Assembly: GCA_963755915.1 (NCBI GenBank)
Contig: CAVWLP010000002.1
Location: 2,432,001 to 2,496,000 of the forward strand
DNA: 64,000 bases
Origin: an uncultured Phycisphaerales bacterium
Lineage (GTDB): Bacteria > Planctomycetota > Phycisphaerae > Tepidisphaerales > Tepidisphaeraceae
Reading direction: 5' to 3'
Below, piece after piece: positions 1-64,000 of the stretch; the first letter of the stretch is position 1, and each line of letters begins with the position of its first letter. The translations under genes and the position numbers were made by a program. Below the pieces are notes generated by a model that was given only the letters and a program-made list of their open reading frames with translations, ran no database searches and was not told the DNA's origin.

Positions 1-458
1 CGGGGCCTCGAGAAGATCGAAACATTTCGCGGTGAGGCGGGGCCGTACACCTGGCTCTTCCGGATCGGCATGAATCTGGCGATCAGCAATCTTCGCCGAA
101 ATCAGCGCCCGCGTGTTTTCTCGCTCGACGCCGGCCCGCACCGCGCAAACGGCAGTTCCCGGCGCGAAAATCAGGCGGCGGCGCTGGTCGACCGCATCAC
201 CACTTCCAAGACGGAATCGCCTCCTGAGGCGGCGGAGCGAAGCGAGCGGCATCAGATTGTTCTCGACGCCCTGGGGCGGCTCGACGCCGAGTATCGCGCG
301 GTTCTCATTATGCGGGACGTGGAGGGATTCGATTATCAGCAGATGGCGGATGTGCTGGCTTTGCCGCTGGGGACGCTTAAGAGCCGGCTCTTCCGCGCCG
401 CTTGGCGCTGCGGGATGAGCTGGGAGCGTACCTGGCGGATCGAAAGGCGAGGAAATAG
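1..458 (+). CDS. ECF sigma-70 factor, 5'-truncated by the window, 1-nt frameshift near 398
   Basis: Frame 1 reads RGLEKIETFRGEAGPYTWLFRIGMNL (region 2) and YRAVLIMRDVEGFDYQQMADVLALPLGTLKSRLFRA (region 4). The other frame continues LALRDELGAYLADRKARK to TAG at 456-458. Confidence 0.85.
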
Positions 459-459
459 C

Positions 460-1900
460 GTGGAAAATATTGAAGCCATGCTCTGTGCGTTCATTGAGGG
501 CGATCTCGACGCCGCCGGCAAGGCGCAGATCGAAAAGCACCTCAAGGACAACCCGCAGCATAAAAAGCTGCTCCATGAGCTGACGGCGATGCGCGACCTG
601 GTGCGGAATCTTCCCCGGGTGCGGGCGCCGATCGATGTGGGCGATTCGCTGCGGCAGAAGGTGGAGCGCTCGCTGCTTCTGGACGATTCGGCCGCGCTGG
701 TTCCGGAGCGCAGCGGCGCAAGCCGGTGGCCGCAGTTTTTTGGGATCGCGGCTGTGGTGCTGCTCTTCGCTTCGCTGGGATTCATCGTCTTTAAGGCGAT
801 CAGCCCGACGCTGAAGCCGGCGGTGATCACGCAATCGGTGGCGATCGTGCCGATGCAGCAAGCCGAGCCGATGGCCGGGGCGCTTTCAAAAGTTTCGCCG
901 CTGGTTTCAACGGAGAAGGAAATGGTGGCGCCCGGGCCCGTTGCGTCCAAGGTTGTGCCAACCGCGGCGCCCTCTCCGCAGGCCAGCTTTCTGCGCTCGC
1001 TTCAGCAGCTGCAAGCTCTAAACGCTTCGCCCGTCCAACCGGACATCAACGTGATCCGCAAGCGGCTTGCGGATTTTGGATATGACATTCATGCGCCGGA
1101 AGGTTCCGTACTTACCGCCGGCAACGATGGCGGGCAGCCGGGCCCGATTCTCATGGTCGTCAATACCAGCGATCCCCTGGCGACCAAGGTGCAGATCGCA
1201 CAATTCCTGAGCAATAGCAGCGGTGTTTCCTGGAACGTGGTTCCGGCGGCGGCTCAAGCGCCGGGGCGCAACGACTCTGCCCAGCACGGGCGGCGCGGCT
1301 GTGGCGAACAATTCGATTGCGATTCCGCCCGCCGTGGGCAGCGTCACGGGCGCTGTCGCTGCATCCGTAAATGGCAGCGCAACGACGCAGCCCTCCGCGC
1401 CGGAAGATTTGTATGTCGCCCACGGCCTCGACGCCGAAAAGGCAGACGCGCTGCGCCAATCGCTGATTGTTCCCCAGAACGGGTCGCAGGTGCAGGTTAC
1501 GATGCAGTCGGCGCTGGGGCTGGTGACGACGCGGCCGAGTGATCTTTCGAGCGCTCAGGTCGCCGCGAATTCAACCGCATTGGCGGGCGCGCCTTCCACT
1601 CAACCGGCGCAGGCCGCCAATGCCGCGGTCGCCCTGGTACAGCGGGAGGCAATAACTCCCATGATTGCCGCGCAAACACCGGCAGATGAAAATGCCAACG
1701 CTTCAGGCTCTGGTGCGCCGGTATTGCACGAAGTCGACACGGTTATCGTTCTCAATCCAGTCGAGATGCTTCCCTCGGGTGTGATTGCTCCTCCACCGAC
1801 AGCGGCGGCCGAGTCGATCACCACGCAGCCGACGCTTCAGAATGCGCCGCTGGAGAATCTCGCCCCGGCCACGCAGCCGGCGGCGACGACACAGCCTTGA
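460..1900 (+). CDS. Putative membrane anti-sigma factor with Ala/Pro/Thr-rich extracytoplasmic tail (frameshift near 1260)
   Basis: GTG directly after the sigma stop. AFIEGDLDAAGKAQIEKHL resembles an anti-sigma N-terminus; one TM helix (FFGIAAVVLLFASLGFIVF); continues in ORF 1223..1900 ending ATQPAATTQP. Confidence 0.7.
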
Positions 1901-2003
1901 AGCGATTGCCTATTGAAGGTCCCGTTGCGCATTTCAATAGGCAATAGGAAATAGGCAATCTCATATACACTTCCCTCTGCCCACGGTAATCTGTCCCCAA
2001 TAC

Positions 2004-2894
2004 ATGCACCCCGTCACCATCGAAAACGACGCCATCCGAATGGAAGTCTGGCCGCAGATCGGCGGCAAGGTTTCCAGCATCGTCGATAAGAAAGATCATT
2101 ACGAGCTTTTGTTCGCCTATCCTGCCGAGCTTCCGGATTCGCCGCATTACGACGCTCCTTACGGCGATCACTGGTACAGCGGGTGGGACGAATGCTTTCC
2201 GGCCGTCGCGCGGAGCACCTATCCGCGCCATCCGTACAACGGCATTGCCGTTCCCGATCACGGCGAGCTCTGGGGCATCCCCACGACCACGGCAGTTCCG
2301 ACGAAAGATGGGATCACCACCGTCTGGAACGGGCTTCGATTCGGCTATCGCCTGACGCGAAAACTCTACCTCCAGAATTCATCGATCGTCGCCGAGTATG
2401 ATCTGATGAACCTGGCGCCGTTTGAGTTTCGCTTTGTCTGGGCGATGCATTCGCTGATGTCGCTGATTCAGCCGGTGGAGATTCAGGTGCAGCAGAAATC
2501 GTTTCGGTGGAGTCATGATGCGGAGGGGAAGCGATACGACGCGGCATTCACCTGGCCGACGGGGGTTGAAGGGGAGGACTTTTCCCGACCCGATTCGCTG
2601 CCGGTGAAGCGCGGTTGGAAGCTTTTCACGGCCGAACCGATTCAGTCGGCACTCGTGGTTTCCTACCCCACGCGCAAGCGGACTCTGCGGCTGGAATATG
2701 CCTCGCCCGACACTCTTCCCGCGTATTGGGGGATATGGATCAACACCGGTGGATGGGCCGGGAACCGGCATTTCGCAGCCGAGCCTACCACCGGAAGATA
2801 CGACGAAATCGACCGCAGTATTGAAGACACTTCCGCGGGGCAGATCGGGCCGTTTGGGCGCCGGCAATGGTCGGTTCGCATGACGCTGGCGTAA
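2004..2894 (+). CDS. Galactose mutarotase-like (aldose 1-epimerase superfamily) protein
   Basis: IGGKVSSI, SGWDECFP, PDHGELW and WAMH motifs; intact 296-aa ORF. Confidence 0.7.
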   Translation: MHPVTIENDAIRMEVWPQIGGKVSSIVDKKDHYELLFAYPAELPDSPHYDAPYGDHWYSGWDECFPAVARSTYPRHPYNGIAVPDHGELWGIPTTTAVPTKDGITTVWNGLRFGYRLTRKLYLQNSSIVAEYDLMNLAPFEFRFVWAMHSLMSLIQPVEIQVQQKSFRWSHDAEGKRYDAAFTWPTGVEGEDFSRPDSLPVKRGWKLFTAEPIQSALVVSYPTRKRTLRLEYASPDTLPAYWGIWINTGGWAGNRHFAAEPTTGRYDEIDRSIEDTSAGQIGPFGRRQWSVRMTLA

Positions 2895-2971
2895 AAAATT
2901 TCTCACCCGCTCTGTTACTTTTTTCCCCCTGGCGCATTCAATAATTGATTGCACTGAAGCCAGCAAAAGCT

Positions 2972-3616
2972 TCAGAATAACTTAAGGCGATTCTTTCCCT
3001 CCCCTGAGCCTCGGACGCACCTCCCCGCGTCCGAGGTTTTTTTATTGGGGTTATTTTGGGGGGGTGTTTTTATGCGCAGCGCGGCAATGATTCGCCACTG
3101 GGTCAGCGCCATGTACCCCAGCAAAAGAACGCCAAGGCCGGGGACGAGGGGAAAGCCGTTGATCTGCTCGGAGCGGATGATGACGATTACGTTAAAAAGC
3201 GCGGCTGCGACGGTTACTACAAACGCAAAAACGATTGGCCCAACTTTTCGCGACACCGCAAGGACAATTCCTTCGACAATCAAAGCTGCCGCAAAGACCG
3301 TTATTCCCAGGTCGGTCAGAAAGAAGATGCTTTTCAGATAGGGGATGGTGTTTCCATCGGGGCCGGTGACGGGATTATTTTGCTGGAAGGCGTCGGGAGA
3401 GGAGATGAACTTAATGGTGTTGGGGAAAATAATCAGCAGCAGAATTCCCAGGCCGATGCTGATCCAGGCCTCGGCCAAACCCATGGGAGGGCTTGGCGCG
3501 GGCATACGGCTCAACGGCGCGGGAGACGCGGGGACCGGATCGGGGATTTCGGAAGCAGCGGGCGGTGGTTGAGACTCGCCGGTTTTTGAAAGCTTTGGCA
3601 ATTTTGAAATGTCCAT
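2972..3616 (-). CDS. Hypothetical membrane protein (about 4 TM helices); C-terminal tail uncertain
   Basis: MDISKLPKLS start, Pro-rich linker, four hydrophobic segments. The tail runs through a terminator-like hairpin. Confidence 0.6.
   Translation of the reverse strand: MDISKLPKLSKTGESQPPPAASEIPDPVPASPAPLSRMPAPSPPMGLAEAWISIGLGILLLIIFPNTIKFISSPDAFQQNNPVTGPDGNTIPYLKSIFFLTDLGITVFAAALIVEGIVLAVSRKVGPIVFAFVVTVAAALFNVIVIIRSEQINGFPLVPGLGVLLLGYMALTQWRIIAALRIKTPPQNNPNKKTSDAGRCVRGSGEGKNRLKLF
3009..3043 (+). terminator. Rho-independent terminator-like hairpin
   Basis: CCTCGGACGC-acctcccc-GCGTCCGAGG followed by T7. Confidence 0.7.
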
Positions 3617-3776
3617 ACGGGCTTGCTCCAAGTAGCTGGATGCTTGACCCTGTGGCGCAATCAATGTAAAGACCGCAGGCCGCGGATTCAAACTTTAAGA
3701 CGTAGTCCTTTATCCTTCTGCCGGTCTTGCGGAGGATTGCAGGGATATAGGTCGTTTGAGCATTTGTCGCGTAGGG

Positions 3777-3847
3777 CCCTCACCCCGGCCCTCTCCTCTT
3801 CGAGCCTGAGCCTCAGAGCCGAAGGCCGGAATACCGGGAGAGGGGGA
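3777..3847. repeat. REP-like palindrome (CCCTCACCCCGGCCCTCTCCC...GGGAGAGGG family) carrying a 30-nt nested insert
   Basis: Matches the copies at 19294-19333 and 19742-19780 once 3797-3826 is removed. Confidence 0.65.
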
Positions 3848-3867
3848 GTGATTTGGCGGAGAATTTC

Positions 3868-4914
3868 ATGGCGGATGTATCGGATCAGATCGACGCACTT
3901 GCCGCCCAGGCGGACGCGGAGCTTTCGGCCGTCGCCAATTCCCCCCAGCTTGAGCAGTTCCGGATCAAATTCCTGGGCGGCAAGGGCGCGATTAAGGGAC
4001 TCATGAAACTGCTGGGGCAGTTGCCCAAGGATCAGAAGCCGGCCTTTGGGCAGAAAATCAACGCACTTCAGGACCGGGTTCAAGCGGCCTTCGAAGCCCG
4101 GAGCGTCCAGCTTTCCGCCGGCGGGGCGAGCGACGTCACCGTCGACATCACCGAGCCTGGCATCCGCCCGCACATCGGCAATCGCCATATCCTCATGAAG
4201 GTCGTCAACGAGCTGACCGAACTTTTTGGGCGGATGGGTTTCGCGCTCGCCTCCGGGCCGGAAGTCGAAGACGAATTCCACAACTTCATCGCGCTGAATA
4301 TTCCACAGAGCCATCCGGCGCGCGATCCGCTCGATAATTTCTATCTCGCCTCCGATATCGGCGAAGGGCAATCAACCGGCCTGGATCGCGAAGGGGGCGG
4401 CCAACTCAAGCTCCTTCGTACGCAAACCAGCACCGTGCAGATTCGCGTGATGGAAAAGCAAAAGCCGCCGATTCGCGTGGTGATTCCCGGGCGGGTTTAT
4501 CGGCCGGATACGCATGACGACACGCACCTCTCGATGTTTCACCAGCTTGAAGCGCTGGTCGTGGACAAAAACGTGACGATGGTCGATCTGAAAAGCACGA
4601 TCGACCAGTTCGTTCACGCCTACTTTGGCAAGGAGGCCAAAGTGCGTTTCCGACCCAGCTTTTTCCCGTTCACCGAACCCTCCGCCGAGGTGGACATCTG
4701 GTTCGACCGGCCCGGCGGAAAGAGCGGGTGGGTGGAGTTCGGCGGGTGCGGCATGGTTCATCCCAACGTCTTCAAAGCCGTCAACATCGACCCCGAGCAG
4801 TACACCGGCTGGGCGTTTGGCTTCGGCATCGAGCGCATCGCCATGCGGAAATACGGGATTAACAACATCCGGCTTTTCGTCGAAAATGACATCCGGTTTT
4901 TGCAGCAGTTTTAG
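3868..4914 (+). CDS. pheS: Phenylalanine--tRNA ligase alpha subunit
   Basis: HPARDPLDNFY, LLRTQTS, PGRVYR, FHQLE, FRPSFFPFTEPSAEVD, GWAFGFGIERIAM. Confidence 0.97.
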   Translation: MADVSDQIDALAAQADAELSAVANSPQLEQFRIKFLGGKGAIKGLMKLLGQLPKDQKPAFGQKINALQDRVQAAFEARSVQLSAGGASDVTVDITEPGIRPHIGNRHILMKVVNELTELFGRMGFALASGPEVEDEFHNFIALNIPQSHPARDPLDNFYLASDIGEGQSTGLDREGGGQLKLLRTQTSTVQIRVMEKQKPPIRVVIPGRVYRPDTHDDTHLSMFHQLEALVVDKNVTMVDLKSTIDQFVHAYFGKEAKVRFRPSFFPFTEPSAEVDIWFDRPGGKSGWVEFGGCGMVHPNVFKAVNIDPEQYTGWAFGFGIERIAMRKYGINNIRLFVENDIRFLQQF

Positions 4915-4925
4915 AATGGCACCGT

Positions 4926-5558
4926 ATGGCCGAGCAGAAAAAACCATCGACCGAAGGCGCATCGCGCGAAACCGGGATCATCGAAGTCCACGTCAACGAA
5001 ATTGAGCAGCTTTTCAATTCGATCGACCCGTCGCCGTTCCGGGAAAAGGATCTCGACGACGACGCCCACGAATTTATTCTGAGCTGGGCGAAGGAACTGC
5101 CGGTAAATATGCCGCTCACGCTGCTGGTGCATTTGGATCGTGGCGCCGTTCCCGCCGAGGCCCAGGCAATGCTCACTGAAGCGGTGCACGGGTTTTATTC
5201 GCATCGGGCGGAGTTGGCTCGCCAGAGACTTCACCAGCTTCTGCGGACGGGACGAACGAGCCTCATTATCGGACTGGCCTTCCTGGCCGGGTGCATTCTT
5301 CTGGGCGACTGGGTCGGTCACAGGGCCCATGAAATAGAGCTGGGGGAGATTCTGCACGAAAGCCTCCTCATCGGCGGGTGGGTGGCGATGTGGCGGCCGC
5401 TGGAGATATTTCTGTATGACTGGTGGCCGATCCGCAACGAAGCACGCATCTACGACCGGCTGAGCCAGATGAAGCTGCAGATAAGGTGCTCGAACCGGTC
5501 AAATTCGGGTGCGTTCGCCCCTGCAACTTCGGCCGCCGGAACCGCAAAACCGGCGTAA
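4926..5558 (+). CDS. Hypothetical membrane protein
   Basis: QLFNSIDPSPFREKDLD...IGGWVAMWRPLEIFLYDWWP; two hydrophobic segments. Confidence 0.7.
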   Translation: MAEQKKPSTEGASRETGIIEVHVNEIEQLFNSIDPSPFREKDLDDDAHEFILSWAKELPVNMPLTLLVHLDRGAVPAEAQAMLTEAVHGFYSHRAELARQRLHQLLRTGRTSLIIGLAFLAGCILLGDWVGHRAHEIELGEILHESLLIGGWVAMWRPLEIFLYDWWPIRNEARIYDRLSQMKLQIRCSNRSNSGAFAPATSAAGTAKPA

Positions 5559-5623
5559 GCCGGGGCCGGATTGATAGGAGCTTTCGCGGCATGATTTGCT
5601 AGAATAGATGTGACGGTGATCCA

Positions 5624-6193
5624 ATGACTTTAGCCGAGCCCAAAACGCGTCGCTTTTCGCGAGACGAATACTATCGCATGGCCGAGCAGGGATATTTTGC
5701 CGGCCAGCGCGTTCAACTTCTGAAGGGAGAAATTCTTGAAATGCCTCCCCAGGGACACGCTCACTTTAAAGCGCTTCACCAAATGGCCGTTTATTTGGAA
5801 TCCGTTTTTGGAGACAAGCATTGGGTTCGTCCTCAAGGTCCGATGAACGCCCTTGAGGATTCTGAGCCGGAACCCGATGTCGCTGTTACCGAGCACGATG
5901 TGAAATGGTACAAGGATCATCCAGCCAGTGCTCTGCTCGTGGTGGAAGTCGCGGATAGCAGCATATATCTTGATCGTCGCAAGGCCGGGCTCTATGCCGC
6001 GGCCGGCGTTCGGGAATATTGGATACTCAATCTTAATTCCCGCAAGCTTGAAGTTTTCCGCGATCCGGTGCCCGATCGGGACAATGAGTTTGGTCATGCG
6101 TACTCGGTGAAGATGGAAATAGGTGAGAACGAGTTCGTTTCTCCCGCCGCCCGACCGGACGCGAAAGCTCTTGTGAGAGAGCTTTTGGACTAG
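5624..6193 (+). CDS. Uma2-family (DUF820) putative endonuclease
   Basis: SEPEPDVAV, LLVVEVADSS, KAGLYAAAGVREYWILNL. Confidence 0.9.
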   Translation: MTLAEPKTRRFSRDEYYRMAEQGYFAGQRVQLLKGEILEMPPQGHAHFKALHQMAVYLESVFGDKHWVRPQGPMNALEDSEPEPDVAVTEHDVKWYKDHPASALLVVEVADSSIYLDRRKAGLYAAAGVREYWILNLNSRKLEVFRDPVPDRDNEFGHAYSVKMEIGENEFVSPAARPDAKALVRELLD

Positions 6194-6238
6194 ACGGTGG
6201 TTCTCTACCCGGCTTCCTCCAAAATCTCCCCGTCCCGC

Positions 6239-7045
6239 ATGAAACCCCGCAAAAATCTCCCCAGCCCCAAATCCTCCACCCACTGGGGCGACGTCGCCGA
6301 GTGGTACGACGATCATGTCGGCGACCGTGGCGGCGAATATCACGAAAAAGTGGTCATCCCCGGCGCCCTTCGACTCCTTGCTCCCAGCGCGGGTCAAAAA
6401 ATGATCGACGTCGCCTGCGGGCAGGGCGTTCTTTGCAGAGCGTTGCATGAGCGCGGGGTTGAAGTGACCGGCATCGATGCCGCAAAGGAACTAATCGAAT
6501 CAGCCCGCAAGCGCGGCCCCGCCGAAATCAAATATCTCGTCGGCGACGCGCGCGAGCTTTCTCATCTTCCCGCCACACATTTCGCCGCCGCCGCCTGCGT
6601 GCTGGCGATTCAGAACATCCATCCCCTTCCGCCGGTTTTCCAGGGCATCGTGCGATTGCTCAAACCCGCCGGCCGCGTGGTCATTGTTATGATGCACCCC
6701 TGTTTTCGCGGCCCGAAGGAAACGAGCTGGGGGTGGGACCAATCGGCCGGCGTGCAATTCCGCCGGGTTGATCGCTACCTGATCCCCCGAAAAACGCCTA
6801 TCGTCACCCATCCCGGCTCCGATCCCAACCATTACACCTGGACGTTCCACCGGCCGCTGGGCGCCTACGTCAAATCCTTGCGTCAATCCGGCCTGCTGAT
6901 CGACGCGCTGGAAGAATGGCCGAGCCATAAAAAAAGCACCAGCGGCCCCCGCGCCGCCGCCGAAAATCAGGCCCGCGAGGAAATTCCGATGTTTCTGGCG
7001 ATTCGGGCGCTTCGCCCGCACAACGAGCTTGCGAACTCTTCATAG
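6239..7045 (+). CDS. Class I SAM-dependent methyltransferase
   Basis: IDVACGQG motif I, VTGIDA, GDARE. Confidence 0.85.
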   Translation: MKPRKNLPSPKSSTHWGDVAEWYDDHVGDRGGEYHEKVVIPGALRLLAPSAGQKMIDVACGQGVLCRALHERGVEVTGIDAAKELIESARKRGPAEIKYLVGDARELSHLPATHFAAAACVLAIQNIHPLPPVFQGIVRLLKPAGRVVIVMMHPCFRGPKETSWGWDQSAGVQFRRVDRYLIPRKTPIVTHPGSDPNHYTWTFHRPLGAYVKSLRQSGLLIDALEEWPSHKKSTSGPRAAAENQAREEIPMFLAIRALRPHNELANSS

Positions 7046-7064
7046 CAGGCGTAACGTGAGTAGC

Positions 7065-7394
7065 ATGACGACCCGAAGCCTGCCAATCACCGCCCTGGCC
7101 GCACTTTCGATTTGCATTGGCTGCGTGGCCCTGGCTGATGACATGCCCGCGATGCAGAGCCAAAGCTCCGATCCCGCGACTCAACCCTCAATGCCCCCGT
7201 TTCAAGCCATCGATCTTCACAACACGATTTGCGTTGTCAGCGGTGACGCGGTCGGCAATTCCAATCTCGTAGAGGTTTATGACGGCAAGATTTATCACCT
7301 CTGTTGCCCCGATTGCCACAAGGATTTTGAGAAAGATCCCGCCAAATACGCCGCCGCCGTTGCCGCGAATCCCGGCAAATACGGGATAAAGTAA
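7065..7394 (+). CDS. Secreted YHS/TRASH-like metal-binding protein
   Basis: Signal peptide, then CVVSG and YDGKIYHLCCPDCHKDFEKDPAKY. Confidence 0.8.
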   Translation: MTTRSLPITALAALSICIGCVALADDMPAMQSQSSDPATQPSMPPFQAIDLHNTICVVSGDAVGNSNLVEVYDGKIYHLCCPDCHKDFEKDPAKYAAAVAANPGKYGIK

Positions 7395-7408
7395 ACCAGC
7401 CGCGAGTT

Positions 7409-8499
7409 TCATCCCCCAACTTCGTTGAGATAATCGATCAGCATTCGCAGCCGCGCATGGTCGCGCCGATTAAACGCGAATATCAGCCGCGGCAGCTTTT
7501 CGAGTCCCGGCTCATCATGCTCGGCGGCAAGTGCGTGCCCCGTCCGGAACGTCCCGCTAACCAGAAGATCCGAAAATCGCTCGCTTATTTCAGCAAGTTG
7601 CTCTCGCGTCAATGGATGATGCAGCCGAATGATCACGTCGTCGCGGAAATAGCGGATGCTGTGATAATTGCTGTAGAACCGGCGCACCTCCTCCACGGCC
7701 TCATCCACCTTGTCGGTGATCTTGTACAGGTGTGAATCGTCCGGCCCTACCAGCCCGCGCGTGACGAGCTGGTCCTGAACGTATGCCTCCCACTGCTTCC
7801 AGTAATCGCCACCGGGCCTGTCGACGAAGACGATGGGCATCGGCACCGATTTGCCCGTCTGCACCAGCGTCAAAACCTCAAACCCCTCGTCCATAGTCCC
7901 GAATCCGCCGGGAAAAAGCGCAATCGCATGGCTCGACCTCACGAACACCAGCTTGCGCGTGAAAAAATATTTGAAATTGATCAGCTTCTTATCGTTCGCG
8001 ATGGTCGTGTTGGTCTTCTGCTCGAACGGCAGACGGATCGCCAGCCCAAAGCTCGGATCGGGGCCGGCGCCTCCATGCCCCGCCGCCATGATGCCGCCTC
8101 CCGCGCCGGTAATTACCATCCAGCCCGAAGAGGCCATCTTGCGGGCAAACTCGGCGGCCTGCTTGTAATCGTCGTGCGATTCATCCGTCCCGCGCTGCCG
8201 AAAATGCTCACCTTCCTCACGTCCCGGTACGGCGCGAATATTTTCAGGGCGTACCGCAGTTCCTTGAATGATTTGTTGATCAGCTTGATGTCGCCGCGAT
8301 TGGTCTGGTCGCGCAGCAGCTTCATCGCGTTGTCGACGATTTCGCCGACGAGGTCTCCCTCCTCGATCGATCGCAGCTCCTCGATGAGCTTCAGGGCCAG
8401 CTTCTGCACGTCGGCGAGCTGGGCCCGGCTGGCGACGTGCGGCAGCTCGCTGGTCTCCTGAGATTGCTCGCTATCGCTTCCGCCGTCTGACGACTTCAT
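7409..8499 (-). CDS. LOG-family (TIGR00730-like) nucleotide-binding protein, frameshift near 8175
   Basis: KVSIFGSA in the upstream ORF; ITGAGGGIM, FFTRKLVF and FPGGFGTMDEGFE in the downstream ORF. Confidence 0.85.
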
Positions 8500-8649
8500 C
8501 GCTCTGGCCTCTTCCTCGGTCTCGTTTTGGGGGAGGGTATTATGCGATGACGCCCCACATCGCGAAAGGGGGCCGACGCTGAAGAATTACACATTGCTGC
8601 CAGAAATGGAAAATATTCTGCCGACGCCCCAAGCCCTCCGGCGGCGTCG

Positions 8650-10173
8650 CTACGACGCCAGAACCCGAAATCCTGGATGCCCTTGAACCGCGGCAGGAAA
8701 TTTGATCCCCACCGGCGAGTGAACCCGAACGCAATTCCGCCCCGCCTGCTTCGCGGCATAAACCGCCTTGTCGGCGGCCGCGATCAGCTCCGCGGCGTCC
8801 TGGAATCCGCACCCCACCGAATCCACCGCCACGCCAATGCTGACCGTCACTTTGATCGTCTTGCCCTCGAAGGCAACGCGCTGCCCCTCGATCGCCGTGC
8901 GAATTCGCTCGGCAAATTCATACGCATGATTTGCATCGCCATTGCCCAGCACGATGGCGATCTCCTCGCCGCCATAGCGCCCGGCATGATTCTTCCCGAT
9001 CATCGACTTCAGCAACTGCGCCGACTGCTTCAGCACCGCGTCTCCCGCCGGATGCCCGTGCGTGTCGTTGATCGCCTTGAACTTATCCACGTCCAGGAAG
9101 AGCACGGAAATCGCTCCGCCCGTCGCCCGCGCTTCTGAAAACGCGTTGGCAAGGATCTCCTCGAACTGCGCCCGGTTGGCCAGCCCGGTGAGCCCATCGG
9201 TGTCCGCCAGCATTTGCAGCGAGGCATTCTCCTTCACCAGTTGCTGCGAACGCATCTGATTTTGCAGCGCCATATCCACCAGCATCTGGCGGGCTTCCTG
9301 TTCGATTTCGCCGAAGGTGCGCCCGGGATGGATCGTCACTTCGAAAAGCTCAGCCAGCTCCTTGGTCTGGGCGTCGATCTGCTGAAGGATGGTTTTGATC
9401 CGCGGCTCCTGGAGTTCAAACCGCATGCGCAGCTCGTCCACCGCGCGCTGCAGCAGCCCGGTACATTTAGATGAGAAAACCTGTCCGCACAGAACGCCCG
9501 CGTAAACAAGCTCTGCCAGCCGGTTCCGCGGGCCCGCCTGTTCGAGGCTGTGATGCTGCCGGATCGGGTCCACCAGCGCCGGCGGAAACTTCCAGTGCTC
9601 GGCCAGCATCGCCCCCACCTCGGCATGATCCAGGTCAAACCGCTCGCGCGAAACCCGGATCAATTCCAGTTGGTTGCCGTTGGTTGTTTCCAGAAGTTCG
9701 TCGTACGGCTCACCCAGCGCCTGGTGCATTGCCAGGGTCCCGATATCGGTGAGCAGGCCCGCAAGGAACGATTCCTCATGCGTGCCGCGCTGAAGCGTCT
9801 TATCGAGCATGCGGGCCGCCACGGCAGAGTAAAGGCTCTGCCGCCAGAACCGCAGGTAGTCGAACTTGGGGCTCTTCTTTGTATTCAGTGCCCCCACCAG
9901 CGAAAACCCGAGCGCCACCGTTTTCACGGTCTGCATCCCCAGCAGCACCAGGGCGTGATTGATCGTCGCCACCTGGTGCGTCAATCCATAGAAGCTGCTG
10001 TTGACGGTGCGAATCACCTTGGCTGAGAGTGCCGGGTCGGCTGAGATCACCTTGCCCACCGTGGCAACGGAAGCATTCTCCTGCTTCACCAGCTCCAGCA
10101 CCCGGACGGCAACGCCCGGCAAAGAGGGAAGACGCGGATCGGCTTTGATCTTGGCGAGAAGTGGCTTATTCAT
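8650..10173 (-). CDS. HDOD-GGDEF diguanylate cyclase
   Basis: HDOD: LPSLP, DPALSAKVIRTVNSSFYG, DHAEVGAMLAEHWKFP. GGDEF: TDGLTGLANR, DVDKFKAIND, RYGGEEI. Confidence 0.92.
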   Translation of the reverse strand: MNKPLLAKIKADPRLPSLPGVAVRVLELVKQENASVATVGKVISADPALSAKVIRTVNSSFYGLTHQVATINHALVLLGMQTVKTVALGFSLVGALNTKKSPKFDYLRFWRQSLYSAVAARMLDKTLQRGTHEESFLAGLLTDIGTLAMHQALGEPYDELLETTNGNQLELIRVSRERFDLDHAEVGAMLAEHWKFPPALVDPIRQHHSLEQAGPRNRLAELVYAGVLCGQVFSSKCTGLLQRAVDELRMRFELQEPRIKTILQQIDAQTKELAELFEVTIHPGRTFGEIEQEARQMLVDMALQNQMRSQQLVKENASLQMLADTDGLTGLANRAQFEEILANAFSEARATGGAISVLFLDVDKFKAINDTHGHPAGDAVLKQSAQLLKSMIGKNHAGRYGGEEIAIVLGNGDANHAYEFAERIRTAIEGQRVAFEGKTIKVTVSIGVAVDSVGCGFQDAAELIAAADKAVYAAKQAGRNCVRVHSPVGIKFPAAVQGHPGFRVLAS

Positions 10174-10377
10174 TGAGGTTTTACAAGTGTAAGGAAAATC
10201 ACTTAGTTACCAGAAGATCGGAATAACTCCCGATCCGCTGAATTGATTTTTTGTCGCGGAGATTACCGAAAAAAGCGCAACCCCAATCCCGACCTTGCGC
10301 CATTTGCCACGAAATGGGTTTTGGCGGTTAGCTTGCTGATTTAGTGTCCGTCGCACTCTACCAATATAAATACATGC

Positions 10378-12420
10378 ATGATTTTATCGGGTACATCCCT
10401 GGGCGTCCGAATCGCACCAGTTCTGATATTCTGCATTGTCCGCACCGTCCTCGCAGGCGGTTCTCATCAAATGCTCCAGACCGGCTTCGATATTCCCGCC
10501 TTAACCGGCAACCCCTTCGACCTCTCACAGAACGACGTGCGCGTCACATTTAAAGCCCCCAACGGCATAACCGGAACAATCCCCGCATTCTTCGACGGCG
10601 GCACAACCTGGCGCACGCGATTCACTCCGACCACGCCCGGAATTTATTCCGTTATCGCGGTCACGCTCAACGGCCAGGAGGCCAACCCGGTTAATCTCAA
10701 TCCCACCCAGTTCCAGGTCGCCAGTTCCCTTGCCCCCGGCTTCATCCGGCTCGATTCGAAAAACAAAATGCGATTCATGTTCGATGACGGCTCCCCTTAT
10801 TACCCCCTCGGCTTCAACCTCGCCTGGCGCGGCGATGGCCAGCCGCCGCTGACACAGTCCCTCGACCGCATGGGCCACGCGGGCGTCAACTGGACCCGCA
10901 TCTGGATGAACCACTGGGACGAAAAAAATCTCGACTGGCCCAAACATGGCGCCGACCCCATTCAGCTCGGCCAACTCAGCCTTTCCACCGCCTGGCAGTG
11001 GGACCAGATCATCGCGGCCGCCGAGAACGACGGTGTCTATCTCCAGCTCGTTCTCCAGCACCATGGCCAGTACAGCAGCGCCTCCGACCCCGACTGGCCG
11101 AAAAATCCCTGGAACAAGGCCAACGGCGGCTGGCTCGAAAACAGCAGCCAATTCTTTACCGATCCCCAGGCCATCGCCCTGACCAAAAATAAATACCGCT
11201 ACATCATCGCCCGCTGGGGATATTCACCCGCCATCATGGCCTGGGAGCTCTTCAACGAAATCGAATGGACCGATGCCTTCAAAACCAATCTCAGCTACGT
11301 TGCCGCCTGGCACCAGACCATGGCGGCCTTTATCCGGGAGCAGGATCCGTATCACCACCTCATCACAACCAGCTCGCGCACGGCCGAGCCGAGCCTCTGG
11401 CCCGCCATGGACTATTACCAGGCTCACGTCTATACGCATGACGTGACCTCCGCGATGGAGATGCTCGACGAAGACCGCCTCGACCGCGCCTATTTCTACG
11501 GCGAATACGGAGGCCGCGCCGTCGAAAACGGCGGCGCCGAGCAAGACCTCCACAACGGCCTCTGGGCCAGCCTGATGAGCAGCGCCAGCGGGGCCGCGCA
11601 ATTCTGGTTCTGGGACTTCATCCAAAGCAAAAATCTCTTCAGCGAATTCACCGCCGCCCGGAATTTCATCCAGCGCAGCGGACTGCTTCACGAATCCGAT
11701 ATGACGCCCCTCGAAATCACCGCTCATACCGCAAATAGGGTCGCCCTCCGTTTCTCCCCGCGCTCGAGCTGGATGCCCGCCAACGCCACCGATTTCACCA
11801 TCCACCCCGGCGGCGAAGTCGAAAACATTTCCAAGATGTCCTCCTACCTCCAGGGCAACAGCCACAGCAAAAGCATGTTTCCTGACGCGGTCTTTCACGT
11901 GGACTACCCCGCTGCCGGAACATTCGCGATAGCCCTCGACCGAATGACCTCAGCCGGCGCGAAGCTTGAGGTCGAATTGGACGGCGTTCCCGCCGCTGAT
12001 CTCGATCTCGCTCCCCTTGCGCCAGGTCAGCCCGACCCGCGCTTAAACGTCGCGCTCGAAGTCCCCGTATCCCGGGGCCGCCATACGATCCGCCTCGAAA
12101 ACACCGGCCCGGATTGGGTTCACATCGCCCGATTCATACTTAACCCGTACACCCCCCAGCTCGGCGTCGTTGCCAAGGGCAACGGGGATCTCACTGTCAT
12201 GTGGGTCTTCAACCGCGACCCAAAACCGGGCCAGCCAATCTCCGGCACACTCGAAATCCCCGGCCTCCCGGCCGGAAACTACGCCGTCACCTGGATAAAC
12301 ACCCAAACTGGGGAGATCACAAAATCCGCTTCCGCCGCCGTTTCATCCGGCGTCGCACTCGCTCTGACCACACCCTCAATTGCCCAGGATGCCGCGTGCT
12401 GGGTCAAACGTGTTCCCTGA
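10378..12420 (+). CDS. Putative glycoside hydrolase (DUF5060-like N-terminus + clan GH-A/GH5-like domain)
   Basis: NPFD...AFFDGGTTWRTRFTP; RYIIARWGYSPAIMAWELFNE (acid/base); DPYHHLITTS; YGEYG (nucleophile). Confidence 0.75.
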   Translation: MILSGTSLGVRIAPVLIFCIVRTVLAGGSHQMLQTGFDIPALTGNPFDLSQNDVRVTFKAPNGITGTIPAFFDGGTTWRTRFTPTTPGIYSVIAVTLNGQEANPVNLNPTQFQVASSLAPGFIRLDSKNKMRFMFDDGSPYYPLGFNLAWRGDGQPPLTQSLDRMGHAGVNWTRIWMNHWDEKNLDWPKHGADPIQLGQLSLSTAWQWDQIIAAAENDGVYLQLVLQHHGQYSSASDPDWPKNPWNKANGGWLENSSQFFTDPQAIALTKNKYRYIIARWGYSPAIMAWELFNEIEWTDAFKTNLSYVAAWHQTMAAFIREQDPYHHLITTSSRTAEPSLWPAMDYYQAHVYTHDVTSAMEMLDEDRLDRAYFYGEYGGRAVENGGAEQDLHNGLWASLMSSASGAAQFWFWDFIQSKNLFSEFTAARNFIQRSGLLHESDMTPLEITAHTANRVALRFSPRSSWMPANATDFTIHPGGEVENISKMSSYLQGNSHSKSMFPDAVFHVDYPAAGTFAIALDRMTSAGAKLEVELDGVPAADLDLAPLAPGQPDPRLNVALEVPVSRGRHTIRLENTGPDWVHIARFILNPYTPQLGVVAKGNGDLTVMWVFNRDPKPGQPISGTLEIPGLPAGNYAVTWINTQTGEITKSASAAVSSGVALALTTPSIAQDAACWVKRVP

Positions 12421-12647
12421 TTTAGTTGACGCAACCCCGACGCCGGCGCTCGGCGCGGTATAATCCCCCGCAATGCCCAACGGTCCGCCCATCCTGCCAT
12501 ATAAGTCCCCGGACCATTTGCGTGCGCGCCCCATTCAGACGCCGATCCGCAATCAAATTGCCGCGGCGGTATATTCCTTTTTCGTCATCCTGAAGTGGAT
12601 TGGTACGTTCCTGCGCGACTGTTCCAATTGGATCAGGTGAAATTCCC

Positions 12648-12980
12648 ATGGCTTACACCCGCGACACCATCATCTGTTTTGGCCTGGCGATCAGTTTTTC
12701 ACTCTGGGCATTGAAGCCGGCATGGCGATCAAACTGGTTTATGCGGTATCTCGGCTGGAATTGCCCTACGGAGGCCGCTGCCAGGCGGAACGCTGTTGTT
12801 TGCGTCCTTCTGGGGCTATTCGTTCTCTTCCACCTCGACCGATTTACCTCGGCAGATATAGTCCTCATGGCCGGCATGCTCCTTTGGCTCATCCTGCATC
12901 TCCGAGACGCGATCACGACCAACATCGACAGCCCCGAATTCAAGAGACTGCACGGTTTGGATCCCAGCCCCCGCCCTTGA
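12648..12980 (+). CDS. Small hypothetical membrane protein
   Basis: Three hydrophobic segments; ATG start. Confidence 0.5.
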   Translation: MAYTRDTIICFGLAISFSLWALKPAWRSNWFMRYLGWNCPTEAAARRNAVVCVLLGLFVLFHLDRFTSADIVLMAGMLLWLILHLRDAITTNIDSPEFKRLHGLDPSPRP

Positions 12981-13004
12981 CAACGCCCCCCATATCGCCA
13001 CAAT
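12977..13004 (+). promoter_or_regulatory. Sigma70-like promoter of rplU
   Basis: TTGACA-16 nt-CACAAT, then a GGAG RBS before ATG 13038. Confidence 0.5.
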
Positions 13005-13037
13005 CCCTCCTCCTGTAAAAAACGCGGAGTTAAAGCG

Positions 13038-13346
13038 ATGTACGCAATAATCGAAGCCGGCGGCCGGCAGCATAAAGTCACCACGGGCGATGTCATCCGC
13101 ATCGACCGCCCTGTTAGCGACGATAAATCCATCACCTTCGACCGCGTCCTCTTCGTCGGCGGCGAAGGCGATCCGAAGATCGGCGCTCCCACCGTCACTG
13201 GCGCAAGCGTCGTCGCAGACGTCGTCCGAAACGTTCAGGGAAAGAAAATCGACATCATCAAATACCGCCGCCGCAAGGGCTACCACAAGAAGATTGGCCA
13301 CCGGCAGAAGCAAGTCGAAGTGAAGATCAGCGCGATTAATCTGTAA
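13038..13346 (+). CDS. rplU: 50S ribosomal protein L21
   Basis: MYAIIEAGGRQHKV, KIGAPTVTGASV, KYRRRKGYHKKIGHRQ. Confidence 0.97.
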   Translation: MYAIIEAGGRQHKVTTGDVIRIDRPVSDDKSITFDRVLFVGGEGDPKIGAPTVTGASVVADVVRNVQGKKIDIIKYRRRKGYHKKIGHRQKQVEVKISAINL

Positions 13347-15647
13347 CGCCGCGCGATCGCCGTCTTAGCAGCATTCCCGTTCCCAGCGCAATCAGCGAAA
13401 TCGCCCCCGGCTCCGGCACCGCATCAAACGCCGGCAACGGCAACCCATTCGCCACCGCAAACGCGTTCAGCGCGGCAATATCGGCTGGAGTCACGCTCGC
13501 TGCCGCGCCACTGTCCCCCTGCCCAAAATTCGCCGCCAGCGCGCTGAAGTCCGATCCGTTCACCGCCGACGTGAACAGAAAATTCCCCTGATCCCAGTTG
13601 GTAGCCCCCGTTCCAAAATTCGCCGCCAGGATGCTGAAGTCTGAGCCGTTCACCGTTCCGTCCAGATTCGCATCGCCCAAAAGCGTATATTTGATTTCGA
13701 TCTCCCCGCTCGACAGTCCGGCGACCACACCATCGTTCCCATCCGCAAATCCGACGCCGTAGAACAGGCCGTTCGTGGGATTTCGCGCCGTCGATGAAAT
13801 GATCCCGCTGCCGTTCCACCCGCCGTTGTTAAATCCGCTCTGGAGGTATCCGATGATCGTCGCCATCGGATCGCTGCTGCCGTAGGTGATGAAAAGGTGA
13901 TTGTTCGTGAGATCCAGGACGCCGCTGCCGGAAATGGTGAGGCTCGAAAAAGTTTGCGGACCACCGCCGCTGCCAAGGGTAACTGTCCCGGCCCCGGAAA
14001 TGTTCAAAGGGCCCGCGACAGTGGCGCCGCCGCTGACGCTCATGTTCCCCGAGACATTGATTGCCGCGGCGCTGAGGCTGCCCCCGGAAAGCAGGTATTC
14101 ACCGGTGGGGCCGATCGTCAGCGAACCCGAATCCGTGTTCGTGCCGCCGGTTTGGATGAAGGTTCCGGCACCGGATCCTCCCGCGCCACAGCGCCGATCG
14201 ATTCGGAACCGCTGACCGAAAGAAGGGCCGAACCTGACAGTGAATATGTGCCGGAGCTGAGCGAATTGACGCTGACACTCAGTGTGCCGACCTGCGCCGT
14301 GCCCCCCGTCTGGACGAATGTCCCGCTGCCGCCGCCGGTGAATTGGCCGAAATTGTATCCCATGCCAACATTCAGTGTGCTTGTGGAGACGATTCCCCCG
14401 CTCAGCGTGTAGTATCCGACGGTTCCGTTTCCCCACCCCAGGTTGATCGCGGCCACTCCCGGAAGCGTGTTGGTTCCCCCGCTCTGGTTCAGCGTGCCGA
14501 TATTGATCTCGCCGATCCATTCCGTGCTGCTGATATCCAGGGTTCCGTTGCTCAGATTGTAGACGCCATTTCCAATGATCGAATCGCTAAGCAACAGAAC
14601 CTCGGCGGAATTCGTCCCGCCGGTCTGATTCAAGGTTGAAGTATCCCCCGCTCCGACAATTTCCGACCCGCTTGCGGTGATGCTCTGCCCCGCGGCGATC
14701 GTCAGCGGTACGCTGCTGTCGGCGTAAAGTCCGGCAATCGCCCAATTCCCAACCGTGGTCGTCGCGCCTTCGTCGAGGTCGAGCGTCAAAGCGGAGGTGT
14801 TGCCGCTGGTATAGTTGTAAGCTCCCGTCACGATCAGATCGACGCTGCCGACCGTTCCCCCATTCACATTCAGCGTGGCAAAGGTATTGGCATCGCCCCC
14901 GCCAACGTCCGCGTCCGCCAGATGCAATGCCCCGCCGGCATTCACCGTCACCGTCCCCGCGAAAAACCAGAAATTATATTCGGCGGTATACCCCGCCTGG
15001 AGATCTCCGCCGCTGTTGATGGTCAGAGTGCTCAGGGTGACCGTGCCGAACTCCAGGTCGTAGAGCGCTGGAGACGTCCCGCCGAGCGTGATGCCGGAAA
15101 AAACGTCCGTGCCCCCCGTCTGCGAAACGGTGCCGCCGCTCTCCACATTCACCATGCCGGGGTTGATATAGCCCCCCGACTGGTCCAGCACGCCGCTCCC
15201 GGATCCTCCGCCCACGTTGATCGTGCTGCTCGAAAGCGTCCCGCTTTCCACCCCAAGGGATCCCGTCGCGGCCTGGCCATTGATTTCGCCCCCAACGTTC
15301 ACCTGCCCCGCGGTCAATGTCTCGCCGCCGATGTTCAGACTTGGATCGCTCCCCGCCACCATGTTAAGCGTCTGGACCGAAGCATTGCCTGAAAAATCCA
15401 CCGTATACGAATCATTCGCCGGCCCAAAAACCGCCGTATCCGTCGGAACCCCGTCGTTCCAGTTAGAGCTTGTGCTCCACGTCCCGCCGCCGGCATTCGT
15501 CCAGGTGGCTGTCCCCCACGCGTCAAACGCCAGATACCCCTGCAACCCTACCATCGCCGCCGCCAACACCACGCGCCGCCGCCTAGCGCCGCCCGCCGCA
15601 ATTCCGCGGCCGCTGATTTTGGGTTTGGCCGGCTTCGCAAACATCAC
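13336..15647 (-). CDS. PEP-CTERM surface protein with Gly/Thr-rich beta-repeats and dockerin-like domain (frameshift near 14190)
   Basis: Signal peptide; repeats of the FxQTGGT/YxLSGG type; GDANLDGTVNGSDF twice; VPEPGAISLIALGTGMLLRRR C-terminus. Confidence 0.85.
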
Positions 15648-15752
15648 GCGCTGCCTCCGCCCCGAACGCGATTGAGTCTAAGCGCGAGTTCTCGAAAAAC
15701 AATTAAAATCGTGTGAACTATCGAATAAAAAATCGCGCCGGACGGCGCGAAT

Positions 15753-17183
15753 TCACGCCGACTGCTCGTCTTCCTGTTCCGTCGGCGCAATTGGCGGCAG
15801 GCAATCCCCACCCACAAGATGAATCGAATTCCTCCCCGACCTCTTCGCCCCAAACATAAGCTGCCGATCCGCCGCCTCGATCAGGTGATTCACATCCTGC
15901 GCATCGTACGGATAAACCGCGATTCCCCCGCTGATCGTCAGGCATCCTTTCCCACCCGGCCCCAGCCCCGGATAATCCTGCGTCGAAAGCAGATTCCGAA
16001 ACCGATCCAAAATATCATTCGGCTCCTGCGGCGTCCGATTGCTCGAGGCATGTTTAGGATCCCGCGGCGTACGCGGCCCCTCCTTGTCCCAGAAAATCAC
16101 CGCAAACTCATCCCCGCTGATTCGCGCCACCAGATCGTGATCCCGCACGCACCGCCGCATCAGGTTTGCCGTCTGCTTCAAAATCTCATCCCCAACCCCA
16201 TGCCCATACTGATCGTTGTACCGCTTGAAATTGTCGATATCGAACAGAAACAGCGTCACCAGGAACCGCTTGATCCGCGCCTTCTCCACGAGCTGCGTCA
16301 AAAACTGTTTGAAATATCTCCCATTGGCCAACCCCGTCAGGTCATCCGTCACCGCCAGCCTCTGCAGCGCCGCGTGCCGATCGTGCAGCACGCGCAGCCG
16401 CGACAAATTCCTGGCGATCTCCCCTAGAAATTCCACCGCCTGCGAGCGGTCCTGGTCGGTTGGAAACGACAAATGCACCGAATCCGAAAGATGCGGAAGC
16501 TGCGGGCCCGATCCACCCGCGGGAATCAAATCCGAAGGCCGATGGCTCACCGTCACAATCCCCTCCGCCGGCGTCGGTGGGGGCGCCTCGCCGTGCGTCA
16601 GGAAAAGATTAAACGTCGCCGGCAAAATGGAATTGATCTGCCGAACCAGCGCCGACCCCGGATCCTGCGGCGACTGGATCATCGCCTCCAGCACCAAATC
16701 CGGAAGCGAAACCGAAGTCAGCGGCGAAGGCGCCTCGTTTTTCACATCGCCAGCCGGCTTCCCGTTCGACGGGGCCGCCTTGGCAACTTCCTTCTTCTGG
16801 CCATTCGAGGTCCCCAGCGTCTCCAGCAGCTCCCCCGGCGAGATCGGCGTGATCAGATAATCGTCACACCCAAATTCCATCATCTTTTGCGAAAGCGGCT
16901 CCAAGGTAGGATGTCCAAAAAGCAGCAGTTTCCCCTCCCCGCTCAGTTCCTTGAGGGTTCGCACCGCCGACTCCGGCCGCCGCTCCATCGGCTCCACCGA
17001 CGCCAAAACCGTCGTGTAATGTTCCTGCGAAAGCTCCGCGATCCCATCAAAAAGGTTGGCAACCGACTTAACCTGCGCATTGGGCAGGGCTTGCGTAAGC
17101 GTGCAATACATCTGCCGATCGGTATCCCCAATCAACAACACTCTTTCCTGGGCTGCCCTGACCATGCAGTTATAGTACCCCAA
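15753..17183 (-). CDS. Receiver-like + GGDEF protein (SGDEF variant, RxxD I-site)
   Basis: GCDDYLITP; TDDLTGLANGR; DIDNFKRYND; RDHDLVARISGDEF. Confidence 0.85.
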   Translation of the reverse strand: MGYYNCMVRAAQERVLLIGDTDRQMYCTLTQALPNAQVKSVANLFDGIAELSQEHYTTVLASVEPMERRPESAVRTLKELSGEGKLLLFGHPTLEPLSQKMMEFGCDDYLITPISPGELLETLGTSNGQKKEVAKAAPSNGKPAGDVKNEAPSPLTSVSLPDLVLEAMIQSPQDPGSALVRQINSILPATFNLFLTHGEAPPPTPAEGIVTVSHRPSDLIPAGGSGPQLPHLSDSVHLSFPTDQDRSQAVEFLGEIARNLSRLRVLHDRHAALQRLAVTDDLTGLANGRYFKQFLTQLVEKARIKRFLVTLFLFDIDNFKRYNDQYGHGVGDEILKQTANLMRRCVRDHDLVARISGDEFAVIFWDKEGPRTPRDPKHASSNRTPQEPNDILDRFRNLLSTQDYPGLGPGGKGCLTISGGIAVYPYDAQDVNHLIEAADRQLMFGAKRSGRNSIHLVGGDCLPPIAPTEQEDEQSA

Positions 17184-17375
17184 AAGAAGGGCTTGGTTGC
17201 GTTAGGAAAAAGATAATTTGGGGACCGCAGCCGGAGGCGAGGAGCGGTACTCCGCATTGGCTGGACGCCATTTGCCTGGACGGCAATCCTTTGTTGCGCA
17301 GTGCCGAATGAATATGCCGGCGCCTACCAGCACCAGGTCTTTAATTTGGCATTTGGCCATCGGCATTCGGCATTT

Positions 17376-17911
17376 TCAGGCGGGCCCCGCCCCCGGGCTT
17401 TCGTGAAGCAGCGCCCGCAATTCCTCCGCCGTCAGGAGAGGATCGGCGCTTTTTTCCGGTTCTGCGGGCGTCGCCCCCATCTGTGGCTTGGGAAACTCCA
17501 CCGCCGGCTCCGCCATTGGCGCTTGAAGGCTGGCAGCCGCGGTAACCCCCCCGGCAATGCGATGCAGCCCATCCTCCGCAAAAAGCCCGTCCGCACCCTG
17601 TCTCATTGCCTCCGCCAACGCCGCCTGCCGGCCATCCGTGTCCGACAGCCACACGTCCACGTGTGAAAATCGCCGCTTGATGCTCGCGATGATCGACAGT
17701 TCTTCCCGGTACAGGCTGTTCAGGCTCAAAATCAGCGTCGAATAAAACAGGGGCGCTTGCAGAGATAGACCATCGCCTCATACGGATCATCCACCTCTGT
17801 ACATGAATACCCGCGCCGCTGCAGCGACTGGAGCGGCGCCGGTCGATAGGCCGGCTGTCCCACGATCAGCGCGCGGCCCGAAGGTCGCGAATTTTCAACG
17901 CCCGCTCCCAT
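17376..17911 (-). CDS. Atypical receiver-like small protein (frameshift near 17750)
   Basis: Manual translation MGAGVENSRPSGRALIVG...GYSCTEVDDPYEAM joins LSLNSLYREE...AMRQGADGL. Confidence 0.55.
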
Positions 17912-18015
17912 GGTTACGCCTTTTTCGGCAAACTTGGCTGGAGTGGATCAAACGAAACCAATCCAACGTCGATCTTACTCAAATCCCCTAGGCCGGAATA
18001 GGGAAAAGAGGAGAA

Positions 18016-18091
18016 GTTGCGAGTTACGAGTTGCGGGTTGCGAGCAAGGAAATGGGCATTTTACTCGCAACACGCAACACGCAACTCGCAA
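18016..18091. repeat. Inverted array of heptamer tandem repeats (GTTGCGA...TCGCAAC)
   Basis: gttgcgagttacgagttgcgggttgcgag ... ctcgcaacacgcaacacgcaactcgcaac; related tracts at 25038-25070 and 28686-28712. Confidence 0.75.
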
Positions 18092-18104
18092 CTATGCCCC
18101 TCCC

Positions 18105-18133
18105 TTGACACTCACTTTATGTCTCCCTACCCT
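18105..18133 (+). promoter_or_regulatory. Sigma70-like promoter of gap
   Basis: TTGACA-17 nt-TACCCT; AAGGAG RBS before ATG 18204. Confidence 0.55.
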
Positions 18134-18176
18134 ACTCCATCCCAACCGGCTTCAGCGCCGGTTTTGTTTTTATTGA

Positions 18177-19283
<1,107 letters not shown>

Positions 19284-19293
19284 ACCCCCTCTT

Positions 19294-19333
19294 CCCCCTC
19301 TCCCGGTAATCCGGGAGAGGGCAGGGGTGAGGG
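19294..19333. repeat. REP-like palindrome downstream of gap
   Basis: CCCTCTCCCGG-taat-CCGGGAGAGGG-caggggtgaggg. Confidence 0.7.
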
Positions 19334-19388
19334 CGGTATTTGTCTACTGCTCTACTGTCTACTGCTCTACTCTCTCGCGCAGCGCGTC

Positions 19389-19541
19389 TCACCTGAGCAA
19401 GAGAACCAATATCACCACCAGGAGCACGAATCCGAGTCCGCCCCCGCCCCAGTAGTAACCCCCGTATCCGCCGTAAAAGCCCCCGCCGAAATATCCGCCG
19501 AGCAGAAGAATGAGCAGCACGATTAGAATTACGCGGTTCAA
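19389..19541 (-). CDS. Small Gly-rich membrane protein (DUF3309-like)
   Basis: ILIVLLILLLGG...YWGGGGLGFVLLVVILVLLLR; TTG start after AGGA. Confidence 0.6.
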   Translation of the reverse strand: MNRVILIVLLILLLGGYFGGGFYGGYGGYYWGGGGLGFVLLVVILVLLLR

Positions 19542-19741
19542 TTTTTCCTGCCTTTCGCCGTTGTTGAGCCCGTCAGTTTCCCTGACTTTAACCCCGTCAA
19601 TCCCGGCGCGTAACGTACAAAATTGCCACATCTAGAGGCTTCCTCCACTCCTCGCTGTCCTCCCGAACTTCGTCGCCCTCCATTATCAAAGCCGCCGGGC
19701 GGATAATTTTCTGTAGGGTTCAATCACTCCCCGCGGCTCTT

Positions 19742-19780
19742 CCCCCGCCCCCGGTACTCCGGGGGAGGGTCGGGGAGGGG
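19742..19780. repeat. Degenerate copy of the REP-like palindrome
   Basis: ccccgcccccggtactccgggggagggtcggggagggg. Confidence 0.55.
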
Positions 19781-19905
19781 CTGTGTTGCTCAACTTCACC
19801 GCTTTCCACTGCTCCACTCTCTTGCGCAATGCGGGGTGAGGGCCTGATTGACCCGCGAAGACGCCCATGTGGCGTCTTCTTTGTTATGAGGGGTGTTACG
19901 TTTGC

Positions 19906-21396
19906 TTAATCCCGTTCGGCACGGGGTTCGCGCAAGCAGCAAGATATTGAGATTGCGCCTTTGATCTTTTTATGGCATGCTGCCGGACGTGCAGGCAAGA
20001 CTGAAGGAAAAAGAGATCCTGTGCCTCGGACATCTGCGGCGCGTTTCGCGCTGCTGCCCACGCTGCGGGATGTGGGCTGTGAGCGGGATCGAGCCGGGAA
20101 CCGCCAGCTTCACTTCGACGATTATTGCAAGCTGGTTTTGCTTTACACCTGGAATCCGCTGATCCAATCCCTGCGGGATCTTCAGGAGGTTGCTGAACTG
20201 CCCAAGGTGGCCAAGGCGCTGGGAATTAAGCGTTTTTCCGTGGGCAGTTTCTCTGAATCGGTTCGGGTGTTCGAGCCGGGGCGTTTGACGCCGCTGATTG
20301 AGGAATTGGCGGGGGAACTGCCCCAGGCGCCCGATCCGCGTCTTGCGGACTTTGGGCAGGCGATCACGCTGGTCGACGGGACGGTGCTGACGGCGCTGAG
20401 TCGGCTGGCCAAATCCGCTTGCGGCATCGATGCGCACTACAACACCTCCCGGGACGGGAAAGCGGTCTATGGCTGGCGTTTGCACGTTCAATTCGATCTG
20501 GAGACGTTCAAAGTCCATCGCCTCGACCGCACTGGCGCTCGCAACGCGGGGGCCAACCGTGAAAACAACGTCCTGCGGCGCAGCCTGGAAGCAGGACGGT
20601 GCTATGTAGGAGACGGCGGCTACGCCGACCGGAGCCTCTTTGCGGACATCGCCGCGGCGCAAAGCTCCTTTGTGATGCGGGCCGCGGAAAACTCGGTGTT
20701 TGAGCTGTTTGAAGAACGATTGCTTTCACAGGAAGCATTGGACGGCGGCGTGGTGCGAGACGCGCTGGTGAAACTCGACGGCCTGGAGACGGCGGCGGAT
20801 AGGGTGGTGCGACGGGTGGAAGTGCAGGTGAAACCCCATCCGCGCCGCACGCGCAGCGGCAACAAGCCGACGGACCTGATCATCCTGTACACGAACCTGC
20901 TGGACCTGCCGGCGGAATTGATCGCCCTGATTTATCTGTACCGCTACACCGTTGAGTTGTTCTTCCGGATCTTCAAGCAACTGCTGGGCATGCGTCACCT
21001 GCTGAGCCAACGCCAGGAGGGGATCGACATCCAAATCCACTGCGCGCTGATCGTCTGCGTGCTGATTCAGCTGATCAGCGGCAGGAAGCCGAACAAGGCG
21101 ATGCGGAACATGATCGGCTGGTATCTGCTGGGGCTGGCCGAGGAACAGGACGTGCTTCGATTCCTGAACAAGCCGGATAACACCGGGATTAAGCTGAGGG
21201 CAAGAGCGGAGGCCTTGAAAAAACTGGGAGTAAACTGAAGGGGAATCCGTCGCCGCGGAGACCTCGCGGTTGATGCTGCGCTCTTGCGGACGCCGGCGTG
21301 CAGCAGGGGAAAGTAAAAGTATCTAAGCTTCAATTGTTTCGCGTCCTCCACAGCTTTGGAATGCTCCGATGAAGCCTGCGTGCCGAACGGGATTAA
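19906..21396 (+). mobile_element. IS4-family insertion sequence A
   Basis: Perfect 18-bp terminal IR TTAATCCCGTTCGGCACG (19906-19923 / 21379-21396); no clear target duplication. Confidence 0.9.
19977..21238 (+). CDS. IS4-family DDE transposase (probable frameshift near 20045)
   Basis: LVDGT, VGDGGY, LYLYRYTVELFFRIFK (YREK-like). Confidence 0.9.
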
Positions 21397-21425
21397 CATA
21401 ATTTTACGTTTTGTTACGTTTTTGG

Positions 21426-22950
21426 CAATAGTGTCCGGAACGCGGGCTCACCAATGACACAATCTTGCCGCCTTGCGCGAAGCAGCGTTTTGTGGTTCAC
21501 TGCCGCCACGTGCACGCGGACCTTTGCCCAGCTTCTGGATTGCCCGCCAAGCCGGGACGAAAGCCGCGGCCGGCGGTGCGGGGGGAGGATTTGTTCGGCG
21601 GCAAGTACGTCGGTATTTTGCAGGATCATCTGGCCCGCCTGCGGGCGGCGCATCCCCACCCCAATCGCACGCTTTTTTATGACGATGTGACCCTTGCCTA
21701 TCTGCTGGCGTTTTTCACGCCGGCGATTCGCAGCCTGCGGACGATGGAGGATTTCAGCCAGACCGAGCAGATGCAGGAGCAGCTTTCGGTCGATCGCCTG
21801 CCGCGTTCCACGCTTTCCGATGCCAACGCCCTGTTCGATCCGACGCTGCTGGAGCCGATCATCGAGGAGTTGCGGGCGCGGCTGCCGCACCTGCGTCACG
21901 GCGATCCGAAGCTGGCGGAGTTGACCGAGCGGGTACGGGTGGTGGATGGGTCGCTGTTCACCGTTGCCGCCGACGTGGCCTGGGCGCTGCATCAAAGTCG
22001 ACCCAACGGAAAGCCCATGGACACGATTCGCCTGAATCTTCAATGGGCGGCGGGCGTGGGGGTTCCCGAGGGAGTGACGATCAGCGGCGCGGGATGCTCC
22101 GAGGCGCAGGCGCTGATGCAGTCCCTGGAGCCGGGACAGATTTACGTCATGGACCGCGGCTACGTCTGTTTCGAGCTGCTGGAGCGGATCGTACATGCCT
22201 GCAGCGATTTTGTGCTCCGGCTCAAGTCAAACAACTATTTCATTCCCATCGAAAACAATGACTTGACCCCCAAGTCCCTGCCGCTGAGCGATGAAGACCG
22301 CGCTGCCGGCATTCTCAGCGACCGGATCGGATACCTGGGCTCAGAAGGGCCACGCTTTGCTCCTCCGGCGGGAAAATGGCTTCGGGAAGTGACGATCTTC
22401 GACCCGGACAAACCCGACAGGCCCCTGCGGCTGCTGACCAATCTTCTTAACATTCCCGCCCATGTCATCGGTCTGCTCTACCGCTGGCGATGGAAGATCG
22501 AGCTGTTTTTCCGCTGGCTGAAAGTGCACGCCCACTTCCGCCATCTCACCAGCCACAGCAAAAACGGCGTCACCACCGGGTTCTACATCGCGGTCATCGG
22601 GGTGCTGTTGATCTATCTGCACACGCAGCGTCCGGTGAGCAAATATGCCTACGCGATGCTGAGCCTGGTCGCCGCGGGAGGGGCCACGTTGCAAGAGATT
22701 ATTCCCATCCTGCAGCGCCGAGAACGGGAATGCGAGCTGCAGCGTCAGCGTGTGGCACGGAAGAAGGCTGAAAAAATCGTCAAGTAAGTCACCGGGGGTT
22801 TTTGTTGTCCGGCCGCCGGTGAACGCCGCGGCATGCGCTGCAGGAGCAGCGCTGAACCTTCCACGCCGTTGCCCATCGAGGCAACGCAGCCTTTCGAGTG
22901 AAAACCCGAAAAATCCCAGCTCTAAGACGCGGAAGTCCCGGACAATATTG
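21426..22950 (+). mobile_element. IS4-family insertion sequence B, copy 1
   Basis: IRs CAATAGTGTCCGG / CAATATTGTCCGG; near-identical to 62126-63648. Confidence 0.92.
21465..22787 (+). CDS. IS4-family DDE transposase (start uncertain, possibly 21540)
   Basis: VVDGS, VMDRGY, LYRWRWKIELFFRWLK. Confidence 0.92.
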   Translation: MPPCAKQRFVVHCRHVHADLCPASGLPAKPGRKPRPAVRGEDLFGGKYVGILQDHLARLRAAHPHPNRTLFYDDVTLAYLLAFFTPAIRSLRTMEDFSQTEQMQEQLSVDRLPRSTLSDANALFDPTLLEPIIEELRARLPHLRHGDPKLAELTERVRVVDGSLFTVAADVAWALHQSRPNGKPMDTIRLNLQWAAGVGVPEGVTISGAGCSEAQALMQSLEPGQIYVMDRGYVCFELLERIVHACSDFVLRLKSNNYFIPIENNDLTPKSLPLSDEDRAAGILSDRIGYLGSEGPRFAPPAGKWLREVTIFDPDKPDRPLRLLTNLLNIPAHVIGLLYRWRWKIELFFRWLKVHAHFRHLTSHSKNGVTTGFYIAVIGVLLIYLHTQRPVSKYAYAMLSLVAAGGATLQEIIPILQRRERECELQRQRVARKKAEKIVK

Positions 22951-22960
22951 GCTTTTTGAG

Positions 22961-22992
22961 AAATAGATTAGTAAATGCTAGCTTAGCTCTCA
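22961..22992. other. Palindromic 11-6-11 site A (possible recombinase or protein-binding site)
   Basis: AAATAGATTAG-TAAATG-CTAGCTTAGCT-ctca; 16/17 identity of 22976-22992 with 25790-25806. Confidence 0.4.
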
Positions 22993-23108
22993 GATACTTA
23001 CGAGGTTCGACGGCGGCGGTTGCGCGAAAGAGGCGGGCTTGTTATAGGCGGATTAAACGCTGGGATGTTACACGGGGAAATACACGTTCGGGAAAATTCG
23101 CGCGTCGT

Positions 23109-24264
23109 TCAAAAATGACGCTTCCGACGTACCGACATGGCTGAACACGCAAGGAGCAGCGCAACTGCCGATGGCTCAGGGACCGGTGTCAGCACATAAG
23201 CCACGTCTTGACCACTTGGATCGATTCCCTCGCCCGTAATCTGGCCCAGATTATTGATCGCATTTGCGCTGGTTAATTTCCATCCAAGAGAATCGACAAT
23301 TGAGTTCAAATCAACCAAGCCCGTCGAGAGACTGTATGCAAACGCATCGCCGCCCGCACCCCCGACCATTTCGCCGGAATCATTTATCGCATTTGGTATA
23401 AAGCCTCCGAGATCCGTCATACCGACACCTGGGGTGTAAAGAAATCCTCGATCGATCTGGGTCGGAGAAGAGACATATTCGTAAAGACCTGCAACTTGGC
23501 CAGAATCACTAATGGAAACGGGAAAGCTTTGGCCATTTGTGAGAGTACTAAGACTGCCAAGATCCTGAACCATCCCCGTATTCAATGAATAAATCGCTGC
23601 ATGATTGTTTGAGTCCAAACCGATGATCTGTCCGCTATTGTTGATCCCGGTGGCATTGGTAATGGCAGGTTGATTGGGGGCATAATTCAGCGGCTGCATT
23701 CCCGAGCTAAGCGTGTATAGGAACGGTTGGCCAACGCCACCTGCGATTTGGCTTAAATTGCCGACAATCTGTCCGGCGTTATTGATACCTGATGCCATGC
23801 CGAATCGATACGTACCGCCATTCGGGCCCATATCAACCACTCCGGTGCTGCTGGAATAAAAGAAAGCCTGATATTGTCCGTAGGTTCCGGCCATATCGCC
23901 GGAATCATTTAGGCCCGCAATAGAAATTATCGTGGTAGTGTCGGCGACTGGCGTCAAGGCTGCATTCGGCGGCGCAATAAAGACATTGGAATCAAGCAGT
24001 CCCAAGTCATAAGATATCTGGACTGCTTGCGTTTGCTCTCCCGCCACTTCCCCCCTCATTGTTGATCGCAATTCCGTCCGCGCTGTCCAACCCTCCGTTT
24101 CCTAGGTCCGTGATAGTGTAAGCGGTCCCCGCTTCGGATCGCGAAACGAACGTTGTCATTGCCGCCGTCACCAAAACGAATTTGACCGATAACATTCGTT
24201 GGACAAAGTGGACAGCAGCTCCATGCCAGCGGGAAAAAACGCTACATGTTACGGGGTTCTCCAT
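23109..24264 (-). CDS. PEP-CTERM protein with HAF-type extracellular repeats (frameshift near 24052)
   Basis: GAGGAGG RBS; YTITDLG; repeated ASGINNAGQIVG; VPEPSAVALLLACSAMSVRRKR; visibly more AT-rich than its flanks. Confidence 0.85.
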
Positions 24265-24563
24265 ACGGCCCTCCTCTGACGATCGTCGTCAGCCACTTCG
24301 TGCATGATACCGCCGGTTCGAGTTCACCCAAAAGCTTTTCTCTGCTCGCAGCCATCTGAATCACGTCGGTTCGGCCCCGTGTCCGTGGCCGCGGCCTTCG
24401 AAACCGTTCCATCAACAGTATTCCTCAGCCGGCGTTCCGCCCCGCGAGATACCTGGCGTGCGGAAAACGGCACGGTTCCCCTCCAAATCGCAAACTGATG
24501 CCGCTCCCATGACCCGTCGAAGTTGCCAAATCCATCGCGGCCGGTAAACCTGTCGCTCGCCCA

Positions 24564-24998
24564 ATGCGCGAAATCACCACCGAAATCGAAATCAACGCAC
24601 CGCCCGCGCGTGTCTGGGAGATTCTTACGGACTTCGCGCGTTACCCGCAGTGGAATCCGTTCATCACAAATATCGAGGGACGTCCCATCGTCGGCGAAAG
24701 GCTCAAAGTGCTCATTCGCCCGCCGGGCGGCAAGGGAATGACCTTTCGCCCAATCGTGCTTGCGGTCCAGCCGCCCAGCGAATTGCGCTGGCTGGGAAGG
24801 CTCATCCTCCCGGGCATTTTCGACGGCGAGCACCGCTTCCAAATCGAGCCGCTCGATGCGGCCCGTTCCAGATTCCGGCAATCCGAGCAATTCAAAGGGA
24901 TTCTCGTGCCCATCCTCTGGCGCACCATGGCCACGTCCACCCGCCACGGATTTGAGGCGATGAACGCGGCAGTCAAAACCCAAGCGGAAAAGACATAG
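24564..24998 (+). CDS. SRPBCC-domain protein
   Basis: EIEINAPPARVWEILTDFARYPQWNPF...FDGEHRF. Confidence 0.85.
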   Translation: MREITTEIEINAPPARVWEILTDFARYPQWNPFITNIEGRPIVGERLKVLIRPPGGKGMTFRPIVLAVQPPSELRWLGRLILPGIFDGEHRFQIEPLDAARSRFRQSEQFKGILVPILWRTMATSTRHGFEAMNAAVKTQAEKT

Positions 24999-25143
24999 AA
25001 CCGCGGATGACACGGGATACAAAAGCGTCCCCTTCCTGCTCGCAACCCGCAACCCGCGACTCGCTACTCACAACTATCTCCCTCTTATCCGTGCCGGCTC
25101 GACTGAGCGCTCGCCGAAGTCCATCCGCGAAATCCGCGGTCTC
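24997..25143. repeat. Inverted-repeat element AACCGCGGAT...ATCCGCGGTT with nested repeats
   Basis: agaaccgcggatgacacgggat pairs with atccgtgcc[insert]atccgcgaaatccgcggttct; encloses a heptamer tract. Confidence 0.6.
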
Positions 25144-25177
25144 CCTTCTTCCCCCAATCTCTTCGCGGTAAATCGCT

Positions 25178-25630
25178 TTAATTAATCTTCACCGTAAACA
25201 GCACCAGATTCGCAATCGTGAGAACGAAGCAGGCGATGGTGAGCCGAATTCGCGCCGCCAGCGGCATTCGCCGGATGCGCCGCCATTGCCAGAGCCACAC
25301 CGCCAGCATCCCGCCTTCGACGATCAGGCCTATTCCGTTTACGACGAGGAAAGGTTTCCACCAGTTTCCCCAGTTCGGTTGCATCATCATGCGGACAAAG
25401 AAATAAATAATGAGCAGCCCATTGAGACCCGAACCCGCAGAGAGGGCGATAAGCCCCGCGATGAGCAGCCGCTGTTTCGTCTCCGCGAGGTTCACACGCA
25501 GCACAAGCTGCTCGCCGCATTCCGGGCAGCGGGCCGCGCGGAGATCGCGCAGGTTGTAATCGCACTGCGGACAGAGCACATCCCGCCCGGCCAGATAGGC
25601 GATGAGCTGCGGCTCGTCATTGTCTGCCAT
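25178..25630 (-). CDS. Zinc-ribbon membrane protein
   Basis: CPQCDYNLRDL...RCPECG followed by three TM segments. Confidence 0.75.
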   Translation of the reverse strand: MADNDEPQLIAYLAGRDVLCPQCDYNLRDLRAARCPECGEQLVLRVNLAETKQRLLIAGLIALSAGSGLNGLLIIYFFVRMMMQPNWGNWWKPFLVVNGIGLIVEGGMLAVWLWQWRRIRRMPLAARIRLTIACFVLTIANLVLFTVKIN

Positions 25631-25774
25631 TAAACGCCAATCTTAACGAATCCCCTCAATCCATACCCCAAACCGCAAGATCCCCAAAAACTGTGCGCGC
25701 ATTTTGCACGATGGCCAAAACCCCCTCGCAAAACCGCTCGCAACACTCAACCCGCAAAACAATTACGTCGCGGA

Positions 25775-25840
25775 GAGTAAGATAGTTTTTGCTAACTTAG
25801 CTCTCAAAAGTGTTCAGTTTTGTTCAATTGTGTTCAGTGC
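25775..25840. other. Palindromic 11-6-11 site B plus three 10-bp-phased TGTTCA repeats
   Basis: GAGTAAGATAG-TTTTTG-CTAACTTAGCT; TGTTCAGTTT TGTTCAATTG TGTTCAGTGC at 25811-25840. Confidence 0.45.
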
Positions 25841-26490
25841 TACTGCGTGCGCTGGCCGAGGGAGAGCGAGTTGAGGTCCATCGTCGCCTTCAGATAGGTC
25901 AGGTCATCCGCGGTGGCCGGGGCGATCAGGAGGGAGACGTTGGTCCACACGCCCGGCTCCAGAGTCTGCGGGAAGGGGTAGTCGGCGGAGCGGAGGGTTC
26001 TTTGCCATTGGGTGTAGTCGGTGCTGGGCTTCCACGCGGGGCCGTAGGCGAGGTGCAGCACCCCGCCGTGGAAGATCGCGGTCGTGGGGTTGCCGATCTT
26101 TATGGTGAGGCGGTAGCCCGTCTGGTACGGCTGGCTGTCGTCGCAGGCGATGAGCAGCGTGCCTTCATCCGTCCTTAGCGGGACGAAGCTTTTGTTAGTG
26201 GGGTCCAGGTTGACGCCGCGGTCGGAGAGGGTGGTGAGCTGGGAGTTGCACTGATCGATTTTGTCGGATTGGCTCCTGGAGTCCGACGCGAGGGCCGCGA
26301 GTTGGGATTTCTGGGAATCGACGGTTTGCTGAAGCGAGTGGATCTGGTCTCTGAGCGAATCAATTTCGCGCGGCATGGGATCCGGCTGCAGCAGTGCGAA
26401 CGCCGATTCCGGCCCGCGGGATAGGGCGATGTAGGTGGAGATAAAGATGGTGAGGAAAATGGCGGTCCAGCCAAGGACTTGTCGAGGCAT
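25840..26490 (-). CDS. Membrane-anchored coiled-coil protein, DUF3251-like C-terminus
   Basis: N-terminal TM, heptad segment, LDP...GYRLTIKIGNPT...LEPGVWTNV. Confidence 0.6.
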   Translation of the reverse strand: MPRQVLGWTAIFLTIFISTYIALSRGPESAFALLQPDPMPREIDSLRDQIHSLQQTVDSQKSQLAALASDSRSQSDKIDQCNSQLTTLSDRGVNLDPTNKSFVPLRTDEGTLLIACDDSQPYQTGYRLTIKIGNPTTAIFHGGVLHLAYGPAWKPSTDYTQWQRTLRSADYPFPQTLEPGVWTNVSLLIAPATADDLTYLKATMDLNSLSLGQRTQ

Positions 26491-26616
26491 GCGAAGGCTC
26501 CGTGGTCGCCGAATCGGTTGTTTGTGGGGGGGAGGATTAGAAAATTGCCGGCGGTTCCGATAATTCGGCGGCTGGAGGCCGCCGGGCGGTACGCCGCGGG
26601 TGGTACCCCGCGAAAC

Positions 26617-27726
26617 TCACCCCCGGAGGCCGTCCGCCAAATTGCCGATGCCGGGAGATGCGCTGACCTTGGGCGGCCGCCGGGAAAGCGACGTGGCCGG
26701 GAGCTCGATCAGGCGGTAGGTCGCCCATGCCGCGATGATGGTGAGGCCCAGGGATGCGGCCAAGGTGAGAAAAATGTGGGGCACGTCAGGACGGCCGAGG
26801 AGTCGCGTAAGGTATTCGAGGATCGGTTCGTGGATGAGGTAGAACGAGTAGCTGATCGAGCCGAGGAAGACCAGGGGACGAGGCGGGAGAAAACTGTTCT
26901 GCCGGATCCACCAGTCGAGCGTCGAAGCCGCGGCCAGCGACCAGGCCAGAGAGGCCCACTGATCCTCCCGTGCAGTCAGCAGAAGCGCGGCCGGGATGGC
27001 CAGGGAAAGCGTCATGCGCGGCGGGAGAAGCATCGGTTTGGCCGCGACGAAACGCTCGGCCAGAAGGGCGCCAAGCGTCCACTGCGCATATGACGCAAGG
27101 AGACAGCGGACGAGAAAGGGGGAATGCTGCCCGGTGATCGTAAGGGCCAGGCAATACGTTGCGCTCAGCGCAAATGCCAGCAGCGCAGCGCGGGGCATTC
27201 CCAGGAATCGACGAAGCAAAAGAAGGAGCGGATAGGCGAGATAGAATTGCCATTCGACGGCGAGGCTCCAGAAGGAGGAATTGATCTGCAGGAAATATTG
27301 CGGGGAAAAGTTGTGGAGCATGAGTGCGTGGCTGAGGATCGCGGCGGGGGCGTAGGGCGTGGGACGCGTGGGATGGCAGAGGGAGAAAATCCCCAGCCAG
27401 AGCAAGTACGCCGGGAAGATTCGGAAGAACCGGCGTTGAAGGAATTGAGGCGTTGAAAAGTTGCAAGCGGGGGCGCGGCAAAAGGCAAGGTGAATGCAGA
27501 AACCGGAGAGGACAAAGAAGATGGGCACGCCACAGTCACCGTAGCCCAGGGGCGAGAGGAATTTGGCGACGAGGACGAGGTGCGGATTGGCTGCGGTGGC
27601 GGTGAAGGAGAGCCAGTACCAGTGGAAGGCGAAGACAAGAGCGGCGGCGAAGCCGCGCAGGGCGTCGAGCTGGGGGAGATGGTCGGTGCGGCGAGGGGTC
27701 GTCGCGCATGGAAAACTTGTTCGCAT
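26617..27726 (-). CDS. Acyltransferase family 3 (OafA-like)
   Basis: LDALRGFAA, GVPIFFVLSGF, FWSLAVEWQFYL, LGSISYSFYLIH. Confidence 0.92.
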   Translation of the reverse strand: MRTSFPCATTPRRTDHLPQLDALRGFAAALVFAFHWYWLSFTATAANPHLVLVAKFLSPLGYGDCGVPIFFVLSGFCIHLAFCRAPACNFSTPQFLQRRFFRIFPAYLLWLGIFSLCHPTRPTPYAPAAILSHALMLHNFSPQYFLQINSSFWSLAVEWQFYLAYPLLLLLRRFLGMPRAALLAFALSATYCLALTITGQHSPFLVRCLLASYAQWTLGALLAERFVAAKPMLLPPRMTLSLAIPAALLLTAREDQWASLAWSLAAASTLDWWIRQNSFLPPRPLVFLGSISYSFYLIHEPILEYLTRLLGRPDVPHIFLTLAASLGLTIIAAWATYRLIELPATSLSRRPPKVSASPGIGNLADGLRG

Positions 27727-27846
27727 AGGCGAATGCTGCGGGGTGTTGCTGGAGTTCAGAATTCAATAGATTTCGAGAAAAGCAAAAAGTGAACTGTCGC
27801 AGGGTGAAGAGGTGGGGATTATCGGACGGCGTTTTCCGGCTGTTCG

Positions 27847-28650
27847 CTATTTCGACTGGCATTTCGGGCAGAAGTGGGTCGAGCGGCCACCGAGGACGAT
27901 ACGCCGGATCGGGGTTTTGCAGCGGGGGCAGGGTTTGTTGGCGCGGTCGTAGACGCGGTGGATTTTTTGGAAGTTGCCGGGGATTCCGTTGGCATCGCGA
28001 TAGTCGCGCAGGGTGCTGCCGCGGTGGTGGATGGCGCGGTTAAGGACTTTTTTGATCGAGCGCGTCAGGCGAGTGATTTGATCGCTCTTGAGGCGGTGGG
28101 CGGGGGTTTGGGGGTGGATGCGGGAATCGAAGAGTGCTTCGTCGGCGTAGATGTTGCCGACGCCGGCGAGGAGTTTCTGGTCAAGGAGGGCGGTTTTGAT
28201 GGCGCGCTTGGTTTTTTTCAGCAGCGGGGCGAATGTTTTGGGCGTCAGCGTGAGGGGTTCGGGGCCAAGGTTGGTGTCGGGGGATTCTTTGGGGGAGAGG
28301 AGGAAAAGTCCGCCGAAGCGGCGGGGGTCGGTGAAACGGAGTTGCTGGTCCGCGATGTCGAGGATGAGATGGGTGTGGGGGATGTGCGGGGAAGCGGGAC
28401 GCTCCAGTGTAAGGCGGCCGGTCATGCCGAGGTGGAAAAAAAAACGGGTTTGGTCGTCGAGGGTGAAGATGATCTTTTTGCCCCGGCGGTGGAGGGATGC
28501 GATGAAGCGGTTTTGAAGCAGTGCGGGGAGGTTGGGGGTGGGGGGATCGACGATGTCGGGGCGGAGGACCTGGACGGAGACGATCTGGCGGGAAATGATC
28601 GTAGGGGCGAGAGTACGGACGACGGTTTCGACTTCGGGGAGTTCGGGCAT
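27847..28650 (-). CDS. mutM: Formamidopyrimidine-DNA glycosylase
   Basis: MPELPEVE, HLGMTG, DPRRFG, GVGNIYADE, C-terminal CPRC...FCPKCQ zinc finger. Confidence 0.97.
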   Translation of the reverse strand: MPELPEVETVVRTLAPTIISRQIVSVQVLRPDIVDPPTPNLPALLQNRFIASLHRRGKKIIFTLDDQTRFFFHLGMTGRLTLERPASPHIPHTHLILDIADQQLRFTDPRRFGGLFLLSPKESPDTNLGPEPLTLTPKTFAPLLKKTKRAIKTALLDQKLLAGVGNIYADEALFDSRIHPQTPAHRLKSDQITRLTRSIKKVLNRAIHHRGSTLRDYRDANGIPGNFQKIHRVYDRANKPCPRCKTPIRRIVLGGRSTHFCPKCQSK

Positions 28651-28773
28651 TGGGGGATTGTAGGATGAGAAAGCGGCTGGGGAAGTTGCGGGTTGCGAGT
28701 TGGGAGTTGCGAGGGGAAGATGGGGTTACGCGCGAATAGAGTTGTTATTGATTGACAGAGAAAGGGTAGCTGC

Positions 28774-29852
28774 ATGGAAACGCAAGTTGGCAATTCGACG
28801 GGGCTGGCGGAAGAAGAGATGGCGGCGGTGCAGAAGCTTCAGAAGGGATCGGCGGACATGAAAGCGGAGCTGGCGAAGGTGATCGTGGGGCAGGAGGATG
28901 TGATTGAAGAGCTGCTGATTGCATTGTTTTGCCGGGGGCATGCGCTGCTGGTGGGGGTGCCGGGGTTGGCGAAGACGCTGCTGATCTCGACGTTATCGAA
29001 AACATTGGGGCTGAGTTTTAATCGGATTCAGTTTACGCCGGATTTGATGCCGTCGGATATTACGGGGACGGAGGTGATTGAGGAGGACAAGACGACGGGG
29101 GGGAGACAGTTGCGGTTTGTGAGGGGGCCGGTGTTTGCGAATGTGATATTGGCGGATGAGATCAACCGCACACCGCCGAAGACGCAGGCGGCGCTTCTGG
29201 AGGCGATGCAGGAGCATCAAGTCACGGCGGGAGGGAAGCAGCATCGGTTGCCGCAGCCGTTTTTTGTGCTGGCGACGCAGAATCCGATCGAGCAGGAGGG
29301 GACGTATCCGTTACCGGAGGCCCAACTTGATCGGTTTATGTTCAACATCAATGTGGGGTATCCGACGGAGGATGAGGAGTTTCAGATCGTGCGGGTGACG
29401 ACGGCGCCGCGGAATTTTGAGCTGAAGCATGTGCTCAGCGGGGAAGAGGTTTTGCAGCTTCAGGAGATCGTGAGGAAGGTGCCGGTGGCGGATCATGTAA
29501 TCCGGTACGCGCTGCAACTGAGCCGGCTGACGCGAAGGACGGAGGGGGGATGTCCGGCTTTTGTGAATGAGTTTGTGGAGTGGGGCGCCGGGCCGCGGGC
29601 GAGCCAATATTTGATTCTGGCGGGGAAGGCGCGGCGCTGCTTCAGGGGAGATATCACGTGAGCACGGAGGATATCCGGCAGGTGGCGCTGCCGGTGCTGC
29701 GGCACCGGATTGTGACGAATTTTAATGCGGAGGCGGAGGGTGTGAAGAGCGATACGATCGTCCGGCGATTGCTGGAGCATATTCCGAGGCAGCAGTATGA
29801 GGAGATGGATCGGACCGCGGCGCGGATGATGAAGGAATCGCCGGCGGCGTGA
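28774..29852 (+). CDS. moxR: MoxR-family AAA+ ATPase (frameshift near 29635)
   Basis: GVPGLAKT, RIQFTPDLMPSD, LADEINRTPPKTQAALLEAMQE, ATQNPIEQEGTYPLPEAQLDRF; LRHRI in the second frame. Confidence 0.93.
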
Positions 29853-29862
29853 GGAGAATTTT

Positions 29863-30129
29863 ATGACAGCGGATCAACTTCGGGAATTCAAGCATCGATC
29901 GCCCTTCAAGCCGTTTACGATTCATATGAACAATGGGTCGCAGTTTGCGGTGGATGATCCAGAATCGCTGGTTTTGCCGAGAGATTGGTCTACCGATGCG
30001 ATTGTGACAATGCCGAGGGGCAGATTCGCGTTCGTTTATTTAAGGAACGTTACGCATGTGTCGAGCGAGCGACCGTGGCCGAAGATGAGGCGGAGGCGCG
30101 GGCGCGGGAATGGGTCGCAGCCAGAGTAA
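29863..30129 (+). CDS. Small hypothetical protein inside the MoxR operon
   Basis: GAGGAG RBS; MTADQLREFKHRSPFKPFTIHMNNGSQFAV; intact ORF. Confidence 0.7.
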   Translation: MTADQLREFKHRSPFKPFTIHMNNGSQFAVDDPESLVLPRDWSTDAIVTMPRGRFAFVYLRNVTHVSSERPWPKMRRRRGRGNGSQPE

Positions 30130-30133
30130 CAAC

Positions 30134-31057
30134 ATGTCGGATGTGACGACCGATTATCGCAAGTATCTCGACCCGCGGACGCTGGCGCGGATTGGGTCGC
30201 TCGATTTGCGGGCAAGGCTTGTGGTCGAGGGGCTCATGGCGGGGATGCATCGGTCGCCGTATCACGGGATTTCTGTCGAGTTTGCGCAGCATCGGCAGTA
30301 TGTGCCGGGGGATGATATTCGGCATGTGGACTGGAAAGTTTTCGCCAAGACGGACAAGGTTTATCTGAAGCAGTATCTGGAGGAGACGAACCTTCATCTC
30401 ATCTGCGTCGTCGATGCCAGCGAGTCGATGGGGTATGGGTCGATTGGGAGCGGGGATGCTTCCTGGAGCAAATATGACCATGCGACGGCGATTGCGGCGT
30501 CGCTTTCTTACCTGGCGATTCAGCAGCAGGATTCGGTGGGCCTGGCGATTTTCGACAATGATTTGAGGAAGTATTTCAAGCCGAGCAATTTGCCGGCGCA
30601 GTGGAAGACGATTACGCATGAATTGCTGCTGGTGCCGCGATTGAAGAAGACTGGGACGGGACGGGTGTTGGATCAACTGGCGGAGAAATTGACGCACCGG
30701 AGTGTCGTCGTTTTGCTGAGCGATTTTTTTGATGATATTGATTCGGTGCAGCATGGGCTGCGGCATTTGCGGTATCGGAAGCATGAGGTGATCGCGTTTC
30801 AGATTCTGGATCCGATGGAGGTGGAGTTTCCGTTCGAGGATGTGACTCTATTTAAGGGGATGGAGGAGATGGGGGAATTGCTGACGGAGCCGCAGAGCCT
30901 GCGGCAGGGGTATCTGGCGGAGATGCGTTCTTTCACGGGTGAACTGAAGAAACTGTGCAGGGGGATGCATATCGATTTCACGCAGATGAACAGCGGGCAG
31001 CCGTTGGATGTGGCTTTGAGTAGTTTTCTTGCAATTCGCGCGGCGAGCATTCGGTGA
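30134..31057 (+). CDS. DUF58 / vWA-like protein
   Basis: GMHRSPYHGISVEFAQHRQYVPGDDIRHVDWK, DASESM, LLSDFF. Confidence 0.93.
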   Translation: MSDVTTDYRKYLDPRTLARIGSLDLRARLVVEGLMAGMHRSPYHGISVEFAQHRQYVPGDDIRHVDWKVFAKTDKVYLKQYLEETNLHLICVVDASESMGYGSIGSGDASWSKYDHATAIAASLSYLAIQQQDSVGLAIFDNDLRKYFKPSNLPAQWKTITHELLLVPRLKKTGTGRVLDQLAEKLTHRSVVVLLSDFFDDIDSVQHGLRHLRYRKHEVIAFQILDPMEVEFPFEDVTLFKGMEEMGELLTEPQSLRQGYLAEMRSFTGELKKLCRGMHIDFTQMNSGQPLDVALSSFLAIRAASIR

Positions 31058-31059
31058 GG

Positions 31060-33305
31060 ATGATGTTGGCGTTTGTCCTGATATCGCCGCTGTTTTTGTG
31101 GGCCGGGCTGGGGCTGATGGGGGTGCCGATCCTGATTCATTTTTTGAATCGACGGCGATTCAAGGTGGTGCCGTGGGCGGCGATGGAATTTTTGCTGCGG
31201 GCGATGAAGAAGAATCGCCGCCGGTTGCGGTTTGAGCAATTGCTTTTGCTGGCAACGAGGTGTGCGGTTTTGCTGCTGGCGGGGTTGGCGCTTTCGCGGC
31301 CGCTGGGGTGTCAGGAGAGTTCGCTGGGGGAGCTGGCGGGGCAGAGGACGGGGGTGCATGTTTTTGTGATCAATACCGGGTATTCGATGGCGTACCAGGC
31401 AGATCGCGCGGGGGCGCGGACGCAGCTCGACCAGGCGAAGATTATTGCCAAGGCGCTGATTGAAAGGCTCAGTTCGGGAGGGGAGGCAGTGTCGATTGTG
31501 GCGGCTTCGTCGCCGCCGCGGGAGATCATCGGGGCGCCGATTTACGATTTGAAGGCGGCGGAAGATGCGGTGGATCGGATCAAGCAGTCTTGGGGGGCGA
31601 CGGATGAGGCGGGGGCGCTGGCGATGGCGCGGGATATCGCGCGGCATGAGCCGGTGAATTCGAATAAGTATCTTTACCTCATCGACGATTCGACCCGGGT
31701 GGCGTGGCAGACGCGCGGGGATGTGATGGCGCAGCTCGGGCACGAACTGGCCGATTTGTATAAGTCGGGGATCACGCATTTTAATCTTGGGAAGAGCGGG
31801 CAGTGGAACCAGGCGGTGGTGGATTTGTCGCCGGCCCAGGGGCTGATCACGAGCCGGTTCGCGACGGATTTGATCACGGATATCAGGGCGTATGGGCCTT
31901 GTCCGACCGATCCGCGGATGGTGCTGAAGCTGGATGGGATTCCGCTGGTGGGCAGCGCGATGGCGGTGCATCCGACAGCGGCGGCAGCGCCGGTGACAGT
32001 GACGGCGGGGGGGCTGACGCCGGGGGTTCATGTGTTTACGGCCGCGATCAGCAGCGATAATCGGCTGCCGGTCGATGATGTCAGGTATCGGGTGGTGAAT
32101 GTGGTGGGGCAGGTGAAGGTTTTGATCGTTGAGGGGGAACGGGGCGTCGGGGGGCAGGGATCGAGCGGAGCGTTTCTGGATGCGGCGCTGAATCCGAGCG
32201 GGTTTGGGGCGGGGAGCGATGCCAAGTCACAGGGATATGTCGCGACGGAGCGGATCAGCGATCTGGAGCTGGATAACAAGGTGCTCTCGGATTACCGGTG
32301 CATCTGCCTGTGCGGGGTGGGAGATATTCAGGAGGCGGAGGCGGGGGAGCTGGAGCAGTTTGTGAGGCAGGGGGGGACGCTGATGGTTTTCATGGGGGAC
32401 CCGGTGACGGCGGAGAATTACAACGCGACGTTGTACAAGCATCATCTGCTGCCGGGGCCGTTGACCAAGCGGATCATGGTTTCGGGGGACCAGACGCCGC
32501 GGCGGTTTGATTTTGATCCGCATCGGCCGCTGAATCGGCTGCTGGCGGATTTTCAGAACCAGGAAGACACGGGGATGGATACGGCGGAGATTTACAGTTA
32601 CTGGCAGGTGGCGCTGCCGACGAATTCGACGGCGGAGCGGGTGCTGAATTTTCTGCCGCCGGATGGGGGCGAAGGGCAGCGGCGGAGGACCCGGCGATCA
32701 CGGTGCATTCGGTGGGGCTGGGGCAGGTGGTTTTTTATGCGACGAGCGCGGACCCGAACGCGGAGTGGACGACGTTCATGCCGCACCCGGCATATCCGGC
32801 GCTGATGCACATGCTGCTTCTCGGCACGACGAGCAGCGACGATGGATGGATGAACATGGAGGTGAACGATCGGCTGATGATTCCACCGAGCGTGCACATG
32901 ACGGGAGAGCCGGTGCTGATGGATTCGAACCAGACGCAGTATCCGATGACGATGGAGACGGTGAGCGATCCGCAGTCGATTTATTTCGGGCAGGGGGCGT
33001 ATGCGAGCAAGCCGCTGACGGAGCCGGGGATTTATTCGCTTTCGACGGGTTCGGACAATTACAAGATTGCGGTGAATGTGCCGGCGGCCGAGGAGGCGGA
33101 TGTGCGGACGATCGGCGATGCGGAGGTAAAAAAGGCGATGGGGGACATCAACATGGAGATGCTGGGTGATTCGGTTCCGGCGCCCGTCGCAGAGGAGGAG
33201 CAGGGAAAGGACCTGGGGTGGGCGGTGATGGTTGGCGGTGTTTGTGCTGCTGGCGGTGGAATGTTTGATGGCGATGCAGTTTGGGCACCATCGCGGAGGA
33301 AATGA
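31060..33305 (+). CDS. BatA-like N-terminal double-TM + vWA protein (frameshifted)
   Basis: PILIHFLNRRRFKVVPWAAMEFL...LALSRP; degenerate MIDAS INTGYSM; C-terminal TM segment. Confidence 0.8.
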
Positions 33306-35787
33306 TTCGGCACATATCTGGAAATCATCCTGGGATTGCCGGCTGGATTTTTGAGCCGGGAGGGGCATTTGCGCTCCAGTTCAATCCGACCTGGCCGCTG
33401 CAGGAGTATGTGGGCGGGGCGGCGGTTTGGAATTTCATGCTGGCGGGCTGGCGGTGGGGCTGGTGGTTTATATCTATCGTCGCGAAGCGCGGACGCGGGG
33501 GATGCAGATTGCTGCTGGGAGGACTTCGGCTGGGGATTCTGGGGCTGGTGCTGATTCTGCTGAATCGGCCGGTGCTGACTCTGGGGCAGGCGCGGCGCGA
33601 GCCTTCGGTGCTGGCGATTTTATGGATGACAGTTTGAGCATGAAGGTGCCGGACGCGAAGACTGCGGATGGGCAAACCGAAAGGCCGGCTGGATGCGGCG
33701 ATTGATATGCTGACGAAGGGGGATGGGGAGATGCTGCGGAGGTTGGCGGCGGTGCATGATGTGCGTATTTACGATTTCAGCCGGGGGTCGAAGGAGGTCG
33801 CGAGCATCCCGGGGCCGGGGGATATGGGGAGCGGGCCGACGACACGGAGTCGATGAGGCGGTTGATGAGGCGGTTTCGCGGCTGGGGGATTTAAAGGCGG
33901 CGGGGAATGGGACGCAGGTGGTTTCGTCGGTGACGAATCGTATTGCAGGATTTGCAGGGCCAGCGGGTGGCGGGGGTGGTGGTGCTGACGGACGGGCGGG
34001 AGACGCCGAGCGAATCGCCGCCGGAGGCGGTGGCGGCGGTGAAATCATATGGGGTGAACATTTATCCGGTGGCGGTGGGGAGCGGACCAGATGCCGCGGA
34101 ATATCGCCGTTGCAGTCGGTGACGTTTGAAGACAGCGGCGTTCGTGGATGATTTTACGAATCTGCACGTGACGCTTCAGGCATCGGGGTATGAGGCGAAT
34201 CATCCGATGACGCTTCAGCTCATGCGGCAGAGACGGAGAACGGGCAGACGACGAATGTGCCGGTGCTGGATGATTCCGGGAGACGAAATGACCAAGACGG
34301 TGGATGCGGCGGATGGACAAGCCGTTCGAGGCGGACCTGGAGTTCAAGCCGACGGCGGCGGACATGCCCGTGGCGAATCTGGTGGTCGAGGCCAAGCCGC
34401 AGCCGGGGGAACTGGATACGGCGGACAATTTTCATCCGGCGCGGCTGGATGTCCTGGACAACAATATTTCGGTGCTGTACGTCGATGGGTATCCGCGCTG
34501 GGATTACCGATATCTGAAAAATAGTCTGCTGCGCGACAAGACGGTGAAGGTGAGTTGCCTGCTGACGAGCGCCGATCCGAATTTTCGGCAGGAGGGGAGC
34601 GACGATCCGAATCGGCCGCAATATCAGAACTCGTGGCGCATCACGGCGTTTCCGGAGACGATGGATCGGCTGATGGATTACGACGTGGTGATTATCGGCG
34701 ATGTCGATCCGCGGCAGTTCACGGATGCGCAGCTTGCAGATGATCGCGGATTTCGTGAGCAAGAAGGGGGGCGGGTTTGAGATGGTGGCGGGGCCGCGGT
34801 GGTCGCCGCAGGGGTATCGCAATACGCCGATCGAATCGGTGCTGCCGGTGATCATTACGCATGCGGAGACGGATGATGAGCGGCGAGCATCACGGAAGGG
34901 TTTCGGCCGGTGCTGACCCGGGCGGCGGCGAATTATCCGATTTTCCGGTTTTTCCCGGAATGGGCGGAAAACGAAGAAGTATGTGAGGAATCATTTGCAG
35001 GAGCTGTTCTGGTATTGCCGGGGGGTCATGGTGAAGCCGGGGGTGGGGATTACGCTGGCGGAGCATCCGACTGATCTGGGGCCGGACGGGCGGAAAGCGC
35101 CGATATCTGGTCGTCGGGACGTACGGGACGGGGCGGACGATTTTTTCGGCGATCGACGATTCGTGGCGATGGCGGTTTTATACCGGAGAGTCGATTTTCA
35201 ATACCTACTGGGTGCAGCAGCTCAGATATCTGGCGCGGGGCAGGAAGATCGGGCAGCAGGATGATGACGTTCACGGCCGACCGGGATGTGTATGAGCTGG
35301 GGGGGCAGGTGAATATTGAGCTGGAGCCGCTGTCGCCGGAATTGGTGCAGCAACTTTCCTCGCCGGTGAGCCGTCGAAATTGTCGAATGATGCCACGGGG
35401 CAGGCGGTGCGGCGGGTGGATTTGCAGAAGCAGGAATCGGGGAATGGCGCGTTACATCGGGTCCTTTACGGCAGACCAGACGGGACAGTTCGACGTGAAA
35501 TTGCCGCATTTGACGGATAACGATCCGGTAGCTGACGTTTAAGGTTGCCGAGCCGGACATGGAACTGCGTGAGCCGCAGGTGGATACGTCATTTTTGGCT
35601 CGGCTGGGGACGGAGGCGCCGATGACTCTATCTGAGGCGGCGGTGAAGTTGCCGGAGATACGGTCGGCGGCGAAGATTATCCCGATCGATACTACGCAGC
35701 CGCTTTGGGATGCTCCGGCGGTTTTGGTCTTTTTGTGGGACTAATTACGCTAGAATGGATTGTCGAAAGATTGTGGGATTGCTGTAG
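33302..35787 (+). CDS. Membrane vWA / GATase-like domain protein (multiple frameshifts)
   Basis: Fragments DDSLSM, VVVLTDG, VLYVDGYPRWDYRYLKNSLLRD, DYDVVIIGDVDP, PLWD. Confidence 0.65.
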
Positions 35788-35814
35788 GGCAAGAGGGTAA
35801 GAAAGTAAGAAAGT

Positions 35815-38800
35815 GTGAATGTGCCGCCGACGGCATTGATACATACTCTTGAATCGCTGCGCCGGCGGGTGAGGGTGCTGAGCGTGCTGTACGGGGTGGG
35901 AATTGTCGTCGCGATTGGGGCGGGGTTGCTGCTGGGGACGGTGGTTCTGGATTATCTGCTGAATCTGCTGCCGGTGCCGCGGATTATTGTGATGGTGGCG
36001 GCGGTGGGCGTTTCTGGTGAAATTTTCTGGGGCGGTGGGTGGTTCGTCCGGCGATGAGCCGACTGAGGCTTTCGGATATGGCGGGGAAGCTGGAGCAGGC
36101 ATTTCCGGATTTTAAGGATCGGCTGCGGAGCAGCGTGGATTTTCTGACCAAGGGGAATCCCGGGTCGGAGATGATGAAGAAGCGGGTGGTCGTCGGAGGC
36201 GGCGGAGCTGGCGGGGAGATTTGATCTGAAGTCGGCGGTGCAGACAAGGCCGGTGTGGGAATCGTTTGCCGCTGGGGGCGGGGCGATTTTGATTTTGATT
36301 CTGCTGGGGGCACTGGCGGGGCCGGATTATTTTTCGCCGGCGATTTCGCGATTGATCTGGCCGTTTGAGAACCATCCCTGGCCGAAGCGGGTGGAGATCG
36401 CGATGGTGTCGGATTTGCCGGCGCGCGTGCCGGTGGGCCGGCCGGTGGACGTGCGGATTCGGCTGACGAAGGGGGACCGGGCATCGCGCGAGGCGCGGGT
36501 TTATTACCAGTATGGGGATGGCAGCGGTCGAGACGGAGATCATGACCCGCGGGGCGGATGGGGTTTATTCGGCGAGCCTCGACGCGCGTTGATGCGCCGG
36601 GTGGCAACGGGCAAGATGACGGTCTGGATCGAGGCGGGGGATGATGCGACGGAGCATAAAGCGATTGCGATCGTGCAGCGGTTGTCGGTGTCATCGGTGC
36701 AATTGATCGTGCACGCCGCCGCCTTATGTGCATGAGCCGGCCTCGCCGATGGCGTTTGATTCGACCCCGGCGACGGTGACGTATGGCTCGACGCTGCGAT
36801 GAAGCTGACGTTTAACAAGGAGTTGGATGCGGAGCGTCCGCCGGCGATTGCGCTGGGGGAGCAGGGTGGCACGCTGCCGCCGATCGCGTGGGAATCGGCG
36901 ATGGGGAATACGGTCAGCGGGCAGTGGTTGCGCGGGACTCGACGTCTGTTTCAGGTGCGGGCGTTTGATGAGGATGGGTTCAGCCAACGATGACGGGACC
37001 GAGTACCAGGTGATCGTGCGGCCGGACCAGATGCCGTCGGTGCAGATTACGAAGCCGGCGCGGAACGAGGAGTGCACGCCGCAGGCGGTGGTGCCGCTGC
37101 GGGCGGTGGCGGAGGATGATTATGCGATTAAGTCGCTGAGGCTCGTGGTGGATAAGGTGGGGGGAGTAAGCCGGTGCGGCTGTCTAGCACGGATTTGATT
37201 GTGGACGGGAGTCCGACGAGCGCGGCCGTGGGATGGGCGCGGCTGGAGTCGGCGGGGGATCGGCGGCGGTGGCAGTTCGATTTTCCGTGGGATCTGGCGC
37301 AGATCAAGGCGAATCCGGCGCTGAAGCCGGGGGATGTGATCGAGTATCACCTTGAAGTTCAGGATAACTTTGATTTTGAGGGGAAGACGCATGAGGCGGT
37401 TTTGAGCGGAAAATATCGAATCACCCTCATGAGCCAGGAGCAGTTTTCGACGCTGATGCAGGATCTGGTCGGGCAGGTGAGGGAGAGATGAAGGATATTC
37501 GCAACAGCCAGAAGAGTTTGAAGGCGGAGACGGAGGATTTGCAGCATCAGACGCAAGGCGAGCCGCAGTTCACCCGCGCGGACAAGGAGCAGGGGCAGGG
37601 GATCGTGGCGCGGCAGGCGACGGCGGCATCGCAGGCCAAGCAGGCGGCGGGGAAGATGGACGAGCTGCTGGCGCGGATGCAGGAGAATCAAATCGACCGC
37701 GCAGGACCTGATGCAGACGGCGGCGAGCGTGCGGGATGATCTGAATCAGGTCGCGGAGCATCCGATGAAGGATGCGGCGGGGCAGATCGATGATGCACGA
37801 AATTCGGATCAGAAGCCGGATGTGCGAAACCAGGAGCTGACGGCGGCGCAGGGGAATCAGCAGGATGCGGCGGATCGGCTCGACCAGATGATCGGGAAAA
37901 TGGGGGATGCGGGGAGCTTGTCGCAGACGATTGATCAATTGAAGAAGCATTCTGGAAGCAACAGCAGCAGGTGAGCCAGAAGAGCAATGATATGGGGCTG
38001 AAGAATCTGGGCAAGACGCCGGACCAGATGGATCCGAACGATCAGAAAGCGCAGCAGCAGAATGCCGATGCGCAGGCTTCGCTGGCGGATAAGACCGACA
38101 AGACGATGGACCAGATGCAGCAGTCGTCGCAGCAGCTTTCGAAGAGCGATCCAGCGGCTTCGCAGGCAATGCAGCAGGCGGCGCAGATGGGGCAGCAGCA
38201 GAATGTGGCAGCCCAGATGCGGGCGAGCGCCGATGCGCAGCGGCAGAACCAGCAGTCGCAGGCGCAGCAGGCCCAGGCGCAGGCGGAACTGGGGTTGCAG
38301 ACGATGATCCATCAGCTTGAGGAGGCGCAGCGGCAGCAGCTTGAAGAGCTGGCGCGGCAAGCTGGCGGATATGCAGCAGCAGATCGCGAATCTGCTCCGG
38401 CAGCAGGGGGGATTGAATTATGACAACATGGCGCTGCAGGGGACGCAATTTTGAAGAAGGCGGATCAGAAGGTGTTGGATCATCTGTTGGAATTGGCGGA
38501 GCGGACGAAGGACCATCTTCCGCCAACGCCTGATCTGGATACGCAGACGCGGCTTCAGCAGCAGACGGAGCGGAATTCGCGCGGCGTGTCGAAGACAGCG
38601 GAGTCGCTGCCGGATTCGGCCGAACTCGTCGCGGATTTGGATCGGGCGGCGGACCGGATGGGGCGGGCGATCATATCGCTGCGCGATGACAACGGGACAG
38701 ATGCGCAGAACCTGGCGTCGGCGTATGATCCGCCGCAGGTGGAGGCGCTGGCGGCGCTGGAGCAGGCGAAGACGATCATCGATCAGCAGTCGGAGCAGGC

Positions 38801-40060
38801 GAACCAGAAAATGCAGGATCAGCAGCAAAGAGGCGATCAAGGCAGCGTATCAGAAGATGCTGGAGGCGCAGAAGAAGATCGATGCCGATACGGTGGCGAT
38901 CGCCAAGGCCCCGCGCGGGGATGACGGGCAGCTTGGGCATCGGGAGGAGATCCTTCTGGATCAGCTTCCGCCGCAGCAGGGCGCGCTGGCGGAAACCGCG
39001 GTGAAGCTGGAGAGACGACTGGAGAAGCTGGACAGCATCGTTTACGTGTGGGCGAATCAGGACATTGTCGATTCGATGAACGAGGTGAAGGGGGACCTTG
39101 CCAAGCCGCAGACGGATGAGGTGACGCAGGCGCAGCAGACGCGGATTGAGGATCAGATTCAGGCGATGATCGATAGTTTGTCGGTGAAGCCGAAACAGAT
39201 TCCGTTTGCGAACAAATCAAACGGTGGCGGCGGCAGCGGCGGGAAAGGCGGACAGAAGGCGCCCACGCTGCCAACGGAGGCGGAGATGCGGCTGGAGAAG
39301 GCGCTTGCAGCAGGCGGTGAACAAGGCGACTGTGACGATCAGCAACAGCCAGGGCGATCATTCGAGCGATCTGGATTCGCTGGGCAAACGGCAGGAAGAG
39401 TTGCGGGGGCTGCTGGATAAGCTGGTGCAGAAATCGAGCAATGGGCAGGTGAAGCTTGGGCCGGAGCCGGACCCGAAGGATAAATTGCCGGAGGAGGCGT
39501 CGAGCGATCAGGTTGACGATCAGGAGCTGACGCAGAATTTATTGCAGGGGGATGGGTCGCCCAATCCGGACAAGATGAAGGATGATCTGAACCTGGTGGG
39601 TCAGCGGATGGGCCGGTCGCGGGAGCGGCTGGGGATGGATCATGATCCGGGGAAGGTGACGCAGGATATTCAGAGCCGGATTCTCAAGGGGATGGATGAT
39701 CTGATTGACATGTCGCGGGAGCAGGAGGCGGAGAGTAAGACGCAGCAGCCGAGCGGGCAGGGGAACCAGGCGCAGCCGGCGGACGCGCAGGCGAACGCGA
39801 ATCCGCAGAACAGCAAACAGAGCGGACAGCAGCAGAGGGCGAATGGGACGACGCCGGCGCAGCAAAGCACGCCGGGGCATGATGTGGATACGACGGGGAC
39901 ACCGACGACGGATATCACGCAGAGTTTGAAGGAGTGGGGCAGCATTTCGCCGCGGCGGAGGGCGGCGGTGATCGAGGCGCAGAGCGAGAAGGCGGTGCAG
40001 AAGTTTAAGGAGTATATTGACGGGTATTACCAGGCGCTGGGGAATCGGCAGAGCCAGTGA
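35815..40060 (+). CDS. Very large membrane-anchored Gln-rich coiled-coil protein (many frameshifts; may be more than one gene)
   Basis: N-terminal TMs, DRLRSSVDF, PDQMPSVQI...AEDDYAI, long Q/A/E/K helical tracts, C-terminal EWGSISPR...YYQAL. Confidence 0.65.
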
Positions 40061-40096
40061 GAAGGTGTGAAAGTGCGAAAGTGTGAAAGTGTGAAG

Positions 40097-41168
40097 GTGC
40101 AAAGATTGAAAGGCATCTTCGCGCTCTCCCGGTTAATGATCCTGGCGATGGTGCTGGCGACGGGGAAGGGGGCTTTTGCGGATCAGGCGGCGGCGCCTTC
40201 GGATAAGCCTTCCTTGAATGAAATCACGCCGGAGCAGCAGTCGGCCGTGGCGAAGGGGCTGGAGTATCTGGCGTCGCGGCAGAATGCGGAGGGGTCGTTT
40301 GGGAATTCGGGGGCCTATGGAGCGACGGCGGCGATTACCGCGCTTTCGGGGATCGCATTTATGGCGGATGGAAATCTGCCGGGGAGGGGGAAATATGGGG
40401 ATAATGTCCGCAAAGCGGTGGAATTTCATCTGCCGAAATCAGCAGGAATCGGGGCTGTTTACGACTAGCGCGTCGCAGGGGGAGATGTATTCGCACGGGT
40501 TTGCGACGCTGTTTATCGGCGAAGTCTATGGGATGACGGGGGATGATGAGATCAAGGAGAATCTGCAGAAGGCGGTGAGGCTGATCGAGCGGTGCCAGAA
40601 TTCGGAAGGCGGCTGGCGATATCAGCCGCTGCCGGTGGATGCGGATATTTCGGTGACGATCTGCCAGATCATGGCGCTGAGGTCGGCGCGGGACGCGGGA
40701 ATCAAGACAGATGCGGGGGTGATGGATCAGGCGCTGGCGTATGTGAAGCGGTGCCAGAATTCGGACGGCGGGATTCAGCTACCAGGCGACGGGCGGCGAG
40801 AGCGGGTTTGCCCGGACGGCCGCGGGGACGGCGTCGCTCTATTACGCCGGGATGTTTCAGGACAACGCGGTGACGCGAGGGCTGGATTATCTATCGCGGT
40901 TTGTCCCCGGCAGAATGAGATGGACGAGCAGGGGCATTTTTTTTACGGGCAGTATTACGCCGTGCAGGCGATGTTTCTGGCGGGGGGGAAATACTGGCAA
41001 GACTGGTATCCGGCGATCCGCGATTTGCTCATCGCCCAGCAGAACCAAGCTTCGGGCGATTGGGAGGGGGAGGTTGATCCGGATTATTGCACGGCGATGG
41101 CGCTGATTATTTTGCAGATGCCGAACCGGTATCTGCCGGTGTTTAATGGAAAGGGGCCGGGGAGTTGA
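40097..41168 (+). CDS. Secreted prenyltransferase/squalene-oxidase-repeat protein (frameshifted)
   Basis: GLEYLASRQNAEGSF, MYSHGFATL, QNSEGGWRYQP, QNSDGG, YCTAMALIILQMPNRYLP. Confidence 0.85.
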
Positions 41169-42349
41169 AGGGTGGTTTGGTGGCAAAGCTTGCAGGGGCG
41201 GTTGTTTTTTCCCTTCTCCTGGTCGCGAGATGCGGGGCGGCGATCTGGAATTTGACGGATGCGGAATTTCGGTCCACCTCCGTGCAGATTGATTCGATCG
41301 ATTCCAGCGGCGTGCACTGGCGGGCGGGACGGCGCCGTGGGATGATGTGTTGGAGATCTGCGCAGCGCGGCAGCGGAGCCGGACATCAGCGGGAAATTGA
41401 ATTTGTGTTTTCGGTCGGGCGATCGGATTTCAGGGGAGGCGGTTTCGTTTGACGGGGATAACCTGCAATGGAACGCAACCGCGCTGGGGAAGGTGGGGTT
41501 TTCGGTCGATTCGGTCGCGGGGATCGTGAGGACGGGATATTCGGCGGATGATATCGATGAGCCGCGGACGGATGACGTGGTGCGGCTGGCGAATGGAGAC
41601 ACCACGCATGGGATTATGACGCAGATGAACGGGGACGGGGTGACGATCCAGACCGGGGACGCGACGCCGACGCTGCCGTGGGATTCGGTCAGTGCGGTGC
41701 TTTTCTCGACGCGCCAGGGAATACTGGCCTCGGAGACGGCGGGGGTTTCGGGTGCGGATGGCGGATGGGGAATCATTGATGCCGCAGGGTGTGCAGCTGT
41801 CAGGGGGATCAGGTGACGATTATTCTTGCTGACAAGACGCACAAGGCAGATCGATGCCTCGGCAGGTCGTGGAGATCGAGCAGCTCAATGGCCCGATCGC
41901 GTGGCTGACCTCGCGGCGGCCCATCGAGAATATTTACAAGCCGATGTTTTCGGAGAATTTTCCAGCGCGGATTGACCGGACAGTCGCGGACGGCAGGCCG
42001 AATTCCAGAAAGGTTTCCGGGATTTCGTCATGGGATCGGGTGCCATTCCTATTCAAAGCTGACATATGAGCTCGGCGGCAAATGGGCGGGGTTTCGGACG
42101 CAGTTTGCGGTCGATTCGGATTCGCCGCTGGCGGATGTGACAGTGCGGATTTACCTGGATGACAAGGTGGTCTTCGAGCAGAAGAACGTGAAGGCGGGAC
42201 GGATCTGATCGCGTGTGACGATCCCGCTTTCCGGGGCGAAGAGGATGTCGCTGGAAGTGGATTATGGGGCGAACTACGCGACGGAGGGGAGATTTGTGTG
42301 GCTGGACCCGGCGTTTGTGAAGAAACTGGCGGCGACGACTTCGCCATAA
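41165..42349 (+). CDS. Secreted NPCBM/NEW2-domain protein (frameshifted)
   Basis: DVVRLANGD repeat; GIGCHSYSKLTYELGG...FAVD; C-terminal LEVDYG...WLDP. Confidence 0.65.
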
Positions 42350-42364
42350 TCCTAAGAACTGACT

Positions 42365-42450
42365 CACCGCAGAGCTCGCAGAGAGCGCTGAGAAATATGT
42401 AGAGATGTTTATCTCCGCGCTCTCAGCGGTCTCTAGCGAAGCGGGCGTTA
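42365..42450. repeat. REP-like inverted repeat (CACCGCAGAG...CTCAGCGGT)
   Basis: caccgcagagctcgcagagagcgctgaga ... tctccgcgctctcagcggtctct. Confidence 0.5.
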
Positions 42451-42490
42451 AGATTCTTTATGCGCGTGGGGTGGGGACTGAGTCCTGGGG

Positions 42491-42531
42491 AAAAATAAAA
42501 AGAGGCCGGTGCTCGCCGTTACACCGGCCTC
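42491..42531 (-). terminator. Rho-independent terminator on the minus strand
   Basis: 10-bp stem GAGGCCGGTG/CACCGGCCTC followed by TTTTTATTTTT on the minus strand. Confidence 0.65.
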
Positions 42532-42656
42532 CTCAATCAGGCTGCCCGACCAATTTAAGGTCGGAGACCCACAGCCTAGCGTTATTATCGGTGAATTGAG
42601 TGGAAGAACTTCAATTTATGGGGATCAGGTAAAGGAAATGTGATTGCGCGGCGGCC

Positions 42657-42685
42657 TTGCGCTGCGGATTGGGAATCTCTATAAT
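42657..42685 (+). promoter_or_regulatory. Sigma70-like promoter of carA
   Basis: TTGCGC-17 nt-TATAAT. Confidence 0.6.
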
Positions 42686-42704
42686 CCCGCGGCGATGAGA
42701 TTCA

Positions 42705-43881
42705 ATGAATCACAAATCTGTGGCCAAGCTGGCTCTGGAGGATGGAACTGTCTTTACCGGCCGGGCGTTTGGGGCCGCGGGGACCTCGCGAGGGGGAGGT
42801 GGTTTTCAATACCTCGATGACGGGGTATCAGGAGATCCTGACGGATCCCTCCTACAAGGGGCAGATCGTCACGATGACGTATCCGCTGATCGGGAACTAT
42901 GGGGTGAACCGCGCGGGACGTGGAGAGCCGGCAAGCCGCATGTGGCGGGGTTTGTTGTCAAGGAATTGTCGCCAGGTGTATTCGAATTATCGGGCGGATT
43001 TGTCGCTGGATGAATATCTGGATGAATAACGGGATCATCGGGATCGAAGGGATCGATACGCGGGCGCTGACCCGCCGGCTGCGGATCGGCGGGGCGATGC
43101 GGGGATTCTGAGCACCGAGATTCTCGACGATGCGAAACTGGTGGAGCGCGGCACGGAAATCCGCGGCGATGGAGGGGGCGGATTGGGTGCAGGCGGTGAA
43201 GCCGGAGGCACAGTACGAATGGGATGAGGACCAGGGAGACTGGGGGCTGGGGAAAGTCGAGCGCGGCGAGGGGCTGCACGTGGTGGCGCTGGACTGCGGG
43301 CGAAGGAGAATATTCTGCGGAATTTCACCGAGCGCGGGATCAAGCGTGACGGTGCTGCCGCCCGATGTGACGACGGAGGAAATTCTCAAGCATCGGCCGG
43401 ATGGGTTGTTTGTGAGCAACGGGCCTGGGGATCCGGCGGTTTTGGATTATGCGGTGAAGCCGATCGAAGGGGCGCTGGGGAAGGTGCCGATTTTCGGGAT
43501 TTGCCTGGGGCATCAATTGCTGGGGCGGGCGATCGGGGCGACGACTTATAAATTGAAGTTCGGGCATCGGGGGGGGAATCAGCCGGTGAAGAATCTGGAT
43601 ACGGGGCGGATTGAGATCACCAGCCAGAATCATGGGTTTGCGGTGGATCGGAAATCGCTGGAAGCGCACGGGGGGTGGTGACGCATGTCAATCTGAACGA
43701 TCAGACGGTGGAGGGGTTTCGGCATAAGACGCTGCCGATGTTTTGCGTGCAGTACCATCCGGAGGCGAGCCCGGGTCCGCATGATGCGGCGTATTTGTTT
43801 GATGCATTCGTCGAGATGATGCGGACGAAGAAGCCGGTGACGGGGGAGAGGCTGAGGGAATTGCAGAAGATTAGGGATTGA
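42705..43881 (+). CDS. carA: Carbamoyl-phosphate synthase small subunit (several frameshifts)
   Basis: [67 protein letters not shown]. Confidence 0.95.
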
Positions 43882-43885
43882 GGGG

Positions 43886-43918
43886 AAATTCGAAACTCGA
43901 AACTCGAAATTCGAAATA
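43886..43918. repeat. Heptamer tandem repeat (TCGAAAC/T)
   Basis: aaattcgaaactcgaaactcgaaattcgaaat. Confidence 0.7.
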
Positions 43919-43935
43919 TCAGCGGGGAACACGAT

Positions 43936-44165
43936 TTATCTGACGCTGAAGCGTTGGCGGAATTCTTCCAGGCTGGCGATGCCGGCGGGGAGTTGGGCTT
44001 CTTCGGCCAATAACACCGGGATTCCGTTGCGGATGGGGTAGCGGAGGCCGCCGACTTCGGCGACTAGGCAGCCTTGCTGGAGGTGGAGCTTGCTGCGGGT
44101 GACGGGGCAGCGCAGAATGCGAGAATTTGTTCGTCGATGACTTGCGGAGTGGACGGCTCGTTCAT
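43936..44165 (-). CDS. Trm112-like small protein (1 frameshift; absent from the ORF track)
   Basis: Manual translation: LRCPVTRSKL...LRYPIRNGIPVLLAEEA. Confidence 0.75.
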
Positions 44166-44196
44166 TGGGCGCTGAGTATAGGGAGCGGTCGTCAGT

Positions 44197-45150
44197 TCAC
44201 AACAGATTTTCCTGGCGCATCCAGTTTACGAAATGGGTGAGGCCCTGGCGGAAATTGGTTTTGGGCTCGTAGCCGAGGAGTTGGCGGGCCTTGGTGATGT
44301 CGGCGTAGCTGATCAGCGGCTCGGAGGGGGGAACCGGGGTTTCGATGATGCTGGCCTTGCGGCCGACGAGCTCTTCGATGATCTGCACGAACTGCAGGTT
44401 TTCGACGGGCTGGGAGCAGCCGAGGTTGATGATTTCGAAATCGAGTTTTTTGTCGAGGGCGGCGGTGAAGCCGGCGACGATGTCGTCGATGTAGGTCCAG
44501 TCGCGTTTGAGCTTGCCGGCGCCGTAGAGGGTGATGGGCTCGCCGCGGTGGATGGCGCGGGACCATTGCCAGGGCATCATGTCGGGCCGGCCGTGGGGGC
44601 CGTAGACGTTGAAGAATCGCAGCACCGTTGTGGGGAGCTTCCAGAGGTTTTGGTAGGCGTGGGCGAACATTTCCATGGCACGCTTGCTGGCGGGGTAGGG
44701 GGCGAGGGGGCGGTCGGCGCAGGCGGTTTCCTTGAAAGGGACTGGGGTGTCCTTGCCGTAAGTGGAGCCGGTGGAGGCGAGGATGCAGGTGGGCTGGCCG
44801 AACTGCCTGGCGGCGTCGAGGAGATTCACCGTGCCCTGGGCGTTGACCATCGCGTAGATGAGCGGGTGCTGGACGCTGTAACGCACGGCGGCCATGGCGG
44901 CGAGATGGGCGATGGCGTCGGGGCGATGAGCCAGGATGAGATCGCGAAGAGGCTCGGCGTCGCACAGATCGCCCCTGACGAAGGTGAAACGCTTTTGGGA
45001 GGTGAGGTCGTGAAGGTGGCGCTGTTTGTGCTCGAGGGGGTAGTAGTCGTTCAGGTTGTCGAAGCCGACAACTTCGTCGCCGCGCGCCAGTAGGGATTTG
45101 GCGAGGCGAGAGCCGATGAATCCTGCGGCGCCGGTGACGAAAACTTTCAT
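44197..45150 (-). CDS. NAD-dependent nucleotide-sugar epimerase (UDP-glucuronate 4-epimerase-like)
   Basis: VTGAAGFIGS, HLAAMAAVRYS, YPASK, LRFFNVYGPHGRPDM. Confidence 0.9.
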   Translation of the reverse strand: MKVFVTGAAGFIGSRLAKSLLARGDEVVGFDNLNDYYPLEHKQRHLHDLTSQKRFTFVRGDLCDAEPLRDLILAHRPDAIAHLAAMAAVRYSVQHPLIYAMVNAQGTVNLLDAARQFGQPTCILASTGSTYGKDTPVPFKETACADRPLAPYPASKRAMEMFAHAYQNLWKLPTTVLRFFNVYGPHGRPDMMPWQWSRAIHRGEPITLYGAGKLKRDWTYIDDIVAGFTAALDKKLDFEIINLGCSQPVENLQFVQIIEELVGRKASIIETPVPPSEPLISYADITKARQLLGYEPKTNFRQGLTHFVNWMRQENLL

Positions 45151-45183
45151 GGGTGTTCCTCCCTCCTTAGACGTAATGAAGTA

Positions 45184-46176
45184 TTAGTCCCTTGCATATT
45201 TATGTCGCTCGAGCCATCGGGCAGCCATTGCGGGCCAGGTGCTGAGGACGGGGTCTTTGCCACCGAGGCCGAAGCCGTGGGTGCCGTGCTCGAAGAGGTG
45301 GATTTCGAAGGGGACTTTATTCTTGCGGCAGGCCATGGCGAAAAGCAGCGAGTTTTCGACGGGGACGGTGCGATCGTCGGCCGCATGGACAAGAAAGCAC
45401 GGCGGCGTTTGGGGCGTAACCTGGCGGTCGGCGGAGAGGAAGATTTCAAGATCAGAAGTAGGATTGTCACCGAGGAGATTCAAGCGGGAGCCCTGGTGAA
45501 CGTAGGGATCAAGCATGGTAATAACGGGGTAGGCGAGGATGGCCAGGTCGGGGCGCGAGCTGACGCGGTTGATGGGATCGGGGGCGTCCGGGGTTCCGGG
45601 ATCGAAATGGGTTGCGGCGGTGGCGGCGAGATGCCCGCCGGCGGAGAAGCCGATGATGCCGATGCGGCTGGGGTCGATGTGCCAGGACGGGGCGTTAAAG
45701 CGCACCAGGCGAATGGCGCGCTGGACGTCTTCCATTTCAACGGGGTGATGATATTTCGGGCCGAGCCGGTATTTGAGGACGAAGGCTTCGATGCCCAGGG
45801 AATTGAGCCAATGGGCGATGGGAGCGCCTTCGTGTGGGGCGAGGTGGCCATAGCCACCACCGGGGCAGACGACGAAAGCGGCGCCGGTGGCGTTTTCGGG
45901 GGGGATGAGGAAGGGGGTGAGCGTGGGGACGTCGATGTCGCCGTCGCCGGTCGCGCCGGGAGCGGTAGAGTTCCAGAGGCGGATGGGCGGGGTGAGTGTC
46001 ACTGTGGAAATATGGCCGGGAGGGGGGGATTCATGACAGGATGATAGAGAGATTATGAGACTGAGGACAAGAATAAATGCCGATTGCCGATTGCCAATTG
46101 CCGAATGAAAGGCGCTTTCCTTATTCGGCAGTTGGACTTTGGCGAACTCAGTCGAGCCGTAATCGGCATTGTGCAT
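45184..46176 (-). CDS. Alpha/beta hydrolase (carbohydrate esterase-like); start uncertain
   Basis: CPGGGY, GFSAGGHLA, DDRTVP, HGFG. Confidence 0.88.
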   Translation of the reverse strand: MHNADYGSTEFAKVQLPNKESAFHSAIGNRQSAFILVLSLIISLSSCHESPPPGHISTVTLTPPIRLWNSTAPGATGDGDIDVPTLTPFLIPPENATGAAFVVCPGGGYGHLAPHEGAPIAHWLNSLGIEAFVLKYRLGPKYHHPVEMEDVQRAIRLVRFNAPSWHIDPSRIGIIGFSAGGHLAATAATHFDPGTPDAPDPINRVSSRPDLAILAYPVITMLDPYVHQGSRLNLLGDNPTSDLEIFLSADRQVTPQTPPCFLVHAADDRTVPVENSLLFAMACRKNKVPFEIHLFEHGTHGFGLGGKDPVLSTWPAMAARWLERHKYARD

Positions 46177-46270
46177 AGTCTCCCGATCCTAACCGCCACA
46201 AAAAGATTGCCAACCCCGGCTCATTCGAAATAGAATGGCCGATTCCCCGCCGGGCAAAGGAGCGATTTTC

Positions 46271-46843
46271 ATGGCATCGAAGTTGTGGCAGGAATTCAAG
46301 GCTTTCGCGTTCAAGGGGAACATGATTGATCTGGCGATCGCGGTGGTAATCGGGGCGGCGTTTACGGGGGTAATCAACTCGCTGGTGCAGGACATCATCA
46401 TGCCGGCGATTACGGATGTGGTTGTCGCCGTCAAGACGGGTGCGCAGACGGCGGAGTCGGTTGCGCAAAAGACGGTGGCGGCAGTGGGTGTGACGACGCA
46501 ACCATCGACACAGCCATCGGGATCGCAGGCGACCGCCGCTCCGGCGCCGGCCCCAGCGCCACCGCCTCCACCGCCGGCATCGCCTTCGAATCTTGATGTC
46601 GTCAATTTCACGTGGACCATCAAGGGGATTCGCATCGGCAACTTCATCGGGCAGTTGATCAATTTCATGTTGGTGGCTTTCGCAGTCTTCATCATGATGG
46701 TGAAGGTGCTGGGATCTGTCGTGAAAAAAGTGGGCGGCGAACCGGCGCCATCGGAGCCGACCAACAAGGAATGCCCAAAGTGCCTTTCGGTGATCCCGAT
46801 CAAGGCAACGAAATGTGCTTTTTGCACGGCGGACTTGCAGTAA
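46271..46843 (+). CDS. mscL: Large-conductance mechanosensitive channel with Pro-rich insert and C-terminal zinc ribbon
   Basis: [24 protein letters not shown]...[21 protein letters not shown]...KCAFC. Confidence 0.92.
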
Positions 46844-47219
46844 GACGAGGGGATCCTGAACTTGGCCCAGATTGCGACAATCTGGGCAATTCGCTGTGAA
46901 GCGTCAGGCGGACCTGTACCGCCCTGGTTGGTTCTTGTTCGTTTGCTCATGCGATTTGGCTGTCCGATCGTTACAGATTCTCTAAAGTGAAGGATGACTA
47001 ACTATCTGCTTGTGTTGGTTTAACAATCATTTAGCGCAACGGTTACCCAGTGCTTACCAGGGGGGTCGATTATTAAGGAGGAAGTATAGCGCCGGAAGTT
47101 GAGGCGCTAGTGTGCCGGGAACGGATTCCTGGCCGGTTTGGTTGTACCAATTCGGCTGCCTAAGTTCGCGGGGAAGAGGGGGGGATGGCAGTCGAAAGTG
47201 CCCGAAGGGAGTGGGCCAG

Positions 47220-49162
47220 ATGTCGACGGTTTCACAGTCGAACCCCATGATTTTTTCAAAACGTGCTGATTTGCATTGCCACAGCCGCGCAAGCACCGAG
47301 GCGGATGAGGCGATGCTCGAGGCGATCAAATGCCCGGAGAGCTACAGCGATCCGGCCGACGTCTACGCGCAGGCGAAGGGGCGCGGGATGGATTTCGTGA
47401 CGATTACCGATCACGACTCCATCGCCGGCGTGGCCGAGCTCGCGGGCAGGGCCGACGTTTTCGTCGGCGAAGAGCTGACCTGCTATTTCCCGGACGACCG
47501 CTGCAAGATCCACCTGCTGCTGTGGGGAATCGGGCAGCCGGAGCACGATGCGCTTCAGAAGGTTGCCAATGATATTTATGAGGTTGCAAAATACGTCGCC
47601 AAACATCGGCTGGCGCACGCGGTGGCGCATCCGCTTTACCGGCAGAATGGCGTGCTGGACCGGCGGCATATCGAGCAGTTGATCCTGCTCTTCAATGGAT
47701 TCGAGTGCCTCAACGGCGCGCACAGCATGACGCACCGGGAGGTGTTTGAGCCGATCCTCGATGAGCTGGATGGACATGAGATTCGCCGGCTGGAGAGGGA
47801 GCACGGCATCGATGCGCTGTGGCCGCGGCCGTGGATAAAGACCCGGACGGCGGGGAGCGACGATCATGGGCTGTTTAACATCGGGCGGACTTGGACCGAA
47901 TTTCCGGAGAGCGTCGAGACCCCGACGGAAATTCTCGAATGTCTGCGCGAGGGGCGCTGCCGGCCGGGCGGGGAGGCGGGGTCGAGCATCAAGCTGGCGC
48001 ACAATTTCTTCGGCGTGGGAATGCGGTATTACACCCGCGAGGTGGCGCAGTCCAAGAACAGCATTACTTCCCGAAGCATTCGCAGGATTCTTGGCGAGTC
48101 GCCCCGGCCCGGCCGGCTGACCGCGATGGGCAGCGCGTGCGGGCTTTACGCGCTGGGGATTTCGCGGAAGGTGAAGCGCATGCTCGGGATCGGCAAGCGG
48201 GCACGCGGAACCAAACTTCTGGGAGAGCTGGTTGCCTCTTCGGCGCTCAATCGCATGCGCGGGGCGGATGTGCTGAAGAAATCGCTAAGGGACGGGCGCT
48301 CGCCGCTGGCGGAGCATCAGTCGATGTTTGACCTGATCTGCGGGGTCGATCGGGACGTGACCCGCGGGATTGTCAACGCGGTGACGCGGGCCGTTTCGCG
48401 CAGGGAGCTTGGCGCGATTATCGACGCGGCTTCGGCGGTCATTGCGCAACAGGCGCTGCTGCTGCCGTATATCTTCGCGCTGTTTCACCAGAATCAGGAG
48501 CGAGACCTGCTGAGCAAGCTCTCGACGCGCTGGAAGGAAGGGGCGGAGGAATTTCCCCGGATCGGGCTCTTTACGGACACGGCCGATGAAACGGAAGAGG
48601 CCGGGAAATTTGTGGCAGAGTTTGGGAAGTATTGCGAGGCGCACGGCGTGCCGGCGTCCGTGCAGTTTGCTTCGAACAATGCCGTCGATGCGGGGAATTG
48701 GAAGATTTTGAGCCGGTGATTAATCAGAAATTTGCCTTTGTGGGCAAGGCCGTGCGCATTCCGCCGGTGCTGGAGGTGCTGGAATGGAGCGACCGGAAGC
48801 AGTTTGACGTGGTGCTGGTGAACACGGTGGGGCCGATGGGCTTGTGCGGCTGGCTGGCGTCGCGAATGCTGCGGGTGCCGATGGTCGTCGTCTGTCATGA
48901 CGATCTGCCCCGCCGGGTGCGCGAATTTACGCGCGGAGATTTCCGGGTTTCGGAAGCGGCGGATGGATATATCGCCTGGCTGCTACGCAGCGCGGCCAAG
49001 GTGCTGACAACCGGGCAGGGAGCGGCGAAATTTTCGGGGATTCGGCAGCGCAGACTGCCGGCGATCGATCCGCTGGACTGCGTCTGGGACGCATGTTTCC
49101 AGGCAGCGCGAGGAATCGGCAGCGAGGATGAGAATCCCGCGCGGGAGGCGATACACGCATGA
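47220..49162 (+). CDS. PHP-domain protein fused to a glycosyltransferase-like N-terminal domain (frameshift near 48705)
   Basis: ADLHCHS, MDFVTITDHD, AHP, FECLNG, AGSDDH; then IGLFTDT, NTVGPMGL, HDDLP. Confidence 0.75.
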
Positions 49163-50343
49163 TGCCCATCAACTACGAAGATCATTCGGTTGAGGAACGG
49201 CCCAGGCCGCGGATTGTGATTCTCTCGGCCTCGGTCGGCTCGGGACACCTGCGGGCGGCGCAGGCGATTGAATCGGCGCTGGGGACGCTTTTGCCCGATG
49301 CGACGATTGCGCACGTCGATGCCCTGGACCTCACCAACCGTCCATTTCGGCGGGCCTATGGAGCGGGATATTTCCGCGTGGTCGAGCGTGCGCCGCGGCT
49401 CGTCGGATGGATGTACGATTTTCTTGACCATCCCTCAGACCAGGGCGCGGCGACGCGAACGCGACAGTTTTTTGAGCGCCTGAATTTCACACGATTAAGC
49501 AAATTGCTGACGGAAGAGCCCTGGGACCTGGCCGTCTGCACGCATTTTCTCCCGGCGGCGCTGATCGCCCGGCTGCGCAAACGGGAGCTGGTCAATTTTC
49601 CACAGGCGGTGGTGGTAACCGATTTTGACGTGCATGGGATGTGGATCAGCCGGCCCTGCGAGCGGTTCTTCGTCGCGACGGAAGAGGCCAAGGCGAACCT
49701 CCAATCGCAGGAAATCGACGGGCGCGATATCCAGGTGACGGGGATTCCGATCGATCCGCACTTTTCCGAGCGACTGGATCGTTCGGAGGCAATCCGGCGC
49801 TGCGGGCTGTCCGAAGACCGAATGATCGTCCTTCAACTGGCGGGTGGTTTTGGGGTGGGATCGATCGAGCGCATTCACCGCTCGATCTGCGACATTCAGC
49901 GCCCGCTGCAAATCGTCGTCGTCACCGGGCGGAACGAGAGCGCGGCGGGGCGCTGGCGGCGATCGAACATGATTCGCGGCATCGGCGCAAGATTTTGGGA
50001 TACACCAACCAGATGCACGAGCTTCTTCGGGCCGCGGACGTGGTCGTGACCAAGCCGGGCGGGTTGACGACCGCCGAGTCGCTGGCCAGCGGGTGCCCGA
50101 TGGCGATCGCCGAGCCGATTCCGGGGCAGGAGGATCGCAATGCCGATTTCCTGCTCGAGAACGGCTGCGCGATCAAGATCAATAACCTGGCTTCGCTGAC
50201 CCACAAACTGGGTTCGCTATTGGACGATTCGCCGCGGCTGGGCCGGATGCGGACATCGGCGCTGCGCCGCGCGGCCGCACGCCGCGGCAGATGTGGCGGC
50301 GAGCTGCATCCAACTCTTGCATCATCACCCAATGATCGCGTAA
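49159..50343 (+). CDS. MGDG synthase / UgtP-like GT28 glycosyltransferase (frameshifts; end approximate)
   Basis: SASVGSGHLRAAQA, CTHFLP, VVTDF, TGIPI, TKPGGLT, PIPGQEDRNA. Confidence 0.88.
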
Positions 50344-50356
50344 AACGACGGGCGAT

Positions 50357-50827
50357 ATGCATCACCTGGTTTTGTGTGGGTTTCTCGTCGCGCTCGCTTT
50401 CGCTTTCGCGCGGGTGGAGATTGAGATCGAGGGGCCGCACGGATGGGCGGCCAATTTGCCCACCTGGCGGATTTCCAACCGCTGGACGAAGATATTTTAC
50501 GGCAATCGCCCGCTCACGGGATATCACTTCTGGCTTCAGGTGTTTGTCTTTCTGATGACGCATCTGCCATTCGCACTTTTTTTCGCACCCTGGTCCTGGG
50601 CGGGGGAATTGCAGGTGGTGGGGTTTGTGATCGTGTTCTTTATCGTCGAAGATTTTTTGTGGTTCGTGCTGAATCCGGCGTATGGGATTCGGCGCTTCCG
50701 CAAGCAGCATATCTGGTGGCACAGCCCGACCTGGTGGTGGATCATGCCGCGCGATTACTGGGTTTTTCTGCTGGTAGGTTGCGGTTCGTACGCGGCGGGT
50801 GTTTGGCTGATGCTCCCGATTCGGTGA
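50357..50827 (+). CDS. Trp-rich membrane protein
   Basis: EIEIEGPHGWAANLPTWR, TGYH, EDFLWFVLNP; multiple TM segments. Confidence 0.75.
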   Translation: MHHLVLCGFLVALAFAFARVEIEIEGPHGWAANLPTWRISNRWTKIFYGNRPLTGYHFWLQVFVFLMTHLPFALFFAPWSWAGELQVVGFVIVFFIVEDFLWFVLNPAYGIRRFRKQHIWWHSPTWWWIMPRDYWVFLLVGCGSYAAGVWLMLPIR

Positions 50828-50834
50828 GCCATCC

Positions 50835-51753
50835 CTATTGGATTTCAGACGGAACGGTCGGTTCGAGATCGGATGAGGTCTGGACCCGGTTTCGCCCATA
50901 GCGTTTTGCGAGGGCGAGGGCGCGCTGGGCGGCGGAGATGATGTCGTGCGGGCCGTTGTTGTGGAGGTCGGAAACGCCGAAACTGGCCGTGACCGGCATT
51001 CGATTTCCAACGGCGGTCGCGAGGCCGGGGGCTTCAATCGCCTCCCGAAGCCGCTCGGCAAGCATCGAGGCGCCGCACAGCGAGGTCTGCGGAAGCAGCA
51101 GAATGAACTTCTCGCTGCTGAATCGGCAGACGAGGTCTTCGGTACGCGTGTTGGACCGGAAGATGAAACCGCAGAGGCGAAGCACTTCGTCACCCATGGC
51201 GGGACCATACTTCTCGTTGAATTCTTTGAATCCGTCGAGGTCGGCGACGATGCAACCGAGGGACTGCGCGGCGGGTCGCCAGCGCAATCTCCCCGGGGAA
51301 GCGCTCGTCGAAGTATCGACGGTTGTGAAGACCGGTCAGGCCGTCGATCAGCGCCTGCTCGGAGACGAGCTTCATCAGGTTCTGACGTTGCAGTGCGGCG
51401 CGGAAGCGCGCCTGGAATTCCGTTGGGTGGCAGCCGTGGGGAATAAAATCCGCGGCGCCAAGTTCGAGGGCGCGGATTTGCTGCTGTGTGTCGGTCGGCG
51501 CGGCCAGGGCGAGAATGGCAATCGCCCGGGTGGATTCATCCCCCTTAAGGGCGCGGCAGGCTTCGACGCCGACCTCGCCGGGGGTTTGCATGTCGATCAG
51601 GGCAAGGTCGGGATTGATTTGCCGGGCGATTTCCAGGGTCTGCGTCGCGGTCGCAGCGAAATGAAGCTCGGCAGCGTCGGGCGGCAAATAGACGCCGGCC
51701 AGCTTGCGCATGGCGCCGGTTTCCCCCGTGATGATGACTTTGAATGCGGGCAT
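50835..51753 (-). CDS. Receiver + degenerate GGDEF protein (frameshift near 51275)
   Basis: PDLALID, ALELGAADFI; DGLTGLHNRRYF; DLDGFKEFNE; RTEDLVCRFSSEKF. Confidence 0.8.
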
Positions 51754-51870
51754 AGCGATTCGCCGGCGTCTGACAGCTTTAAAATCGGCGAAAGCGGAGC
51801 GCGGCATAACCGGGGCGGGCGCGGAATTCAGTCGCGAGAGGATGTGCCGACGTTCCGATAACCAACGACG

Positions 51871-53619
51871 TCAGGCGATTGTCTTTTCGACTTCGTCGAT
51901 TCCCGCTGCCCCTTCGGCGATAAGGCGGTAGCCGCTCTCCTGGAGCGAGATGTATCCCTCGGGGGTCAGCGCCTTCTGGCAGGCTTCGATCGTGGGGCTC
52001 TTCAGGATAGTGTCGCGGAGCTTGGGCGTGGCGACGAGGATTTCAAATATGCCCCGGCGGCCGAAGTGACCCGTGCCGAAACATCTCTTGCACCCCTTGG
52101 GGTAGTAAATCTGCTTCACATTGGCGACGCCGGCCGCGGCGAATTTCTTCTGCTGATCGGGCGTGACCGGCTTGGCGACCTTGCAGTGAGGGCAAAGCTG
52201 GCGGACCAGTCGCTGGGCGACGCAGACGTGAAGGCCGGAGGCGACGACGTATGGTTCGACGCCCAGGTCGAGCAGCCGGAACATGCCGCTGATCGCCTCG
52301 CGCGAGTGGACGGTGCTGAAGACCAGGTGCCCGGTCATGCCGGCCTGCACGGCAACGCGCGCGGTTTCGGCGTCGCGGATCTCGCCGACGAGAATGACAT
52401 CGGGGTCTTGCCGCAAAACGCTGCGGAGGAGCGCGGAGAAGGAATTGCCCTGGGCATCGTTCACGGGAATCTGGGTTACGCCCTCAAGCTGGATTTCGAC
52501 GGGGTCTTCGATGGTAACGACGTTTCGCTGGCTGATGTCGATGTCGCGGAGAATAGCGTAGAGCGTGGTGGTTTTGCCTGAGCCGGTGGGGCCGCAGACG
52601 AGGATCATGCCCGCGTCCTGCTCGGCCGTGCGGCGCAGAATTTCCCGCGCCTTGGCGGGGAGCTGAAGGTCATCGATGTGCAGTGGAGCGTTGGCGGTAT
52701 CGAGAACGCGGACGACCAGCTTCTGCCCGTGCATTGCGGGGGCGAAACTGACGCGATAATCGACCCGGCGATCGACAAGGCCCTGTGCCGTTTTCGTGGG
52801 GACTTTGGCGCTGAAGTGGCCCTCCTGAACGATGTTCCGCTGGGCGATATCGATGTCGGACACGACCTTGACGGCGGACAGGACCTTGACGCCGAGCTCT
52901 TTGTTGAGATGGGCCGCATCGACCATGAATCCATCGACGCGGATGCGGACGTGAACATCGTCCATCTTCGGCTCGACGTGAATGTCGGTGGCCCGGCTGC
53001 GGAAGCAGACCAGCAGGATGAGGCGCAGGATGTTGATCGCTTCGCCGACGTCTTTCTTGGGGTCGGCGGGATAGGCGAGCTTGCCGCGGGCGTTGATGAG
53101 GGCGATCTGCCGATCGGTGAAGGTGCGGTCGGCAAGCGCATCGGCGCGTTCGCGGAGCTGGCGTTCGTATTCGTTGGCCGGTTCGGAAGCTGGGGCAGAG
53201 GCTTTCTTTTCTTCGTCCTCGGATTCCTCACCATCGACGACGAGGTCGGCCAGTTCGGACATTGCAGTGTCGGCGGCCTGCTTGCTGGGGGCATTGCCCG
53301 TCACGCGGGCGACGGGGACGATGAGCTTCATCTCCGTGCCGCCGATTTTGATGACATCGCCGGCCGCCATGGCGGCCTCGCCGCGCAGGGATTTGCCGTT
53401 CAGGAGCGTTCCGTTGCGCGATTCCAGATCGCGAATGCGCACGCCCTCGGCGTCTTTTTCGATGACGCAGTGGAACCGGCTGGCCAGCGGTTCCTCGATG
53501 ACCAGCAGGTTGGTGAAGTTTCTACCGATGGTCAGCGCGCCGGCTTCAAGCGGAACCTGGCGTGTTCCCTTCGAATCCTTGATTTCGAGGTACGAGCTTG
53601 GAACGGCGTTTTGGGGCAT
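51871..53619 (-). CDS. FHA-domain GspE/PilB-family secretion/pilus ATPase
   Basis: FHA: TIGR...ASRFHC...DLESRNGT. ATPase: ATDIHVEP, GPTGSGKTTT, TIEDPVE, LRQDPDVILVGEIRD, TGHLVFSTVH, CPHC/CKRC. Confidence 0.92.
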   Translation of the reverse strand: MPQNAVPSSYLEIKDSKGTRQVPLEAGALTIGRNFTNLLVIEEPLASRFHCVIEKDAEGVRIRDLESRNGTLLNGKSLRGEAAMAAGDVIKIGGTEMKLIVPVARVTGNAPSKQAADTAMSELADLVVDGEESEDEEKKASAPASEPANEYERQLRERADALADRTFTDRQIALINARGKLAYPADPKKDVGEAINILRLILLVCFRSRATDIHVEPKMDDVHVRIRVDGFMVDAAHLNKELGVKVLSAVKVVSDIDIAQRNIVQEGHFSAKVPTKTAQGLVDRRVDYRVSFAPAMHGQKLVVRVLDTANAPLHIDDLQLPAKAREILRRTAEQDAGMILVCGPTGSGKTTTLYAILRDIDISQRNVVTIEDPVEIQLEGVTQIPVNDAQGNSFSALLRSVLRQDPDVILVGEIRDAETARVAVQAGMTGHLVFSTVHSREAISGMFRLLDLGVEPYVVASGLHVCVAQRLVRQLCPHCKVAKPVTPDQQKKFAAAGVANVKQIYYPKGCKRCFGTGHFGRRGIFEILVATPKLRDTILKSPTIEACQKALTPEGYISLQESGYRLIAEGAAGIDEVEKTIA

Positions 53620-53656
53620 GGGGTCTGGTCGTTACATATTATAGGAAAGAGAAGAA

Positions 53657-53739
53657 ATTGCCGAATGCCGATTGCCAATTGCCGAATGGGGGAAGGGCCG
53701 CTCCTTCATTCGGCAATTGGCAATCGGCATTCGGCAATA
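53657..53739. repeat. Inverted heptamer array (TTGCCGA/TTGCCAA)
   Basis: attgccgaatgccgattgccaattgccgaatg ... cattcggcaattggcaatcggcattcggcaat; related tracts at 17341-17373 and 46081-46106. Confidence 0.75.
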
Positions 53740-53742
53740 TCC

Positions 53743-54552
53743 CTAATCGCCGCTCAGCTTCCATTTCGGACATTGGCCGAAGAATCGGCACGGATTCTTG
53801 TAAAAGATCTCACCGGCTTCCTTCTCGCCGTGTCCCCGACGGCGGTATTCCAGGAGGGTGTCGATCAGCATGTGGGGGTGGGAGTCACCCCAATCGCTGG
53901 CGCTGTTAACGCATATTTGCTGGGGGCCGTATTGCTCGAGGATATCGACGCCGCGCTGGGGAGTGACCTTGCTGACGGGGTAGATGGTCAGGCCGCACCA
54001 GAAGCCGGCGTCGCGGGCCATCTGGATGGTGTGCTCTTCACAATGGTCGATCAGGACGCGATTGGGTTGGATTCGCCGGTCGTTCTTAAGGATGTCGCAG
54101 ATGATGGCGGTGCCTTTGTGCTTGTCCTGAAGGTGGGGGGTGTGAATGAGAATGAGCTGGTTGGTCCGCGCGGCGAGGTCGACCTGCTCTTCGAAAATGG
54201 CAATTTCGTTCAGCGTATTTTTATGAAGGCCGATCTCGCCGATGCCCAGGACGCGGGGGTGATCGAGCAGCGGGGGGATCAGGCGGATCACCTTGCGGGC
54301 CAGCGAGACGTTTTCCGCTTCCTTGGCGTTGATGCAGATCCAGGAGTAGTGGTCGATCCCGAAGCGGGCAGCGCGGCGCGGTTCAATGTCGGTAAGATGG
54401 TGAAAATAATCCGAAAAACTCGACGCGGAAGAACGGTCAAACCCGGCCCAGAAAGCCGGCTCGGAAACGGCCACCACGCCGCTGCGGGCCATGAAGAGGT
54501 AGTCATCCGTCGTGCGGCTGACGCAGTGAATGTGCGGATCGATCAGCTTCAT
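53743..54552 (-). CDS. TatD-like metallohydrolase (EboB-like)
   Basis: DPHIHCVSRTTDDY, EPAFW, GIGEIG, IHTPH, IDH, NSASDWG. Confidence 0.85.
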   Translation of the reverse strand: MKLIDPHIHCVSRTTDDYLFMARSGVVAVSEPAFWAGFDRSSASSFSDYFHHLTDIEPRRAARFGIDHYSWICINAKEAENVSLARKVIRLIPPLLDHPRVLGIGEIGLHKNTLNEIAIFEEQVDLAARTNQLILIHTPHLQDKHKGTAIICDILKNDRRIQPNRVLIDHCEEHTIQMARDAGFWCGLTIYPVSKVTPQRGVDILEQYGPQQICVNSASDWGDSHPHMLIDTLLEYRRRGHGEKEAGEIFYKNPCRFFGQCPKWKLSGD

Positions 54553-54794
54553 TTCGCCTGGGACCTGCGGTAGGGCGGCGGGGGAGTCTGGTCGGAGAAG
54601 ATCATCTGGACGCGACGGGCGCGATCGGGAACCGCATCAAGTAAGACGGAGATCGCCTCTCGAAGTTGCAGGAGGCGCGGGTCGGTGGCGGCGGATTGGG
54701 CCCGGTCGAGACGGTCCAGGTCGGCGGCGAGGGAAAGACACCGCCAGCGCATTTCCAGAAGTACTTCGTCGGAAGCCATTTTTTCTCTCGGCAT
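54549..54794 (-). CDS. Small hypothetical protein translationally coupled to the TatD-like gene
   Basis: LEMRWRCLSLAADLDRLDRA...DRARRVQMIFS; ATGA overlap. Confidence 0.7.
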   Translation of the reverse strand: MPREKMASDEVLLEMRWRCLSLAADLDRLDRAQSAATDPRLLQLREAISVLLDAVPDRARRVQMIFSDQTPPPPYRRSQAK

Positions 54795-54869
54795 CGCATA
54801 ATTGTACGGCTGCTGACTGGAATTCGCATTTTTGGGCGTTAAAATAGTCCGGTCGCATCGGGGATCTTT

Positions 54870-55192
54870 GCGATTTCCGAGGCGGCGGCGCGAAGCCGAG
54901 TACTCCCGGATTTGCGCAACGGCGCCCGGAAAGGCGTTTCCGGGATTGGGAGCCCGGCGGCGAGCGAAAGCTCGCGACGGCTTGGCAAAACCTGTGATGG
55001 ATGCCGCCGGATTTGGTGTGCGTCCTGACGAAGAAACTGGAGGTGATCCGTGACCTATTCTGACTGTACGTGTGGGCTGCTGTAAGCAGCTTTCGCGGGT
55101 GAGACTCCCGCGATCCACGCAGCTGCTTCATGCAGCTCACAGCAGCTAAAGACTGCGAGAAGCCCGGCTCAAAAGGCCGGGCTTTTCTTTTT
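54870..55192 (+). ncRNA. Candidate structured RNA containing a micro-ORF
   Basis: Dense hairpins, GGAGGTGATCC, 11-codon ORF 55050-55085, terminal terminator. Confidence 0.4.
55157..55192 (+). terminator. Rho-independent terminator
   Basis: GAGAAGCCCGGC-loop-GCCGGGCTTTTC followed by a T run. Confidence 0.75.
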
Positions 55193-55241
55193 CGTTGCCT
55201 CATACGATATAAACAGGGCGATCGCGTACTGAGTCGACCCG

Positions 55242-55507
55242 ATGAGAAAATCAAAAAGGAAAACGAGACCGCTCACGGCGAAAGAATTTGACGCCATGCA
55301 CGATGCCGGCGTGGATTTGGCGGAAATGTTGACTGGTCCAGGGGCCGGCCCGTTAACCAGCAGATTCGCCGGGTAAACTTGGATTTTCCGCAATGGATGA
55401 TCAACCAGATGGACCGGGAGGCAAAGCGCCTGGGGGTAACGAGGCAATCGATCATCAAGGTCTGGATCGCGGAACGATTGGAATCGCTGCCAAAAAAGAT
55501 TGCCTGA
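55242..55507 (+). CDS. CopG/BrnA-like RHH antitoxin, orphan (frameshift near 55330; absent from the ORF track)
   Basis: Manual: AKEFDAMHDAGVD...RRVNLDFPQWMINQMDREAKRLGVTRQSIIKVWIAERL. Confidence 0.75.
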
Positions 55508-55510
55508 CGA

Positions 55511-56702
55511 TCATTTCAAGTCGATCTTTCCCCACGCCCGCCACATATATCGCTGTGCGAATTCCCAGATGACGACCTTTTTGGCGGTGAGGATAGCGGG
55601 ATTGCTCGCGAGCATTTGCCTCGGCGCGTCGATGGGGCCGGCGTATACGCCGATGACCTGGACTTTTACACCCAGGCGCGACATCAGATCGTCAACGAAG
55701 CCGCAGCCCTGCTCGGAAAAGTAGAGCGAGAAGCTGTCGCCCACAAGCAGGATGGGCGCGTCATTGCCGGCGATGAGGGGTTTGCCGTCTCTTTGCAGGA
55801 CCTGGGGACTCTGGAAGTGGTTTCGCGGATACTTTGTGTTTCCCCAGCCCATTGAAAGATTCTGGGCCAGATCCCCGGCAAAATCGAGCGTGTACTGAGA
55901 ACGGAAAAACTCGGCCTTCGGCATGTCCGGGGTCAGCGGTCGAATATGATCGGAAACAATATCGGCGACGAGCAGGCGGCCGGGGAGGGACCAATGCGTG
56001 TCGGTGGGTAGATAAATGGGCTGTTGGGCGCTGAGGCGCGCCTGCCAGAGCGCCGGGGCGAGATCGATCACATCGATGCCGGCGCTACGCGCGTGGTTGA
56101 GCCAGTCGGAAAATCCGGGGGGAACCGCCGGGCCGAGCGAAAGGCGGTAGTCGGTGGCAAGCTTGTCGGGATAGATTTCGAGCTTGTCGGGGATGGGGAG
56201 AAGAACCAGGCGGATGTTGCGCGTCGAGCTGTTGTTTGAGGCTCAAAATCGCGGGCATGATGGTTGAAGCGGGGGAGGGGGCGGGGTCGTTGAGCGAGAA
56301 AGAGTTGTAGGGCCGAAGTTCTTCGTCGCTGAAGAGCCAGCCGTCGCGGGCGAGTTGCACGCCGCGCGGGGGGATGATCCCGCCGGTCATTGCGTGCCAA
56401 AACGTGTGCCGCACCCAGCGGTCGAAACGCGATTGCTGGGTGAGATTGCTTTCGAACTGCTTGAGTGAATCCGCGGTGGGAAATCGCGCCAGCAGGTCCT
56501 GAAACTCTGATCGCCCGAGGACCGTCTCGTCGTACCAGGTTTGATAGATGCCGGGAATGCAGATGCCCAGTAAGAAAAGAATGGCAACGGCAAGGGCAGT
56601 GGTACGCCCGATCTGGCCGGCCCCGGCGTGTGGAACCTTGATCGCCGGTACGTCGGTCGGCACATTTGGGCGAGGGAACGGAGATGGGTGATGGCTCGAC
56701 AT
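55511..56702 (-). CDS. AlgJ/AlgX-like SGNH O-acetyltransferase (frameshifted)
   Basis: N-terminal TM, RDGWLF, YLPTDTHWS, LLVGDSFS, VVIWEFAQR. Confidence 0.8.
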
Positions 56703-56709
56703 TTTCGCT

Positions 56710-58237
56710 CTAGAACCTGAAATAGAGGAAAGGCGTGTAAGATCTTACGCTGAGGGTCAGGATCGCCGCCAGGAATACAACCAGGGAGAACGCGGCGACC
56801 GCCGGGGTGACGCGCTTGGCCAGGTCCCACGTCTGGATTCCAAAAAATGCGATTGCCGCGGCGGCGAAAAGCTCGAGGAGATGGGGATACGTCCAAAGCC
56901 CGAAATGGGCAATTCTGTCAACCGGGGTGGCAGCCACGCCGAAGCGGAACATGGTGGATAGATAATTACCCGCATCGCGCAGATCAGAGGATCGGAAAAA
57001 GACCCAGGCGATGCAGACGATGAGAAACGTGAGGCCGACACGGACGAAGTGGGGGTGCGCGCCAGTAGAGATTTTTCTTGCCGAGCATTCGCTCGAAGGC
57101 CAGCCAGCCGCCGTGAATTCCGCCCCAGACGACGAAGGTCCAGGACGCTCCGTGCCAGAGGCCGCCGAGGAGCATGACGATCATGAGATTGCAGTAGGTT
57201 CGAGCGGTCCCCTTGCGGTTTCCGCCGAGGGTGATGTAGAGGTAATCGCGCAACCAGGTCGAGAGCGAAATATGCCAGCGGCGCCAGAATTCGGTGATGC
57301 TGGAGGATTTATAGGGCGCATCGAAATTTTTGATGAACTCGAAACCGAACATGAGGCCCAGCCCGATCGCCATGTCGGAATATCCCGAGAAGTCGAAGTA
57401 AATCTGAAAGGCGTAGCCCAGGGCGCCAAGCCATGCGTCCGACCAGACAGCGGGATGTCCGTTGAACGCGAAATCGGCGATTTCGCCCATGCTGTCGGCG
57501 ATGAGGATTTTTTTGGCGAAGCCGAGGCAGAGGAAAATGATCCCGCGGCTGAATTTTTCCAGCGTGTGGTGCCGCCGATACATCTGCGGCTCCAGGTCCT
57601 GGAAGCGAATGATGGGACCGGCGACGAGATGGGGGAATTGCGAAATAAAGCAGGCGAAGGTGAGCAGGCCATGAAGCTCGACGTCGAGCGAAGTTTCGCC
57701 GGGCTTGAAATGGCGGCCCGCGGCTTCGGCGGCGCGCTTGGCGGCGACGCTCGATGAGCGGGCCTTGCCGCGATAAATATCCACCAAATAGCTAATGGAT
57801 TCGAAAGTGTAGAACGAAATCCCCACGGGAAGAATCACCTGCAAAATCCTGTAAGGCTCCAACCCAAAAGTCCGGCGGATGGTGTTGAGATTGTCCTCGG
57901 CAAACCCGAAATATTTAAACGCGAAAAGAATCCCCAGGCTGTTGCATAGCGAGATCACCAGAAAGAGCTTCTTTTGCCAGTGCGGAGGCCTGGGATCTCC
58001 CTGCGCGTCGGCGTGCCAGCCGAAGGGATGCCAGTGTCCGTCGATGAGATTTCCACAGCAGAAATCAACGAGGGTCGACCAGGCCAGGAGCAGCACAAAC
58101 CACGGATTGGCCCAGCCGTAAAAGAAATAGCTGAGCAGCGTCAGTACGCCAAGGCGCCAGGGAGCGCGGGCGGCGTAGTAAATGACAATCGCCAGCGGGA
58201 GAAAATAAAATATGAAAATGTGGGAGCTGAATACCAC
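56710..58237 (-). CDS. algI: MBOAT O-acyltransferase, AlgI-like (frameshifts near the 3' end)
   Basis: MVFSSHIF, LPVGISFYTF, FPHLVAGPI, QIYFDFSGYSDMAIG, EFWRRWHISLS, GLWHGA; tail PFLYFRF. Confidence 0.88.
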
Positions 58238-58269
58238 TGCGCCGGCTTCAATCGTACTCGATTTTCACC

Positions 58270-58737
58270 TCAAACGGACAGGTTCAGCCGCATCTCCGTA
58301 TCGATCGAGCGGAAGCCGACCTTTTCGTAAATCGCCCGCCCCAGGGGCATCGCGTGAAGCGATATCTTGGCGCAATTTTCCTGCCGGCAGTGATCGATCA
58401 ACATTTGCAAAAGGCGGCTGGCGATGCCGCGCTCGCGCCACTCTGCCAATGTGTACATATTCATGATGTACGCCTCGCGGCCGGTGGGGTTGCGGTTAGA
58501 GGGAGCGTGGACGTGAAAAATCAGGCCACAGGTGGCGATGATTTTTCCGTCGGCGACGGCCACGAAAACGATGATCTCCTCCACGGGAATGGCGTGGGCG
58601 AAATAATACTGGATGGTTTTTTGCAGTGCCGCGTCTTCGCCGGCGCCGGAAACCTCGACGAGGAAAGCCATGCGTAGAGCCGCGAGCGCTTCGGCATCTT
58701 GGTCGGTTGCTCGGCGGTAATAGACGATGGCGTCCAT
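58270..58737 (-). CDS. GNAT acetyltransferase
   Basis: AYIMNMYT..WRERGIA, GRAIYEKVGF. Confidence 0.88.
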   Translation of the reverse strand: MDAIVYYRRATDQDAEALAALRMAFLVEVSGAGEDAALQKTIQYYFAHAIPVEEIIVFVAVADGKIIATCGLIFHVHAPSNRNPTGREAYIMNMYTLAEWRERGIASRLLQMLIDHCRQENCAKISLHAMPLGRAIYEKVGFRSIDTEMRLNLSV

Positions 58738-58747
58738 CGGACGCGGC

Positions 58748-59767
58748 CTATGCCTTCGGCGGCTCTTTCGCCTTTAGCCAGGGCATCATTTTTCGCAGTC
58801 GCCGGCCGGTGACTTCGACGGGGTGGCTGTTGTCCTGCTCGTAAAGCCTCTTGAAGTTTTTCATGCCGGCTTCGTATTCGGCGCGCCATTCCTTCGCGAA
58901 CTGGCCGGTGGTGATTTCACTGAGGATTTTTTTCATCTCGGCTTTTACGGCCGGGTTGATGACGCGGGGGCCGCGCGTCAGGTCGCCGTACTCGGCGGTG
59001 TTACTGATGGAATATCGCATGTAATCCAGGCCGCCCTGGTAGATCAGATCGACGATGAGCTTCACCTCGTGAACGCATTCGAAGTAGGCCATCTCCGGCG
59101 GATAGCCGGCTTCGGTGAGGGTTTCGAAACCGGCTTTGATGAGGGCGGAGAGTCCGCCGCAGAGGACGGCCTGCTCGCCGAAGAGATCGGTTTCGCATTC
59201 GTCCTTGAAGGTGGTTTCGATGACGCCGGAGCGTGCCCCGCCGATGCCGCGCGCCCAGGCGAGGCCCAGGTCGCGTGCTTTTCCCGAGGGGTTCTGATGG
59301 ACGGCGAGGAGGCAGGGCACACCGCCGCCGCGCTCGAATTCGCTGCGAACGAGGTGACCCGGGCCCTTGGGGGCGACCATGAGCACATCCACGTCTTTGG
59401 GTGGGACGATCGTTTTGAAATGGATGTTGAACCCGTGGGTGGCGCCGAGCGCTTTGCCGGCCTTGAGATTCGGGGCGATGCTCTTGGCATAAACGCCGGG
59501 CTGCACTTCGTCGGGAAGCGTGGCGATGATGAGATCGGCGGCCTTGACGGCGTCTTCGACGCTCATCGGGTCGAAGCCGTGCTGGATGGCAAGCTTGCCA
59601 TTGGGGCTGTCCTTGCGATTGGCGACGATGACCTTGATGCCGCTGTCGCGGAGGTTCAGGCCGTGGGCATGCCCCTGGGAGCCGAAGCCGAGGATGGCGA
59701 CGGTTTTTCCCTGCAGGGCGTCGAGGGGGGCATCTTTTTCGTAGACCATTTTCAGTGGCTCAGGCAT
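58748..59767 (-). CDS. ilvC: Ketol-acid reductoisomerase
   Basis: [46 protein letters not shown]. Confidence 0.97.
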
Positions 59768-59797
59768 CGAAAACTCTCCTAAAAATGCGAGTCCGAG

Positions 59798-59826
59798 ATG
59801 GTAGTAGCAGCCCTCGCAGGTGTCAA
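59798..59826 (-). promoter_or_regulatory. Sigma70-like promoter of ilvC
   Basis: TTGACA-17 nt-TACCAT on the minus strand; AGGAG RBS. Confidence 0.6.
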
Positions 59827-59980
59827 AGCGTCAAAAGCCGAGCCGTTCTTGCCCATGGCCAGGGCGCGGGTTATATTTCGCGGCCGTTTGTGAGGAGCCG
59901 AAAAAGCGGCTGCAACAGGGCCGCGGCGCCGGTGGTAGAAATATTCGTGCGCCATCATTTCTGTTCCCCAGGAGGGCCGT

Positions 59981-61047
59981 TTGGCGATTCGGGTTCACTT
60001 CCCGCTGGAAGCCGGCAAGGCGCCGGAGATCGGTCTAGCCAAGGCGATGCGCGTTGGCGGCAGCGCCGGCGTGGTTGCGCCGGCGGGTCCGGAATACAGC
60101 AAATATGACAGGCTCAACGCCGCCGCGCCGCACTTCTTCGAGTCGGTGGATATCGACCAGGCTGATGTCATCGTCTACCCGTATTTCGCGCATACGGGAG
60201 AAAAGACCGAAGCCATCGCCAACGAAGCGCGCAAGCGCGGCATCGACTGCGTCTTCATGTCCTGGGGCGATGAAGACGTTCCCGTGCATGTTCCCCACGG
60301 CACGGTCTATCGCCATTCCCTTTATTCCGATCATCGGGTGGCGCACGAATTCGCGATGCCTGCGGAAGTGAGCGATCCGGAAATTGAGACCGGCTCGGGC
60401 GTCTGGCCGCGCGAATGGCAGGAGGTGCCCACGATTGGCTTCTGCGGGTTCGTGAGCAATCCATTCATGCGCGCGGTCTACCGCCTGAGCGGGCGCGTTC
60501 GAAAAGTTGCCGGTTTGAGCATGCGGGCGCGGGTCCTGCGTTCATTGCGGCGCAGCAAAGGGATCAAACCGAACTTAATTACGCGCCAGCTCTACTGGGC
60601 CGGAACCGAGGGGCGCTATCATCACCATGTCGCAAGAAAATTCGGTCCCGCGCGGCTTTCTGGAGCAATATATTCAACTCCGATTACACGCTGTGCATCC
60701 GAGGCGGAGGAAATTTTTCATATCGGTTCTACGAGGTGCTGGCGGCAGGACGGATTCCGCTGTTCGTCAACACGCGCTGCGTGCTTCCGTTCGACAACGA
60801 AATCGATTGGCGCCGGCATTGCGTCTGGGTCGAGGAGCAGGAGATGGACCGTATCGGCGAAATCGTGCGGGAATTCCATTCGCGGATTTCGCGCGAGGAA
60901 TTCCACGCCCTGCAGATGGCCAACCGCCGGTTGTGGGAAACCCGGCTTGAGCCGCTGAGCTTTTACGTTCGCGCCTTGACGCGCGGCATTTCACTCCCGC
61001 CGGAAACGGCAACGCCGCCCGGCACGGATTTGCACGCGGCGATCTAA
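59981..61047 (+). CDS. Exostosin-family (GT47-like) glycosyltransferase (frameshift near 60645)
   Basis: IGFCG; YTLCIRGGGNFSYRFYEVLAAGRIPLFV...LPFDNEIDW. Confidence 0.75.
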
Positions 61048-61475
61048 TCAGCAATGCGCGGCAAAGGGGCCAAATCCGGCTCGACAAACTGCGTCTTGGC
61101 CCCCGGATCCATTCGCCGCCGGGGGGAGTAGAAAAATCGCAGGATGTGCTTTGACATCAATTCCGGATGAGCGTCGCAAAACTGGTCGGCCGATTCAACC
61201 GGACAGATCTCGGCGTAGGCCCGCATGACGGCGGCGATAATGTGAAGCAGGGCATGGGTGGTCGTCTGGTTATATCCGCTGGTCTGGGATTCGGGGACCT
61301 TGTTGGCCGCGTTATATCGCTGGATGGCGGGGCCGAGCTGGGCGATGGCTTCGGGGAAAGGGAACTGGCTCAGATACAGATACGCGATTTTGACGTGGGC
61401 GCGGTGCGTCCACTGGTCGAAGGGGAGCTGGCACGTCTGGAAGAGACGGAGAAATTCGGCATCGTCGGGAGTCAT
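61044..61475 (-). CDS. Hypothetical protein
   Basis: FLRLFQTCQLP..WTHRAHVKIAYLYL...YNQTTT...FVEPDL; intact ORF. Confidence 0.75.
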   Translation of the reverse strand: MTPDDAEFLRLFQTCQLPFDQWTHRAHVKIAYLYLSQFPFPEAIAQLGPAIQRYNAANKVPESQTSGYNQTTTHALLHIIAAVMRAYAEICPVESADQFCDAHPELMSKHILRFFYSPRRRMDPGAKTQFVEPDLAPLPRIAD

Positions 61476-61536
61476 ACGAACCTCGGCAATGTACCAAAAG
61501 ATAAAGTGCCGCCAGTGCCCTCACTGACGGAGTTCT

Positions 61537-61980
61537 TCATTGGGTAATTTCCGGCTCGACAAGACGGGCCAGATTTCGCAGGGATTCCTGCCAGCCGAGG
61601 TAGCATTGTTCGACGGGGATAGCGTCGGGGATTCCGGACTGGACGATGTTCAGTTCCGTGCCGACGGGGACTTTTTTGATGGTCACGGTTACTTCGAGCT
61701 TGCCGGGGAGGTTGGGGTCGTCGAATTTGTCGGTGTAGCGGAGTTTTTCGTTGGGGATGAGCTCGAGGTATTCTCCGCCGAAGGAGTGGCTTTGGCTGGT
61801 GGTGAAGTTGCGGAAAGAGACTTTGAAGGTTCCGCCGACTTTGGGCTCGAGGTGATGGATGGTACAAACGAAGCCGTTGGGGGGGAGCCATTTGGCCATG
61901 GCGTCGGGTTCGAGGAAGGCGCGGTAAATCTTTTCGGGTTTGGCGGTAAGGACGCGATGGAGGCGGACGGTGCCGGGCAT
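61537..61980 (-). CDS. SRPBCC/AHSA1-family protein
   Basis: VRLHRVL..KPEKIYRAFL, FGGEYLEL, CYLGWQESL; AGGAG RBS. Confidence 0.88.
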   Translation of the reverse strand: MPGTVRLHRVLTAKPEKIYRAFLEPDAMAKWLPPNGFVCTIHHLEPKVGGTFKVSFRNFTTSQSHSFGGEYLELIPNEKLRYTDKFDDPNLPGKLEVTVTIKKVPVGTELNIVQSGIPDAIPVEQCYLGWQESLRNLARLVEPEITQ

Positions 61981-62125
61981 GGGGTTCTCCTGAAAAGGGG
62001 ATTTTTGTTTAAATGCGTGCTTTTTCGAACAACGCGGCGGACTATGTTTCCCAAATCACGACCATACATATAGCCAGATGGAATTCAAATGAAGTTAGTG
62101 GGGGCAAACACGTGATCCCGCGCCG

Positions 62126-63648
62126 CAATATTGTCCGGGACTTCCGCGTCTTAGAGCTGGGATTTTTCGGGTTTTCACTCGAAAGGCTGCGTTGCCTCGA
62201 TGGGCAACGGCGTGGAAGGTTCAGCGCTGCTCCTGCAGCGCATGCCGCGGCGTTCACCGGCGGCCGGACAACAAAAACCCCCGGTGACTTACTTGACGAT
62301 TTTTTCAGCCTTCTTCCGTGCCACACGCTGACGCTGCAGCTCGCATTCCCGTTCTCGGCGCTGCAGGATGGGAATAATCTCTTGCAACGTGGCCCCTCCC
62401 GCGGCGACCAGGCTCAGCATCGCGTAGGCATATTTGCTCACCGGACGCTGCGTGTGCAGATAGATCAACAGCACCCCGATGACCGCGATGTAGAACCCGG
62501 TGGTGACGCCGTTTTTGCTGTGGCTGGTGAGATGGCGGAAGTGGGCGTGCACTTTCAGCCAGCGGAAAAACAGCTCGATCTTCTATCGCCAGCGGTAGAG
62601 CAGACCGATGACATGGGCGGGAATGTTAAGAAGATTGGTCAGCAGCCGCAGGGGCCTGTCGGGTTTGTCCGGGTCGAAGATCGTCACTTCCCGAAGCCAT
62701 TTTCCCGCCGGAGGAGCAAAGCGTGGCCCTTCTGAGCCCAGGTATCCGATCCGGTCGCTGAGAATGCCGGCAGCGCGGTCTTCATCGCTCAGCGGCAGGG
62801 ACTTGGGGGTCAAGTCATTGTTTTCGATGGGAATGAAATAGTTGTTTGACTTGAGCCGGAGCACAAAATCGCTGCAGGCATGTACGATCCGCTCCAGCAG
62901 CTCGAAACAGACGTAGCCGCGGTCCATGACGTAAATCTGTCCCGGCTCCAGGGACTGCATCAGCGCCTGCGCCTCGGAGCATCCCGCGCCGCTGATCGTC
63001 ACTCCCTCGGGAACCCCCACGCCCGCCGCCCATTGAAGATTCAGGCGAATCGTGTCCATGGGCTTTCCGTTGGGTCGACTTTGATGCAGCGCCCAGGCCA
63101 CGTCGGCGGCAACGGTGAACAGCGACCCATCCACCACCCGTACCCGCTCGGTCAACTCCGCCAGCTTCGGATCGCCGTGACGCAGGTGCGGCAGCCGCGC
63201 CCGCAACTCCTCGATGATCGGCTCCAGCAGCGTCGGATCGAACAGGGCGTTGGCATCGGAAAGCGTGGAACGCGGCAGGCGATCGACCGAAAGCTGCTCC
63301 TGCATCTGCTCGGTCTGGCTGAAATCCTCCATCGTCCGCAGGCTGCGAATCGCCGGCGTGAAAAACGCCAGCAGATAGGCAAGGGTCACATCGTCATAAA
63401 AAAGCGTGCGATTGGGGTGGGGATGCGCCGCCCGCAGGCGGGCCAGATGATCCTGCAAAATACCGACGTACTTGCCGCCGAACAAATCCTCCCCCCGCAC
63501 CGCCGGCCGCGGCTTTCGTCCCGGCTTGGCGGGCAATCCAGAAGCTGGGCAAAGGTCCGCGTGCACGTGGCGGCAGTGAACCACAAAACGCTGCTTCGCG
63601 CAAGCGCAAGATTGTGTCATTGGTGAGCCTGCGTTCCGGACACTATTG
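62126..63648 (-). mobile_element. IS4-family insertion sequence B, copy 2, with 9-bp target duplication
   Basis: Reverse complement of 21426-22950; CCCGCGCCG at both 62117-62125 and 63649-63657. Confidence 0.95.
62289..63536 (-). pseudogene. IS4 transposase with in-frame stop (TGG to TAG at 62583-62585)
   Basis: Copy 1 reads RWRWKIE; copy 2 reads RWR*KIE, just before the catalytic Glu. Could be a base-call error. Confidence 0.7.
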
Positions 63649-64000
63649 CCCGCGCCGTGGCGGGGGGTTTCGTTACCGTTGACAGAATTGAAAAAATCGA
63701 AACGCCCCGCGGGGGGGTGTACGCGTTTTTTCGCGGATGGCGACAGGGGGTGAGAGTGGGTGGTTTTGAGCTTCATCATGGGAAAATGCACGCCTCTATA
63801 TACAGGTCCAAAGGGTGTACGTTTTGGACCTATTTTGCGTGGGCGAAGCAAATTTGTTTGGGGTTGAATAGATCGAATTTTTAGCGGGCGGGGCATGTGG
63901 GGGATTTTCGGCGGGATTGAGATCTCATCGTCGGCTTCGCTGGAGGCCGCGGAGGAGAATCGGGAGGGGTGCGCGCAGAGCGCTGAGCGCGGGAGAGAAG

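Follow-up and report, generated by a model that had tools for sequence, protein, structure and literature searches.

Between a divergent 76-codon open reading frame (54549–54779, − strand) and a split BrnA-like antitoxin gene (55242–55507), the window, by which is meant the whole 64,000-nucleotide stretch of DNA that was analyzed, contains on its + strand a region (54818–55192) that is an uncatalogued, stand-alone structured RNA gene with a promoter-like site and a terminator of its own. The RNA is approximately 340 nt long in the window and approximately 450 nt in most relatives, and its gene is single-copy in its own genome. The + strand is predicted to fold with an energy of −168.2 kcal/mol compared with a mean of −138.8 kcal/mol for 100 dinucleotide shuffles (z = −6.68), none of which was as good; folding of the − strand is weaker (z = −5.11). 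From 5′ to 3′ the parts are a covarying 5′ domain, an open A-rich linker, an 11–13-nt perfect complement to the 3′ end of 16S rRNA, a start codon at a distance of 0–1 nt, a frame of 6–12 codons, two hairpins possessing the same strand sequences (hp1 and hp2), and the terminator. All features described below lie on the + strand, and all of the sequence strings quoted by the initial annotation of this locus are present in the window at or near the positions it assigned to them.

The promoter-like site, TGGAAT-N16-TAAAAT (54818–54845), was read by eye; a consensus promoter scan returned 0 promoter-like sites and left this one unflagged. At the same position the relatives of the same genus align as T(T/G)GAA(T/A)...GATAAAATA, and other genera display TTGAYC...TATAAT-like boxes. 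The strong terminator proposed by the initial annotation was recovered by a terminator scan as an intrinsic terminator (55157–55192), consisting of a 13-pair stem (55157–55187) and a T-run. A stem with a T-run occupies this position in all of the relatives, and the stem sequences differ.

Parts of the stretch are contained in 20 public runs, and the contig results presented here derive from four RNA libraries produced in four studies. Contig cover extends over 54868–55159, with contigs at 54895–55159 (X2), 54868–55061 (X6) and 54870–55064 (X8), each with 0 differing letters, and at 54868–55084 (X7) with 1 differing letter. Many short contigs are located on the conserved core (55038–55092), where the summed word depth in X8 is 3410. 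These contigs document presence in RNA libraries and not a mapped transcript; assembled contigs reveal neither strand, true ends nor level, and RNA libraries may include DNA. The flanks (54500–54839 and 55180–55500) were without contig cover in all four runs. Three contigs starting at 54868–54870, taken with the bare flanks, provide at most a weak hint of the transcript ends, which plays no part in the argument. The promoter-like site and the terminator support the stand-alone unit that the initial annotation had suggested, and contigs from four RNA libraries match it.

A search of the whole window against Rfam 15 (4227 families) gave no matches at gathering score. At E ≤ 10 the interval 54700–55300 produced sub-threshold matches only, most of which overlap the terminator, as does the best of them (27.6 bits against a cut-off of 55 bits). 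Nor was there an Rfam match on the RNA in any of six long-form relatives. ARAGORN found no tRNA or tmRNA genes in 54000–56000. An identity with RNase P RNA, tmRNA or SRP RNA was excluded since all three map at other loci of the genome, the tmRNA as an RF00023 match of 137.8 bits. The RNA has short motifs in common with the FMN riboswitch, with 5S rRNA and with the T-box; none of these likenesses found Rfam support even at E ≤ 10, and they were rejected. Because none of the 4227 families match, an undescribed class of noncoding RNA with a ribosome-binding site, one of the options raised in the initial annotation, is a fair description of this conserved and structured RNA; the clear Rfam hit that would have removed the novelty seen by the initial annotation is absent. 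In the literature covered, no paper turned up that concerns an RNA of this kind from Tepidisphaerales or Phycisphaerae.

BLAST located the RNA in 21 of 41 related genomes, including all 12 of its own genus. A 25-base pattern matches 43 species genomes, the titles of which designate Tepidisphaeraceae, Tepidisphaerales, Phycisphaerales, Phycisphaerae or Planctomycetota MAGs, the only exception being a 2.5-kb contig that was binned under Bacillota. R1, a covariance model built on the 3′ half of the RNA, matches 84 of the 141 genomes of the order (~60%), representing 46 of 76 genera, and 43 of the 72 genomes that are at least 90% complete. Each of the matched genomes carries one match, the sole exception being split across contig ends. 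Under stricter filters R1 gave no match in 57 of the 141 genomes of the order, many of which are incomplete MAGs, from which it follows that the RNA is probably not essential. Outside its own family, R1 gave a single weak match in 130 genomes.

A strict pattern (GGAGGTGATCC-N18-40-GCTGC-N3-7-GCAG) was found in 55 of 401 genomes of the class (Phycisphaerae according to their record titles), spread over nine families, against 0 for the reversed-pattern control; in the sample of 144 genomes representing other classes of the phylum it matched none. At least eight of the nine families hold real-looking matches, a start codon being absent from the single match in family f12. Where full sequences of other families were read, the order of parts is the same: promoter, a structured 5′ domain of approximately 200 nt, A-rich linker, ribosome site, mini-frame, hp1, hp2 (in most), linker, and terminator. 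In one genome (G075) the promoter, 3′ domain and terminator are kept, and the ribosome site and first codons are lost; the copy may be a dying one, or else the 3′ domain may work without translation. Another genome (G014; locus L015/L128), which contributes one alignment row and one tallied genome, is flagged as unpublished and is the sole basis of no claim. Several of the relatives carry REP-like palindromes inserted at two loop positions.

The structure of the 5′ domain was assessed with an alignment (A3) in which 44 pairs were tested on 25 long-form sequences. Its cells are paired in 90.6% of cases, compared with 33–47% when the partners are slid by 1–3 columns, and 26 of the 44 pairs show changes on both sides, where shuffles give 11.6 and none out of 500 reaches 26. 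Homologues across the class and covariation, by both of which the initial annotation had proposed to judge the RNA, are thus at hand. The first hairpin, P1 (GCGCGAAGCCG-AGTACTCC-CGGATTTGCGC; 54888–54917), is predicted from the fold and is optional in the family, where relatives possess a GUACUCC-type hairpin, a CAGAUGCGGAUCUG-type hairpin, or none. Both types of P1 loop complement parts of the ribosome site (GCGGAUC with GAUCCGU, and ACUCC with GGAG). As regards a pairing between the two, P1 is absent from several members, and the sole informative double change, in L018, is A-A.

Hairpin P2 (CCCGGAA-AGGCGT-TTCCGGG; 54925–54944; helix 1) comprises 10 pairs, five of which are changed on both sides, with 98.4% of cells paired and an invariant AGGCGU loop. 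It is followed by the PA/P3 arm (54952–54986; helix 2), made up of GCCC, GGCG, the hairpin GCGAGC-GAAA-GCTCGC, GACGGCT and TGGC, in which seven of 14 pairs are changed on both sides. Its closing helix, PA, joins GCCC with U/GGGC and exhibits three compensatory double changes, and within the arm GGCG lies opposite GACGGCU in an invariant asymmetric internal loop. P3 is present in the window in a short form, a 6-pair stem capped by GAAA; most relatives have in its place a branched extension of approximately 100–140 nt, the AGUA/GAA junction of which resembles a loop-E/sarcin-ricin motif. Among the stems listed in the initial annotation, GCTGC/GCAGC, TCGCGGG/CCCGCGA and AGCTGC/GCAGCT hold, and two are not conserved pairings. 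The first of these two, TCCCGGA/TCCGGGA, gives way to P2, which covaries in relatives; the second, CCGGCGGC/GCCGCCGG, is confined to the window and its nearest relative, and relatives instead pair GCCC (54952–54955) with TGGC (54983–54986) around the GAGC-GAAA-GCTC hairpin.

Between this arm and the ribosome-binding site the fold predicts a further hairpin, P4 (54999–55025), the length and sequence of which differ in every alignment. With a 5′ domain that is conserved, covaries and looks aptamer-like, placed ahead of its ribosome-binding site, the RNA has one feature of a riboswitch. Unlike in a riboswitch, the only frame that follows has 6–12 codons and encodes an unconserved peptide, and no gene with a ligand-related function is seen under its control.

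The 3′ domain was examined in a second alignment (A1), in which 29 pairs were tested on 38 sequences. It is 95.1% paired and mostly invariant, with covariation confined to a T-loop-like hairpin and hp2. Hairpin hp1, GCTGC-TGTAA-GCAGC (55076–55090), has an invariant stem (55076–55080 with 55086–55090). Downstream of it lies the T-loop-like hairpin TCGCGGG-TGAGACT-CCCGCGA (55093–55113; helix 5), with seven pairs, three of them changed on both sides (CG 23 / UA 15; GC 18 / AU 13 / CG 2), and a loop that reads U-G-(A/C/U)-(G/A)-A-N-U in all 38 aligned sequences. A T-loop is closed by a stem and has U as its first and A as its fifth residue. The loop at 55093–55113 has both of these residues and its stem covaries, so that the T-loop-like arm of the initial annotation survives in its consensus (U-G-N-R-A-N-U) and its covarying stem; its reach is narrower, a motif test having found the hairpin only in loci of the window's family.

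Hairpin hp2, AGCTGC-TTCAT-GCAGCT (55121–55137; helix 6), has the same strand sequences as hp1; it is 97.4% paired, with one pair changed on both sides. A second hairpin of the GCUGC/GCAGC type is found 3′ of hp1 in most of the distant families examined, and the spacer between hp1 and hp2, GAACGUG, is conserved in several families. The 3′ domain (55064–55145) is predicted to be closed by pairing of CTGT (55064–55067) with GCAG (55142–55145), in an ambiguous register, CUGU/GCAG or CUGACUGU/ACAGCAG; this closing pairing is invariant in A1, and one compensatory change occurs in a divergent member. Helix H1 (GUGUGG/CCACGC) is weak, at 78.6% paired and with no double changes.

The ribosome-binding region (55030–55052) comprises A-rich GAAGAAAC, an 11-nt Shine-Dalgarno sequence, GGAGGTGATCC (55039–55049), and the start codon GTG (55050–55052). 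As the initial annotation had noted, GGAGGTGATCC directly abuts the GTG of the frame MTYSDCTCGLL, the TAA of which is inside a hairpin loop, and is the exact complement of the 16S 3′ end, which we verified against the 16S rRNA of the same genome (...GGATCACCTCCTTT). This 11-mer occurs seven times in the 6.6-Mb genome, including the 16S gene itself and the RNA described here. It is invariant in all 38 aligned members of the family, and across relatives the complement to the 16S tail measures 11–13 nt. In 91% of 67 RNAs its predicted openness exceeds the average of the RNA (0.47 versus 0.34 unpaired).

The mini-frame (55050–55085) has 11 codons and ends at a TAA (55083–55085) in the loop of hp1. 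Across the class, a start codon follows GATCC by 0–2 nt in 48 of 51 distinct pattern matches (GTG 43, TTG 3, ATG 2); the remaining three have no start codon and look unrelated. The first in-frame stop falls in the hp1 loop in 40 of these 48, just before the stem in six, which form a subgroup of one family, and elsewhere in two. All three stop codons are used, and the frames that enter the loop-stop tally have 9, 10, 11 or 12 codons; over all relatives the frames span 6–12 codons and are not hydrophobic. Stop triplets in the hp1 loops (n = 47) are in frame 0 in 41 cases, frame 1 in five and frame 2 in one, a bias that is in part inherited, related sequences not being independent; despite this inheritance, the four different frame lengths argue for repeated selection. 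The class-wide matches are the more telling ones because the pattern required no start, stop or frame.

Within the window's family, 36 of 45 distinct sequences start at GTG and end in the hp1 loop, nearly all after 11 codons. Nine of the 45 fail the stop-in-loop test, among them L052, which by eye does end in the loop. In seven sequences of the same genus the frame is shifted after codon 6 or 7 and ends at the TGA of the T-loop-like hairpin, and in L020 it ends at a TGA still further downstream. The exact stop position is therefore not obligatory. The family uses all three stop codons and accommodates in-frame insertions of 21, 42 and 36 nt, and by our own count indels between start and loop are only modestly enriched in multiples of three.

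One could regard the site as a decoy for the ribosome or the 16S tail that is not productively translated, in which case the 11–13-nt anti-anti-Shine-Dalgarno sequence would do no more than hold 30S subunits or the free 3′ tail of 16S rRNA, with an incidental frame. In favor of this, the invariant complement greatly exceeds ordinary Shine-Dalgarno sites in length, most starts are GTG, the weaker codon, and contigs of the conserved core reach a high summed word depth in RNA libraries; furthermore, very long Shine-Dalgarno duplexes slow the departure of ribosomes. A pairing site alone, however, needs no start codon, yet GTG, TTG or ATG is found at fixed spacing in 48 of 51 matches, start codons are substituted only by other start codons, and an in-frame stop is located at the hairpin in 46 of 48. 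For these reasons we hold a pure decoy to be rather unlikely.

The encoded peptide is a second candidate for the functional product. If this were a micropeptide gene, the 11-residue product (M-T-x-x-D-C-x-C-G-L-L in the window's family) would be functional and the folds would be untranslated regions. Most members of the family do keep M1, T2, D5, C6 and L10, and the frame survives the three in-frame insertions. On the other hand, the conserved codons ACC, GAC and TGT display no synonymous change in 45 distinct family sequences, which points to constraint at the level of the RNA, whereas the other positions change radically, taking residues as different as S/C/F/Y/L, T/M/K/R and G/E/W/R. The peptides of other families, of 6–12 residues, are unrelated (e.g., MLHDIGGLL, MTQNRGWLL and MVNSRKVSLR), the seven frame-shifted sequences of the same genus read differently after codon 6 or 7, and the conserved C-terminal G-L-L is the mere translation of the hairpin strand GGGCTGCTG. 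Unrelated peptides between families, together with frozen synonymous sites within one, indicate selection on the RNA and on the geometry of start and stop and not on the peptide; the micropeptide gene considered by the initial annotation is accordingly a decidedly unlikely explanation.

Its further suggestion, a type I toxin mRNA, has in its favor a small frame with a strong ribosome site within a highly structured RNA. Type I toxin–antitoxin systems combine a hydrophobic toxin of approximately 20–60 residues with an antisense RNA. The frame described here has 6–12 codons, is non-hydrophobic and varies in sequence, the genome has one copy of the gene, and folding of the − strand, which is the weaker one, showed no antisense partner; we give a toxin next to no chance.

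At the loci of the family the usual divergent neighbors of the RNA are the 76-aa ORF, a gene for a TatD-like hydrolase and one for an FHA-GspE/PilB ATPase, which are syntenic in most. A functional link of the RNA to these three neighbors was rejected because the 76-aa protein does not co-occur with the RNA: the protein is present in 117 of 141 genomes, including those of one genus with RNA matches in 0 of 5, was not found in 11 of the 84 RNA-bearing genomes, and is sometimes encoded on another contig. When neighboring genes were compared across families none was conserved, and the downstream genes differ between loci. It follows from these variable surroundings that the RNA is an independent gene and no leader.

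A cis-acting leader, be it a leader-peptide attenuator or a riboswitch, for a gene downstream of the terminator has in its favor the attenuator-like layout of Shine-Dalgarno sequence, short frame, alternatively pairing hairpins and terminator, and it is from this layout that weak sub-threshold Rfam matches to Thr_leader and the rnk leader arise. The likeness to the trp, his and thr leader attenuators includes the ribosome-binding site, a frame of approximately 10 codons with its stop near a hairpin, consecutive hairpins with strands that can re-pair (here the 3′ strand of hp1 with the 5′ strand of hp2), and a terminator at the end. The differences weigh more heavily on this explanation. The RNA stands alone, without a conserved operon downstream on the same strand; the downstream genes vary among loci and are often on the opposite strand, the next + strand feature in the window is the split BrnA-like antitoxin, and several relatives have a −10-like box past the terminator. 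No run of regulatory codons for one amino acid is seen in the frames, and the terminator is a separate hairpin approximately 70 nt past the stop that has no conserved pairing with the frame region and no conserved complement to hp1 or hp2. A large covarying 5′ domain and an 11–13-nt Shine-Dalgarno sequence also set the RNA apart from the attenuators. A cis-acting role is in our opinion very unlikely.

The reading that we prefer, with a probability of roughly one half, is that the RNA exerts its effect when ribosomes load onto it and translate a mini-frame that is itself noncoding-like. The extreme Shine-Dalgarno site would capture ribosomes, which would read the mini-frame into hp1, and the cell would make use of the ribosome loading and short translation itself and not of the peptide. 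Such translation would remodel the 3′ hairpins, hp1 and hp2 being able to re-pair as one alternative hairpin: since the two have strands in common (GCUGC/GCAGC), a ribosome on the 5′ strand of hp1 would let its 3′ strand pair with the 5′ strand of hp2. Translation could also occupy ribosomes, and the extreme Shine-Dalgarno sequence with its GUG start is equally compatible with a ribosome-holding role. The 5′ domain may serve as a sensor or as a module for binding a partner. The evidence establishes the gene, its conservation, its structure and the conserved arrangement of start, frame and stop; actual translation, the switch and any output are inferred. The shifted frames of some members, the copy in G075 that has lost its ribosome site, and the 57 of 141 genomes of the order that gave no match count against this reading.

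In kind, the RNA would be a translation-coupled regulatory RNA that matches no Rfam family. Its nearest counterparts in presumed mode of action are leader-peptide attenuators and the mRNA-like part of tmRNA, and it fails the defining tests of both. With tmRNA it shares a stable structured RNA with a short frame of approximately 10 codons, and in tmRNA, too, the frame terminates within a hairpin loop, that of helix 5, which is of the GCAG/CUGC type; in contrast to tmRNA it has no tRNA-like domain, and it possesses a canonical Shine-Dalgarno sequence and start codon in place of trans-translation. The dual-function RNAs RNAIII/hld, SgrS/SgrT and SR1/SR1P are likewise stand-alone structured RNAs containing a small frame. 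Their peptides are conserved and functional and their RNA parts base-pair with known targets, whereas the peptide described here is not conserved. The bar minigenes of phage lambda, in which a strong Shine-Dalgarno sequence precedes a frame of two codons and the effect arises from translation itself, are comparable in having a very short frame behind a strong ribosome site; they differ in the length of the frame (2 codons versus 6–12) and in lying outside any conserved structured RNA.

The comparison with 6S RNA has two sides, identity and analogy. In favor of a divergent housekeeping RNA, such as a 6S RNA missed by the Rfam model, RF00013, the 6S model, gave no match in the genome at E ≤ 1, and the RNA is conserved, has a single copy and occurs in RNA libraries. 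RF00013, however, gives a match in only 5 of 14 control genomes, so that its silence means little; the fold is multi-branched and not a rod with a central bubble, and 6S RNA has no reason to keep a geometry of start, frame and stop. Such an identity is highly improbable.

The analogy is a functional one only. 6S RNA is an abundant RNA that mimics a substrate, the open promoter, in order to occupy a machine, and the RNA described here is also single-copy and conserved and presents an idealized substrate site, in this case a translation-initiation region. In a bolder reading, that of a ribosome-directed decoy or sensor, an abundant RNA might stand to the ribosome as 6S RNA stands to RNA polymerase: the idealized initiation site, with its Shine-Dalgarno duplex of 11–13 bp, weak GUG start and mini-frame that runs into GC-rich hairpins, would capture or meter ribosomes, or report the capacity for initiation and termination, and the covarying 5′ domain would be a gate controlled by a ligand or protein. 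We regard this as a doubtful, though possible, proposal. If true, global translation regulators of a new class, specific to Phycisphaerae, would be at hand.

Bacterial RNAs that are large, conserved and stand-alone and yet belong to no assigned family are seldom encountered, and several of the earlier ones proved to have unexpected functions. The present one joins two features that usually occur separately, a covarying, riboswitch-like fold and a frame that is seemingly selected for being translated and not for its product. For annotators it represents a new RNA gene to be masked, the locus being otherwise called intergenic or mis-called as a hypothetical micro-protein. The class has cultured members, and the hypothesis is hence testable. 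Should the RNA act via the ribosome, it would constitute a new mode of translation regulation or sensing in planctomycetes of soil and peat, which are poorly studied and environmentally abundant.

A natural variant of the RNA, L091, occurs in another genome of the order (G075:C66:29420-30180), and in this shortened copy the 3′ domain is fused directly to hairpin P2 and the beginning of arm P3. The remainder of the 5′ domain, the Shine-Dalgarno ribosome site and the first codons of the mini-frame that follows it are missing; the promoter-like boxes and the terminator are retained.

In several other relatives, REP-like GC-rich palindromes of the type GCGGAGGGCTTGCCCTCCGC, single or doubled, are inserted into loops of the RNA at two positions. 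One position is within the mini-frame region (loci L004, L009, L012, L014, L016, and L052), where the phase of the frame is preserved in five of the six relatives, and the other lies 3′ of hairpin hp2 (L013 and L015). At L052 a long perfect palindrome, probably a repeat element, is also found just 3′ of the copy of the RNA (7194-7320); each of its strands gives plant-miRNA-like Rfam hits that are sub-threshold. A typical Tepidisphaeraceae-type copy is present on a 2.5-kb contig (L039; JBLNDH010000285.1) in a MAG labeled “Bacillota,” a placement which is probably a binning error.

A search of the whole genome to which the window belongs (81% complete) with the 6S RNA model RF00013 found no 6S RNA at E ≤ 1, using a model that is insensitive, since it registers in only 5 of 14 control genomes.

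Divergent from the RNA lies a conserved gene string (window 51871-54779, minus strand) of a 76-aa ORF, a TatD-like hydrolase (PF01026), and an FHA-domain GspE/PilB-type ATPase. The 76-aa protein, carried by 117 of the 141 genomes of the order, has no match in Pfam or NCBIfam and belongs to no known family. Downstream of the RNA, a BrnA-family antitoxin appears to be split across two frames (window 55242-55507, plus strand): the second ORF (55379-55507) matches NF047399 (E = 5e-18) at profile positions 37-70 only, and the ORF at 55242-55376, in a different frame, would be the N-terminal part.
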